Assembly: GCF_028641065.1 (NCBI RefSeq)
Contig: NC_073386.1
Location: 17,236,001 to 17,300,000 of the forward strand
DNA: 64,000 nucleotides
Reading direction: 5' to 3'
Source: Leucoraja erinacea
Lineage: Eukaryota
A program made the position numbers and the translations under genes. The notes beneath the pieces were generated by a model. That model ran no database searches. It was not told where the DNA came from and worked only from the letters and a program-made list of their open reading frames with translations. Positions 1 through 64,000 of this stretch are shown in pieces. How positions within the stretch are numbered: position 1 is the first letter of the stretch; each line of letters begins with the position of its first letter.

Positions 1-785
1 ATTGGAGCCATGGGTGAACCGCGAGGTCCATTCCCAGGTGAAGTCCTTGGAACGGATCTCATCGACTTCACAGATCAAGTCAAACAATCTCAAAAAATCC
101 ATTAACGACTTGCAAAGTCTCAAGGATGCTAATAGGGAATTTCGCAAAACACGTGTCCCAGGAAAACCATCCGAACACCTGCCGATTGCGGCAAGGTTTA
201 CATGCTATAACGGGCTACAATATGTAGTCGGGCAGTATTACTGACCACAACATCCCCCTCCCCAACAAGCTCAATGTATTCTATGCCTTATAGAATCCAC
301 GGCTGTGTCCTCAGAACCTGCTCAAACTAGTATAGTATGATTTGACTGGGTAGCACACAAAGTTTCTCACTATCTTGGAACACATGATAAAAGTAAACTA
401 ATGCCAATTTTTTAATTGACAAGCTCAGGTGCTCCTTCTAGCTAGAAAAACTATACCCATTCTATCTTACGGTAATTTTGAAAAGCCATCATAAATGGGC
501 AAATCTCATTCATTTTCTTCCAGTGTTTGACCCACAATTTGGCAGTCTGTGCATTATATTTACAAGAATATATTTATTCTATCATCTCCGAACGGAAACC
601 TCAACGGCAGATACAGTACCTGTGGTTTGCACGCAACAAAATGAAGCCATTTTCAAAGATCAATGTTCAATCATTTGTCAATTTACCTTGTGGGCGATGC
701 TCAAATTTAAAGTAATTCTAACTGGTTTAGTAATAGACAAAATCGAAATTCTTCAAATATAAACATTTTCACAAGATTAACCTAC

Positions 786-944
786 CTCCTTCAACGAATT
801 CATTTTTGCGCTAAAATGAGGAGTTTTCAACATACGTAGGAGGATATCTAGTCGGAGGTCATCTACCACAGTCACCAATGCAGGCTGAAAGCGCATGCAC
901 AGCAGTTTGATGGCAGAGAGAAGCTCTGGAATCGTCACCAATTT
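786..944 (-). CDS. USP24: USP24 exon 10 (gene continues beyond the window start)
   Basis: KLVTIPELLSAIKLLCMRFQPALVTVVDDLRLDILLRMLKTPHFSAKMNSLKE; 159 nt, cag|...|gtagg. Confidence 0.96.
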
Positions 945-1990
945 CTGTGTTGGACAATAATTTGAAATAATACTTTTGCAGTAGACAAACAAGTTATGAT
1001 AATGCAGCAATTTGAAAGTATCTCTACAAAAACTATAAGAAGCCCTCTCTCTTTACTTATTGTCTCTCTCAGCACAATGCGTACTCTTGCTAATATAGTT
1101 TCATGAATGGCAACATTAATATTAGTCGAAGCCTGGTGCGACTGAGTGGACGTGGTCGGGTATCTACCTCTTTGGTGATCCTCGGACTATCCTTGATCGG
1201 ACTTGGCTGGCTTTAAATTGCATGAAACGTTATTCAATTATCAGGTATCTATGCACTCTAAAAGAATCAATTATAATCATGTATTGTCTTTCTGTTGACT
1301 GGTTAGCAAGCAACAAATGCTTTTCACTGTACCTTGGTACGCGTGACAATAAACCAAAGTGAACCCTTTATCATTTAACTGAATATTGTGGATGGTTCGA
1401 TTGTAATCATGTATTGTCTATCCATGGACTGGTTAGTGCACAACAAAAACTTTTTACTGTACTTTGTTACGTGTGACAATAAACTAAACTGGAAACTGGA
1501 GGGGGGGTTCACTTCTCTTAGAGGAGGCCATTCACTTGGTTGACAGGGTTGTTTTAAAAAAACAAAAAACACTGCTGATGAAATCAATAGAAACAGCACA
1601 TGAAAGCAAGTTTGATAAAGTCCATCAAATATGGAAACTAATCATACTTGTGGAAATGTCTGTTAGATGTGGGTCAGGAGAATTGCATCCAACTGGATTA
1701 ACAAGAGATCCAACATTTTTTCAGCTCTAATGAGCAGCAAAAGAATGTCTGAACTTCCCACAAAGCATCAACGGAAAAAAAAACACCGGACAAATGCCAA
1801 ATAAAGCATACATAATTAACTGCTCATAATTCTCTGTACTGTTGTCTGCGTATTGTCTCATTTTATGGGGAAATGCGTTAAAGTTAAAGAGGCAAATCTG
1901 AAATACGTTTACACATTAATCGAGAGATTCCAACAAGGCTAAAATAGAAAAAATATTTTAAGGCAATTCAGAAAAATATAATGAAAATAC

Positions 1991-2065
1991 CTTGTCTTTC
2001 AGATCTTTTTCTTCTAAACTTTGTACGTATCTAATCATTTTGTCAATGACAGGGTCCAGCATGGG
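1991..2065 (-). CDS. USP24: USP24 exon 9
   Basis: PMLDPVIDKMIRYVQSLEEKDLKDK; 75 nt, cag|...|gtatt. Confidence 0.94.
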
Positions 2066-2260
2066 CTGCAAATAAAAATGAAAAACTGAATGAAAAAGGT
2101 TAAATCCACAGCCTAATTGCACGTACTATATTCAGAATTTAATCTTGCATATGTAACTTGATAAAAAGCTAGATTTGATTCCTATTTTGTTCACTTGCAG
2201 TGGGGTCATTTCCTTTTGAGATGTAACTATTCTGCTGAAGATGTATATAATGGTACTCAC

Positions 2261-2326
2261 CTGCACCACCATGGGATTTAGATATTCAGCACAGACACTC
2301 AATGGCTGCACCAGTGCAGATACAGC
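2261..2326 (-). CDS. USP24: USP24 exon 8
   Basis: AVSALVQPLSVCAEYLNPMVVQ; 66 nt, tag|...|gtgagt. Confidence 0.94.
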
Positions 2327-2688
2327 CTAAAACATAAGAAGAGTAATTACTTTAAAGAGCAAGTCTTTTAACAACCAATTAGATTTAAGTAATGCAACTA
2401 GCTTGTAGTTTCCCACTGGGCTATAATATTAGAGTCATTGTAAGTATAAAAATAAAATCAATATTTTTCCCTTCAAATAACACTTCAAAATAAAGCCTTT
2501 AACACACATATCTACAGAAACATGAATATCCATAGTCTGTTATAAAATGGTACAAAGCAGTGATGGAAAGTGCTGCAAAAAATTAAAATAATAAATCAAA
2601 ACTCGAGGTAATTATTCAAGATTAGCACTAAATCAGACAAATATAAACGCTTAACACGTTTCCAAATTACAGCTTTCAAAGTACTTAC

Positions 2689-2754
2689 CGCTGTTTCTAT
2701 ATCATCTGCACCAAGCTTAAGCTGGATTGCTGAAAACCCACCCATCTCACCGAA
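2689..2754 (-). CDS. USP24: USP24 exon 7
   Basis: FGEMGGFSAIQLKLGADDIETA; 66 nt, tag|...|gtaagt. Confidence 0.93.
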
Positions 2755-3857
2755 CTAGAAAATGAAACAAAATTGAACATTTCAACCGATGACCGACTTC
2801 CATCATAAAACAGTTGTAATAAAAAATAAACTAAAGTACAGATTAGTGATTCCAGCTGGAAACAATCATGTTGTACTGAGGTGATATCTAGGTCACACAC
2901 TGAATGAGCTGAACACACATATAATCTACGGTTTTCTGCTAGATGGTACCAGCTTTTATTGTTTCCAATACCATTGCCAATGCAGTTAAAGTTGTCTTAT
3001 GTAATTCCATATCATGTAGAAATAAATATTTTTACAAAATATATTACCTTGGAGCATAAGTTTATATCATTAGTAAAGGGGAAAAGCGAAACAAGCTGAT
3101 GTTGGTAAATTTACTCTGTGGGTACTTAAAACTTCTATCTGGAACTTGCCAAAACGTAGGAAAACAACAATATCATTAAACAACTTAATCCGTAGTCGCC
3201 TCTTCCTCCATCTTAACATCATCTGAAACTGTTTGATTGTAAGATTGCAATAACTAGAGTCGAGATTTTATTAAAGATCTTAGTTGAAAGTGACTTTCTA
3301 AATTTTAAGTTCTGGACCCAACTACTCAAGTTGCTAAATTCTGACAATCAGACCCTGAAGTTTCAAGGAGGCTTTCAAATACCTATGGGCACTTAAAAAT
3401 TCTGCTGATCAGCACAACATCAAAGAAGATAATACTATGTCAATCATTGCTAACAATTCCAGCAGAGTGCTGCTGGATTGAAAGTTCATTATTAAAACAA
3501 ACCTTTCTAATTCAATGTTAGCAAGGAACCACAGTAAATAGTCACTGAGATATATTGTACATATAATCAAACAACAATACTGGATAATTATTTGATTACT
3601 AGGGTTTATTATAGGAATTTAGTTGAAAAACATTGGCCTGGACTTTTATGGCTAACAGCAAAGAGATGGCACTTGCTGCTCACCTCAGAGAAAATAGTCC
3701 ACAAAGATCTAGCTCTCTTTGTGGTACAGACTTCATTTTTCCAATATCAGTTGCTGTGAGGCATCAGCTGAAAGGAGTGCCTGGCATACAATCAGAGTGA
3801 TCCGAGCTGCCAATAACATTGAAGACTTAGATAGCAGGAAGGAAAAGGCAGATTTTT

Positions 3858-4660
3858 AAGTGGAATATGAGGTGCTGCTCCTCCAATTTCCGGTGGTGCT
3901 CACTCTGGCCATGGAGGAGGCCCAGGACAGAGAGGTCGGATTCGGAATGGGAGGGGGAGTTGAAGTGCTGAGCCACTGGGACATCAGGTTGGTTAATGCG
4001 GACCGAGCAGAGGTGTTCGGCGAAACGATCACCAAGCCTACGATGTAGATCAGCTGACATCTAGAGCAGCGGATGCAATAGATGAGGTTGGAGGAGATGT
4101 AGGTGAACCTCTGTTGCGCCTGGAACGACTGCTTGGTTCCTTGAATGGAGTCGAGGGGAGAGGTAAAGCGACAAGTGCAGCATCTCTTGCGGTTGCAAGG
4201 GAAAGTGCCCGGGGAGGGGGTGGTGCGGGAGGGAAGGGAAGAATTGACCATGGATCGTTTCGCCGAACACCTCCGCTCGGTCCGCATTAACCAACCTGAT
4301 CTCCCGGTGGCTCAGCACTTCAACTTCCCCTCCCATTCCAAATCTGACCTCTGTCCTGTGCCTCCTCCATGGCCAGAGTGAGCACCACCGGAAATTGGAG
4401 GAGCAGCACCTCATATTCCACTTGGGCAGTCTGCACCCTAGCGGCATAAACATTGAATTCTCCAATTTCTGGTAGCCCTTGCTGTCTCCTCCCCTTCTCA
4501 GCTCTCCCTCAGCCTCGGGCTCCTCCTCTTCCTTTTTCCTTTCTTCCCCCTCCCCCCACTCTACATCAGTCTGAAGAAGGGTTTCGGCCCGAAACGTTGC
4601 CTATTTCCTTCGCTCCATAGATGCTGCTGCACCCGCTGAGTTTCTCCAGCACTTTTGTCT
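3858..4660. mobile_element. Penelope-like element fragment with an inverted segment
   Basis: GIY-YIG remnant (SSNLIYCIRCSRCQLIYI) on the minus strand, then a plus-strand copy of the 3' end with a hammerhead-like core at 4571-4598. Confidence 0.8.
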
Positions 4661-6149
4661 GCCAGAGGAAATAGTTGAGGAAGGTACTATAACAACATTT
4701 AAAAGATTGTTTTAAAGAATTAGAGGGATATGAGACAAACACGAGCAGATGGGACAAGTGTAGAAGGGGCATCTTGGTCAGCATGGGCAAGTTGCGCCGA
4801 AAGGCCTGTTTTCATGTATAATGACTATGAAAAATTATGTGCCATTACATTCACAAATACTTTGCAATCTGGTTCATCTAACAATGGTGATGTTTTATTC
4901 CTATTGAATCATTAAGAATGTGCGCAAGTACAACTTATTTGCACTTGACACTGGAAAAATAATGTTGAACTTTACAGCATAAGGCTGGCATGCTGATAAT
5001 CCTGGTCATTTCATGTCCTTATACAGAGTCTTCCCACATATAGCTTTACTGTAGTATGCTCGTTAGCTCCACACTATTACATCCAATTTTAGAATTAGCT
5101 GCTATAATCCTTGGCAATAAACTGTCTGCAAAACTAAAATTATCTTTAAAAAAAGCTTTCTGAACCGGTGGCATTCTTCTGGTAACCTTTTAATTTTAAC
5201 ACCTTCACAAACCCACCATGCTTTGTTTATTTAAAGGACACTCAAACATCTATTGCAGCAGGTTTTAATTTAGCCTGTGGACGTGTGAAATTGCCGATTA
5301 GTTCAGAGAGGTTGCTTCTACAGAATATGTAATCCCGCGAAAGAAATCCAATAAACTGGTTAAGGGACAAATAGTCCCTCGAGAACACAAGCGGATTGTC
5401 CCGAATCACATTTATCCTTCCAGATAATCCTTCTATTACCTCAAATAAGCTTAAAAATATTAGCGAGCCATTCTCCAATTTTCTTAGTGGACTGCAATGT
5501 CCTTGACAGAATTTTTAATTTCAGATCTCTTTTTACCACCTGGTTTCTAAAGCTTTATACTGTTTCTAGACTATGAGAAACAGAAGAATGTAAGTAAGTG
5601 TTCAATATTTGAGAAATCTGGCACTGACATAATCAGATGAATCTTCACTGCTCTGTTCCATCGGTTCTCTTGGAACTCAATGATTTACATTTCCTCTCTA
5701 AAGTCCTCAACCAAATAAAATGGAAATAGTCTGCAAAACAAATTAAGAACCTTGCTGCATCTGCTTCCAAGATGTCACCATTGAACAATCTAACACCATC
5801 TAACATAAATAGTTGAAAGTCCCTTCTGCATACCTCCCACTTCTATCTAATACATTTTAAATGTTATGGTACATTGTTTCATCCTATACTTTTCATGCTA
5901 TTCTTTTGTGTTCTCTTCATTTTAATATATTTGGTATTCTCTCTTTTCCACTACTATAATGTGTCATTTGTTAAATATACGTACACACTTTTTCCCTCAC
6001 CCCTTCCATTTTCATTTTCTCTTTCAGTGTGCTATTTATTGTACAAAGCCAACACCACACAAGATTAGTTACAATGATCATACAAGATCTATCAGGATCC
6101 TCCACAGTTAAGAACAAATGGAGGGAACAAAACGGAATGAAGTGCCTAC

Positions 6150-6185
6150 CCGATTAACCAGATCTATGAGCCAGCCATGAGGTTC
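6150..6185 (-). CDS. USP24: USP24 exon 6 (36-nt microexon)
   Basis: EPHGWLIDLVNR, tgcag|...|gtaggc; fills the gap between exons 5 and 7 in frame. Confidence 0.92.
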
Positions 6186-6814
6186 CTGCAAAATAATGAT
6201 GAAAATAAATAAATCCATTGACAATTATAATTCACCGATATCAAGAAAATACCCCAAAAAATGTGATTAACTTAATGCTAGCCAAGTTAAAAATAATTTG
6301 GGGGCTCTCAGACTACTCATTAAACTCTAATTGCACTGGTATTCTGGTGCATGAATCACAAATCGCTATTAGGAAAATTCAACAAGGCAGGCACCCATAG
6401 GCAATTTGGCCTTCATCACAATGGAACTGAAGTTTAATTATTTCAGTTCCTTTCAACACACCAGGAATATCGCACAGCATTTTGGTCTCTTTGCCTAAGA
6501 AAAAAAAAATATCAAGTCCAAAGGAGAGCCACCAAACTTGATTTTTTGCACAGGAGGGTTATCCTTATTGAGACAAGATCCTGAGGGGACGTGACAGGGT
6601 AGATGTTGCAATGCTTTCACTAATGTGAGTCTCAAACAAGGGGATTAGGGTGGAAGTAAATACAATTTTGAAAGATCAGGGAATTGAAGGCTTCAGAGTA
6701 TTGACACAAGGAAAGCTGAAGCAAACCTGGATCAGCATGATCATGCTGAACAGCAAGGCATATTCGAGAGGAGTGTTAGCCAACTCTTGCCATTTACTTA
6801 TGCAATATACATCA

Positions 6815-7755
6815 ATATTTTACAATATACATCAATGATTTGGATGAAGGGATTCAAAGTAACATTAGTAAATTTGCAGATGACACAAAGCTGAGTGGCA
6901 GTGTGAACTGTGAGGAGGATGCTATGAGAATGCAGGGTGACTTGGACAGGTTGGGGGAGTGGGCAGATGCACGGCAGATTAAGTTTAATGCGGATAAATG
7001 TGAGGTTATCCACTTTGGTAGCAAAAACAGGAAGGCAGATTACTATCTAAATGCCGTCAAGTTGGGAAAAGGGGAAGTACAACGGGATCTGAGGGTCCTT
7101 GTACATCAGTCTATGAAAGTAAGCATGCAGGTAAAGCAGGCAAAGAAAGTGAATGGCATGTTGGCTTTTATAACAAGAGGAATCTAATATAGGAGCAAAG
7201 AGGTCATTCTGCAGTTGTACAGAGCCCTAGTGAGACCACACCTGGAGTATTGTGTGCCGTTTTGGTCCCCTAATTTGAGGGAGCGTAGGTTTACAAGGTT
7301 AATTCCAGTGATGGCAAGACTGTCATATGCTGAGAGAATGGAGCAGCTGTGCTTGAACACTCTGGAGTTAAGAAGGATGAGAGGGGAACTCATTGAAACA
7401 TATAAGATTGTTAAGGGCTTGGACACACTAGAGGCAGGAAAAATGTTCCCGATGTTGGGGGAGTCCAGAACCAGGAGCCACAGTTTAAGAATAAGGAGTA
7501 AGCCATTTAGAACGGAGAAACACTTTTTCTCACAGAGAGTGGTGAGTCTGTGGAATTCTCTGCCTCAGAGGGTGGTGGAGGCAGGTTCTGTGGATGCTTT
7601 CAAGAGAGAGCTAGATAGGGGTCTTAAAAATAGCAGTCAGGGGATATGGGGGAAAAGGCAGGAACGGGGTACTGTGTGGATGGTCAGCCATGATCACATT
7701 GAATGATGGTGCTGGCACGAAGAGCCAAATGGCCTACTCCTGCACCTATTGTCTA
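6815..7755 (+). mobile_element. CR1-type LINE, 5'-truncated RT C-terminus and 3' UTR
   Basis: YINDLDEGIQSNISKFADDTKL, YRALVRPHLEYC, FFSQRVVSLWNSLP; interrupted by a stop and deletions. Confidence 0.92.
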
Positions 7756-9164
7756 CTTGGAGTCTTATATATATTCAACATTTTGTTCCTTTTCAGCATC
7801 GGTTGCAAGATCAGTAATTTTTTCCCATTCCTAACAGTTCTCTCAAAAAAATGGCGAGTCGCTTTCTTTTAACTACTATAGTCCTTCTGTGAAGGGACTG
7901 TTGGGTTGGGTGTCACATGATTCAGATCTGCCAACAATGAAGCACCAGTGATATATTTCTACATCAGGCTGCTAAAAAGTCATGGCGACTCATTTTTATT
8001 TTCTTCAAAGATTAATTGTAAAGTGAGAACAAGCTAAAATACTGAAACATAAACCAGCATGGCAAACATAATCCTGGGGCACTGATCATTTCCCATATAA
8101 AGGTCAGGGGTGATAAATGGGGACAGGTTGCAAATCAGCAAATATTCACATCATGTGGGGAAATAGAATGAACTTAATTTTTCCTTGATGGTTCACAAAA
8201 AGGCAAAAAAAACCATTCAGCTGCATTCCAGAATTCCAACCACTCTTCTGTAATGGGCTATCCATTGGACAAATAGCCTGTCAATGCTCAATATTTCCAT
8301 GCCTCAATAATGAAATTGCATATTTCAAGGGTACAGGATGATCGTTGGTTGGCATGGTCTCGGCGTGTCAAATGGCCAATTTCCACGCTGCATCTCAAAA
8401 GTTTAAAGTAAAGACTGAATATTTAGCATTGTTAAAGTACATAAAGCTCAGACCCGCTATTGGCAGAAGGAATTTTAAATCTAATTTTAGAATTGTTTTC
8501 ATTGTCTTTGCTGGATTAAATATTTATGTCAAAATCTGATTATAGAGTTTAAGAATTATTTGTTAAAATGTAAGGACAATAAACAGATGTGGTCACTACA
8601 AGAAAGACAATTAGCTCACACCATTCTCCTCCTTTGCCCAGCATCAACGCAATCCCATACACATCAGCCACTCAGAAGTGTTCATAATTTACCATAGCAT
8701 AGATTTCAAAGATGTAAATGAGACCTCGATGAGAACAGAAAGTTTAGGAACAATTGTTCCACAGCTACAGGTGCAGCAAAATAAATTGGTAAGACAATTT
8801 GCACAAAAGATTGATTTCTCGTGATTGCATTGATACACACGTTTTGTACTGCCCATGCCTTAAATATGTTGGTCAAAGGGTCTGAATGTTAAAAGAACCA
8901 TGCCATGTATTGGTGGGGCTGGAGCTCAATCTTTGTCTTGGTTGGATAATTACCCAAAGACAAATCTTGAAAGCAATTGCAAGCATAAAGAGTCACCACA
9001 ACCGAAAATATTGCGAGACACAAATACATTTTTAAACTTCAAAAAATAGTAAGAGTGAATTGCCATTCACATTTACTATTTGACATTGCTATCAAGTGGC
9101 GTTCTAACAGCACAGCACAAAGTATCTATGTGCACACATAAAGTTGCCCCACTGTCCAACGCAC

Positions 9165-9287
9165 CTTCTGTAAATTGGCTGGTGGCGAGATGGCATACAT
9201 TTTGCCATCTCCAAAAACATCTGCCCAATTCCTCTGGCACATTTTCATACGATTCTTGAAATGGTACTCGTTACCTGGATTGAAAGC
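9165..9287 (-). CDS. USP24: USP24 exon 5
   Basis: AFNPGNEYHFKNRMKMCQRNWADVFGDGKMYAISPPANLQK; 123 nt, AG/GT flanked. Confidence 0.95.
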
Positions 9288-10317
9288 CTGGAAAACCAAA
9301 CAATATCCATTGCAAAATATTAAAAACCCATTAAAATGTAACATTGTCATTCTTTAATGTGCAAATATAACATTCATTCCAAATGCAAGTAATTCTCAAT
9401 GTATACTCTTTTTAACAGCATCACTACCTTGGTGCAATTTACACAGGTATTTCCAGATTTCTTATGCATTGGAGTAAAACTTGTACAGTTGTGAGGATTA
9501 TACCCTTAAGTACACAGCTTTTTGTCCATGGAGGATGGCGCAAAAGACCATGGGCCAAACCGTTGCCATCAGTCCACACACATGTGGGTGCACAGAAATG
9601 CCACACGCATACACAGCAAAATCATTCAAGATGCCCCTACTAGAAGTATCTTGACATTCACTTTGTCAAAACCTCTGAAATCTTGAGTTTCAATAAGATC
9701 ATCCCTCAGTCTCAATCTCCAACGAATGTACACAAACCTTCTATCCTAGGAATCAATCTTGTGAACCTTGTAGGCGGTGCAGGCTCGAAGGGCTGAATAG
9801 CCTACTCCTGCACCTATTTTCTATGTTTCTATGAAACTTCTCAGCACTACCTCCAATCCAAGTACATTCTTCCTCAAATACACAGACCAAAACTGCACGC
9901 AGAACTCCAAATGCTGTTTCATTGCCCCGTATAAAGTAGCATCATAACATTCCCTACTTTTATACTCCTTATCTCTTACAATAAATGCCAACGTTCTACT
10001 TGCTTGCTTAATTATTTGTTACAGCTCTATGCCAATCTTTCACAATTTGTGTACCGAGGACCATAATTTCTTTGCACTGCAAAGTTTCTCATGTTTTAAT
10101 AATAATTTTCATTCTTCCTTAACTTCAAATTTTTCAATCACATATCTGTATAAATTGGAAAGTCAAAAGTGGCATATCAAATGGTACCACACTATATACC
10201 ATCTGCCAATGTCTTGCCCACTTCGATTCCTTTATTGTATTTGCATTCTCCTCACAATATGCTACACCATCTCCTGAGTATCCTGAGAATTTCTTGAAGC
10301 AATAATAGTCAACATAC

Positions 10318-10461
10318 CATGGTGAGTACCCCCATAAGGCTAATCGGAATTGGGTCTTGCTTGACACGTGCCGCAACTAGATCCACCAAAAGCATCACCA
10401 TGTTATAGATTCCCTCGTGGATTTCAGTACCCCATTTATGGACAGCACTTGAAGTTAATAA
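10318..10461 (-). CDS. USP24: USP24 exon 4
   Basis: LLTSSAVHKWGTEIHEGIYNMVMLLVDLVAARVKQDPIPISLMGVLTM; 144 nt, AG/GT flanked. Confidence 0.95.
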
Positions 10462-10795
10462 CTGTAAAAATAATCAAGAAAGAGTGAATCAGTAACTCAT
10501 CTATTTATTAAATGTTGAGAGCAATAAGATGCGAGTGACGAGTCAGCCAAAAAAAATTCAGGAATACATAATCAAATTTTTAAAACTGGAATAATGCTTA
10601 AGACTTCATGCAGTTCATTACAATTTTATATAGTTTAAACCATTAAAAGTGACCTCTGCACTTATACTGAAAATATAAGCATTTGTCAAAGATAAAACTG
10701 ACCTATAAAAATACAGTACAAATCTACAACTTAGAAAGAAAGTACAATTTTATTTTAAGTTAATAAATTGTGAATATCTAACTTTCTTATTTTAC

Positions 10796-10863
10796 CTTTT
10801 TAAAAGCTTCTGCCATACATCGGTCTGTAAATCTTTTACAATTTTCATCAGCATCAGCAAGAC
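10796..10863 (-). CDS. USP24: USP24 exon 3
   Basis: (G)LADADENCKRFTDRCMAEAFKK; 68 nt, AG/GT flanked, phase consistent with exon 2. Confidence 0.93.
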
Positions 10864-11333
10864 CTGCAGCAATCGCATACATATGAAAGAACAAAATAAA
10901 TGACTAATGTAACAGGGGAAAAAACGATTTTTACTTGCCCCACGATTTTAAAACCCGACCCGTGCATCCTCAACAAAAAAACAGCTAATTTTTTTCAGAT
11001 TGTATTTTAAAATTTATTTAAATGTCTGCAGTAAGCCAGCAGAGATCAAAGCTGACCACACCTTCTGGACTTAGTTTCATCAAACCCCATTCATGCCACA
11101 TTTTGAATTGGTTTCAAAATTAACCTTGGAGCAAATACAGCTCTGATTTTCTTTTTCCGTGTGATAATTGTACTCTTTTGGTGCCACAATTAAATCACCA
11201 CTTGTAAACTTCCAATTCCCATTTTGCTCCTCATTAAAATGTGGCATGAGCCACATCACTCAGCAACTGGGCAGGCTAAATGGGAAGCAGGATAGACAAC
11301 ATAATAAACAAAAATAACGATAGACAAATGGAA

Positions 11334-11615
11334 GGGCGGCCACACTGGCGCAGTAGCAGATTTGTTACTTTATGGCGCCAAAAACCCGGCTTCGATTCCG
11401 ACTATGGGTGCTGCCTGTATGGAGTTTGTATATGTCCTGTATGTTCTCACCGTGACCGCGTGGGTTTTCTACGGGTGCTATGGTTTCCTCCCACACCCCA
11501 AAATTGTAAATTGTCGCTACGTGTTAATAGGCGTTGGTAGTGCTAGTGTACGGGTTGGCACAGACTCAGTGGGCCAAAGGGCCTGTTTCCGCACTGTATC
11601 TCTAAAGTCTAAAGT
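11334..11615 (+). mobile_element. tRNA-derived SINE (HE1-like), representative copy
   Basis: Head GGCGGCCACACTGGCGCAG...TTCGATTCC, body GGTTTCCTCCCACACCCCAAA, tail of CTAAAG repeats. Related copies near 22685, 37940, 39409 (-), 43510, 44325 (-), 58480 (-) and 62930 (-). Confidence 0.8.
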
Positions 11616-12116
11616 AAAGTCTAAATTAATAACAGGAGAAAGTAAAATGCCGCAAGTTACTCACAATATTAAATATGTTTGCTTCCATCTAAATTTTCTA
11701 CAAATTAAAATCCATTTTGGGATGCAGGAGGAAACTTTTCTATAAGAGTTGACTCAATTATTTAATTACGTATAAATAGCATAGATGGGTCATGCACCCC
11801 AACACATCCATGCTGATGCTCAATTCCACCTTACACCTGCCCGTTCTATCAGTCAATATAATAGTAGACCTCCTCGAATGGTTGTCCAGTCTCTTGTTAA
11901 ATATGTCTAATTAATTATTCACATCAACCATTCCACATTCAACCAAAACCGATTTTCTATAGCATATTTTGAGTGATGCTAAAGGGGAAAATATGATTTT
12001 CTTCTCTTACTCCATAGTTGTTCATTGCTAGATATTAAGCATGTTTTTACATAGTTCAGATACTGAACAAAGAAACAAATGCTGTTTTGACTACTCAATT
12101 CCTTTTTCGAACTTAC

Positions 12117-12282
12117 CAAGGCGTGCAAGGTACGTGGATGCTATCAGGCACTTGCCCAGTGATTCTTCACGTTTGTACGGGATAGACCAGTGATCAGTGA
12201 ACACTCGACTTTCCAATTCATACAGATTCGTGGTTGGAAATTCAATGGTCCCTGAACAGTTTCCATTCTCATCATTGCTCCT
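12117..12282 (-). CDS. USP24: USP24 exon 2
   Basis: RSNDENGNCSGTIEFPTTNLYELESRVFTDHWSIPYKREESLGKCLIASTYLARL(G); CAG acceptor, GTAAGT donor; 166 nt. Confidence 0.96.
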
Positions 12283-14053
12283 CTGCAACAAAAAAATGAA
12301 TTATTAATTATTCATTACATTTGAGTATCCTTTCTCATTTATTTTCTTTCCAATCTCTTCCCTGAAAAAGTATATGATGGCAATTCTCTTCAGGCCCAAA
12401 GTATAGTGCATTATTATTTAAAAACAAATCAGTTATTAACTTGCTTCTGAGCAAATCACATCAACAAAAATGCAGTTATATTAAGAAGTGCTTTACAATA
12501 GTGAAATGTCTATTGGAGATGTTTGCTATTACACTTGGTCACTCTTCAATATTAGCACTTAAACTATTTCTTCACCATTTTACTAGGCATCATCTAAAAT
12601 ATAATTCAATTGTTGGGCTGTGCCTCCACCCGTTTACAAGGAGCATTTTAAACTAAGTGAGTCAAGCAGCTATATCAAATATAATGAGTAGGTTTACACT
12701 CGCACAAACTGTCAGAGGTAGTGTAGAAGTGAAGATGAGGAAAGTAAAGATCCTGCATTAATCATGGGTTTGCCATTAAGCATTTCAAATGCATTATATA
12801 TTAAAGTTCAAGAATTTTATATAAAAGATTTATAATAGATCCGATTCACAATTTCATCAGTATGAAGAACCTGTGACCCATAACTGCCGATAGTGAAGTT
12901 GCAGTGCTCAGAATCAAATTTTAATATTGCTAATGTGTGCATCATGTTTTAGGCCTATACTACAGGCACGTTCTCTGTTAAATATAGTGTTGTTGTAACA
13001 GATTCAACAAAAGCATACATTTGTATTGCTCCTGAAGTCTGCTTCAATTTTCAAAAACTGTGTCACTTCAATATTTCTCTGTCATATCCAATATTCATTG
13101 TAGAGATTCAAATTAAGCCAAGAATACTCCATCTGGTGTATTAGTCAGTATTCAAAGTTGATGAGCAAACAAGAACTGGATAAACAGTTTATATATTAAA
13201 GGTCAAGTCATGTTAGTGTTGATAGTGATATGCAAAATCCCTGCAGGAAGTTCCATCTGCACAAACTCATAAGAGGAGCAACCCATACAGCTCCTCAATC
13301 ATGCTCTGTCATTCAATAGAATTGCACTTAACTCACTGTTGGTTTCAACTAATTTCCTATGCAAACCTTAATTCTCAAATCCCCTATAATCCAAAAATGT
13401 GTCGGTTTGAATAAACAAGATATGTCATTTTTTTCAAGGTTTGTATATCATCGTTTGCCTTATCCACAATTCAACAACATTTTCTTCCAGCACATTCCAG
13501 GCTCCTACCACTCCATGTAAAAGAATACTTATCTTGCACATCTTCTATAAACTTTCCCCTCTCATCTCAAAGGAAAGATTTAACTTTTCCACACCGGAAT
13601 AAAAGATTGAGATTGTCTCAGTCTGTCTATGCCTCTCACCATTTGATACATTTTTATCAGGTCTCCCATCAGTCATCAACACTCCAGGGAAAACAATCCA
13701 AGTTTATACATCCTTTCACTGGAGTTAATATCCCCTAATCTAGATACCACCTTCTCCAAAGTTTCACATAATTCCTGCAATGGGACCATCAGAATTACAC
13801 ATTATACTAATTCCATGCACCGTGCTGGAGTAACTCAACAGATCATGCAGCATCTCTGAAAGACATGAATGAGTGACGCTTCGGGTCGGGACCCTTCTTC
13901 ATACTCCAAATGGCATGGAGAAACACTTATATAACCCCAAGTGAAAAGAAACAGGGTAGATGGAGCAAGAAAAATACAGACCATATTCTTCATTTTTAAA
14001 TGCAAATAGACAAAGCTGTAAAGGCTCAGCAGGTCATACAGTGAAACTCAGTA

Positions 14054-15677
14054 CAGGTGCACAACCTTTTATCTGAACATCCAAATAACGAAAAGCTCCG
14101 AATAGCGGACTTTTTTCGGTCCTTGAAGAAAGGTCCTTGAAGACGTTCACTGAGGGCGGCCCGCAGAGGTGACAGCGGAACCTCGGTCGGTCCTCGAAGA
14201 AAGGGGAACTAAAACCCATTCATAAAAGAGAGGGTGAGGGTATATTGCGCGGGAGGGTTAATAATTGACAATCTGCTGCTGCCTGCCCGCTGAGTTAAAA
14301 AGTTCCCACGGTAGACTCACGATACACAGTGTATACAGTGTATCGTGAGTCTTGCGAGGGAACTTTTTAACTCAGCGGGCAGGCAGCAGCAGATTGTCGC
14401 TCCCTTCAGTTTCACCCCACCTACACCCCTCTGCTTCCCGGCGCGGGGGCTTTGCACTGTCTTCATGTCACCGGAGACGTCAGGACCAACGGTGCACCGA
14501 CCCCCAGGCCCACTGCAAGCACGGAGATCCCAGAGACCCACAGCCAGCAGCAGCCCAGCCCCATTCCAACTCCAGAGGAACACGTTCCCCGTAGGGACAG
14601 AAGCTGATGGTGTGCAAGGTACGTCCTGTTCTTGGGGTTGCGGATGAGGGGGGCGCAGCTCGGGCTATGATGTCTCCGGCCACCCCCTTGTACAGGAGCT
14701 GAGACGTCCTGTACAGGGGGGTGGCCGGAGACGTCCCGTCAGCTCCTGTCCAGGGGGGCGGCCGGAGACGTCAGGACCAACGGGACACCGACTGCAAGCA
14801 CGGAGATCCCAGAGGCTCACAGCCAGCAGCAACTCTAGCCCAGCCCCGCTCCAACTCCAGAGGAACCCGGGTTGTGGATGAGGGGGCGCAGCTCGGGCTG
14901 TGGGCGAACTGCCACTTGTCGCTGTAGCGGCCCATCGGGGAACGGGTTCCTGTTGGTCCTGACGTCTCCGGCCACCCCCCTGGACAGGAGCTGAGAGACG
15001 TCAGGACCACCAGAAGCCGCTCCCCGATGGGCCGCCAGGGCGACAAGTGGCAGTTCGCCCACTGCCCGAGCTGCGACCCCTCATCGGGACACCGACCCCC
15101 AGGCCCACTGCAAGCACGGAGATCCCAGATCAGCAACTCCAGTCCAGCCCCGCTCCAACTCCAGAGGAACACGCTCCCCATAGGGGCAGAAGCTGATGGT
15201 GTGCAAGGTACGTCTTGTTCTTGGGGTGGCGCAGCTCGAGCTGAGGGCGAACTGCCACTTGTCGCTGTAGCGGCCCATCGGGGAGCGGATTCCTCTGGAG
15301 TTGGAGGGACAGGGAGACACAGCGGCTTTTGAGAATGGTGGGCAATCACTTCCAAAGTTCTGCCCACACAGTCAGTACACCTCTCCTACACTTGTCTCCC
15401 GCACTAAGATCATCTTGCAGAGAATGATCCCAGCCTAACCCTCCCTATTCTCTCCTATTCTGCAAGAAAAAAACTACATTGAAGACTCAAACTCGCGATC
15501 GAGTAACTGCCGGGATCGAGGCGCAAACTCGCGACCTTGCGGATACGAGCCGAGCACTCTACCACTGAGCCAGCCGTTAAAATCTACGATAAAAATCTTC
15601 CAATCCGAAAGCCAAAAAATTCCGAATTACGAAAAGTGTCTGGTCGCAAGGCTTTCGGATAAAAGGTTGTGCACCTG
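14054..15677. mobile_element. Non-autonomous Tc1/mariner(pogo)-type element
   Basis: Perfect 20-bp TIR CAGGTGCACAACCTTTTATC / GATAAAAGGTTGTGCACCTG with TA on both sides (14052-14053, 15678-15679); GC-rich modular interior. Confidence 0.88.
15510..15576 (-). pseudogene. tRNA-like sequence (Thr-CGT-like) inside the DNA element
   Basis: Minus strand GGCTGGCTCAGTGGTAGAGTGCTCGGCTCGTATCCGCAAGGTCGCGAGTTTGCGCCTCG: A-box, anticodon loop CT-CGT-AT, degenerate B-box. Confidence 0.55.
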
Positions 15678-18600
15678 TAGTAGACACAAGTAACTACAGA
15701 TGCTGGTTTACAAAAAAAGGCATTGCTGGATTAACTCAGCAGGCAGGCATGATCTCCAGAGAACCGGTCTAGGCAACATTCTAGGTCGGGACTCTTCCAT
15801 CCTAAAGTGTCATTTCCCCATAAATGCCACGAAAACTTGGTATTGTTAATCACTATCTTCCCTTTCACACGCACATGCCCAATACAAATTTATACCCAAA
15901 GCTATTAGAAAACAGGAACTGCAGACTTGAAGTTCAATAATTTATTTATTTATTTTTTAATTTTAAATTCACGGAGATCAGACCAATTTTGCACCAATAA
16001 ATATTAAAAAATTATTAGCATTGAAAACTGATAAAAATGTACGTTTTGCATGCAAGATAAATCCCGAGAAGCTTGGGTTAGGATTAGGGTCATCTTTTGT
16101 CAAAATTTATTCTGGCATTTGTTAATGAAATGCTCAAAATCTCAACACTGCTTGACCAAGAGCGCTCAGTATAAAAGTCAGTAAAAATTGCTGCTTTTCT
16201 CGCTCAGGAAATGTTAAATTATGAATTACAATTTTACAGAATAAAATTATAGGTAAACATGTTCAGAAACATTTCAATTCAAAGAGCATCTTGCATGCTG
16301 TGGTTATTCACAATCAATTTGGATCAATGTGTTAAGCCCCCGTTAAGTCTTTTCCATTAATTGCAGCGATGACAAGACCTTCCCATTACAAAATGTGACC
16401 AGACAAAATCAACATGTTAGTGCTAATATTCTTAATGGAACCTCAGTAGTAATTATTCATCATGCCAAACTGCATCCAAGGGAGAGGAAACATTTCAGTT
16501 TATAGTATCTTTGCCTCAAAATTAAAGGCCACTTCAGAAACTTAGCACACTTTATGTTAATCTGGATTGAGCGCTCATGAGATATTGTTATCTTTTCCAT
16601 CTTTCCGATGGGATAAGCATAGGAAATGCATATATTCTGAAAAATAGACAAATCCTCTCAAGTCCAGGCCATAATCTCTCTCAACTGATATCTAACAGGT
16701 TATCAAATCATTTTACTAGAAGACTCCGCCACTCCAAACATACAATCACAACTGCAGTGCAGCCAGACTACTTGTCACACATCACGAGTTAAAACTCAGT
16801 TGAACTTCCAGAAACCTTTTCTGACTTTGGTTAACTCCTTCATTCAATCAAAAACAGACTGCACAAACCTTTGCATTCTGCTACAAACCCACAACTTCTA
16901 TGCAATTATAAGTTTATAAATGGAAAAATGTACATAACCATTTCCAGCATTAAAATACAGACTTGCATTTATCAATGTTCTCCTGGTTAAGCCCATCCTA
17001 CACTTGAAAAAGCATAAAAAAATATTAACTGCATGCATGTCATCTAAATCAAATCTCAATGGCCCAGCTACTATCTTTTCAGATTTACACTACTGCTCAC
17101 AATGGTTTGGATTTAATGTACATCTTCAAACTCTCCAGCATCTATGTTATTTGGACCCATGGTCAAGTTTATGTTACGAGCTGATAATTGCTATAATGTC
17201 ACAAGTGGCTTCAGTATCATGGCCTCCTTCGTGAAATGACATGCATCTATAGAAATTGGTGTTATTGGAGACATGCTGAATTTCCTTAGTCCTCTGAGGA
17301 AGTAGAGGCATTGGTTTGTTTTCTTGGCCCTTGTGTCAATGTGGCTGTAGGAGGACAAACTGTTGGTGGCCTTTATGGTTTGGAACTTGAAGCTGTCAAC
17401 CTTCTGGTCCACAGTACAACAGCTTATGACCACACATATTGTTAAATTCATGACATGGGAGGGATGGATTAATTTGGACATGCTTTCCAAATCTTTCCAT
17501 GACTGCTGGTGCTTCTCATGATTATATCTGCTGTAGGTTAATTAATGATATAATTCAAAGCTGTGTAGTCTAATTGATATCTTGCACATATTGAATTTAG
17601 TATTCCATGTTGAAGTTTTGGATTTCCATACATGAATACTGATTTTATGCATCAATTTCAATTATTGCTAATCAGAGATTTCATGTTCATGTACCAACTT
17701 CCTGCATTTAAAATGAAGAGTACATAATTACTATTGACACTAACTACTTGCTGGAAAGTTAAAAATAGACGTTCACTCTCAAAGTTGCTAGTTGACTTTT
17801 AACCAACTATCATCACAATAGTACTAAGTATTTAGAATGTCATTTACTGGCCAAATGCCAGATACGTCCCATTTTATATTATTATTACACTTGCTTGTGC
17901 ATTGAGAAAATAAATCAAACATTAATTTGCAAACATTCTATCAGGCTATGTAATTAGTTCAAATAATTCAGAATCCTTTGAAAAATGTAACATCTAAGCT
18001 ATTTGTTTAAATGAATAAATATAACAGAGGACATATGATATGAAAAACAATACCAGTTCTTCACTATATATACACACTGACGTACAAATGGAAATTTTAA
18101 ATTAATTAGAACATAAGCTTTGCTTGGACTGCTAGTCAATGATACAGCTCTGATGATAATGTACTCAAACAAGCACATTAATCGTCAATATTATATTGTT
18201 GGCAAGAAATTGCAATGGAATTGTTTCACTAATATAAACACTTTGCCTGTTAAAAAAAGAATAGCTCTTTTGAAGCGAGGTTATAAGCTTAATATACCAG
18301 AGAAAAATAACTATTACAAATGAATGCCAATGTTCCAGTGAGAATACAAAATCTGTACTAACTGGAATACCAAATTACGCCGGCCTAAAATTATGAAGGA
18401 GTTATATAATTCAAACATGTGAGAATGTGTTTTACTTCTGAAAAAAGAAACTAAACACCATGAATACACGAGTTTCATTAAATGGAAAAGGAAATTCATG
18501 AAAAAAAAACAGTACCGTCCATAATATTTGGGACAAAGGCTCATCATTTATTTATTTCCCTCTGTACTCCACAATTTGAGATTTGTAACAGAAAAAAATT

Positions 18601-18847
18601 GGCATGGCAGATTATTATATCGTTCAAGGTATTTTTTCCTCTAGCCACTAAGATTGAAGACAATTGGTAAGGAGATAGCCTCGTTACGCATGGGAGCTCT
18701 CCATGAGACAAAGCCATCCAAAAATAAATCCTCACAACAGTCTCTTGATTAACAGTTTCTTTATTGTCATAGTAAAAACAGTGAGATATTCATCAAAACA
18801 TCTTCTTGTTTACGTATATTTTAATCTTGCTCGTAGTAAGATCCTTT

Positions 18848-19352
18848 AGAAGGATGAGAGGGCATCTCATTGAAACATATAAGATTGTTAAAGGCTTGGA
18901 CACGCTAGAGGCAGGAAACATGTTCCCAATGTTGGGGGGAATCCAGAACCAGGGGCTACAGTTTAAGAATAAGGAGTAAGCCATTTAGAACGGAGACGAG
19001 GAAATACTTTTTCTCACACAGAGTGGCGAGTCTGTGGAATTCTCTGCCTCAGAGGGCGGTGGAGGTAGGTTCTCTGGATGCTTTCAAGAGAGAGCTAGAT
19101 AGGGCTCTTAAGGATAGCAGAGTCAGGGGATATGGGGAGGAACGGTGTACTGATGAAAGGGGATGATCAACCATGTTCACATTGAATGGCAGTGCTGGCT
19201 CGAAGGGCCAAATGGCCTACTCCTGCTGATGGTAGTAGCATAATTGATTCTGAAGTGTATAGACACATCTTCTCTGCTCAAGTTTAAACAAATGCCTCAA
19301 AACACATTGGCCGGTGTTTCATTCGACAGCAAGCCTACTCCTGCACCTATTG
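18848..19352 (+). mobile_element. CR1-type LINE 3' fragment
   Basis: Closely similar to 7370-7755. Confidence 0.88.
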
Positions 19353-19459
19353 TCGTCAAACTCGTGCATGGTCGAAAGCTGTGTCTTCCTCCCATGCTTC
19401 TTCAACTAAACGAAAACTAACTTGTGCGTCCGCGTCCCCCCCCCCCCCCCCTTTTCTTT

Positions 19460-20340
19460 CAGGGTACCATAATGTTTGGGACACAATCGTGTCATGTAAG
19501 TAAAAGTAGTCATGTTTAGTATTTTGTTGCATATCCTTTGCATGCAATGACTGCTTGAAGTCTGCGATTCATGGACATCACCAGTTGTTGGGTGTCTTCT
19601 CTGGTGATGCCCTGCCAGGCCTCTATTGCAGCCATCTTTAGCTTATGCTAGTCCCCTTCAGTTTTCTCTTCAGCATATAAAAGGCATGCTCAATTGGGTT
19701 TGGATCAGTTGATTCACTTGGTCACTCAAGAATGGAACATTTTTTAGCTTTGGAAAAACTCCTTTGTTGCTTTAGCAGCATGTTTGGGATCATTGTCTTG
19801 CTGTCGAATGAACCACCGGCCAATGTGTTTTGAGGCATTTGTTTAAACTTGAGCAGAGAAGATGTGTCTACACACCAGAATTAATTATGCTACTACCATC
19901 AGCAATTGTATCATCAATGAAAATAAGTGAGCCAGTACCTTCAGCAGCCATACATGCCCAGGCCATAACAACCCCACCACCGTGTTTCACAAATGAACTG
20001 GTATGCTTTGGATCTTGGGCAGTTGATACAAGTTAATCTTCGTAACTTATTGATACAAGTTAATCTTCGTCTCATTTGTCCACAAGACCTTTTTCCGGAA
20101 CTGTGGTTGCTCTTTTAAGTACTACTTGGCAAACTGTAACCCGGCCATCCTATTTTTGCAGCTAACCAGTGGTTTGCATCTTATAGTGCAGCCTCTGTAT
20201 TTCTGTTCATGAAATCTTCTGCAGACAGTGTTCATTGACAAATCCACTCCTGACTCCTGAACCGTGTTTCTGATCTGTCGGACATGCGTTTGGGGATTTT
20301 CTTTATTATAGAGATAATATTTCTGTCATCAGCTGTGAAG
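19460..20340 (-). mobile_element. Tc1-like transposase remnant
   Basis: Minus-strand peptides KHGGGVVMAWACMAAEGTGSLIFID and QQDNDPKHAAKATKEFF, with stops and frameshifts. Confidence 0.85.
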
Positions 20341-23300
20341 GCAATTAGATGGTCAAAATCTCTGGGGAAGATCGTGGATCAGGGCACCAGAAGGCTGACT
20401 ACCATAAATAGTGGGGAACGTGCAGGTCACACATGAATCTATTTGTTGACCCTAATGGAAGTTAAAAAAAGGCAGATGCTGGAAGGTTTAATAGAAACAC
20501 AAAATGCTGCACACATTCAGCAGATCATAAAGCTGTACCCTTTCAAATGTAAACCCTTTGTCCCATCCATATCTTCCCCCATTCATTCTGCAACTAAACA
20601 CTAATTTGTTTTCTCCTTTTCCCTCAGTTCTGATGAATGGTCTTTAACCTGAACCATAACCCGTTTCTTTCCACATATGCTGCCCGACTTCTGAATGTGC
20701 ACAGGATTTTCTGCCTTATATTAAAGTATGGCTTTACAGTAGAGCCTATCTATGGGACCTGAACCCAAGTACCATCCAGTTTGAGTCCAGTCTCCAAAAA
20801 GACCTTTGGGCTTGGGTCAGGATCACATTGGCAAAAGACAATCAGTTTTTAGCTTTATACCTCCGAACCGTTGGTCCTTGGTTCACGAGCAGTATTGAAA
20901 TACCATACGAAGAATTTGTGTTTGCCAGTCTGAGGCATTATTTATTAGTGGAGCTTGCATAGAGAAAGGTGATGTGAAAACATTGTGTTTCTTTTTTTTA
21001 AGCCTGGATATCAATGTTCAAGTTCACGTTTATTGGCACTTAACCAATTAAGGTACAATGAAATTTGAGTTACCATACTAAGTGAAAGGAACACAGTGCA
21101 CACAATATAAAATTTAACATAAACATCCACCATAGTGGAATCAACATGCTTCACTGTAATGGAAGACAATCAAAATCAGTCATCTTCCTCTTTTGTGCAT
21201 TGTATGTTACTGACTAGTCAATTCTGAAATTCCAAATTTCACTGCGCCTTGTCACGTGACAATAAAGTATTCCATTCCATAATTTCTCCCCCCCCCCCCC
21301 CCCCCCCTCACATTCTGATTTGAACATTTTGTTTTAGTTAATATCACTGTATGTGTGCACTTTGTTAAAGTAGGTTGGGCTAACATATTAGAAACAAGGG
21401 CATTTCCAGAGGCATTTGACCTGAACCTGATTGGACCCGACCTGGCAGGCTCAGTCCAGTTCGGGGCATTATCCAAGAACAAATTTGAGCTTAGGTCAGA
21501 CACAGCCCATCTCATTCAAGACCAATATCACTGCAAGTGAACTGTGCATGCAGGTTCCTATATAGGTTTGGGCTACGGCTCAATTTCATAACCAAATAAA
21601 TCTCCACTTCCATGCCTGCTGCTACTGTAAAATTAAATCATATATCCTTGCTGCTCCCTAAAATCTCAATGTGTTGTGTTTGATCCCTTTTGACTTTAGA
21701 AACTTCAGTCTGTGGCAATTTAGTTTCAGATATATTTTCAAGTAAGAGTGAAGAGAGTTAAGAGTCACTCACTATTTATGTTTAGTTCTATTTTAACCAC
21801 CAAAATTGAACTGTATCAAATTCTGAAGTGAAACAAAACTATTGAAGCCCATGTTCAGTTCCTGTTTTGCTTTAAACTACTTAAGTCTGTCAGTTATTGT
21901 TTTAGATGCCACCTATAATGGTGTCTTTATTAAACCTACTTCTCATTTGTCAATTGGTTTGCAATTATTTTAGGGAAACAGTCTTAAAAAATATTAAACA
22001 ATACAGATATTGAATTATCTATTTTACAACAGTGGAAAATTAAGAAATCAATATTAATTATTTCAAAAAATTGAATGAAGAACATACAAACATCCTAGTC
22101 TTTCGCAAATTCATGTTAAAATGCTGAGTTATGTTCTTAAAAACAGAATTTCTTTAAGAACACCACTTGGACCACATCTAAAATAAATCTACCAAAATAA
22201 ACATACAGCGCTGGTACAGGGCCCTTGCTCAATGTTATGTTATTCTATTTTCTCATTACTCACAACATGTCAAGAAATGTACAACGATGGGAAGTCTTGT
22301 AGCAACAGCATTATATATCTCCTGTTACAGAAAATAATATCAAACGTCTGCTTTCAGAAACAAAGGAGTTAAAAGCTATATACATCATTAACAACCCAGT
22401 GTTGCCCAATTTTCAATTACAGCTCTGGATCGAACATTTTTAAAACTGTGAATGGGCATCAACTTTAAAGTGCAGTATTGTTTCCAAAGAGATTCATACT
22501 CTCTCATCTATGTTTTGACAGGAAGGGAGGAGCATCCGAAATCAGTAACAAGCTTCCCCTTTAACTGTTTAACAACACTGTCGTTTAACCCAAAGAGGAT
22601 CTTTGGTTTGACCCACAGACCTTTATTTGTCAAAGGTAGGCAGCGCATTCTTGGAGACTAAACTATAATCTTATAAAAAACAGGGTGGCATCGTAGTTTA
22701 GCTATTAAGAGCTGCTGCCTCACAGCTCCAATGACCTGGATTTAATTCTAAACTCCTTTGCTGTCTGCTAGCTTGTTCTCCCTGTAACTACATGGGCTTT
22801 CCCTGGTTGCTCAGGTTTCCTCCCACATCTCAAAGATTCATGGATTGGTAGATTAAAATTGTCCATCGTCGCAGAATCGGGTGGGGAATTGTTGGGAATG
22901 TGGGGTGAATAAAATGAGATTAGTATAAATGAGCAGAATCATATTCTGATAATACGACATATTAAATAGTTTCCATTATCATGTGACAGGAGCAGAATTA
23001 GGCTATTCAGCCCATCAAGTCTACTCCACCATTCAACAATGGCTGATCCATCTCTCCCTCCTAAACACATTCTCCTATCTTCTCCCATATCCTCGAACAC
23101 ACATACTAATCACAAATCTATCTATCTATCTCTGTCTTAAATATATCTACCGACTTTGCCTCCAAAGTCTACTGTGGCAAAGAATTCCATAGATTCACCA
23201 CCCTCTGACTAAAGAAATTCCTCATCTCCTTCTGAAAATAACATCCTTTAATTCTGAGGCTATGATCTAGACTATCCCACTAGTGGAAAATTCCTCTCCA

Positions 23301-26300
23301 CATCCACTCTTTCCAAGCCTTTTTACTGTTCTGTACGTTTCAATGAGGTCCCTCCTTATTCTTCTACACTCTAGCGAGTACAGGCCCAGTGCCATCTAAT
23401 GCTCATTACATGTTAACCTACTCATTCCTGGGATCATTCTTTGTAAACTTTGTAAAATTTATGGTTCTGGTAGCAGGAATTGCGATAATGGAATACATAT
23501 ATTTCTCTTTGTTGCCCGTGAAACATGCTAGGAGTCAGCCGGAGGAATGAATCTCCGGTAATTTCCATGTGCGACATTTTGTAGTTAGATTTGAAATAAT
23601 TGTACAAGAGTGAAACATAATACAAACATTTACTGAAGTGGGGAAAACAAGTATCCAACCTATTTTATCAAAAGCAATCAAGATTTTAAAATAGCTTTAA
23701 CGGCCTAACTAACCAAACACTCAACCACCTATTTAGCTGACTAACATGAAGGATCAGAATGAAGTCGGGTAATTTTCTGCAAGAATGAGTGGTTGAAGAT
23801 TTCAATACATTTCTCAGTGGATTTATTCTACAGTAAACAATTACATTTCTCGTGCGATAGTGAATATTTTTTGATTACTCCGAGTACCTCTGCACATTCA
23901 TTTATACCATTTTGGGAGACTACTTAGTCAAAGATTGCATACCTGTAAATCCTTGAGGGCAAGTAAACAACTTGAGAAGGCGGCTAAGAGGAATTGTGGA
24001 ATATTATGCTTTAACGGATAAATGTATTATGCTTTAAAGGAAAAATATAAGGATAAATGTAAAAACATCATTAAAAAAAAAAGATACATGTTAAGCTTCA
24101 GCTAAACTATTTCATGTGATTGTGAGCACCCGGCTTTAAAAGGGATGTCAGGGCTTTCAATAGAGGACGATGCCATGGCAGACAAGGGATCCTCAGTTCA
24201 GTGATGAAAGCAGATAAGCTGGAAGGTTTTGCCAAATAGCAAAAAGGGAAGTTCCAATCTAAATGAAGGGTATTGATGAAGCACGAACCAAAAGTATTTC
24301 CTCTTGCAAATGCTTTGATAGATCATGAATATGGAATTAGACAGCATTTTATTAAAAATGGCACAATAAGGGAAAAATGAACAATCATATTCCTTGATTT
24401 TTTTTAAATTGGGATACAATACAAAATTGTGACATGAAATCTGTTGCAAAAAATGTAAATATATACAACTGATTAAAGTGTGAAATAACGCCTACAGGAA
24501 AACGATGTATAGAAATAGGAATTTTCCTTTCAAATGCTAACATGGTTGCATTGAATAGTATCTTTGGAAATTACATAATGATTAACTAAATAGGTGCATC
24601 TGAATTTCATCCAAGAATGATCAACCTTGGGTAATAAAAGCTAAACATAACAGATTCTAACCGGTTGTGGGAAAGTGCAATAGAACAGGACAAAGGCAGA
24701 AAACTAAAAGGCAATTGAACATTTGAGATTGTGGAAACAGGGAACAAACAAATTAGAGGTGAGGGCCAGAATTCTGTGAAGAAACTATACTTATGAAACA
24801 TCAGCAGTATTGCTGTAACAGTGACCTTTTACTGTGCAACAAATTTGGTGCCATTACTCAAGAATACGTTTCAACAATGAATTCTTCTAAGAGTCCAGGA
24901 GGAAATCATGTAGTTACAGCAATTCCTCAGCACGTGCTGGAAATCTATCCAAACAACCTGCACTTGGCGCAGGTACCACAAATCTCGTTTTGAATACAAG
25001 ACAAATAAAAATTATTTTTTGATTAATATTGGTCAATATATAAATGTCAATTTCATTTACAAATAGCTATGCACATTTAAATGTGTTACTATCTTTTATT
25101 AATCATATTTTAGATTAATTTAAATTCAGTTTTTATATATTTTGAGCAATTTTGGAATGTTTTGATCTTTGCTAAATGCCAGATATTCTATTGTTAAAAT
25201 GGCACAATAAGGGAAGAATGAACCCACATTCCCCAAGTTTTTTAAATATATATTGGGATATAATACAAAAGTGACATATTCCAGTATTCTATTGTGACTA
25301 AGCCAGGGCTCACGGCTAAGTCAAAGTTTTTCTCAATGGTGCAGCTGGAAGAACTTATTCCGATTCTCTCTTGCCAGCTGACAGAATGATACCCGAAAGC
25401 CCTGATCTCACTCAAAGTCTCACCTTGGGCAGTTGGCATTAGTGGTTTGTATACACAAGTTGATTGTGGAGCAAAGTTGACACGTGTTAAATGCCCAGGT
25501 TAATGACAAACACTGATTTGGCTCACCAAAACCACAGTAACATTTGTGTTAATCTCATCTTCCAGCATTTAACCTGCAGTTTTCTATGCCTAGGTGATTT
25601 GTGGCTCAACCAGTCACTACTTTAATGGTGTTGGTGTCTCTGCTTCCACCAAAATCTGTGTCGAAATGTATAGGGGTTAGGAAACCAATGGTCAGCAAAA
25701 ACAAAAATGATGGCAATTGTCCTCCAGCATAGGTCAAAATGCAAGCGGCTCAGTTTATAACAAGTTTAATTGAACAGAGAACAACCGTTGAGAGGGATAC
25801 AATCAAAAAACAAACCCTGAGATTAAGGCATTTCAGTGGTGTTCCTGCAGTATGTTAAGGTGAGATTCACAGGGGAAGTAAATAGTCCAGGTGATGAAAG
25901 GATGTGGAATGGAATACACGTCATTCATAAGTCAGAAGGCTAAATTTTAGATTAATTTCTCTCCACAAAATTAATTCAAAAATATATTTTAAAATAATTA
26001 CCTTTCAAAGGAGACATCAAAATCTTACTTTAAGAACTATCTGTGCCACTACTCATAGACAGACAGATTTCGCCATTTTCAACCAAAGCAGAAACAGCCA
26101 TTCAATTAATTATGTTTTCTTGGATGCTCCTTTTCGCAAAATTACCGCGCAAATTTCACTGTGTATGGTACCAAGCCGGCGTGGCAAAATTGAAGTTAAT
26201 GAACTTTAGGATGAAAATACTTCAGTAGTTAAAATCATACTTGGCATTCAACAAAATAGTAATTGGAGTCAATCACCCCACCCCTGGGGCATGATCAAGG

Positions 26301-27295
26301 TAGTGGCCTAGACTCAACCAACTGCTTCATCAATGACTTTCCTTCCATTATAAGGTCCCAGTGGGGATGCTAACTGATGAAGATTTTGGCTAAATTACTT
26401 GCTAATAATTGCTGAATTGCACAAGGGTGAAGTGTAATCACCTTTGCGGAGTACTGGAGGGTTGCCAAGCAAGCAAGGAAATTTGCTTCATATTCAAATT
26501 CATTCACAACTCCCTGACATTGGGAGAAATCTGTCTACGCACTGTAAGACTTAAGAAACAAAAAATTGGTAGGAGGACATTAGTGTTTCATGAAGGTGGC
26601 CTGCCACTACCATCCCCAAGAGCAGCAGGTGACAGGCAATAAATATTAGCCTTGTATGCAATTTCTGCATATCCAAAAAAATGAGAGGGTGGTGGGAATC
26701 AGTTTTAGAAAATAAGTTTATAAGGGATATACCAAATCACACAAGCAAAAGAAGCCTTCTGAAAATAAAAAGGATTGGGTAAATAGTTACATACATTTCA
26801 AATTACACGCCCAACTTAAAAAGATTTAAGTTTATTAGCTTTGTTGTAATTAATCAGCTGACAGTGGAACTAAACATGACAGGCTGGAATTTGAATAAGA
26901 TCCATAGCAAACAGTACCACTAATAAACCGGAAAGTATTTGGTACAACACTTCCAAGATCTATACTGGAATGCTCCACTTGAATGCATATTGAACTTCAC
27001 AGTGGACCTTAAACATACCATACAATTAACTGTGTCAAGCTTACATATGCATCTTAATTTTTTTTTTTTAATATATGGGGCATTTCATGGCATGCCGTAG
27101 AACGTTATAGGTAACAAACTTTAAATTGTACCAGTTTATTAGCAAATATATCAAGGGGACCAGCAAATCCATGTGATACGGTGCTTTATTTAAGCAACTA
27201 TTTGACTGTTCCAACAGACCAAACACTCAAGCTTGAAGTTTTTTTTTTTTTAAGTTCATTGATTTTTCATTATGTGATATTGAAATTCATAACAA

Positions 27296-27563
27296 GGTCA
27301 AGATTATAAATAATGATCTCCTTTTCTTTACACTATTTTCTCTCTCAACTTTCTTCATTTACTCGTTTTCTTTCTTCACACACTATATATTTCACATCTT
27401 TCTATCCTTTACATCTAATTTCTTTTTCTTATTCTCATCTTTTTTCAATGTAACAAAAAAAAAAAAAGTTGTACATAAAATGTATTATGAAAATATATAT
27501 TAGGCACTTTGGTGCCATATGACTGTGCTTACTTCTAATAAAATAAAATATTAAAAAAAAGAA
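27296..27563 (+). mobile_element. 5'-truncated poly(A) retroposon end with a 14-bp TSD
   Basis: TSD GAAATTCATAACAA at 27282-27295 and 27564-27577; AATAAA followed by an A-rich tail. Confidence 0.8.
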
Positions 27564-30500
27564 GAAATTCATAACAAATAATAAAGGAATATAAATGCAC
27601 TTTTCTACATTTTGTTTTTATAGATTAAGAATAGCCCAAGAGATACTATTTATAGATACCCGTTCCAGCCAATTAATTTTCTGAAGTAAATTTCCATGGA
27701 TAACAACTCTCCAGTACACAGCAAAGGTGATTATTCTTTACCGGTGTCCACTTCAATAATGATTAACAGGCAATTCAACCAAAATCTTCATTGCTATTCT
27801 GAATAACTTGTATTCAAAGGTTATTATTATTCCCCAACATGTTAACTCAACTTTAACCTCCAAAAAGATCAACCAACTGCATAGGCTAGGAATTAAACTC
27901 AACCCCATCTGTATGAGTGTTTTTATCCATTGGAAACATGTGTTATATGGTCATGCCTGATACTTTGAGAACATAATTAAATTGTTCCAACAAATTACTT
28001 TAAAAAGTTGCAACAGAATTCCACACTGTTATGCTATTGAATCTTTGTTGTGATCAGCCTCCTATTGATGTCCTATCTTTTGTTTATTGTAAATCAATCT
28101 GCTAAATAATAAATTCTTGAAACTGACATCACACTGGAAGAAAACTGCTGCAACTGTCTTTCATCACAAATTATTCAATTATCTTATGTGTGTTCAGCAT
28201 GTTGTTTAAATTCTGCTTATATTGTTTTGCCCATGGCTGCATGATGATACACCACAGGCCATCGACACTCTCTCAGTAAACTTTGTAATATCTACAAGCA
28301 TGTGCGCTTTAAAAGGATTTGTCTCCCTTATGTGGATATACTAAACAGATACAGATGATGCCTGCCATGAGAGAGGTTCAGAAGTCATTTGAGTTCAATC
28401 AGGCCAGTCGGCCCATTGAATGGCAGAGTGGATCAATCATGGCTGATCTATCTTTCCCTCTTAATTCCATTCTCCTGCCTTCTCTCCTTAATCTTAGAAA
28501 CCCTTACTAATCAAGAACCCGTCAACAACCGTCTGTAGCAACAAATTCCACAGATTCACCACCCTCTCATTCCTCCTCATTTCTAAAGGTACATCCTTTT
28601 ATTTTGAGGCTATGCCTTCAGGTCCTAGACTCTCTCACTAGTGGAAACTATTGTTTCATAGGCATCAGGCACCATTTTTACAGGTTGTCTGTAATTCTCA
28701 ATTACATTCCAACTAACTAGAAGGCACGTTCATCAGCCATGATCAATGATCAGCCATGATCATATTGAATGGCAGTGCAGGCTCGAAGGGCCGAATGGCC
28801 TACTCCTGCACCTATTTTCTATGTTTCTGGATTAATATTATACTTTGCATTGGAGATATCTCAGATAACATCAAATCATTTCAGCTGGCAATAAAGTACT
28901 CAGATCATTTACAATGAGCAGATAAACTTTGAGGGATGAGTGTTGGGCACAACAATTGAAGTCTCTACACATTCTTACAACTGTGCAGTAGCATCTATCT
29001 GATGTAGAGATAGGTTTAATATCACATCCAAAAGACATCTGACAGTTTAACAACTTCAAACTACTGCTCTCAACTATCTGCTCAGCACCAATGCTCAAGT
29101 CTAAAGAACTGTGTTATATTCTTAATGATAAAGAACAAAATCATTGAACATTTATTCCAAGCCATTACCCTGTCAATCCAATAAAGATTAGATTGTCATG
29201 TTCATCCCAAAACCAAATATCATTGCCTTTGTTCTAAAAACCATTAATTGGGAAAAACCATGAATCTCATAGGAATTAATAGAATTGTGAAAGATTATAT
29301 ACAAAACAACACATTATGGGGACTAGACATTTAGTGTAGGAAATATTACCCACAATGTTTTTAAATAGCATCATCTTTTGAGAGCACAATGCTAGCACTC
29401 CTCAGTCAGAAAGTTATGAATTCAAGATCCTAATCAGGCACTTCAGTGTAAAATCAAACGCTCCAACATCGGACCAAGGAAGTGCTTCAGCTTCAGAGAG
29501 ATCACCTTTATCAAGGCTCAGTTCAGTGAAGCATACTTAAAAAGGACAGACTATTTTCAAGGGACGATGGGAAGCTTTCAATGCTTTAGACAGTTTTTTT
29601 TTTTAATTTCTAAAAACAATATTATTAAAAACTAGAATAAAACAAGGAACTGCATGTATTGGTTTGCAAAAAAAAAAAAAAAGTGCTGGAGTAACTCAGC
29701 GGGCTAGGCAGCATCTCTGGAGAGCAGGGTTCGGTGATGTTTCAGATAGGGACCATTCTTGTGACTCTTTGCAGAAGTTTGTTGCACTAATTAGCTACCA
29801 CATTTCCAGTATAATATTGATTGTAAATGACTATCCTGATTTACTTAATTACTCTTCATATTTTATGGAAGTTGTTATTACCTTCCTCTTCATAGATCAA
29901 CGATGACGTTCACCCCAGTTTTGTAGGTTTTTACAGAGAACAGATTCATTCAGAGGGTGGTTTGCAAGCTGACACAGGCGTCTATGCACTTCCAATATAT
30001 GGACTTGTGGTTCTCAATATCATTGTTCTTGCTCTCCACTTTGAGAGGTTAGGAACCTGAGATTTTAGCAGTCAGTGGAGAAGGTGCATTTTCATGGTGG
30101 TTTAGACTACATTCTTGACTTTCCCCTCTGTTCTCCTGGTAATCTACTCCTGTGACAAAGCTCAGAATACAGCGCTTGTTTCAAGAGTCCCGCTCTGGTC
30201 ATGCAAATATCCTGACCTGCCCAATATGTGCAACTACAGTATTAATACAGGGATGTTGTGAGAATAGAATATCAGCATTCATGATAAAATGCAGAAACAT
30301 CAGAGACAACAGGTTTAATTATTAGATTTTGTGGCATTTGTTCACCTTTATCACCGTTGCCATTGGTTTTCATGTTTTGCTTTCTTGCCTGCAAAAATTG
30401 CTGTACAAAACTGCTTAATTACACCTTCAGCGAGGAATGCATTTCACTGGAAGACAACATCCCTGCTAGTACAAATTGTTTGGGAACAGTCACATTTCAG

Positions 30501-31154
30501 CTCACATGCAGGATACTTTTCGTAAGATGCTGTTTTCCCAGTAACCACACACGCAAGTCAATAGCATGAAAGAGAAAATTAAAACCTACAATGGACTGAC
30601 CAATTAACAAAAAAGTAGTTGAGTGTAATAAGGTGTCATTTTCCAGTTTGTGCCTCTGATGACAAAGACCAGAACATCCAAGGCAAAATTACACGCATGC
30701 ATATTTTCAACTGAAAGCAGAATTGTCAAATATAAAGAAAATTCAATATTGATGTGGATTACTGGTTTCCATCATCATTACAAATGTTAGAAGAATATAT
30801 ATATATATATATATGGCTATAAACGCGGGTTTATAAACAGTATACAAATATTTGAGTTAACCTGCATGTCACGACACCGCAGAGAAAGTCAGCCTATGAA
30901 AAGCTGTGGCGATCCGCCTGCGTCTCATTGAAACTGATAAGTAATGACTCTTGATTATCCGCTGACAGATTCGATCATTCCATAAATAAGGAATCACGAT
31001 TTGTATTATTTCTAACGAGAACAGTGCTGAAAGCAACGAACAGGCGCACGACATAATGAGAATTAATTTAAAGCCACATGTTTCTATGGCGCCTTCAAGC
31101 CATCGCGGAGTTTAAACGCTGCAGTCTCGTTATTGGGGAAAACGCAGCTCTTAC

Positions 31155-31556
31155 CTCGACCTCAACCACCTCGTCATAAGCGGGTGGTGGATCAAACCCA
31201 CTCCGGCTGTAATCTCCTCCACCTCCACTCCCTCCACCACCGCGGGAACCGGTCCCTCCACCTCCACCACCACCGCCCCCTCCTCCGCCGACGCCGCCGC
31301 TTCCTCCTCCTCCTCCTCCTCCGCCGCCGCTTCCCCCTCCTCCTCCTCCGCCGCTACCACCGCCGCCGCCGCCGCCTCCTACTTGGCGGTCGCCGCTCTC
31401 CATAGGCTCGTAGCCGAGGCCAGGACTCTCGTTAGTGAGGAGGGCCACGGCCTCGTTAATGTCATTCTTGGCCATACGGAGCGCCTTGCGGATGGCGGCA
31501 GGCTCCGAGAAGCCCATGCACAGCAACGTCGTCATGTGCTCTTCCTCCACGTCCAT
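31155..31556 (-). CDS. USP24: USP24 exon 1 (UBA-like N-terminus plus poly-Gly tract)
   Basis: MDVEEEHMTTLLCMGFSEPAAIRKALRMAKNDINEAVALLTNE...GFDPPPAYDEVVEVE matches the recalled USP24 N-terminus; ATG 31556-31554; donor GAG|GTAAGA, phase 0. Confidence 0.96.
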
Positions 31557-31739
31557 CCCAGCAGACACAAGTCTGTCACTTCAGTCCTACTCTTCCATAG
31601 AGCCTGCACCTGATACAGGTCGCCTGCCTCAGGCTAACGCCGCGCCGGGCGTCCGGTTTCCTCACAAGCGTGCTGCGAAGACAGAATAACTCAGCGGGCT
31701 GTTATTCTGATTAACTGAAACAGTTATACTGGATCTGAA

Positions 31740-31850
31740 CCGCTCGGCGCCATGTTGACAAGAAGCAGCTTCCGGTTCCTACTTCGCCAGGCGAAGCCGC
31801 TCCCAATTAGCCGGAAGTGACGTCGCTGCAGGCGGGTAAAGGCACAGCGC
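31740..31850 (-). promoter_or_regulatory. USP24 CpG-rich core promoter
   Basis: YY1-like CAACATGGCGCC (minus, 31746-31757), CCAAT 31803-31807 and composite ETS-CRE CCGGAAGTGACGTC 31811-31824, about 200-270 bp upstream of the ATG. Confidence 0.7.
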
Positions 31851-31853
31851 CGG

Positions 31854-31982
31854 CATCTTTGTAAAGGAGCCCTTCCACACGACATCTTTGTAAAGGAGCC
31901 CTTCCACACGACATCTTTCTACAGGAGCCCTTCCACACGACATCTTTCTACAGGAGCAATTCCCTCCCATCTTTGTAAAGGA
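31854..31982. repeat. 29-bp minisatellite, about 4.5 copies
   Basis: Unit CATCTTTGTAAAGGAGCCCTTCCACACGA repeated head-to-tail without spacers. Confidence 0.9.
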
Positions 31983-32419
31983 CGATGGACACAAAATGCT
32001 GGAGTATCTCAGCGGGACAGGCAGCATCTCTGGAGAGAAGGAATGGGTAACGTTCCGGGTTGAGACCCTTCTTCCGACTGAGACTGAGACATTGATCTGA
32101 GACAAGGAAACGTAGAATACTTAATTGTAAACTATGGGGAAGGTGACGAAGAGTCATACAATCAGTAAAAGATTTAATTGGTGGTCATCCTCAAATTGCC
32201 GAAGGTCTGCGATCTAAAGTGGACCCCACAAGGAACTGCAGATGTTGGAATCTTGAGCAAAAAATACACAGTGCTGGAGTAACTCAGGCAACGTCTCTGG
32301 ACTTTCTCCGAGGGATATCGACCTGAAACGTTGTTCATCCATCTTCTCCAGAGATGCTGCCTGATCTGTTGAGTTACTCCAGCACTGTCTTTTTTTTTGT
32401 AAACCAACATCTGCACTTC

Positions 32420-33270
32420 CTTGTTTCTGCCCTCCTTTATCTATGAGTGGTCCTACCTTCTCCCTGATTACCATCTTGTGTTTAATTAGGTTTTAAAGTC
32501 CTTGGGATTTTTTAAAAACCGATTTACCAAAGCTATGTTGTGGCCCCTTTTGGCCCTTCTAATCACCTATTTGAGTTCTTTGCTCCTTTATTAATATTCT
32601 TGAAAAGTCCTATTTGATTCCATCCTTTTAAACCTTGTGTGTGCTTTCTTTTTATTTTTGACCAAATTTATCTCTTGGTTTATCCAAGGTTCCCTTACTT
32701 TGCCATCCTTATCCCTCCTCCTCCTTACTGGAATATGTTGGTCCTGAACTTTGATCAATTGTTCTTCAAACGACTCCCACATGTCAGATGGGGACTTGCC
32801 CAATAATATCTGCTCCCAGTGTACCCTCCTAAGCTTCTGCCAAATTATGTTGTAATTTGCCTGACTCATTATAGTACATTCCCACAAGGTCCAGACATAT
32901 CCTTATTCAAAACAATCTTAAAGCTCACAGAAGGTACACAAAAATTCTGGAGAAACTCAGAGGGTGCAGCAGCATCTATGGAGCGAAGGAAATGGGTGAC
33001 TTTTCGGGCCGAAACCCTTCTTCAGACTTAAAGCTCACAGAGTTGTGATCATGATCACAAAATGCTCTTCCACCAAAACCTGGCCAGAATCATTTCCCAA
33101 CACAAGGTCCAGTATGTTCCCTTCTCGGGTTGGACTATCTACATACTGTTTCAAGAAACCCTCTTCACTGTTGGATCCACCTAACACATTCTGACATGCC
33201 CAAGCCTTTGGTACTCAGCAGGTTCCAGTCAATATTGGGAATGTAAAATTCACCCATGGCCATACCATTA
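32420..33270 (-). mobile_element. Degenerate CR1-type ORF2 fragment (EN-RT linker)
   Basis: ANYNIIWQKLRRVHWEQILLGKSPSDMWESFEEQLIKVQDQHIP...REPW. Confidence 0.7.
32932..33026 (-). mobile_element. 95-bp Penelope-related short element with hammerhead-like core and 15-bp TSD
   Basis: TSD CTTAAAGCTCACAGA at 32917-32931 and 33027-33041; minus strand starts TCTGAAGAAGGGTTTCGGCCCGAAAAGTC. Confidence 0.8.
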
Positions 33271-34357
33271 TTTATATGAGATGTCTTCTTTATTTTCCAT
33301 TACTATGGTTTACCCTCCAGGATAGTTGATAGCTCTCAATGACCACTGTTCCATTCCTCACACTTCTCTTCCCATTCCTTCTCCCCAACCCAGAAAATCA
33401 AATGGGATTATTTGTCCTTACCATAAAAGCCTACACATTTATACGATACAAAATAACTATTTATCCCAGGAGTCACCAATCCATGTTATTCAGGGATGCT
33501 GCCTGACCTACTGAGTTACTCCAGCACTTTGTGTCTTATTTTGCAATCTCAAGAGCAACTAAATTTCGCAACCTTTAGACTTTATTCAGTATTATAACCA
33601 CCATTCGCATGTAAAAGCGAGCTTGTTGCATTTGCAGCATTTCAAAATAAACTATTAAATGACATAACAAAACAGCTTGAGTTCGAAATAAAAGTTCATA
33701 GGTGCTAGTTCAGTTTCAGTTTAGTTTATTGTCATGTGTACCGAAGTACAGTGAGGAGCAGAGGACCATTCGGCCCATAATTAAGTCTGCAATTTTGTGT
33801 CATTGTTCTGTGCTCGAGGGCTCATTGCAGTTTGAGCCACAACTTCCTTCCAGATCAACCCATTAACACTGGAGTCTTTCCCACCCTGTAAATTCACGTA
33901 ACCCCATCCTATTACACGGAGAGTGTGTTCAGAACTTCATCAACAACGTTTTGATTGGTCCTCAAATAGTTTACTTTTGGCTGTCACAGCACTTAATTTT
34001 GGCTGTTACATTTTTTATCTGTGGGTAAGTATGTGACTATATTAAAAACAACAAATCACTCTACACTTTTAAATAGTTCTACATCGTACATTTTTTTACA
34101 ACCTGGCTATATTACTTATCGACCTCGGCCATATTAACAAAAAAAAGTTTCTAAGAGCTTGTAATTTAATAGAAAAACAATGTTCTTGTGTTTAAATGTT
34201 TGAAAAAAAAAAACATTCTAAAAGTTATTTTTAAATGTAGATAGTTATCATTCTTGAATTGATTAGTTGGTCACAATGCTTCTGGGGCGTATCTTAGCCT
34301 CTCATTAGTTCTTGTGGGCGGATCTTGTGGCGAGGCATATCCGCATATGTAATGCTT

Positions 34358-35016
34358 CAATAGACAATAGGTGCAGGAGTAGGCCATTTGGCCCTTCGAG
34401 CCTGCACCGCCATTCAATGTGATCATGTCTGATCATCCCCAATCAGTACCTCGTTCCTGCCTTCTCCCCATTTCCCCCGACTGCGCTATTCTTAAGAGCC
34501 CTATCTAGCTCTCTCTTGAAAGCATCCAGAGAACCTGCCTCCACCGCCCTCTGAGGCAGAGAATTCCACAGACTCACCACTTCTAAACTCCAGAGTGTAC
34601 AAGCCCAGCTGCTCCATTCTCTCAGCATATGACAGTCCCGCCATCCAGGGAATTAACCTTGCAAACCTACGCTGCACTCTCTCAATAGCAAGAATGTCCT
34701 TCCTCAAGCTAGGGGACCAAAACTGCACACAATACTCCAGGTGTGGTCACACTAGGGCTCTGTACCACTGCAGAAGGACCTCTTTGCTCCTATATTCTAT
34801 TCCTCTTGGTATAAAGGCCAACATGCCATTCGCTTTCTTCACTGCCTGCTGTACCTGCATGCTTACTTTCATAGACTGATGTACAAGGACCCCCAGATCC
34901 CGTTGTACTCAAAGATTATAGAGCGGAGTCTTTGGTTGTACTTCCCCTTTTCCCAACTTGACGTCACTTCCCATTTCCCCAACTTGACGCCACTCCCCCC
35001 TTTCCCAACTTGACGC
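34358..35016 (-). mobile_element. CR1-type LINE 3' fragment
   Basis: Reverse complement of the same family (QFWSPSLRKDILAIERVQRRFARLIP); ends in a short triplication. Confidence 0.9.
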
Positions 35017-35974
35017 TTCATTTGCTGTTTGGAAGTGTTTCAGTGCTGTGGTGTTTGTTTGGCCACTTTCGTGTTGCAGTGGGATGTAAACAAGGTATGT
35101 TCGAACTTAGTTTGTAAATCAGAAATAAAAGAGCAGGCGTTTTGTTGTTGAGGATCCGGATCAGAATTTCTGCCTGCAGGGGGTGGCATCGGCAGCTAAT
35201 GGAGGAATGGAGAGTCGACAAGGAGAAATATCTCCCGCTTTCAAATTGTTGGTGCGCAAAAGGCAGAAAATTGCATTTAACGCTGATTGCTATTGTTTTT
35301 TTTTTAAATTTTAAGTATTGGCACCCCATTTACTTAACTCCCTCCGTCAAATGGAAAGCATTTGGACCCTATTTTGGAACAAGATCAAACCCATTTGTGG
35401 AATGTTACCAGGCTTTGCTAATGTCGTCTATCACGAAATTGACATGCTTGCGATTTTCTGTCGGCAAACGTTTCAACACCTATACACAACACTCAAATTA
35501 TCTACATTTCATTACGAAATTACTAGAAGGCCATTTTGCAAAGTATATCCCTCGACATTCTTTACCCAATGGAGGCAGGCTGCATGTTTTAAGTTTTTTT
35601 TTTAAACCTGATCATGTTTTTGCTCCGAAGGTAGTTTTTGCTCCGAAGGTAGATACAAAAAGCTGGAGTAACTCAGCGGGACAGGCAGCATCTCTGGAGG
35701 GAAGGGTTTCGAGTCGAGACCCAACTTCAATCTTCCTGTCCCGCTGAGTTACTCCAGCATTTTGCGTCTACCTTCGATTTAAACCAGCTTCTGCTGTTCT
35801 TTCCCACACATGTTTGTGTTCCTGCATTTTGGTAACGGCAGTGGAAGTCGCCCCGATTGTGTCAATCTATCAGCTCAGTCTTCCGCCGTTGGACTTAGGT
35901 TTAACGTTTAAATTTGCCATGTTCCCCAGGTACCGTCTTTCACACCGTGCTCTCCTCCGCACAAAGAGCTAGTC

Positions 35975-36102
35975 NNNNNNNNNNNNNNNNNNNNNNNNNN
36001 NNNNNNNNNNNNNNNNNNNNNNNNNNNNNNNNNNNNNNNNNNNNNNNNNNNNNNNNNNNNNNNNNNNNNNNNNNNNNNNNNNNNNNNNNNNNNNNNNNNN
36101 NN
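35975..36102. other. Assembly gap (N run)
   Basis: 128 N characters next to a G-rich run. Confidence 0.99.
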
Positions 36103-38701
36103 GCTCTTGGGGGGGGGAGGGGGGGGGGCATAAAAACATCGTTCACAAACTGGCTGCGCTGATTTAATCAAACACATTTCAGAAAGCATACCTTCTCAAA
36201 GAATTGCGTGACATTTCTGAGATGAATGCCGATTGGTTCCATACTACTTGGCATATAACCAAAACCAGATTTGCCACACCAGGAGATTGTGGAGTAGATG
36301 GATTTTTCCTTCAACAACCCATTCCCTAACTCTAAACATTGTCAGCAGATGTTGATCACGTTTAGAGGCCCCTTAAGTAACTTCTGTGCGCAATGCTGAT
36401 ATCCTGTTTTGGCTAAAATAAAACATGGTGGTGTTGACGTTTTTGCTGCTCGCCTTTATAATGTTGCTGGTGACATGTAGGGAGTAACTGCAATTGTAGG
36501 CAATTGGATTTTAAGCTGTTTTGCTATTCAGCAAGATAATAATTGCTACCACAATGTTTTCTTCTGCACTATCCTTGCATCCCTTGATTCCATTAAGGTT
36601 CCAAAATCAGTTGACCACTGAATGAACTCAGTTACTCAGTCTCTACAGCCCCCTTGGGTGAAGAATTCCAAAGATTCACTACCATCCGAATAAAGACAAT
36701 TCTCCTCATCTTAGTCTGCAATGGTCCATCCCATATCCTGAGACCGTGAGCTTTGATTCCAAACTCCTCAATTTGGGAAACAGTCAGTTTGTTGAGCTCT
36801 GAAATCTCCCCTCATATATACTCTAGAGAATATAGACATGGCCGACTTGAACTCTCCGCATGGAGCAAACACGTTATTCCTGGATCCAATCCAGCGATTG
36901 CATGGTCAAATATTGGTGTTCCATGATTTGTTTTTGACTGGATTTATGGTTTAAAAAAAAGAGGCCTATCAATGCATCTTTAGTCTTAGTTTAGTTTAAT
37001 ATCTCTGTCTTCTCAGATTGAAAACTGAGGAAAAGCCCAAGCTATTTGGAGTAACTTTGAACATCTTTGGGCAATCAAAGGATGGTGTTGCCTTTCAAAT
37101 ATTTGTGGCAAATGCACTTTGTTTAACTACAGGATTAAAAAGAGATGGTTAGGTTGTTTGAATCATATCTGCTCAAAAAAAGGAATTGCTGGAAGAACTC
37201 TGGTCAAGCAGCATCTATGGAAAAATATATCAATTAGTGATTGATGTCAGTGCTCTTCCTCAGAACTGGAGGAAGAATAGAGGCTTTCAGTTTTCAAAGC
37301 AAAGTTGAGTGAGGAATAAGGCAAAGTACTACATAGAAATAAGACAGATCAGTTAATAAAGAGCAGAAGTACTTACCAGTGACAAGACATTTTAAAGAAA
37401 TACAGGATGAGAAAGGTTCAGGAACAGGATGTGTAGGAATGAACTGCAGATGCTGGTTTGAAACCGAAGATAGACACAAAAAGCTGGAGTAACGCAACGG
37501 AACAGGCAGCATCTAAAGAGAAGGAATGGGTGACGTTTAGGATCGAGAACCTTCTTCATGAGCAGGATAATGGGAAAAGATTAAAGTGTGGTCTACCTGA
37601 AATTTTTTATCTCGTGAGTTTTCAAAATGCTTAGACAGAAGCTAAGCTGTTGTTCAAGTTGCACCGGGCCTTGCAATGACAGTGAGGATGCCACCGACAG
37701 ATGGGTCAGAATGGGAGCGGGGCTGGAAATTGAGGCATACAGCTGGAAGCTGGGGGTCGGCCCTGTGGATTGAGTGTCTGCTTCTGCTTTCTCCAATGTT
37801 GAGGAAGTCACACTGTTAAACACCAAATGCAGTTTTTCATACATCTGCTCCTTAGCCTGAGAATGGTGTCTCTGAAAATACGTGTTCGTTCTACATGATG
37901 GATCAGAATCTAAAATATTGATGTGCAGATTTGGAGGTTGCACAGGGGCGCAGTTGCCTCACAATTCCAACGATCTGGGTTCAATCCTGATATCCAATGC
38001 TTCCTCTGTTGGTTTTGCACATGCGCAGCTCCCTACATGTGGGTTTCCGCCAGGTGCTCCATTTTTTAACTGAATCTCATGGACTTGCTGGCAGGTTAAT
38101 TGACCACTAAATTGTCTCAAGTGTGTAGTTGAGTGATAGAATCTGGCAGGAGTTGAGTATAATGTGGGCGAATCAAGTGGGATTAATGTAGATGGTGGAC
38201 CAGAGGATTTGTTTCTATGTTGTTTGTCTCTGACTCCTAAAAGCATATTACTGTAGAAACTGGAGATACTCAGCAGGGCAGTTTAGAATAAACATTTCAA
38301 GTGATAAATTTTATTTAATCATTGCCCTGGATTATTTAAATGTTTCTCTTTCCACAGATGTTGCATAAACTCATTAGCATTTCCAGGAACGTGTCACTAA
38401 CATATAATTATCTTTTAATGAAACCAGAAGAAATTGGTAGGCTATTCTGGCTAAGTGCGCAGAATAAATGGCATCTATTGGGTTTGCCTTTTTAAGAGAA
38501 AAATTCTGAAATAGGTCAACTGAACCAAATGTTCCACTCCGAATCTGTCTGTAAAAGTTACTTGAACTGGGCTTTATGTCAAATTTTACAGAGTAAAATT
38601 GACAAACAGGATAATTGGAGTCTTCTACATTTAAATTTTTCAATTTTAAAATAAGTTTTTCTTTATCTAATCCAAATTTTAGGAACGTGCAAGGGATCGT
38701 G

Positions 38702-38904
38702 ATGGGATTGCAGCGATCATTACTCATCATTCTTGTGGGGGCAGCAATCACTCTGGCAGCAGCAAACAATGACACCAGAATCTGTCAGGTGGCTCCTCAC
38801 TGGGAGATTGGAAACCAAAGTCCAATGGAGCAGCTGTCTGGGCAACTGGTTGTGGTGGCCCTTCTCAAAGCAAGCTGACAGTTCTGCCTAACGCAGGCTG
38901 CTAA
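38702..38904 (+). CDS. SELENOP2: Selenoprotein Pb first coding exon (signal peptide, Sec59)
   Basis: MGLQRSLLIILVGAAITLAAA-NNDTRICQVAPHWEIGNQSPMEQLSGQLVVVALLKAS-U(TGA 38876-38878)-QFCLTQAA(K). VVVALLKASUxFCLTQAA is the SelPb signature; acceptor at 38682, donor AA|GTAAGT. Confidence 0.95.
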
Positions 38905-39331
38905 GTAAGTATGGCACTTTACCTAAACTGTTCTTGTACAAATGTTCTACACCATCATCTATGCAAGAGCATTGGCTGGTGACTTGCTGTCGACCCTTTC
39001 TCTCATTATCTGTTAGCCAGTGCATGAGAGTGCCAAGAAGTGACAAGCTCTTGCTTTTCATTTCCTCTCATCCACTCTAGGTCGATGGTAGAGAGGAAAA
39101 CAACCCTTTTGTTCAATGGCTTTTCTCTGGTAGACACAAACCAAGAGATTATGTTGTCAAGAACTGCAGATGTGAAACGATATGCTGGTACAGACATCAA
39201 AAGTACTGAGGGCTATTTTTATAAAGTGTTCTTGGAAATTAACTATTCCTTATTGTTTATATGGTGATTGAGACCGTATGTTAAAACATAAACTTTATTT
39301 CTATTATGAAACTTTTGATTTGGTCATGTTT

Positions 39332-39775
39332 GGCAAGTTTTCCCATCAAGGCTTACAGAATTTACATTATGTTATTGTGAATGAGAAAATTCTTGAATCC
39401 AGGGCCATTTAGTTTAGACATACAGCGTGGAAACAGGCCCTTCGGCCCACTGAGACCGCGCTGACCAATGATCACCCATACACTAGTTCTATCATACACA
39501 CAAAAAGACAATTTGCAGAAGCTGATTAGCCCGCATGTCTTTGGAATGTGGGAGGAACCCGGAGCACCCTGAGAAAACCCATGCGGTCACAGGGAGAACA
39601 TACAAACTCTGTACAGACAGCACCCATAGTCAGGATTGAACTCTTGCACTGTAAGGCAACAAGTCTACCACTGTGACACTGCTTCCTCAAGCTTTGACCA
39701 TGCTTTGGAAACTCAAACAAAATACTCCCATGAGTATCACTATTTACCAGCAATCACTGTTTCAAGCTGATGTTT
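39332..39775 (+). pseudogene. Degenerate duplicate of SELENOP2 exon 2 in intron 1, split by a SINE
   Basis: GKFSHQGLQNLHYVIVNEKILESRA[SINE]MLWKLKQNTPMSITIYQQSLFQADV aligns with exon 2; no AG acceptor or GT donor at the equivalent positions. Confidence 0.85.
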
Positions 39776-40080
39776 CACATTTTTTTCCCTTATTAAAAGA
39801 TTTATTTTACAATAAGAAAAATATTTCTTAGAACCGATTACTGTTGTCTGTTGCTTTAGAAACATTTCAGATTCAAAGGTAAATAATAAAGATAGCTTGT
39901 GACATTGCTGGATTCAGTGAACAAAAAGTTTATCTTTCGAAGCATTCTGTGACACCATGAGATCACTAGGCATACGCATTTTAAAAACAAAATGAAATTT
40001 GAAATCTCTAACCTGCATACTTGCCTTCACACTACACTCAGTAAAGTAATGGTATTGACGGCTTGCATTTTTTTTAATAG

Positions 40081-40293
40081 ATTAGGCATTTTGCGTGACA
40101 AGCTTTCCCTTCAAGGCTTGAAGAATATACATTATATTATCGTGAATGAGAAAACACTTGAATCCAGGGCCATGTATTGGAAACTCAAACTGAAAACTCC
40201 CAAGAATATCACTGTTTATCAGCAATCAGCGTTTCAACCTGATGTTTGGCGCATCCTGAGGGGGAACAAGGATGACTTCCTCATCTATGATAG
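40081..40293 (+). CDS. SELENOP2: Selenoprotein Pb coding exon 2
   Basis: LGILRDKLSLQGLKNIHYIIVNEKTLESRAMYWKLKLKTPKNITVYQQSAFQPDVWRILRGNKDDFLIYD(R); 213 nt; contains the SelP_N motif KDDFLIYDRCG. Confidence 0.95.
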
Positions 40294-41187
40294 GTTCGTA
40301 TTTTTAGTTGTAGCACTGAATCGAACATTGTTGTTAAGCAGGTTCATTGATCTCTTCAAATATTTGTGTATACTAGTTAAGTATTGGTAAGACCACTGGG
40401 AAAGTTGCAATACCTATGTTGTACTTTTGTATGATAAAGAAATTAAGAGCAATCTTTTGCTTTACCAATTGGGGAATGGCCCTTTGGTTCCTTGCCAAGT
40501 AACCATGTAGAGTCCAGTTTGCCATTATCACCAAACCAGATCTGCTGCTCCTTGACGTGCATGCAACCATCAGCAATAGTAAGACACAAAATGCTGGAGC
40601 AATTCAGCAGGTCAGGCCACATCCCTGGAGAACGTCGATGGGTGACATCTCGAGCCGTGCCCCTAGCCAAAACGACACATATCCTTGTTCTCCAGGGTTG
40701 CTGCCTGATCCACTGAGTCACTCCAGTACTAGGTGTCTTGTTATTGTAAACCAGCATCTACAGTTCCTTGTTTTATATAATCAACAAAACTAATCTTGCT
40801 TGATATGTTATATTTTTGTCCCTTTTTTTATTCGGGTGAGGCAGACGAGATTTGTAAATTATGTTGGCCAGGAAATAAGTTTAGAATTTTTTTGGTCTGG
40901 GTGGCACAAAATCAAGATGGCCCTTTTTGCCACCATGATACTAGCTATTATTTTACAAACTGAATGGTTGTTGAGGTCTCGTGTTTACCTTGTAAATCAG
41001 TTTCAACTCATAATGTTATCTGAATGGTTTCCTTTACAGATGCTGCCCAACGAGCTGAGTTCCATCAGCAGTTTGTTTTTTTACTCCAATTGTATTGTAA
41101 TTTAAATTTGGAAGTGGGATTGCTTGCTTTGTAATTTGCCTGGTTAATTCAATGTTTGTGAATTTTTCTTTTTTATCTTTCCCCTAG

Positions 41188-41320
41188 ATGTGGCAAATTG
41201 ACCTTTCATATCACATCTCCATACAGCTACCTTAACTTTCGCTATGTTGAAGCGGCAATCATGGCTACATATAACACAGATTACTGTGGGAACTGCATGG
41301 GCAGCAGTACCACTCTGGAG
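41188..41320 (+). CDS. SELENOP2: Selenoprotein Pb coding exon 3
   Basis: CGKLTFHITSPYSYLNFRYVEAAIMATYNTDYCGNCMGSSTTLE; ctag| acceptor, GAG|gtaatt donor. Confidence 0.93.
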
Positions 41321-41614
41321 GTAATTGTTAGCATTAATCATGTCTCGGAAAGATTGCACTGATGGCTGGTAAGGGGGGGGGGGGGGGGGTCACAATAGTT
41401 TAAAAAGTGTTTGTGGCATCTTTATTCCTGAAAATGTCATAGAACAATGCATCAGTAAATTAACTACTAGACTGATTTTTTTTTCAAAGGAGACTGAAGC
41501 CATCCTTTTCTTTTCTTGTAACCTCACCGTCATCTATAGAGTAAATTATATTCATTCTAATACCACAGGTTTGAAAAGCATGACTTTTGAAACTCAATTT
41601 TGTTATTGCAACAG

Positions 41615-41683
41615 GCGACCAGCTACATCTCAACTGGACCCAACTGGGAATATTCTCAACATCATTCCAGGAGCTTGAAATAA
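41615..41683 (+). CDS. SELENOP2: Selenoprotein Pb probable terminal coding exon
   Basis: acag|ATSYISTGPNWEYSQHHSRSLK-TAA, phase 0, upstream of the SECIS. No recognisable homology, so less certain. Gives a 205-aa protein. Confidence 0.6.
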   Translation, partial: ATSYISTGPNWEYSQHHSRSLK

Positions 41684-42373
41684 AGATATTTTAAGATTGG
41701 AGAATAATGGAAAAAGTTTCCTTCACAAATAAGAGCCAAATGTCAATATTGATCCCTATGCTGCAAGTAAGAATTCCTTTCTTTCGTTTTGGGACATATG
41801 ACAATAAAATACTCATATTGATGTAAGGATGCTAGTTTGACATTTGCTATCTTGAGGTAATATTGTTTTTATTTGAGGATGAATATATATAATATCACAT
41901 CTTTTTAATCCCATTCATTCTGATAATCTGCACATGACTGCAGTCTAATCTGGCATTAATGATGAGTATTGATAGTGAAATCATGATGAAAGTAAATTAC
42001 TACCCCAGTTAACTAACGGGGGAACTTTTGTGGCCCCTTTAATCCACCCCACTGCCCCCCCACCTCATTGATCCAAAGCATGTATCAATCCAGCTGTTCT
42101 TATGAATATAGGAAAACAAGTGATCTAGTCACCATGATCTCACCTGAATCCTGTGTTCTTTTGCATCTCCTACATGGAGATATATGTGGGGTACCAAGAA
42201 TAAGCTAAATTGGGACATTCCTTGTTATCCACAAAGATAGTAGAATGTTTATTGTGGGAAGGGAAGATGAGGAGGAATGTTGGATTATTACCTTCACAGA
42301 GATGCTCTATGTTAAATATTAATATTTTGATTTGGCTTTTGATGTATTATTCAGTAGAACCTATTTCTATGGT

Positions 42374-42446
42374 GTTCTTGTGCTCAATGATGTCTAAGGT
42401 TCAAGCTAGGTACTAGTAGCTATAGACTGACCACTGCACAGAAAAC
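42374..42446 (+). promoter_or_regulatory. Type-2 SECIS element
   Basis: ATGAT (42387-42391) / TGAC (42428-42431) GA quartet; upper stem GTCTAAGGTTC vs TAGCTATAGAC (9 of 11 pairs including GU); apical AA 42403-42404; ministem CTAG-gta-CTAG; lower stem TTCTTGTGC/GCACAGAA. Confidence 0.88.
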
Positions 42447-44464
42447 TTAAAGGAAAAGTTTTTAACTGATTTGTACAGATTGTCACCACCATTCCGATCA
42501 TAAGACGAGAAGATTTTTTTAAATGGGCATTAGGCCCCGAGTTTATTCTGCCATTGAGTAAGATCATGACTGATCCAACTTTCCTTGTCCGTCTTCTCTA
42601 CCACACCCTTGATTCTCCTCCTGATTAAAACAAGTTATCTATGTCAGCTTTGAATATATTCGATTCGGCCTCCATAGCATTCTGGGGCAAACAATTCCGA
42701 AGACACTCAAACCTTTGAGATAAAATCTCTTTCTGCATTTATTACTTCCTCCCTGATTCCCTGAAGTCTTAGATTATATCATGTAGCCAACAATTATCTA
42801 GCATTTACCTTGTCAACTTCTCTAAGACTCTTGTATGTTTCAATAAGAACATCTCTCATTCTTCTCGGCTTCAATGAATGCTGACCTTTCTTCCTAACAC
42901 ATCCCTCCATACACAGGATGTACTCGAAGAACATCCCTTTATGAAATTGACTCAATCAAGGGTTCAAAAGGGTATTTGGTATGTGCTTTGCGGAAAAATA
43001 ACTTGCAAAGCAAAGGAGAAAGAGTATGACAATGGGGTTCAGCAGTATTTTCAATAAGGAGCCAGGTGGGTTATGTAGCCTCTTCTTGTATCACAGTAGT
43101 TTTGGGAAATGGTACAGCATCCTTGTGATTTGCCCAAGATCAATTGAATGGAGTCAGATATTGAATTTACAGCATTAGTGCTTTGCCAACAATATTTCCC
43201 TCTAGTCCATTGCATCTGATGGAAGTAACTTGGTGTTTAACAAGGATTCCATCCGTTGCTACCAATGCTTCTGTTCTTCAACTTCATTTGGGGATTTTGT
43301 ATGCACATGAATATCTAGCAACTCAGGTAGTTTCCATCCTTTGGACATTTTTTTCATCCCAATTGTTACCTTGCTTTGATTTGCATAACTGAAACTCTTG
43401 GAAACTGGAAGGAAGTGCCCTTTTGGCCTAATGCATAAGGAATCCGACGTTAGTGTTTGATGTCACATCATCAGAAGATTGCAGGTTGGAGTCCTGTCAC
43501 GGTCATTAGTGGCAGCACAGTGGCACGGCTGGTAGAGCAGCAAACTCTCAGCACCAGTAACCCATATTTGATCCTGACCTCTGGTGCCGTCTGTGTGGAA
43601 TTTGCATGTTCTCCCTTGTGTGCTTCCTCCAGGTGTTCCCACATTCCAAAGACAGTCAATCCCAAATTATTGACTTCTTTAAATTGCCCCAAACGTAGGG
43701 AATGGATGAAAAAGTGGGGTAATATAGAAAAGTGTGAACAGGTGATCGATGATCGCGTGTGCTTGGTGGACCCATGGGCCTGTTTCCATGCTCTATCTCT
43801 AAACTACTCTCTTTCAATCTGCATGTTGTCAGGTGTGTGTGGTATTTGTGTTTACTTATTCGGTGCTGTTACTAATTTTAGTTTGTTTCATGTTTCCAAC
43901 ATCTGCATTTTTTTGCCTTTTTATTATGTAAAATTTATCTCAATGAAAAATGTAATTATCTTTTTAATAACCTAAACTGGTGATCAATAAATAGCTATTG
44001 AAATTGAATGTTGAGGGTTTTCTTTCAATTACAACATAAACAAGTGAAATGAAAAAAATATCCAAGTGATTCCAAGTGACATTTAAAAATGTACAAGCGC
44101 TGGTGTGGTTATAATTTTGAATGCAATGTTTCCAATTCTAATTGCTATCTCAGCCATTTTCTTCCACCCAGATTCCTGCAGAACTCTTCCAACCATCAAA
44201 TACTACATATGATTCTCCTTTGAAACATCAAATAATTGTAGAAACAATTTGTAATAGAAAAAAATCACGTGGTTAAAGTGCACATTGTCAGATTTTAATA
44301 AAGGCCATTTTTATACATTTTGGAAACCAGAGCACCCAGAGGAAGCCCACACAATCTCAGGGAGAATGTGCAAACTCCATAGACACCACCCCAAGGCAGG
44401 ATTGAACCTGGGTCTCGGGCGCTGTGAGGCATAAAGTCTCCCACCTGGGCCACTGCGTCACGCA

Positions 44465-46810
44465 CAGTTAGATCGCATGGGATACAGGGAGAGCTGTGAG
44501 CTGGATATGTAATTGGCTTGATGGTAGGAAACAAAGGATGATGATGGAACTTAGATTTTTGGACTGGAGGCCCATAACTATTTGCTCACTGGTCTGCGCT
44601 GGACACATTGTTGTTTGTCATTTATATTGGCAACTGAGATGAGAATGTGTTAGGCATAGTTAGTAAGTTTGGAGGTAACATAGTTAATAAATTAGCAGGT
44701 GACACTAAAATAGTGGTATTGTAAACAGAGAGGAAGGGTATCAAGAATTGCAGCAGGATGTGGATTAGTTAGGCAAATGTAGCAATGTTACAAAATTTTG
44801 AGATTTAAAAAATCAAGTCTGCAATTTATCCCATCAGATAAAGCATAACAATAAGTTTAATTTGACACCTAATTCACTTTCATATCTCAAGTAATAAAAA
44901 AGTTATGGCCATTTTCATACTCGGAAATTAGCATCTTGTTCCCTATTGATTTTCTATGGACATAACAAAAAAGCTGTGATCATGGACAGTCAAAAGCCCA
45001 TAACCTTCTTAAAAATTAAGAGAACTGAATGAAATTTTCAGTTATCATAGATTGAACCATTCTGAAACAAATATAAAATAATCTTACTTGGAGGACCTGA
45101 AATTAAAGCATATAATTAGTTAGTTACCCAATTGTAGCTAATTTCAAACTTCAATTACTAGATCTAAACATCTATCCATTTCTTAATAAATGATTAACAT
45201 TTTTAAATAGCCTAAGTGTCCAAATAATATTCACAAATAATTCACAATAAAACATGATTTTAAAATCTCATTTACATCAATTTATAGGTCAAATGGAAGG
45301 AATTTAGTGTTCAATTGCTGTAAATTAAAGTCTATTTTAAATCGGCTTTCTAGTGGGTTCCTGTGAACGCGCTGGTTTAGAACGTTCACATTGCGCTGGA
45401 TTTGTGCCCTCAAATACCCAGAAAAATACTGCGGGATATAAAGAGCCCAAAATGAACTATTCGCTATAGAAAACTTTATACACAGGGTTCTTAAGAAGCC
45501 CCTTTTAATGTAAAAATAAGGTACATACCTTTAATTGTTTGCTTTATAAAACCCTGGGGCTGCGAGAGGTTGCGGGTTTAGAGAGTGATTTTTAAACTAC
45601 TATAACTATTATACAAGGCCATAAAAACTAATAATACCTTTTGCGACGGGGTCTTTCAGCGATTTTCCGTTAATGATTTACTAGGCTGAACATTTTCGAT
45701 TGCAACAGCCTAGTAAAAATCGTGTTTTAAACCCGCCCCCTCTAAACAGCGCCAAAATCACACACACGGGGCTGGGACAGATTCTCAGACACAATTCAGG
45801 TAGGTTTTGTAACATACCTAGCAAATGGGCTGAGGAATGGCAAATGGAGTTCAATTAGGAGAAGTGTGAGATATTGCATTTTGGGAAGTCAAACTAAGAT
45901 AGGACTTTCGCAGTTTAAAGGTAGGCCCTTGGGGAATGTTATAGAACAGAGGGATGTAGGTGGTCGATACACAGTTTAGTAAGAAAACTTTTGACATGCT
46001 AGCCTTCATCAGGCACCGAGTATGACTGCCATGTAGTTGTAAATGTTGTGAGGCCACACTTGGAGTACTGTGTTCATTTTGGTCACCCTGCTATAGCAAA
46101 GATGTCATTAAGCTGGAAAGAGTGCAGAAGAGATTTATGAAGATGTTGCCAGTCCTCCTATTGTGGAAATAAGTTGTGCATGCTCTGACTTAATCTCCTC
46201 TGTTGCAGGGAAATAGAATCATGAGGGAATAGATAGGGTGATGATTGCACCCCTTTACCCAGAATAGGGGAATCAGGAACTAGAGTTGGGTTGAGTGGAG
46301 TGTTTCCATGCTGCATGACTAATTGAAATCTGGAAACCACACCTTGAATAAATGAGGATACAATTTAATGTGAAAGGTGCATGATTTTATGGGAACCTGA
46401 TGGGCAACTTTTTCACCCCAAGGGTGATGCATATGTAGAACAAGTTACTGAAGAAAATGTTGAGGCAAGTATGATAGCAACATTTCAAACTCATTTGAAC
46501 AGGTGGAGGGATAGGAAAGGTTTAGAGGGATATAGGCCAAACTCGGGTAAATTGTACTAACTTAGATATGTACCCAATGGAGCGAAGGAATATAGGGTAC
46601 ACATATTCTTCTGAAGAAGGGTCTCGACCTGAAACATCACCTATTCCTTCACTCCATAGATGCTGCCTCACCCGCTGAGTTTCTCCAGCATTTTTGTCTA
46701 CCTTCGATTTTTCCAGCATCTGCAGTTCCTCCTTAAACATAGATATGTACCCTGGTTGGCATAGGCAAGTTGGGTCGAAGGGTGTGTTTCCATGTTGTAT
46801 GACTCTTTAG
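44465..46810 (+). mobile_element. Old CR1-type LINE carrying nested insertions
   Basis: Degenerate RT motifs on both sides of the 44780-45820 insertion; CR1-like 3' end near 46800. Confidence 0.75.
44780..45820. mobile_element. Non-autonomous hAT-like DNA element
   Basis: Imperfect TIRs TAGCAATGTTACAAAA / TTTTGTAACATACCTA, flanked by direct repeat GCAAATG; no ORF. Confidence 0.75.
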
Positions 46811-47125
46811 AAACCACATCTTGAATACATGAGAAGATAAGAAATTACTGGTGAGTATTCAACACATGGAAATAGGGGAATCTTGAAATTGTTCAGAATT
46901 TCTTAGAATATTGCAACATGGTCCTTTAAACACTTCAGGACAAATTTGACATGGAGAACTTACATGGATACATAACATTTTACAAGGAGACAGGGATAGG
47001 AACTGAATAAACACTTACTTTCTGGGTGTCTGATTGTGAATCGGATAGTTTATTACATTCCTGAATGATGATTATAGCCTCATGTTTTCCCACGTTCAAA
47101 TCAAAATGTCTAGTTGAAATAGAAT

Positions 47126-47733
47126 CTAATGCTTCTGTTTTTCTGGTGAACCTAATGGTTCACTCTTTTTAGATAAAACAATGCAGGGTTGCTTTTCACC
47201 ATGCTCCATCTTACAGCTTAGAATTTTAGCAAAGGATTTAGCTGAAGTAGGGGAGGTGAAGATTTTCTTGAGAGATTTTGTCGAGTTTGCAAATGAAATG
47301 TGTTTGACTTTACCTTTGGGCGTACTATGTACGTACCTGACTGCACCTGAAGCAACATTGACTGCTGATTTTAGGATAGACCGATTTCTATTTGGGGGAC
47401 TGCTAAAGGCATTTGCTTTATGATCAAATGCAACTGTGGTCCTTGGTGTCTTCTTGTACCTCGGTGCTAATGCATTCTGAGTCATCCAAATGTTTATTTT
47501 GTTGCATTCTTCATTATCTGAGGAACATGATCCAATTTTAATGGATAAATCGTTGTTATTCTTAATCCAGTGTAATAATGGATGATACACTGTTGTGCAA
47601 TGTTTCATGACACTTATCCATTCTGCTATCTCTTTTTTCCGATTTCTATTCTTCCTCAAGTGTAACAGGCAACAGGTAATGGTTGTTAATATCATGCATG
47701 CTCCAAAAATAACAAAAAAGGGTAAAACCCAAT
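47126..47733 (-). CDS. TEX38: TEX38-like protein (THEG4 family), main coding exon
   Basis: WVLPFFVIFGACMILTTITCCLLHLRKNRNRKKEIAEWISVMKHCTTVYHPLLHWIKN aligns without gaps to recalled human TEX38 [58 protein letters not shown]; acceptor ttttcag|AT, phase 1; AATAAA on the minus strand at 47054-47049. Confidence 0.85.
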
Positions 47734-49157
47734 CTGAAAATAAAGCAGAAGGAGATCAAATAAAATATTGCCTTTTTCGCCTCCAATACTGAATGCAAAT
47801 GGTTTCAATATGTCTGGATTACTGCCTTAATTCTCTTCCAACCTTTCTATTTTGCATTCCTGAATTTCTAGCTACAAACATAATTAGAATTGGTGTTGCC
47901 TATAATAAGGCAATATAAAGGGGTATAAGGTGGAGTATTTTATTAAAGAAGTCTATAACTTCAAATAGTCACCAGGGATAAGTGCCAGAAACTGATCAGT
48001 AGAGAGTCATGGCAGAAACATACAAAAATGCTATAGTCATAGAGTTGCCCAGTACAAAACAAACCATTCTGCTTAATTCTGACTTCCATGCACTCATGTG
48101 CACCAATCTCACTGTTTCCCTCCCATCCACATTTAACACCCTCTTTAATCTCCTGCCACCCAACTATAATCAGAGCAGTTTACAGTGGCCATTTAAATAC
48201 CAACCAACATCTCTTTGTAATGTGGGTGGGCACATAGCCATAAGGAGAATGGGGGAATTCTGCAGAGACAGCATAGTCCTACCTTCTTATCTCTAAAATG
48301 GTGGAGATTGTGAATCTAGATGGCTGAAGCTGTGAGGATGAGTGATCACACTACCCTCTCTTTTTTTTTTTTACAGGGCCTCAAACCTTTGAGGCTGGAG
48401 AGCCATTTTCACCTAGTCACAGATAATTCTAGTCCAAAATAGTTCTAGTTCAAAATAGGTGCTAAAACATAAAATGATAGAAATGATCAGCATATCTGGC
48501 AGTATTTATGGACCGAGATTAGTTAGCGTTTCAGACTACCAGCCTTTCATCACAGGTTGGTCCACTGCATGTTTTCAGTATGCAGAAATTACAGGGGCTA
48601 ATTATACCCACAAGCATATCTTTATTGGACAAGGGGCTGGGGAGTGGGAGTGCTGGGTTGAGGTGAGTTTTGGCAGTAATTAAAGATCTCGCCCTGACAT
48701 TATGTACGGCTGAAGAATTTGGGCTATATTTTTTTCTTAGTTCGGGCATTCTTTAACATACCATAATTACTGATTGCCTCAACTAGCCTCCTTTCATTGC
48801 TGATGTATTAAACTATGCTGACACATTTGCCCAATATTAGCCAAGCACCAGTCCCAATTCACAACTTCCAACTGCCCTTCCACTCTGGGATCTTCCCTTT
48901 GACACAATTGCTTCACAATATCCACCATTTAGTGATAGAAAGGTAGGATCAATCCTACTGCAATAAAGCCTATGATATCTGAGGTGTTTCATGATGCATG
49001 GAATATCCATGATGCATAGTTCAGGAGTTCCTATAATATTTAAAGAGAGGACGTTTCTGCTCCTCTGATCCTGGATATCAGTAGAGCATCCTATAAGAGC
49101 ATCCGCAGAGACGGTATCAGATATGGTGGTGAAGTGCAGTTGGTGTCAATAATTTAC

Positions 49158-49161
49158 TCAT
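49158..49161 (-). CDS. TEX38: TEX38-like start: ATG+A at the end of an 87-nt mostly untranslated exon (49244-49158)
   Basis: Exon bounded by ttttttccag| and |gtaaat ends in accATGA; splicing to 47733 gives ATG AAT TGG (MNWVLPFF...), 203 aa in total. A further UTR donor (|gtaagt) lies at 49848. Confidence 0.65.
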
Positions 49162-50754
49162 GGTACAATGTATGCTAGGGTGATGTCACAAAGAACAGTG
49201 TATGGCCGATCAATTGAAGGCGCAAAGGATGATTCCTCGGACAGCTGGAAAAAAAAAAGGACTGTCACTTTTGTTAAGATACATTTAACGTGATTGGAAA
49301 AGTAATCAAAGTGACACTAGGGAGGTCCTCCATTCAGTTAGGATCTAGAATCCAACGTCACAGGTTGAAGCGCAGTAAGATTCAATTCAAATGTCCAAGG
49401 GGGAGTAGGAAATGTATTGAACATAGAAAGAATCGGACTGGGACTAACTGAATGCTCTTACATGGAACTGATGGAGTTCGATGGATTGAATGTGCTGTGT
49501 AATGACGTTTCAGTAATCGCGGGAGTGGGGTGTGAGATTGCAACCTTCACGTGGTCCGCCCTGTTTCGACGAATGCAATCAACCTCGTGTGCACAATCAA
49601 ATAATATTAAATAGAACAAGTTGTCCTACAATTTTAGGCTGTACACGCCTTACACAATAAGAAGAATCATGGGAGTGTCTGCAAACAAAATAAAAAGTGA
49701 GGCTGCATTTTAGTTTATTTAAACTGTAGGAGTAAACCTTGATATTATGAGCCTATATGACAATGGATTTACGTTGGGACATCGCGTAACAAAGCACAAG
49801 TTCTTTCTTTAAAATGTGGTTTAAATCCTTATGATATTGCATACTTACTGTTTGGTATTATCATATGAATTGGGGGAATAATTTCAGAGCCCTCAGCCTT
49901 AAAGACTCAGTCCTGGCCCAGTGCCCCTTTAGTATGGAATGTAATTTCTATGACGCTGATCTCTGTGACATGGTCGCACTCGAAGTAAGAACATGCTTCG
50001 TTTCCACGGGCTCGGGAGTCTGGACCTCGAGTCCATTCCCCAGCTCCATCAGCACCAATGTAAAAATAAACCCATCAAATCCGTACCAGATCCATGTAAG
50101 AGCAATCCAGTTGGTCTCAGTCCTTCCCATGCCTTTGCAAAATATTTCCATTTTAGATATCTGTCCTAATTCCCTTTTGAACATCGGAATCGGAACATGC
50201 ACTGATACACTGACAATGAATTGCAGACAAAGACACAAAATGTTGGCGTAACTGGCGGATCGGGAAGCATCTCTGGATAGAAGGAAAGGGTGACGTTTCG
50301 GGTCGAGATCCTTCAGATTTTTTTTGTCTATCCTCGGTGTAAAGCAGCATCTGCAGTTCCCTTCCACACAAATTCAGAATTCTAGATCATCACCGCCCAA
50401 TGCAGGCGTTGCTGGCACCCTGACAGAAGGAAGAGTAACAATGGTACGTGACTGAGGAAGAGGTTAACAAGCAGGGAAGTGTCTAAGATGTGCAGGGAAG
50501 AACTGCAGATGGCTGCTGGTTTACATCGAAAGGTAACAGACGCAAAATGCTGGAGTAACTCAGCGGGACAGGCAGCATCAAATATCATAGAGCGCTCTGT
50601 GATCTTTGGGCAGCATCTCTGGGGAGAAGGAATAGGTGAAGAAGGGTCTCGACCCGAAACGTCACCCATTCCCTCTCTCCAGAGATGCTGCCTGTCCCGC
50701 CCGCTGAGTTACTCCAGCATGTTGTGTGTGTTGTCTATAATGCACCAGCAACAA

Positions 50755-50975
50755 TGGACTGTGACGACTTGGCGTCTCTGACGTTGCAGCCGCCGTCCGT
50801 CACCCCGAAGGTCGATGCTCATTGGTCGGATTCGAGCTGAAGTGTGATTGGTCGCTGCTCGTCCAATCCCCGGTTCGCAAAGGGCGTTGCCCGGATCTGA
50901 TTGGGTTCCCCTGCTGCCGGCAGCCGACGCTGATTGGCGGAGGGTTACCCGGGCCGCATGGCGGCGCAGAGCTGG
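50755..50975. promoter_or_regulatory. CpG/CCAAT-rich promoter and probable first exon of DPH2, possibly bidirectional with TEX38
   Basis: Five CCAAT/ATTGG boxes (50821, 50847, 50863, 50900, 50933), TGACG half-sites, YY1-like CATGGCGGC at 50957, donor TGG|GTGAGT at 50975/50976. Confidence 0.7.
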
Positions 50976-50984
50976 GTGAGTGAG

Positions 50985-51430
50985 TGATTGAGTGGGATGG
51001 TTGGTTGAGTGAGTGAGGGGGTAGAGGGAGTAAATGAGGGGGTAGAGGGAGTAAATGAGGGGGTAGAGGGAGTAAATGAGGGAGGGAAGGAAGGAAGGAA
51101 AGAAAGAAAGAAGGAAGGAAGGAAAGAAAGAAAGACAAAACAAAACGAAGGGAGTGTGTGATAGAGGGGGTGAGTGAGTGAGGAGTGGTAGGGATGGATG
51201 GATGGAGAGAGGGGGTGAGGGAGGAAGTGTGTGTGGAGGGGGTGAGTGTGGGAGGAGAAAGGGAATGTGTGGGAGGAGGAAGGAAGGGAGGGGTGAGTAA
51301 GGGAACGAGTGAGGAAGATGAGTGAGGAAGAAGTGGGTGAGGGAAGGGGATGAGGGTAGAGGTAGGGAAGGAGGGTGATGGGGTGGATGAGGGGGGTGGT
51401 GGTAGTGAGTGTGCGGCTGCCGGGGTGTGA
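50985..51430. repeat. Purine-rich low-complexity tract including 3x 21-bp GAGGGGGTAGAGGGAGTAAAT and (GGAA/GAAA)n
   Basis: Directly visible; explains the long Pro/Ser/Leu/His ORFs on the minus strand. Confidence 0.9.
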
Positions 51431-51699
51431 GAGATGTGTGGGGACGGCTGGTGGGGCGTACCCGGTAAATCAAAGGCACCAAGGACTCCGCTGGAGCCAA
51501 ACACAAAGTGCTGGAGGATCTCAGCGGGAGAGGCAGCGCTTGCAGAGGGGAAATAGGCGGACAATATTACTTGTCGGGACCTTTCTTCAGACTATTGATT
51601 TCTCTAATTTCAAGTAACCCTTGCATTCCCTCTCTCACTGTCCCCCCACCCCACCCTAGCCGTCCTGTTAGTTTCACTGTCCATATCCCTTCGTTATCC

Positions 51700-52560
51700 C
51701 AGGGCTCTCTGGACTACACTTCTAATCACCCTGTTTCCTGTAAGGACTCCATCCCCTACTCCCAATTCCTCCGTCTACGCCGCATCTGCACCCAGGATGA
51801 GGTGTTCCGAACCAGGGCATCGGAGATGACCTCATTCTTCAGGGAACGGAGAATCCGTTCCCCTTTTCTACCATAGATGAGGCTCTCATCAGGGTCTCTT
51901 CTATACCCCGTAACTCTGCTCTCACTCCCCATCCCCCCACGTAACGAGGGCAGAGTCCCCTTGTCCTCACCTTCCACTCTACCAGCCGTTACGTACAACA
52001 AATAATCTTCCGTCATTTTCACCACCTCCAACGTGACCCCACCACTTGCCACATCTTCCCATCTCCTCCCGTCTGCTTTCCGCAGAGACCGCTTCCTCCG
52101 TAACTCCCTGATCAAATTGCCCCTTCCCACCCAAACCACACCCTCTCCGGGCACTTTCCCTTGCAACCGCAAGAAATGCTACACTTGTCGCTTTGCCTCC
52201 CCCCTTGACACCATTCAAGGACCCAAACAGTCTTTCCAGGTGTGGCAGAGGTTCACCTGCACCTACTCCAACCTCATCTATTGCATCCGCTGCTCTAGAT
52301 GTCAGCTGTTGTACAACGGTGAGACCAAGCGTAGGCTTGGCGATCACTTCGCCGATCGCTTCCGCCCGGTTCGCAATAACCAACCTGATCTCCCGGTGGC
52401 TCAGCACTTCAACTTCCCCTCCCATTCCGAATCCGACCTTTCTGTCCTCGGCCTCCCCCCCCTTCCCCACATCAGACTTAAGAAGGGTTTCGGCCGAAAC
52501 GTTGCCTATTTCCTTCGCCCCATAGTTGCTGCCTCACCCGCTGGGTTTCTCCAGCATTTT
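51700..52560 (+). mobile_element. Penelope-like element fragment (RT thumb plus GIY-YIG endonuclease)
   Basis: LDYTSNHPVSCKDSIPYSQFLRLRRIC and CTYSNLIYCIRCSRCQLLYNGETKRRLGDHF...VAQHFN; frameshifted; in DPH2 intron 1. Confidence 0.85.
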
Positions 52561-54611
52561 GTCTCCCCGTGTTATCACCTCTTCCGCAACCAACAATGAA
52601 CCATTGTGGGCTCCACGTTTCGTGGGACATTGATGCTGGCCTTGTCTGTACCTTTTCATACTCTTAGTTTCCCTCTCCCCAGACTCGGTCTGAATAAGGG
52701 TCTTGACCGGAATCGTCACCTATTATTTTTCTCCAGAGATGCTGCCTGACCTGCTGAGTTACTCCAATATTTTGTCTGTCTCCCTTCTTCAGACTGATTG
52801 GCACGAAACGGCCACTCCAGATGCTGCTCGAGCTGCTGTAAATTGGAGACACAAGGAACTGGAGGTGCTGTTTTACAAAAAAAGAATAGATATGCTGGAG
52901 TGAGTCAGAGGGTCAGCAGTACCTCTGGAAGACATGTGTCTGACCCACTGAGTTACTTCAACCCTTTGACTTGTGCCTGACCCACTGAGTTAATTCAACC
53001 TTTTGAGTTACTCCAGTATATAATTTCTTGCTCCTGATTCCAGCATCTGTAGTCTTTTGTATTTCTTATAAATCAAGGATTGAACACTGAATCCACGCTT
53101 GGAGTTTGCCATGTGAATGTTTGCACCTGTGACATCCTCCAAGCTCGTACCAAGAACTAGTGGAAATATAAAATAGATATTGTTGCTATTTCCTTCGCTC
53201 CATAGATGCTGCCGCACCCGCTGAGTTTCTCCAGCAATTTTGTCTAGTGGAAATATAGTATTGTTGGTGTAATACTGTTGGTGTAAAACATCTGAAATTA
53301 AATAGAAAATGCTACATTACCCAGTGGAGTTAGCAGTAACGGTGGAGAGACAGACAAAGTTTACAAGTCAATGACATTTCAGTCCATGAAAAATTCTGGG
53401 GAAAAGCCATTGATGTGAAGTGTTAGGTGTGTTTCTCAGTTGCTGCCAGACAGGCTGAGTGTTTCTAACTTTTATGTTTTAATTTTTATATAGTGCTGTG
53501 ATACCCAACACAAGTATGTTTGTATTATGTTCTACTGTGCTTTCAACAACTCGGTATAAATTCAACCTCATCTTATGAGGCAAGATCTATAACAGAATTA
53601 CATTTTAAAATTTGCAGAAACTTAAACTTGCAGAAACAAGGAACTGTGGATGCTGGTTTAGCAAGGAAATACTGGAGTATCCCAGCGGATCAGGCAACAT
53701 CCCTGAAGAACATGGATGGGTGACGTTTCGGGATGTGACTGTCTGAAGAATGGTCTTGACCCAAAACATCATCTATCAATGTTATCCAGGGATGCTGCCT
53801 GACCTGCTAAGTTACTCCTATATTTTTTTGCCTTTTATATTATCTGTAAAGTAACCATTGCTACGTAGAAGGGGAGTTCCAGAATCAAATGCCTGACCTC
53901 ATTAGTAATGCGAATAGTTAACATGTTAGTAACTCTACCCAGTATCAATGGCTTGACACTATTAGTGCTGGGACTAATACATTGTTATAGACTGCAGTGG
54001 TACTTTTTCTCTACAACTCTGTCATGTTCTAATCATCTCCTTTACGTTTGCAATGAATTTACAGTTGGTGGGGCTGAAATATTTATTTATGATACCCTTA
54101 TCCAGCAAATCTCAGGTCAGAATTCTATGCTGCTCTACAAATATTTTAAAATATAAACTGGAGACAGCTAAGACAATGACAAATATTCCTAACATTGGTT
54201 TGCAATTAAATTATTTATTAGGAGAGAATAGGACCTGCAGATTCTGGAATCTTGAGCAGAACACAAGTGAAACTCAGGGGATCAGGCAGCATCTCTGGAG
54301 GGAATGGGAGGCTGTATTTCGGGTTGGGAGCCTTCTTCAGACAGTAGAAGGTACCCAACCTGAGTTAGTCCAGCGCTTTTATATCTTGTTGTTAAATAAG
54401 TTTATTAGTTTAATTAACTTAACTGTCTGATGTTCAGATTTCATTTTATTAGCAGGGAGGAACCATGAATGTTGCCACATACAAGCCAGATTAAGCTGCA
54501 GTTAGTCTGATGCAATGTTTCCTATTAAGTTAGAGGCCTACTTTGTAAATTAGAAATGAAAACCAGGATGAATTCTGGTGTGTTCTTTTTGCCTTTTGCA
54601 GTTGGAGCATC

Positions 54612-54767
54612 ATGACTACAACAATGTTTAGTGACGATGGTTCGAAGGCAATAGAGCGGTCCACCGATGTTTTTCAAACAGGCAGCAGAACCGCGGCCAG
54701 TGAGATAAATGAAGTGCATGAGATTGCGAGAACCTGCAACTTCATCAAAAAGCATGCCTTTAAAAGG
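54612..54767 (+). CDS. DPH2: DPH2 first coding exon (exon starts 54602)
   Basis: MTTTMFSDDGSKAIERSTDV...EINEVHEIARTCNFIKKHAFKR; acceptor ttttgcag| at 54601, donor AGG|gtttgt. Confidence 0.88.
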
Positions 54768-55020
54768 GTTTGTAACCATAAATAGTTTATTAGATCATTG
54801 AAAGTAGCTCGTAACACGCGCTTGTTGGAAGAATGTTTAATTCTTTCACATTTGTTGCAGTAGGAAGTTTAATTAGAGCTCGGGTCCAGCCTAAAGGAAG
54901 AAAATTTGAAATGCAGCCAACTCGCTTCAGAGGCCTTTTGCCACAAATAAATCTTAATTACATTGCAAGTTTGATGTAGTGCCTGGGAGCATCATCTGCA
55001 ATATTTTTCATTCCCAACAG

Positions 55021-55133
55021 GTGGCCCTTCAATTTCCTGATGAACTTCTCTTCGATGCTTCTGCCATTATATCCATATTGGAGAAAAACACCAGTGCCAA
55101 GCTTTTCGTATTGGGTGACACTTCATATGGCAG
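55021..55133 (+). CDS. DPH2: DPH2 exon
   Basis: VALQFPDELLFDASAIISILEKNTSAKLFVLGDTSYG(S); LQFPD and LGDTSYGSCCVD are diphthamide synthesis motifs; 113 nt. Confidence 0.96.
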
Positions 55134-56554
55134 GTTTGAGTTAATTTGATGCAACTTGTTTCTGAAGAAGATGAAGAATTGAATGGGTGAATGGACAGTC
55201 TTTTACCCAGTGTAGGGGAATTGAGAACCAGCGGGCATAGGCAAGAAGGGTGAGATTTAATAGAAAACTGAGGGGCATCCTTTTCACTCGGAGGATGGTG
55301 GGTATATGGAATGAGCCACCTGAGGAGGTAGTTGAGGCAGGGACCATAACAGCATGTAAAAGACACTTGGACAGATACATGGATAGGAAAGGTTTAGAGG
55401 GATATGTCAAACACAGGCAAATGGGACTAGTTTAGATGGGGCTTCTGGGTTGGCATGGACAAGTTGAGCTGGGCAGTATGACTCTGACTCAAAGACTAAT
55501 GTACAATCAATATAAATGCAGTGAGTATTTCAGCTGCTTTCGCCCTCGTACAGTAATACAGCGTGGAAACAGACCCATCAGCCCAATTGCCCATAACGAC
55601 CAACGTCCCACCTGCCTGCATTTAGCCCATATCCCTCTAAACCTATCCTATCCATGTGCCTGTCTAAATGTTTCTTAAACGTTGCGATAGTACCTCCCTC
55701 AACTACCTCCACCGGCAGATCGCTCCATACACCCACCGCCATTTGTGTGCAAAAGTTATTCCTTACGTTCCTATTAAATCTTTCTCCCATCGCCTTCGTG
55801 AATGGGAAATAGTGCCTGTCCTGTAGGCTCCACGTCAAGAATTATCAGGCCTTGGATTCAAATTTCCATTTCTTTTTTTAGGTAAATGAAAATGATTCCA
55901 TTGTATAAATTTGCACATGAGAGAGGAGGTTAAGGAGAAATAAGTGGGAGAATGGGCGCGAACATAGATTTGGTGGGTTAATTGGCCTCCTACATGTAAG
56001 GGAAAGTGAGAAATAATAGGAACGTCAATTAACTGTTTAGATAGGAATGACCCAAATGTATTGTCCTAAAGTAACTTCTCTTGGAATTAGATTCATGAGC
56101 AGTTCCGTATGGAATTATTCATCTTTAGCATAGTGATTTAAATCCATTCTGAAATGAGTAAGCAAGATTTTTACTAAACTGATGCTATTTAAAATTAAAA
56201 GAAATTGGTCCAGCTGGAAAATGTATAAACAATATTTGTCTAAACATATTAGACAAATATTGAAAATGACATTGTGACAGATTATTGCAGTACTTTCCAA
56301 GATGATGTTCTGTTGAAGGGTAGGCCATGTGTGACCTAAGTAATCCCATATATTCATTATATGTAACAGTCTTGTTGTTTGGGAGAAGTGGAGAACAGAA
56401 AAGAGGAACTTCCCAAAAGAAAAATGGATAAGAAGCAACAGATTTGAAGCTTTGAATTATCAATGAGTGGTGATAGCTTGAGAAGATCAATTATTCTTTG
56501 TGTATTTTTTTCGGATTTGCAGAATTATTTCAGTATTTATCTCTGTTTATGTAG

Positions 56555-56775
56555 CTGCTGTGTGGATGAAGTTGCTGCTGAACACCTTGATGCTGACAGT
56601 ATAATACATTACGGAAGAGCATGCCTCAGTCCTACCAGAAGGCTCCCAGTAATGTATGTGTTTGGACAAAAGTCTATTGATCTGCATCAATGTGCAGACT
56701 CTTTCCGAGTACTCTACCCAGACAAGTTTACACCCGTTATCATTCTGTGTGATGTCATCTACTCCCACGCACTTG
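56555..56775 (+). CDS. DPH2: DPH2 exon
   Basis: CCVDEVAAEHLDADSIIHYGRACLSPTRRLPVMYVFG...DVIYSHAL; 221 nt, AG/GT flanked. Confidence 0.96.
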
Positions 56776-57376
56776 GTAAGAGTTTGGTTATATTTACTCT
56801 TCCCTTGGCGTATCCTTTTTCTCCCAACTAGAAAGTTGGAAGTAGAGACTTTCTTACGATGAGGAGCTTGGAATCTTTTGGACTTAGGTTATGTCCTTTA
56901 AGTCTTTGGTGCTATCATCAATTAATATTTTTTTTCTTTTCTTAATGGACTCGAAAAGAATCAATAAATGAGACCACTCCTGTGTGGTTAAAATGTTTTT
57001 TAAGGCAATTCCTTTAACAGTAATTGTTTAAAAAAAAAAACCCCAAAAAGAGCACACTTTCCTCTACCCTTGTTACACAGATATTCTGGGATCCAAGTGT
57101 ATTTGATTGTCGATTTCAGCTGCAACATAATCAGTGTACCTTGATATATTTATACTGATTACTTCAAAGATTGCCCGATGCAGACTGGTTGTTCATATTA
57201 TCTTCATAATACATTAAAAATTTGGTATGATATAGCTGAATGGGAGTTGATTCTCAAAACGATACTTATAAAGTTGCGCATTAAATGAACGCATAAGTAA
57301 ACAATTTCTATCCCTTGCTTTTTGTAGCCATTCATTATGTGGGCTTGTCTAAGTAATTTGTTTGATCTTTTATTAG

Positions 57377-58093
57377 AAGACCTACAGCAGCTACTTCAAC
57401 CAGAATATGAAAACCTTGTTGTTTCGGCAGTTTGTTGTTCTAGAAATGAAACAACTGAACCCTGCAGTGTTGATGGCCTTCATGATGAAAGTGAAGTTGA
57501 TGTCCAGAAATCCTGTAACCGTGCAAGCGATGAGCCAAGCCTTCAAGTTATTAATAAGTTTGGCCGACAATTTACTCTTCATGATGCCAGGAGTGTGGAT
57601 GACTACAATATGTTCTACATTGGACAAGAGAGTCTAACGTTGACAAATTTTATGATGACTTGGAATCAGTGTTCATTCTGCACATTTGATCCAGTGAAAG
57701 GAGTTGGGAGGCATGAAGCTGTGAATATTAACAAGGCTTTAATGAAGCGATACTACATGATCGAAAGAGCCAAGGATGCTCAAGTTGTGGGAATTCTAGT
57801 TGGAACTCTAGGGGTTGCTGACTATCTCTCTACTATTGATCATCTTAAATGGATTATCAAACAGTCTGGCAAAAAGAGCTACACCTTTGTAATGGGTAAA
57901 TTGAATGTTGCCAAGTTGGCTAATTTCTTAGAGGTAGACATATATGTGCTGATAGCTTGTCCAGAAAACTCTCTGTTGGATTCCAGTGAATTTTATAGGC
58001 CAGTTATCACGCCATATGAGATGGAGGTTGCTTGCAATCAAGCAAGGAAATGGACTGGAGAGTACGTTACTGACTTCAGGGACCTCCTTCCAG
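57377..58093 (+). CDS. DPH2: DPH2 large exon
   Basis: ...KRYYMIERAKDAQVVGILVGTLGVADYL...GKLNVAKLANFLEVDIYVLIACPENSLLDSSEFYRPVITPYEME...DLLP; 717 nt, phase 1-1. Confidence 0.97.
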
Positions 58094-59406
58094 GTGCGTC
58101 TATAGTCACATATTCATGCTTCAATTAACCATAAGTTTATTCTGCATTTGGCTCAAATGATCACAGCCAACTAGAGTATTTCATGTGTATATCGAATATA
58201 AAATCTACTCCCTCCATTAAAAAATAACTAAAATGCAATTGCAGATTTCTTGAGTCTGCTGCTGTGCCGAAATTGATTAGGTTTCAGGTAAATGGAAATA
58301 AACATAGCTGTAATTCTCTTGGCTCTACCACATGGGAAATGATAGGGTACAACATGACCATATTTTAAACTGTGGGACCATACAAGACTGCCAGTAGTGG
58401 AAAACAAAAAATTGTAGCTGTGTTTTGTTTTCAATATAAAATGACCAAGTGTTATAAACATTCACACACATGTACCTCTCAGACTGTTTAGTGATACAGC
58501 GTGGAAACAGGCCCTTCGACCCTCCATCGACCAGCAATCCCCCTACACTCTAGGGACAAAATATACAAACTTTACTGAAGCCGACCCACACTCTTTACCC
58601 ATGTGAATATTGTACTGTGGGTTATTCCTCACAATGTGCCTAATTGTACAGCAGGGAACCCGACCCTTCAGCTTGCTGAGTCCACACTAACTATCAAGCA
58701 GCCATTTTACTATAATCACTTTTTCTTCTCCCCTCATTCCATGCATCTCTCCCTGAGATTCTGTACTCACCTACACACCAGAGGCATCTTACAGTGGTCA
58801 ATTAACCTACAAAAATCTTATTCTGAAGAAGGGTCCCAACCCATAATGTCACCTATCCATGAGTCTGAAGAAGGGTTCCGACCCGAAATGTCACCTATCC
58901 ACATTCTCCGGGGATGCTGCCTAACCCACTGAGTTACTTCACTGTTTTGTGTCTATTCAACCTACAAAACCGCAAGTCTTTGGAATATAGGAGAAAACAT
59001 TGTGGGGGAAACTCATGCAGTCATGGAATATGTGTAAACTCCACACTGACCGTACCAGATGTCAGGTTTGAACAGGGGTTATTGGAGCATTACCAGCTAC
59101 ACCACTGAGCCACTGTTCTTGGTTAAGGTAGTTATCAATTGCATATCCACAGCTAATCAGGATGAAATTGAAAACCGTTTACTGTGTGAGCAACCTCAAA
59201 GATTAAACGGGATGAAAGAACAGTTTATTACACCATTCAGCTCCTCGGGTGTGTTGCTAACCCTCCTCTCCTTGTTGTGATTTTTTTTTTCCCCTCTTCC
59301 CTAATCCAGACTGAAATAACCTCGTAAACAATACCGTAAGTATGTGCTAGGTTTTAATGGAACGATAACCGTTTTCATTAAGTGTCGGTGACATTCTGCT
59401 TCACAG

Positions 59407-59589
59407 GTGGTTGCTGTCATGTTCAACTTCCAGACGAGAACTTCAAAAGTGAAGAGACCGATGTCTCGCTAATAACTGGATGCCTTCGAGCAACCCAGCT
59501 GCAGAAATCTGAGGAGCAGAACAAAGCGTCCAACACAGCTTTGATCCCTCGGAATGATGCCCTCGCAGTTACTCAGTCGCACTCAGCTG
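59407..59589 (+). CDS. DPH2: DPH2 exon
   Basis: GGCCHVQLPDENFKSEETDVSLITGCLR...QSHSA; conserved DVSLITG; 183 nt. Confidence 0.93.
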
Positions 59590-60432
59590 GTAATAATAAT
59601 TATTAATATCATTAATAGTGAAGGGAGAAGGTTTTGTCTTTATTTATTTAATTTCTGCTCTCAAGGGTTTATATTTCAGATGGTAATTTGACCAAGGGGA
59701 AGGTAAGCCACTTGTTCTTAGTACAAGACAAGGAAAGACTGGGTATTCTTGACCCTTGGGATCACGCCGTCACCTGTCAACAATCAGCCTATCAGGGAAC
59801 CTCCTTGCCTGAGGTCATCTGTTGCCGGCCCCGATTTGTCCTGTTTGTTTTCTCTCCCTTTGTTTCTCTCTCTCCCCGTCCCAATTACTATGAGTCTAAA
59901 GAAGCGTCCTGACCGCAAATGTTCTCCAAAGATGCTGCCTGATCTTCTGAGTTACTCTCGCATTTTGGTATAAACTAGCACCTGCAGTGCCCTCTTACCC
60001 ACAGGAAGACTGGGTGTGGTGGGTCTTGTGGATTATCATCTGTATAAATGGGTAGAAGCATTTAATGTCCGTGCAACATGTGGAAATAATGGGCACAAAT
60101 TTATCATGTGAAATTCACAACCACGATAAATTAAAATTGGTAACTCCGGATCAAGGCTTTGATGGGAACTGGTGCTTTAACTGAAGGTTACCCAAAAATT
60201 TAGTGTTAGGATTTCTCTGCTCATCAGCTAATGGTATTGGAAGATGTCTGATAACTTAGATGATGAGATTGAACGATGTATCGAAAAGGTAGAAAATGTT
60301 CTTTCCATTTCCAATACGCCTTTAAAATTAACAAATTTGAGATTTTCCATGAACCTATAATTTATTCCTAGATTGTTTTCCTTTTCCTGTATTTCTACCG
60401 TCTAAAGGATTGGTATGAAAATTATTTTGCAG

Positions 60433-60557
60433 CCTCATTCTTAGCAACTCGGAGCTGGAGGGGATTGGAGCAAAACCTTGGGGAGACACCCGTGTCAAAA
60501 GCAGTGCAAGGACGGAAAGGGATTGCAATCGCCTATGAGGAAGAGGGCACAGGTTGA
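60433..60557 (+). CDS. DPH2: DPH2 last coding exon
   Basis: [44 protein letters not shown]; protein 504 aa in total; AATAAA 60620-60625. Confidence 0.96.
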
Positions 60558-63500
60558 AGCAATTGGAACCATGGACTTTGGCAAATGTGTGCACAAGTGA
60601 ACAGTAATCTAATTTAAGGAATAAAGAGACAAACGATGTTGGTCACATTTGAAAGCAAATCCATCTCTATAATATTTCCATGATTGTCTATGACTCTCCA
60701 GACATTGGAGTCTCTCAATACAAAATCATGATTAGTAATTCCCTGCTGTGAGCTATATCTAGCAACAACCCTTGAATACGAGAGGCTGTAACAAATTTGT
60801 TAATTTTGATTAAATCAAATTGAGCTCGAAAATATTCTCCGAGTACAAAGTTACATCATAAAATATTATTTTGTTTTATAAATCAACTAATCAAAAGATT
60901 CATTGAAGCTGAATAGAGAATTTACTGATATCAGACTAAATGCTATGAATTGGTTAGACCTGCTGGACTGTTTTGTGCAACATACTCTCAATAACATGGA
61001 AAAAAAATGTTCACTGAATGATTCAAGCTATAATGTACAGTCTTCATCAAATAACGAATGAAAAAATTGGACTCAATTTATAAGAAAGGGTTCATCTGTG
61101 GAGACTGAATGTTAGAACTCATGATTTCTGATATCTCTAAGTCACTTTCTCATCGACATCATTGTGATGTAGAGCAAACCACCAAGTGCTGGAGGAACTC
61201 AGTGGGTCAAACTGCTTCTGGGGAGGGAATGGACAGGCCACATTTTGGGTTGGGACTCGTCCTTGAACTAAAAAAGGGTCCCGACCTGTAACATTGCTCA
61301 TCCATTCCTTTCCCAGATGCTGCTGACCTAAGTTCCTCCTGCACTTAGTGTTTTGTTCAAGATTCCAGCATCTGAAGTCTCTTGTGTGTTTCCATCATTG
61401 TGATGTATTTAGTAATAAGGGCAGCTTGGACCTGTTTGGTGCATTCACTTTACGAGTTAAAAATTTTAACTCTGTAAGGATGCAATGATTTTTGAAAGAA
61501 ATCAAGGACGGGGAAGGATTTGGAAGCTATTCAAAGGGAATGCAACAAGATGGGGAGGGTGGGGGAGTTATGAACTGGAAGTTCATTAACTTAAATTAAT
61601 TGTAAATAATTTAAAAATAAGGGAAGCCAGTGAAAAATAAGATGGGATGACAGACGACATTGGTTTAATACGTTTGAATCTTCCACATTCTATACTCCTA
61701 AGTTTATAACAAAATTATATTGGAGAAAGGGGAGTCCAAAGACAATAGTCACTAGTGTTGATGGTGTAGATAAGTTGCAATGGTGGAGATGAGTGCAGGT
61801 TAATATGGGGCAGAGGATTGGATACAGTTAGTGCAGTCTGGGAATTTTCTCACTCATCAGTTTATGAGCAGCAATTTATTGGTTTAATCGTACGTATGGA
61901 GGAGCTAATGTTTTTAGTATCAAGTATTGCGCCTCACCAATGACAATGATAGCACAGAGATGATTGTGTGAAATCTTGTCAATATCAAAGCTGACTCCAT
62001 ATCAATGTATTTTGCAAATATCCTGAAGAGAATAGTTTTGAAATATTTGCTCCCCATCTTAACTGGAGCTATTTGTCACTAATGATGAATTATTGTTTGA
62101 CCCCGAGAGATGTTATAGATGTAATCAAATGGTAATTATGTTTTAATTTACAATACATACAATAATGACTGATTGTTTGGATGCTTTATGGTTTTCATTT
62201 TTTTAATTAAAAAAAAATTCAATTATATATTTCTAGCATGAAGTTGGTCATGCTGCAATATCCACTCCTGGCATCTGGCTTTTGTCACTTTTGTTTTTAG
62301 AATGTGTAAATAGGAGACAGCAAGCAGGTTCATGAGTTCCTAGGAGCCGAATTAGGCCATTTGGCCCATCAAGTCTTCTCTGTCATTCAATCATGGCTGA
62401 TCTATTTTTCCCTTTCAAACCCATTCTCCTGCCTTCCCTCTGTAACCTTTCACACTCTTACTAATCAAAACCTATCAATCTCTGCTTTAAAAATACCCAA
62501 TGACTTTGGCTTCACGGCTGTTAATGAATTCCACGGATTATCCCACCCTCTGGTTGATGAAATTCCTCATCTCCATTCCAAAGGTACGTTCTTTTTATTC
62601 TGAGGCTGTTCCCTCTGGTCCTAGACTCTCCCATATACTGGAAACATTTGTTATAAATACTTATAAATCTACCCTGAGGGTTTAATGTTAATTCTTAACA
62701 GAAAACTAACAGTGGATTGTGAATGGAGATGAATGTGGAGTAAATCATTCCACTTTATCACCCGACAGAATAAATTTACAAATGGAACTCCATTAATCCA
62801 GCACACTTGGGATTTTGCGAGAACGGGATTAATGGATTTTCCAGATTGTTTTATGTTCTAATTAATACTCAAACATATTTTTAATTTGATCTTAATATGC
62901 TACACAGTGGAATAGTAAATGTTCCAGGGTTCAGAGATAAAGCCGGAAACAGGCCTTCGGCCCACCGATTCCACAATCCCCATACACTACCACTTTCCTA
63001 CACCCTAGGGACAATTTACAATTCTTACTGAAGCCAATTAACCTACAAACCTGTATGTCTGTGAAATGTGGGAGGAAACCGGAGCTCCTGGAGCAACCCC
63101 ACGAGATCACGGGGAGAATGTACAAACTCTGTACAGACAGCACCCGCGGTCAGGATCAAACCCGGGTCATTTGCGATGTAAGGCAGCTAATCTACCGTGC
63201 CGACCATCAGAGAACCCAATATGTTTTAAGGGAGAGCAGGAAACAGCCACAGTGAGTTTAAATAGAATGCAGAAAACAAAATAGGATGGGTTTTAAGTGA
63301 CCACAGGAACAGGAATTCCTTGCCGGATTAAAACAAGCACAGGCACTAGGGCCCCAGTCAGTGTGGGATCTTAAACCCTGGTCGATCATGCGCAAGAATA
63401 TATTAGAGGAGCACAGGAGCCAAGGAATGGCTGGGAACCCGTGCTCCAGTATATAAAAGGGAATGCTAGAGCCCCAGTATGTTGTGGTTATCGAGATGCC

Positions 63501-64000
63501 AAACAATTCAATTACCGAGTGATTGATAGCGGATAATCAGTGTTACAACTTATTGATCTAACACCTCTCTTGTGAGGAGTCCAGTTTTGCTCTGTTTGGC
63601 AGCATTGTCTGAGTGATATATATTTGCAATAGAAATGCATTTATCGGTACCTGATGCTCTGCTGTTGTGAAATGGATAGAGAAGCAACCATAAAGAGCAT
63701 CAAAAGTCAATTTTAATAATTTGCTGCAAGAACATCTGAAATACCGTTAATAATTTCCTCACTCAACCGTGGTGAAATTAAATCTAGACTAGGCAGCTGG
63801 TGTGCAGACTGCATGCACTCTGCTCATAACGGACGGAATAACAATTGGATGAACAACATCTCATATTCTGCTTGGATAGCTTCCAACCCAATGGTATGAA
63901 TATTGATCTGTCCATTTTCAGATAACCCACACTATCTTCCACACACAGGTAGTGTCCACCTAGTTTTCATCTCCCTTTTTTCATCTCTGTCTTCCCCTCC

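What the first reader, a model, noticed from the sequence alone, without database searches (positions are those of the whole stretch)
38702..42446. Complete UGA-recoding cassette: single-Sec selenoprotein Pb hidden from the ORF track
Seen: the ORF track stops at TGA 38876-38878, but SelP-like sequence continues in frame (KAS-U-QFCLTQAAK) to a canonical donor and two more SelP_N exons, and a well-formed type-2 SECIS lies about 700 nt after the probable stop. Established: SELENOP2/SelPb has one Sec in a UxxC thioredoxin-like motif and is absent from placental mammals. Inference: this is a functional secreted selenoprotein that automated annotation may truncate or split.
Basis: partly seen in the sequence, partly recalled or inferred. 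Interest (0 to 1): 0.7.

Follow-up and report, generated by a model that had tools for sequence, protein, structure and literature searches.

The report
Short-tailed fish selenoprotein P2 gene
This is an ordinary, spliced and transcribed selenoprotein P2 gene of a cartilaginous fish (likely a skate or ray): one UGA 'stop' codon inside its reading frame is likely read as selenocysteine with the help of a hairpin in the mRNA tail, and the only twist is a shortened protein end that likely arose when the last splice site moved.

Summary
ATG 38702, in-frame TGA 38876-38878 (codon 59, UxxC), four coding exons and stop TAA 41683 give 205 aa. All three junctions and a 3' UTR to about 44008, carrying the SECIS-like hairpin (42379-42440), lie on single transcript contigs from two studies. 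A tree puts the protein in the SELENOP2/SelPb clade; the genome's second SelP gene (contig C3) is the multi-Sec SELENOP1. Against: Rfam scores the hairpin 17.4 bits (cut-off 35), but the second SECIS of SELENOP1 also fails (19.3). Shark orthologues are reported to carry Cys, a known lineage change rather than a refutation. Sec insertion, secretion and enzyme activity are inferred, not shown. The gene is known (PMC13134290), and the scan noted it before in another genome (e1-10281194). Low interest.

The parts
38681..38904 (+). First coding exon (ATG 38702): predicted signal peptide and start of the thioredoxin-like domain; an unmapped 5' piece of about 40 nt precedes it in the RNA contigs
   Evidence: contigs X1, X7: no other letters over 38681-38904
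38876..38878 (+). In-frame TGA, codon 59, first position of UxxC (U59-Q-F-C62); likely selenocysteine
   Evidence: same column as the TGA of the C3 paralogue
39331..39775 (+). Dead copy of exon 2 inside intron 1 (39331-39411 and 39698-39775, 85-86% identical), split by a repeat insertion at about 39409-39697; acceptor and donor not kept
   Evidence: dN/dS 0.87 over 49 codons; skipped in RNA
40081..40293 (+). Coding exon 2, SelP_N positions 47-116
41188..41320 (+). Coding exon 3, SelP_N positions 118-158, Cys-rich part
41490..41678 (+). Open frame behind an in-frame AG with a poly-T tract (41490/41493), not seen used in RNA; about 41520-41651 resembles the shark SelPb tail; ends at TGA 41676-41678. 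Likely the ancestral last exon, now partly intron
   Evidence: best of 2120 six-frame peptides, E 0.005; not covered by contigs X1, X7
41615..41683 (+). Coding part of the last exon as spliced: 22 codons and TAA
41684..44008 (+). 3' UTR, about 2.3 kb; AATAAA at 43986 just before the end of the contigs
42379..42440 (+). Type-2 SECIS-like hairpin: AUGA 42387-42390, AA 42403-42404, GA 42429-42430

Best explanation
This is an intact, spliced and transcribed SELENOP2 (SelPb) gene whose single in-frame UGA is likely decoded as selenocysteine by the type-2 SECIS-like hairpin in its 3' UTR, giving a 205-aa protein predicted to be secreted and to act as an extracellular thioredoxin-fold oxidoreductase through its UxxC motif. 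Shown: exons, junctions, TGA and hairpin on one transcript; clade; thioredoxin-like predicted fold with UxxC at the start of the helix after the first core strand. From established knowledge: SBP2 binds the SECIS core and recruits eEFSec with Sec-tRNA (recalled); the matching N-terminal Sec of human SELENOP reduces phospholipid hydroperoxides using thioredoxin or glutathione (PMC8193087). Inferred: the same chemistry here; no role as bulk selenium carrier, since the Sec-rich tail is missing and the C3 paralogue has it. The short, His-poor end likely arose when splicing moved to an acceptor about 125 nt further into the ancestral last exon, in another frame.
For: Contigs X1 (3020 nt) and X7 (2997 nt), from two studies, join all four exons and run through the hairpin; raw reads of X24 span junction 1 (20 reads) and junction 3 (26). 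9 of 11 cluster members are the full 205 aa with W at position 59, all 11 end in the short tail, and P0127 stands on 33 contigs. SelP_N in three exons. Tree of 32 rows: window in the Pb clade (100/100), C3 gene in the Pa clade (100/100). C3 gene has 14 TGA in a His-rich downstream frame and two SECIS hits. The 26-nt UGA-to-intron spacing and type-2 SECIS are as described for the family (PMC5133445). Model pLDDT 82, top matches thioredoxin-like. In DNA runs X15 and X17 of two related organisms the only change within the hairpin is 42391 T>A, the variable letter after AUGA.
Against: Rfam score 17.4 bits against a cut-off of 35; folding z -1.41. Hairpin conservation is not above its flanks: 1 change in 64 nt against 9 in 347 nt in X17, no compensatory change. 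X24 lists 0 raw reads over junction 2 (both contigs have it; the tool drops human-like reads). The RNA runs differ from the window by 10-13 letters and 10 gap letters over 2.4 kb of UTR, so they may be a close relative, not the same species. No signal-peptide predictor was run (hydropathy only). Nothing here measures Sec insertion or activity. The tail-remnant match is modest (E 0.005).
Confidence: 0.87

Rival explanations
1. The SECIS is decaying and the UGA acts mostly as a stop: the gene is on its way to becoming a transcribed pseudogene, or is read through at low efficiency.
For: Low Rfam score, weak folding z-score, shortened tail and a dead duplicated exon; sharks are reported to have given up Sec at this gene (PMC13134290).
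Against: The frame after the UGA is intact, 60-64% identical to shark orthologues with the near-invariant residues of a 52-sequence alignment kept. The hairpin keeps AUGA, AA and GA in two related organisms. A true SECIS of the paralogue scores as low (19.3 bits). The spliced mRNA is present in several studies.
Confidence: 0.07
2. It is a truncated or mis-assembled SELENOP1 (SelPa) rather than SELENOP2.
For: Same Pfam family and the same exon phases as SELENOP1.
Against: A separate multi-Sec gene lies on contig C3; the tree splits the two at 100/100; the named top hits are SelPb/P2.
Confidence: 0.01
3. Besides the 205-aa form, a minor or tissue-specific isoform uses the upstream acceptor at 41490/41493, keeps the shark-like tail and meets a second UGA (41676-41678), ending at 245 aa or, read as Sec, at 263 aa.
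For: In-frame AG with the better pyrimidine tract (12 of 15 against 9 of 15 for the used site), an open frame and similarity to shark tails; 263 aa is close to the shark lengths of 253-262.
Against: Contigs X1 and X7 leave 41490-41612 uncovered and join straight to 41615; 11 of 11 cluster members have the short tail; no such junction among the 15 joints shown (133 more were not shown).
Confidence: 0.1

Closest known systems
Vertebrate SELENOP2 / SelPb / Sepp1b (PMC13134290, PMC5133445, PMC3316567, PMC2397514)
   Same: One Sec in UxxC of a thioredoxin-like domain, one type-2 SECIS, intron 26 nt after the UGA, no Sec-rich tail, same clade.
   Different: Only 30 residues and 2 His after the last CxxC, against 77-88 residues in six sharks and 64-102 residues with 6-11 His in eight frogs; the His-rich region that PMC2397514 ascribes to both forms is absent. 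Dead exon-2 copy in intron 1.
Shark SELENOP2 ('selenoprotein Pb-like', six species)
   Same: Closest named relatives, 60-64% identical; the tail remnant in intron 3 resembles their C-terminus.
   Different: Reported as Cys homologues (PMC13134290). The six records show C, but the pig SELENOP record also shows C at its known Sec site, so these records cannot confirm it independently. The window has TGA and a SECIS-like hairpin.
SELENOP1 / SelPa (human SELENOP; G000:C3 about 10.327-10.339 Mb)
   Same: SelP_N domain, UxxC, exon phases, 213-nt second coding exon.
   Different: SELENOP1 has His-rich and Sec-rich C-terminal regions and two SECIS elements and carries selenium in plasma; the window gene has none of these.

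Membership tests
SELENOP2 (SelPb) | SelP_N thioredoxin-like domain | tested here: met
   Pfam PF04592 over the cut-off in three exons; predicted fold matches thioredoxin-like structures
SELENOP2 (SelPb) | Single in-frame UGA at the U of UxxC | tested here: met
   One TGA, codon 59, Cys at 62; unchanged in RNA contigs
SELENOP2 (SelPb) | Falls in the SELENOP2 clade, apart from SELENOP1 | tested here: met
   IQ-TREE, 32 rows, 100/100 split, midpoint root; one search
SELENOP2 (SelPb) | One type-2 SECIS in the 3' UTR of the mRNA | tested here: inconclusive
   Pattern, fold and place in the transcript are met; Rfam full-length alignment at 17.4 bits, under the cut-off of 35; the control SECIS2 also under; SECISearch3 not available
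SELENOP2 (SelPb) | Intron 26 nt after the UGA | tested here: met
   26 nt; spacing described in PMC5133445
SELENOP2 (SelPb) | No Sec-rich C-terminal domain | tested here: met
   Spliced frame ends at TAA 41683 with no further TGA
SELENOP2 (SelPb) | Signal peptide / secretion | tested here: inconclusive
   Residues 7-18 are the most hydrophobic stretch (mean 2.95), three N-glycosylation sequons; no predictor run
SELENOP2 (SelPb) | His-rich region (described as typical in PMC2397514; not treated as defining, because named shark and chimaera members lack it too) | tested here: not met
   2 His in 30 residues; sharks 4-5 in 77-88, chimaera-type records 0-1 in 20-27
SELENOP2 (SelPb) | Conserved neighbourhood (syntenic with human chromosome 1, PMC6301783) | tested here: inconclusive
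   Neighbours carry UBA, THEG4 and diphthamide-synthesis domains; the names USP24, TEX38, DPH2 and their human location are recalled; the paper's figure was not visible
SELENOP2 (SelPb) | Sec actually inserted; oxidoreductase activity | not testable with these tools
   Needs a reporter, 75Se or mass spectrometry, and an enzyme assay
SELENOP1 (SelPa) | Multi-Sec C-terminal domain | tested here: not met
   Absent here; present at the C3 locus, 14 TGA in one frame
SELENOP1 (SelPa) | Two SECIS elements | tested here: not met
   One candidate in the 2.3 kb UTR (this filter found only 1 of the 2 elements at C3, so a second could be missed)

The most novel reading that the evidence does not exclude
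In this lineage the last exon of SELENOP2 was partly turned into intron, but the old acceptor (41490/41493) is still used in some tissue, giving a long isoform with the ancestral tail and a second UGA that the same SECIS recodes: a splice switch between a one-Sec and a two-Sec SELENOP2.
Probability: 0.06. Interest if true: 0.55.

Novelty: already known. Interest (0 to 1): 0.2.

Why it matters
Mainly for annotation: public gene calls of this very gene read the UGA as Trp, start at Met99 (107 aa) or run through introns (132 aa). For selenium biology it is the Sec-keeping counterpart of the shark Cys form, 60-64% identical to it, so the pair allows a natural Sec-versus-Cys comparison; its tail is so short that it is close to a bare catalytic domain. 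The five paper searches listed no direct functional study of SELENOP2, though I read only six papers in part. None of this is surprising to a specialist.

Tried and rejected
Rfam at gathering over the window: 0 matches; at E<=10 over 41600-44500: no SECIS among 11 matches. Genome-wide RF00031 search returned only 2 matches from 129 scored of 38759 candidates, so its silence on this element is uninformative. No run holding the stretch is on record as RNA; X1, X7, X11 are guessed RNA contigs, X22 and X24 are RNA raw reads added by species label. Run X21 gave no cover of the hairpin: no conclusion. Early polyadenylation at AATAAA 41679 or 41803 (mRNA without SECIS): no read-end peak in X24, not supported. 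The exon-2 copy as an alternative exon or part of a duplicated gene: rejected, since changes fall 8/8/6 on the three codon positions, the splice sites are gone, RNA skips it and no copy of exons 1, 3, 4 or the hairpin is in the window. PDB sequence search: 0 matches. The ESM Atlas did not hold the upstream gene's exon, so its name stays recalled. The 5' non-coding piece was not mapped. The salmonid SECIS table held no text; the SELENOP tree in the supplement of PMC13134290 was not seen (file cut), and it would show directly whether ray SELENOP2 is listed with Sec. No earlier scan note near this place.

Full report
OBSERVATION. The coordinates are right. ATG is at 38702 and TGA at 38876-38878; GT donors follow 38904, 40293 and 41320, AG acceptors precede 40081, 41188 and 41615. 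Splicing these gives 618 nt: 205 codons and TAA at 41681-41683, with one TGA, at codon 59, and Cys at 62. Exons 1-3 match Pfam SelP_N at profile positions 1-45, 47-116 and 118-158 (52, 93 and 51 bits, cut-off 23.2); exon 4 matches no family. The UGA lies 26 nt before the first junction, the spacing described as conserved for selenoprotein P (PMC5133445, passages).

TRANSCRIPT. I laid 4 of 24 listed runs on 36200-45500. Contigs of X1 (3020 nt) and X7 (2997 nt), from two studies and guessed to be RNA, join 38681-38904, 40081-40293, 41188-41320 and 41615 to about 44000, with no other letter in the TGA exon. So the TGA and the hairpin sit on one spliced sequence. An AATAAA at 43986 precedes the contig ends. 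Raw reads of X24 (about 5% of the run read) span junction 1 (20 reads) and junction 3 (26); none is listed over junction 2, and the tool warns that human-like reads are dropped. X22 gave one junction read. About 40 nt at the 5' end of the contigs did not map to the stretch. The runs differ from the window by 10-13 letters and 10 gap letters in the UTR, so they may come from a very close relative.

SECIS. The hairpin at 42379-42440 begins its core 704 nt after the stop and has AUGA, 12 nt, AA, 24 nt, GA; helix I of 5 pairs, helix II of 9 pairs, the AA in a one-sided loop and a 5-pair helix above it. That is the type-2 form described for Sepp1b (PMC5133445). Results against it: Rfam SECIS_1 does not report it at the gathering score or at E<=10 over 2.9 kb; in a 121-nt scan it aligns end to end at 17.4 bits, cut-off 35; folding z is -1.41. 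Controls: in the paralogue's 3' region Rfam gives 41.1 bits for one SECIS and 19.3 for the other, and a genome-wide search finds only 2 elements, so a miss is common. My own pattern-and-energy filter finds this site alone in 64 kb on both strands and fires in 4 of 500 shuffled UTRs; its thresholds were chosen after seeing the element, and it finds 1 of the 2 paralogue elements. In runs X15 and X17 of two related organisms the hairpin has one change, 42391 T>A, at the variable position after AUGA; X11 is identical; X21 gave no cover. With 1 change in 64 nt against 9 in 347 nt of flank (X17), this does not show conservation above background.

IDENTITY. The genome has two SelP_N loci, this one and one on contig C3 (6 matches, 3 each). 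The C3 gene has a downstream His-rich frame with 14 TGA codons and two SECIS hits: SELENOP1. A maximum-likelihood tree of 32 rows (30 chosen from 122 database hits, plus the two genes) splits the Pa and Pb groups at 100/100, with C3 in Pa and the window in Pb, inside a 97/99 group of six sharks, two chimaera-type rows and a long-branch coelacanth row. The window is outside the shark and chimaera subgroups, so a skate or ray is my inference. An AlphaFold2 model of P0005 (identical to the window protein but for W59 and R120; 52-sequence alignment) has mean pLDDT 82, with strand 49-55 followed by helix 60-78, and its best PDB matches are thioredoxin-like proteins such as ResA and CcmG, as PMC2397514 reported for the family (passages). 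Neighbouring frames carry UBA (31098-31580, minus), THEG4 (47129-47755, minus) and diphthamide-synthesis domains (56448-58125, plus); USP24, TEX38 and DPH2 are names I recall, not tool results.

ORTHOLOGUES AND ANNOTATION. Six shark records show C at the Sec column. PMC13134290 (section on SELENOP read whole) states that SELENOP2 is single-Sec, lost in Eutheria and converted to Cys in Anura and in sharks; four ray genomes appear in that study's other trees, so a Sec form in rays is implied in print, though I did not see the SELENOP tree. The records themselves cannot prove Cys: pig SELENOP also prints C there. Of 122 database proteins aligned, 39 show C, 12 W, 49 a gap and 22 another residue at that column, in line with frequent mis-annotation. 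For this gene, 9 of 11 cluster members have W at 59 and 2 start at Met99, and a 132-aa call runs through both introns around exon 2.

MECHANISM. Shown: gene, splicing, UGA, hairpin on the transcript, clade, predicted fold. From knowledge: SECIS-bound SBP2 and eEFSec deliver Sec-tRNA to the UGA (recalled); the N-terminal Sec of human SELENOP reduces phospholipid hydroperoxide with thioredoxin or glutathione, while the C-terminal Sec-rich part carries selenium and binds ApoER2 (PMC8193087, passages). Inferred: a hydrophobic N-terminus and three sequons point to a secreted glycoprotein that works as an extracellular thiol oxidoreductase or peroxidase and not as a bulk carrier. I put 0.9 on Sec decoding and about 0.6 on the peroxidase-type activity.

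(1) Intron 1 holds a copy of exon 2 (39331-39411 and 39698-39775, 86% and 85% identical) split by a repeat of about 290 nt with CCAT on both sides. Over 49 codons the changes fall 8/8/6 on the codon positions and dN/dS is 0.87; the splice sites are not kept and RNA skips it. It is a dead exon. (2) The protein has 30 residues after its last CxxC; six sharks have 77-88. A profile of the six shark tails, run over 2120 six-frame peptides of the window, hits best at the frame 41373-41675 (E 0.005, next best 0.25), aligning at about 41520-41651: inside intron 3 and on into exon 4 in a frame other than the spliced one (tblastn gave E 9e-5, 8e-4, 0.002 and 0.058 for 4 of 6 sharks). An in-frame AG with a poly-T tract stands at 41490/41493. 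The simplest reading, at about 0.65, is that the last acceptor moved some 125 nt downstream and cut the tail. Use of the old site would give 245 aa ending at TGA 41676-41678, or 263 aa if that UGA were recoded. The RNA seen speaks against it: both contigs and 11 of 11 cluster members use 41615, though 133 joints were not shown. I found neither feature in the paper searches, none of which was aimed exactly at them.

PAPERS SEEN. PMC13134290: passages, one section whole, a search of its cut supplement. PMC3316567, PMC5133445, PMC8193087, PMC2397514: passages. PMC6301783: passages; its SECIS table gave only a title and its synteny figure was not visible. All others: search listings only.

VERDICT. 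A real, intact orthologue of a described gene; the scan noted the same gene in another genome (e1-10281194), which is not independent support. Interest 0.2.

Noticed in passing
window 39331-39775: Dead duplicate of exon 2 in intron 1, split by a repeat of about 290 nt flanked by CCAT; neutral pattern of change.
   Followed up: yes
window 41490-41678: Open frame behind an in-frame acceptor not seen used, resembling the shark SelPb tail and ending at a TGA; likely the ancestral last exon.
   Followed up: partly
G000:C3:10327320-10339030 (L007, L008): Multi-Sec SELENOP1 with a His-rich region, 14 TGA in the last coding frame and two SECIS hits (41.1 and 19.3 bits).
   Followed up: partly
window 30800-32200: CpG island with a UBA-domain first exon on the minus strand (USP24-like, name recalled), head to head with the selenoprotein gene; the unmapped 5' piece of the selenoprotein mRNA might start here.
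   Followed up: no
window 47129-47755 (-) and 56448-58125 (+): THEG4-family frame (TEX38-like) and diphthamide-synthesis exons (DPH2-like); names recalled. A 141-aa frame at 49951-50373 (-) has no Pfam match.
   Followed up: partly
window 41679-41684 and 41803-41808: AATAAA signals upstream of the SECIS, one overlapping the stop codon; their use would give an mRNA without SECIS, but no read-end peak was seen in X24.
   Followed up: partly
L012 (G000:C25:30372343-30372409, -): A further Rfam SECIS_1 match (36.1 bits); its gene was not examined.
   Followed up: no
P0023: A named swordfish SelPb record shows W at the Sec column; real Trp or a misread UGA, not checked.
   Followed up: no
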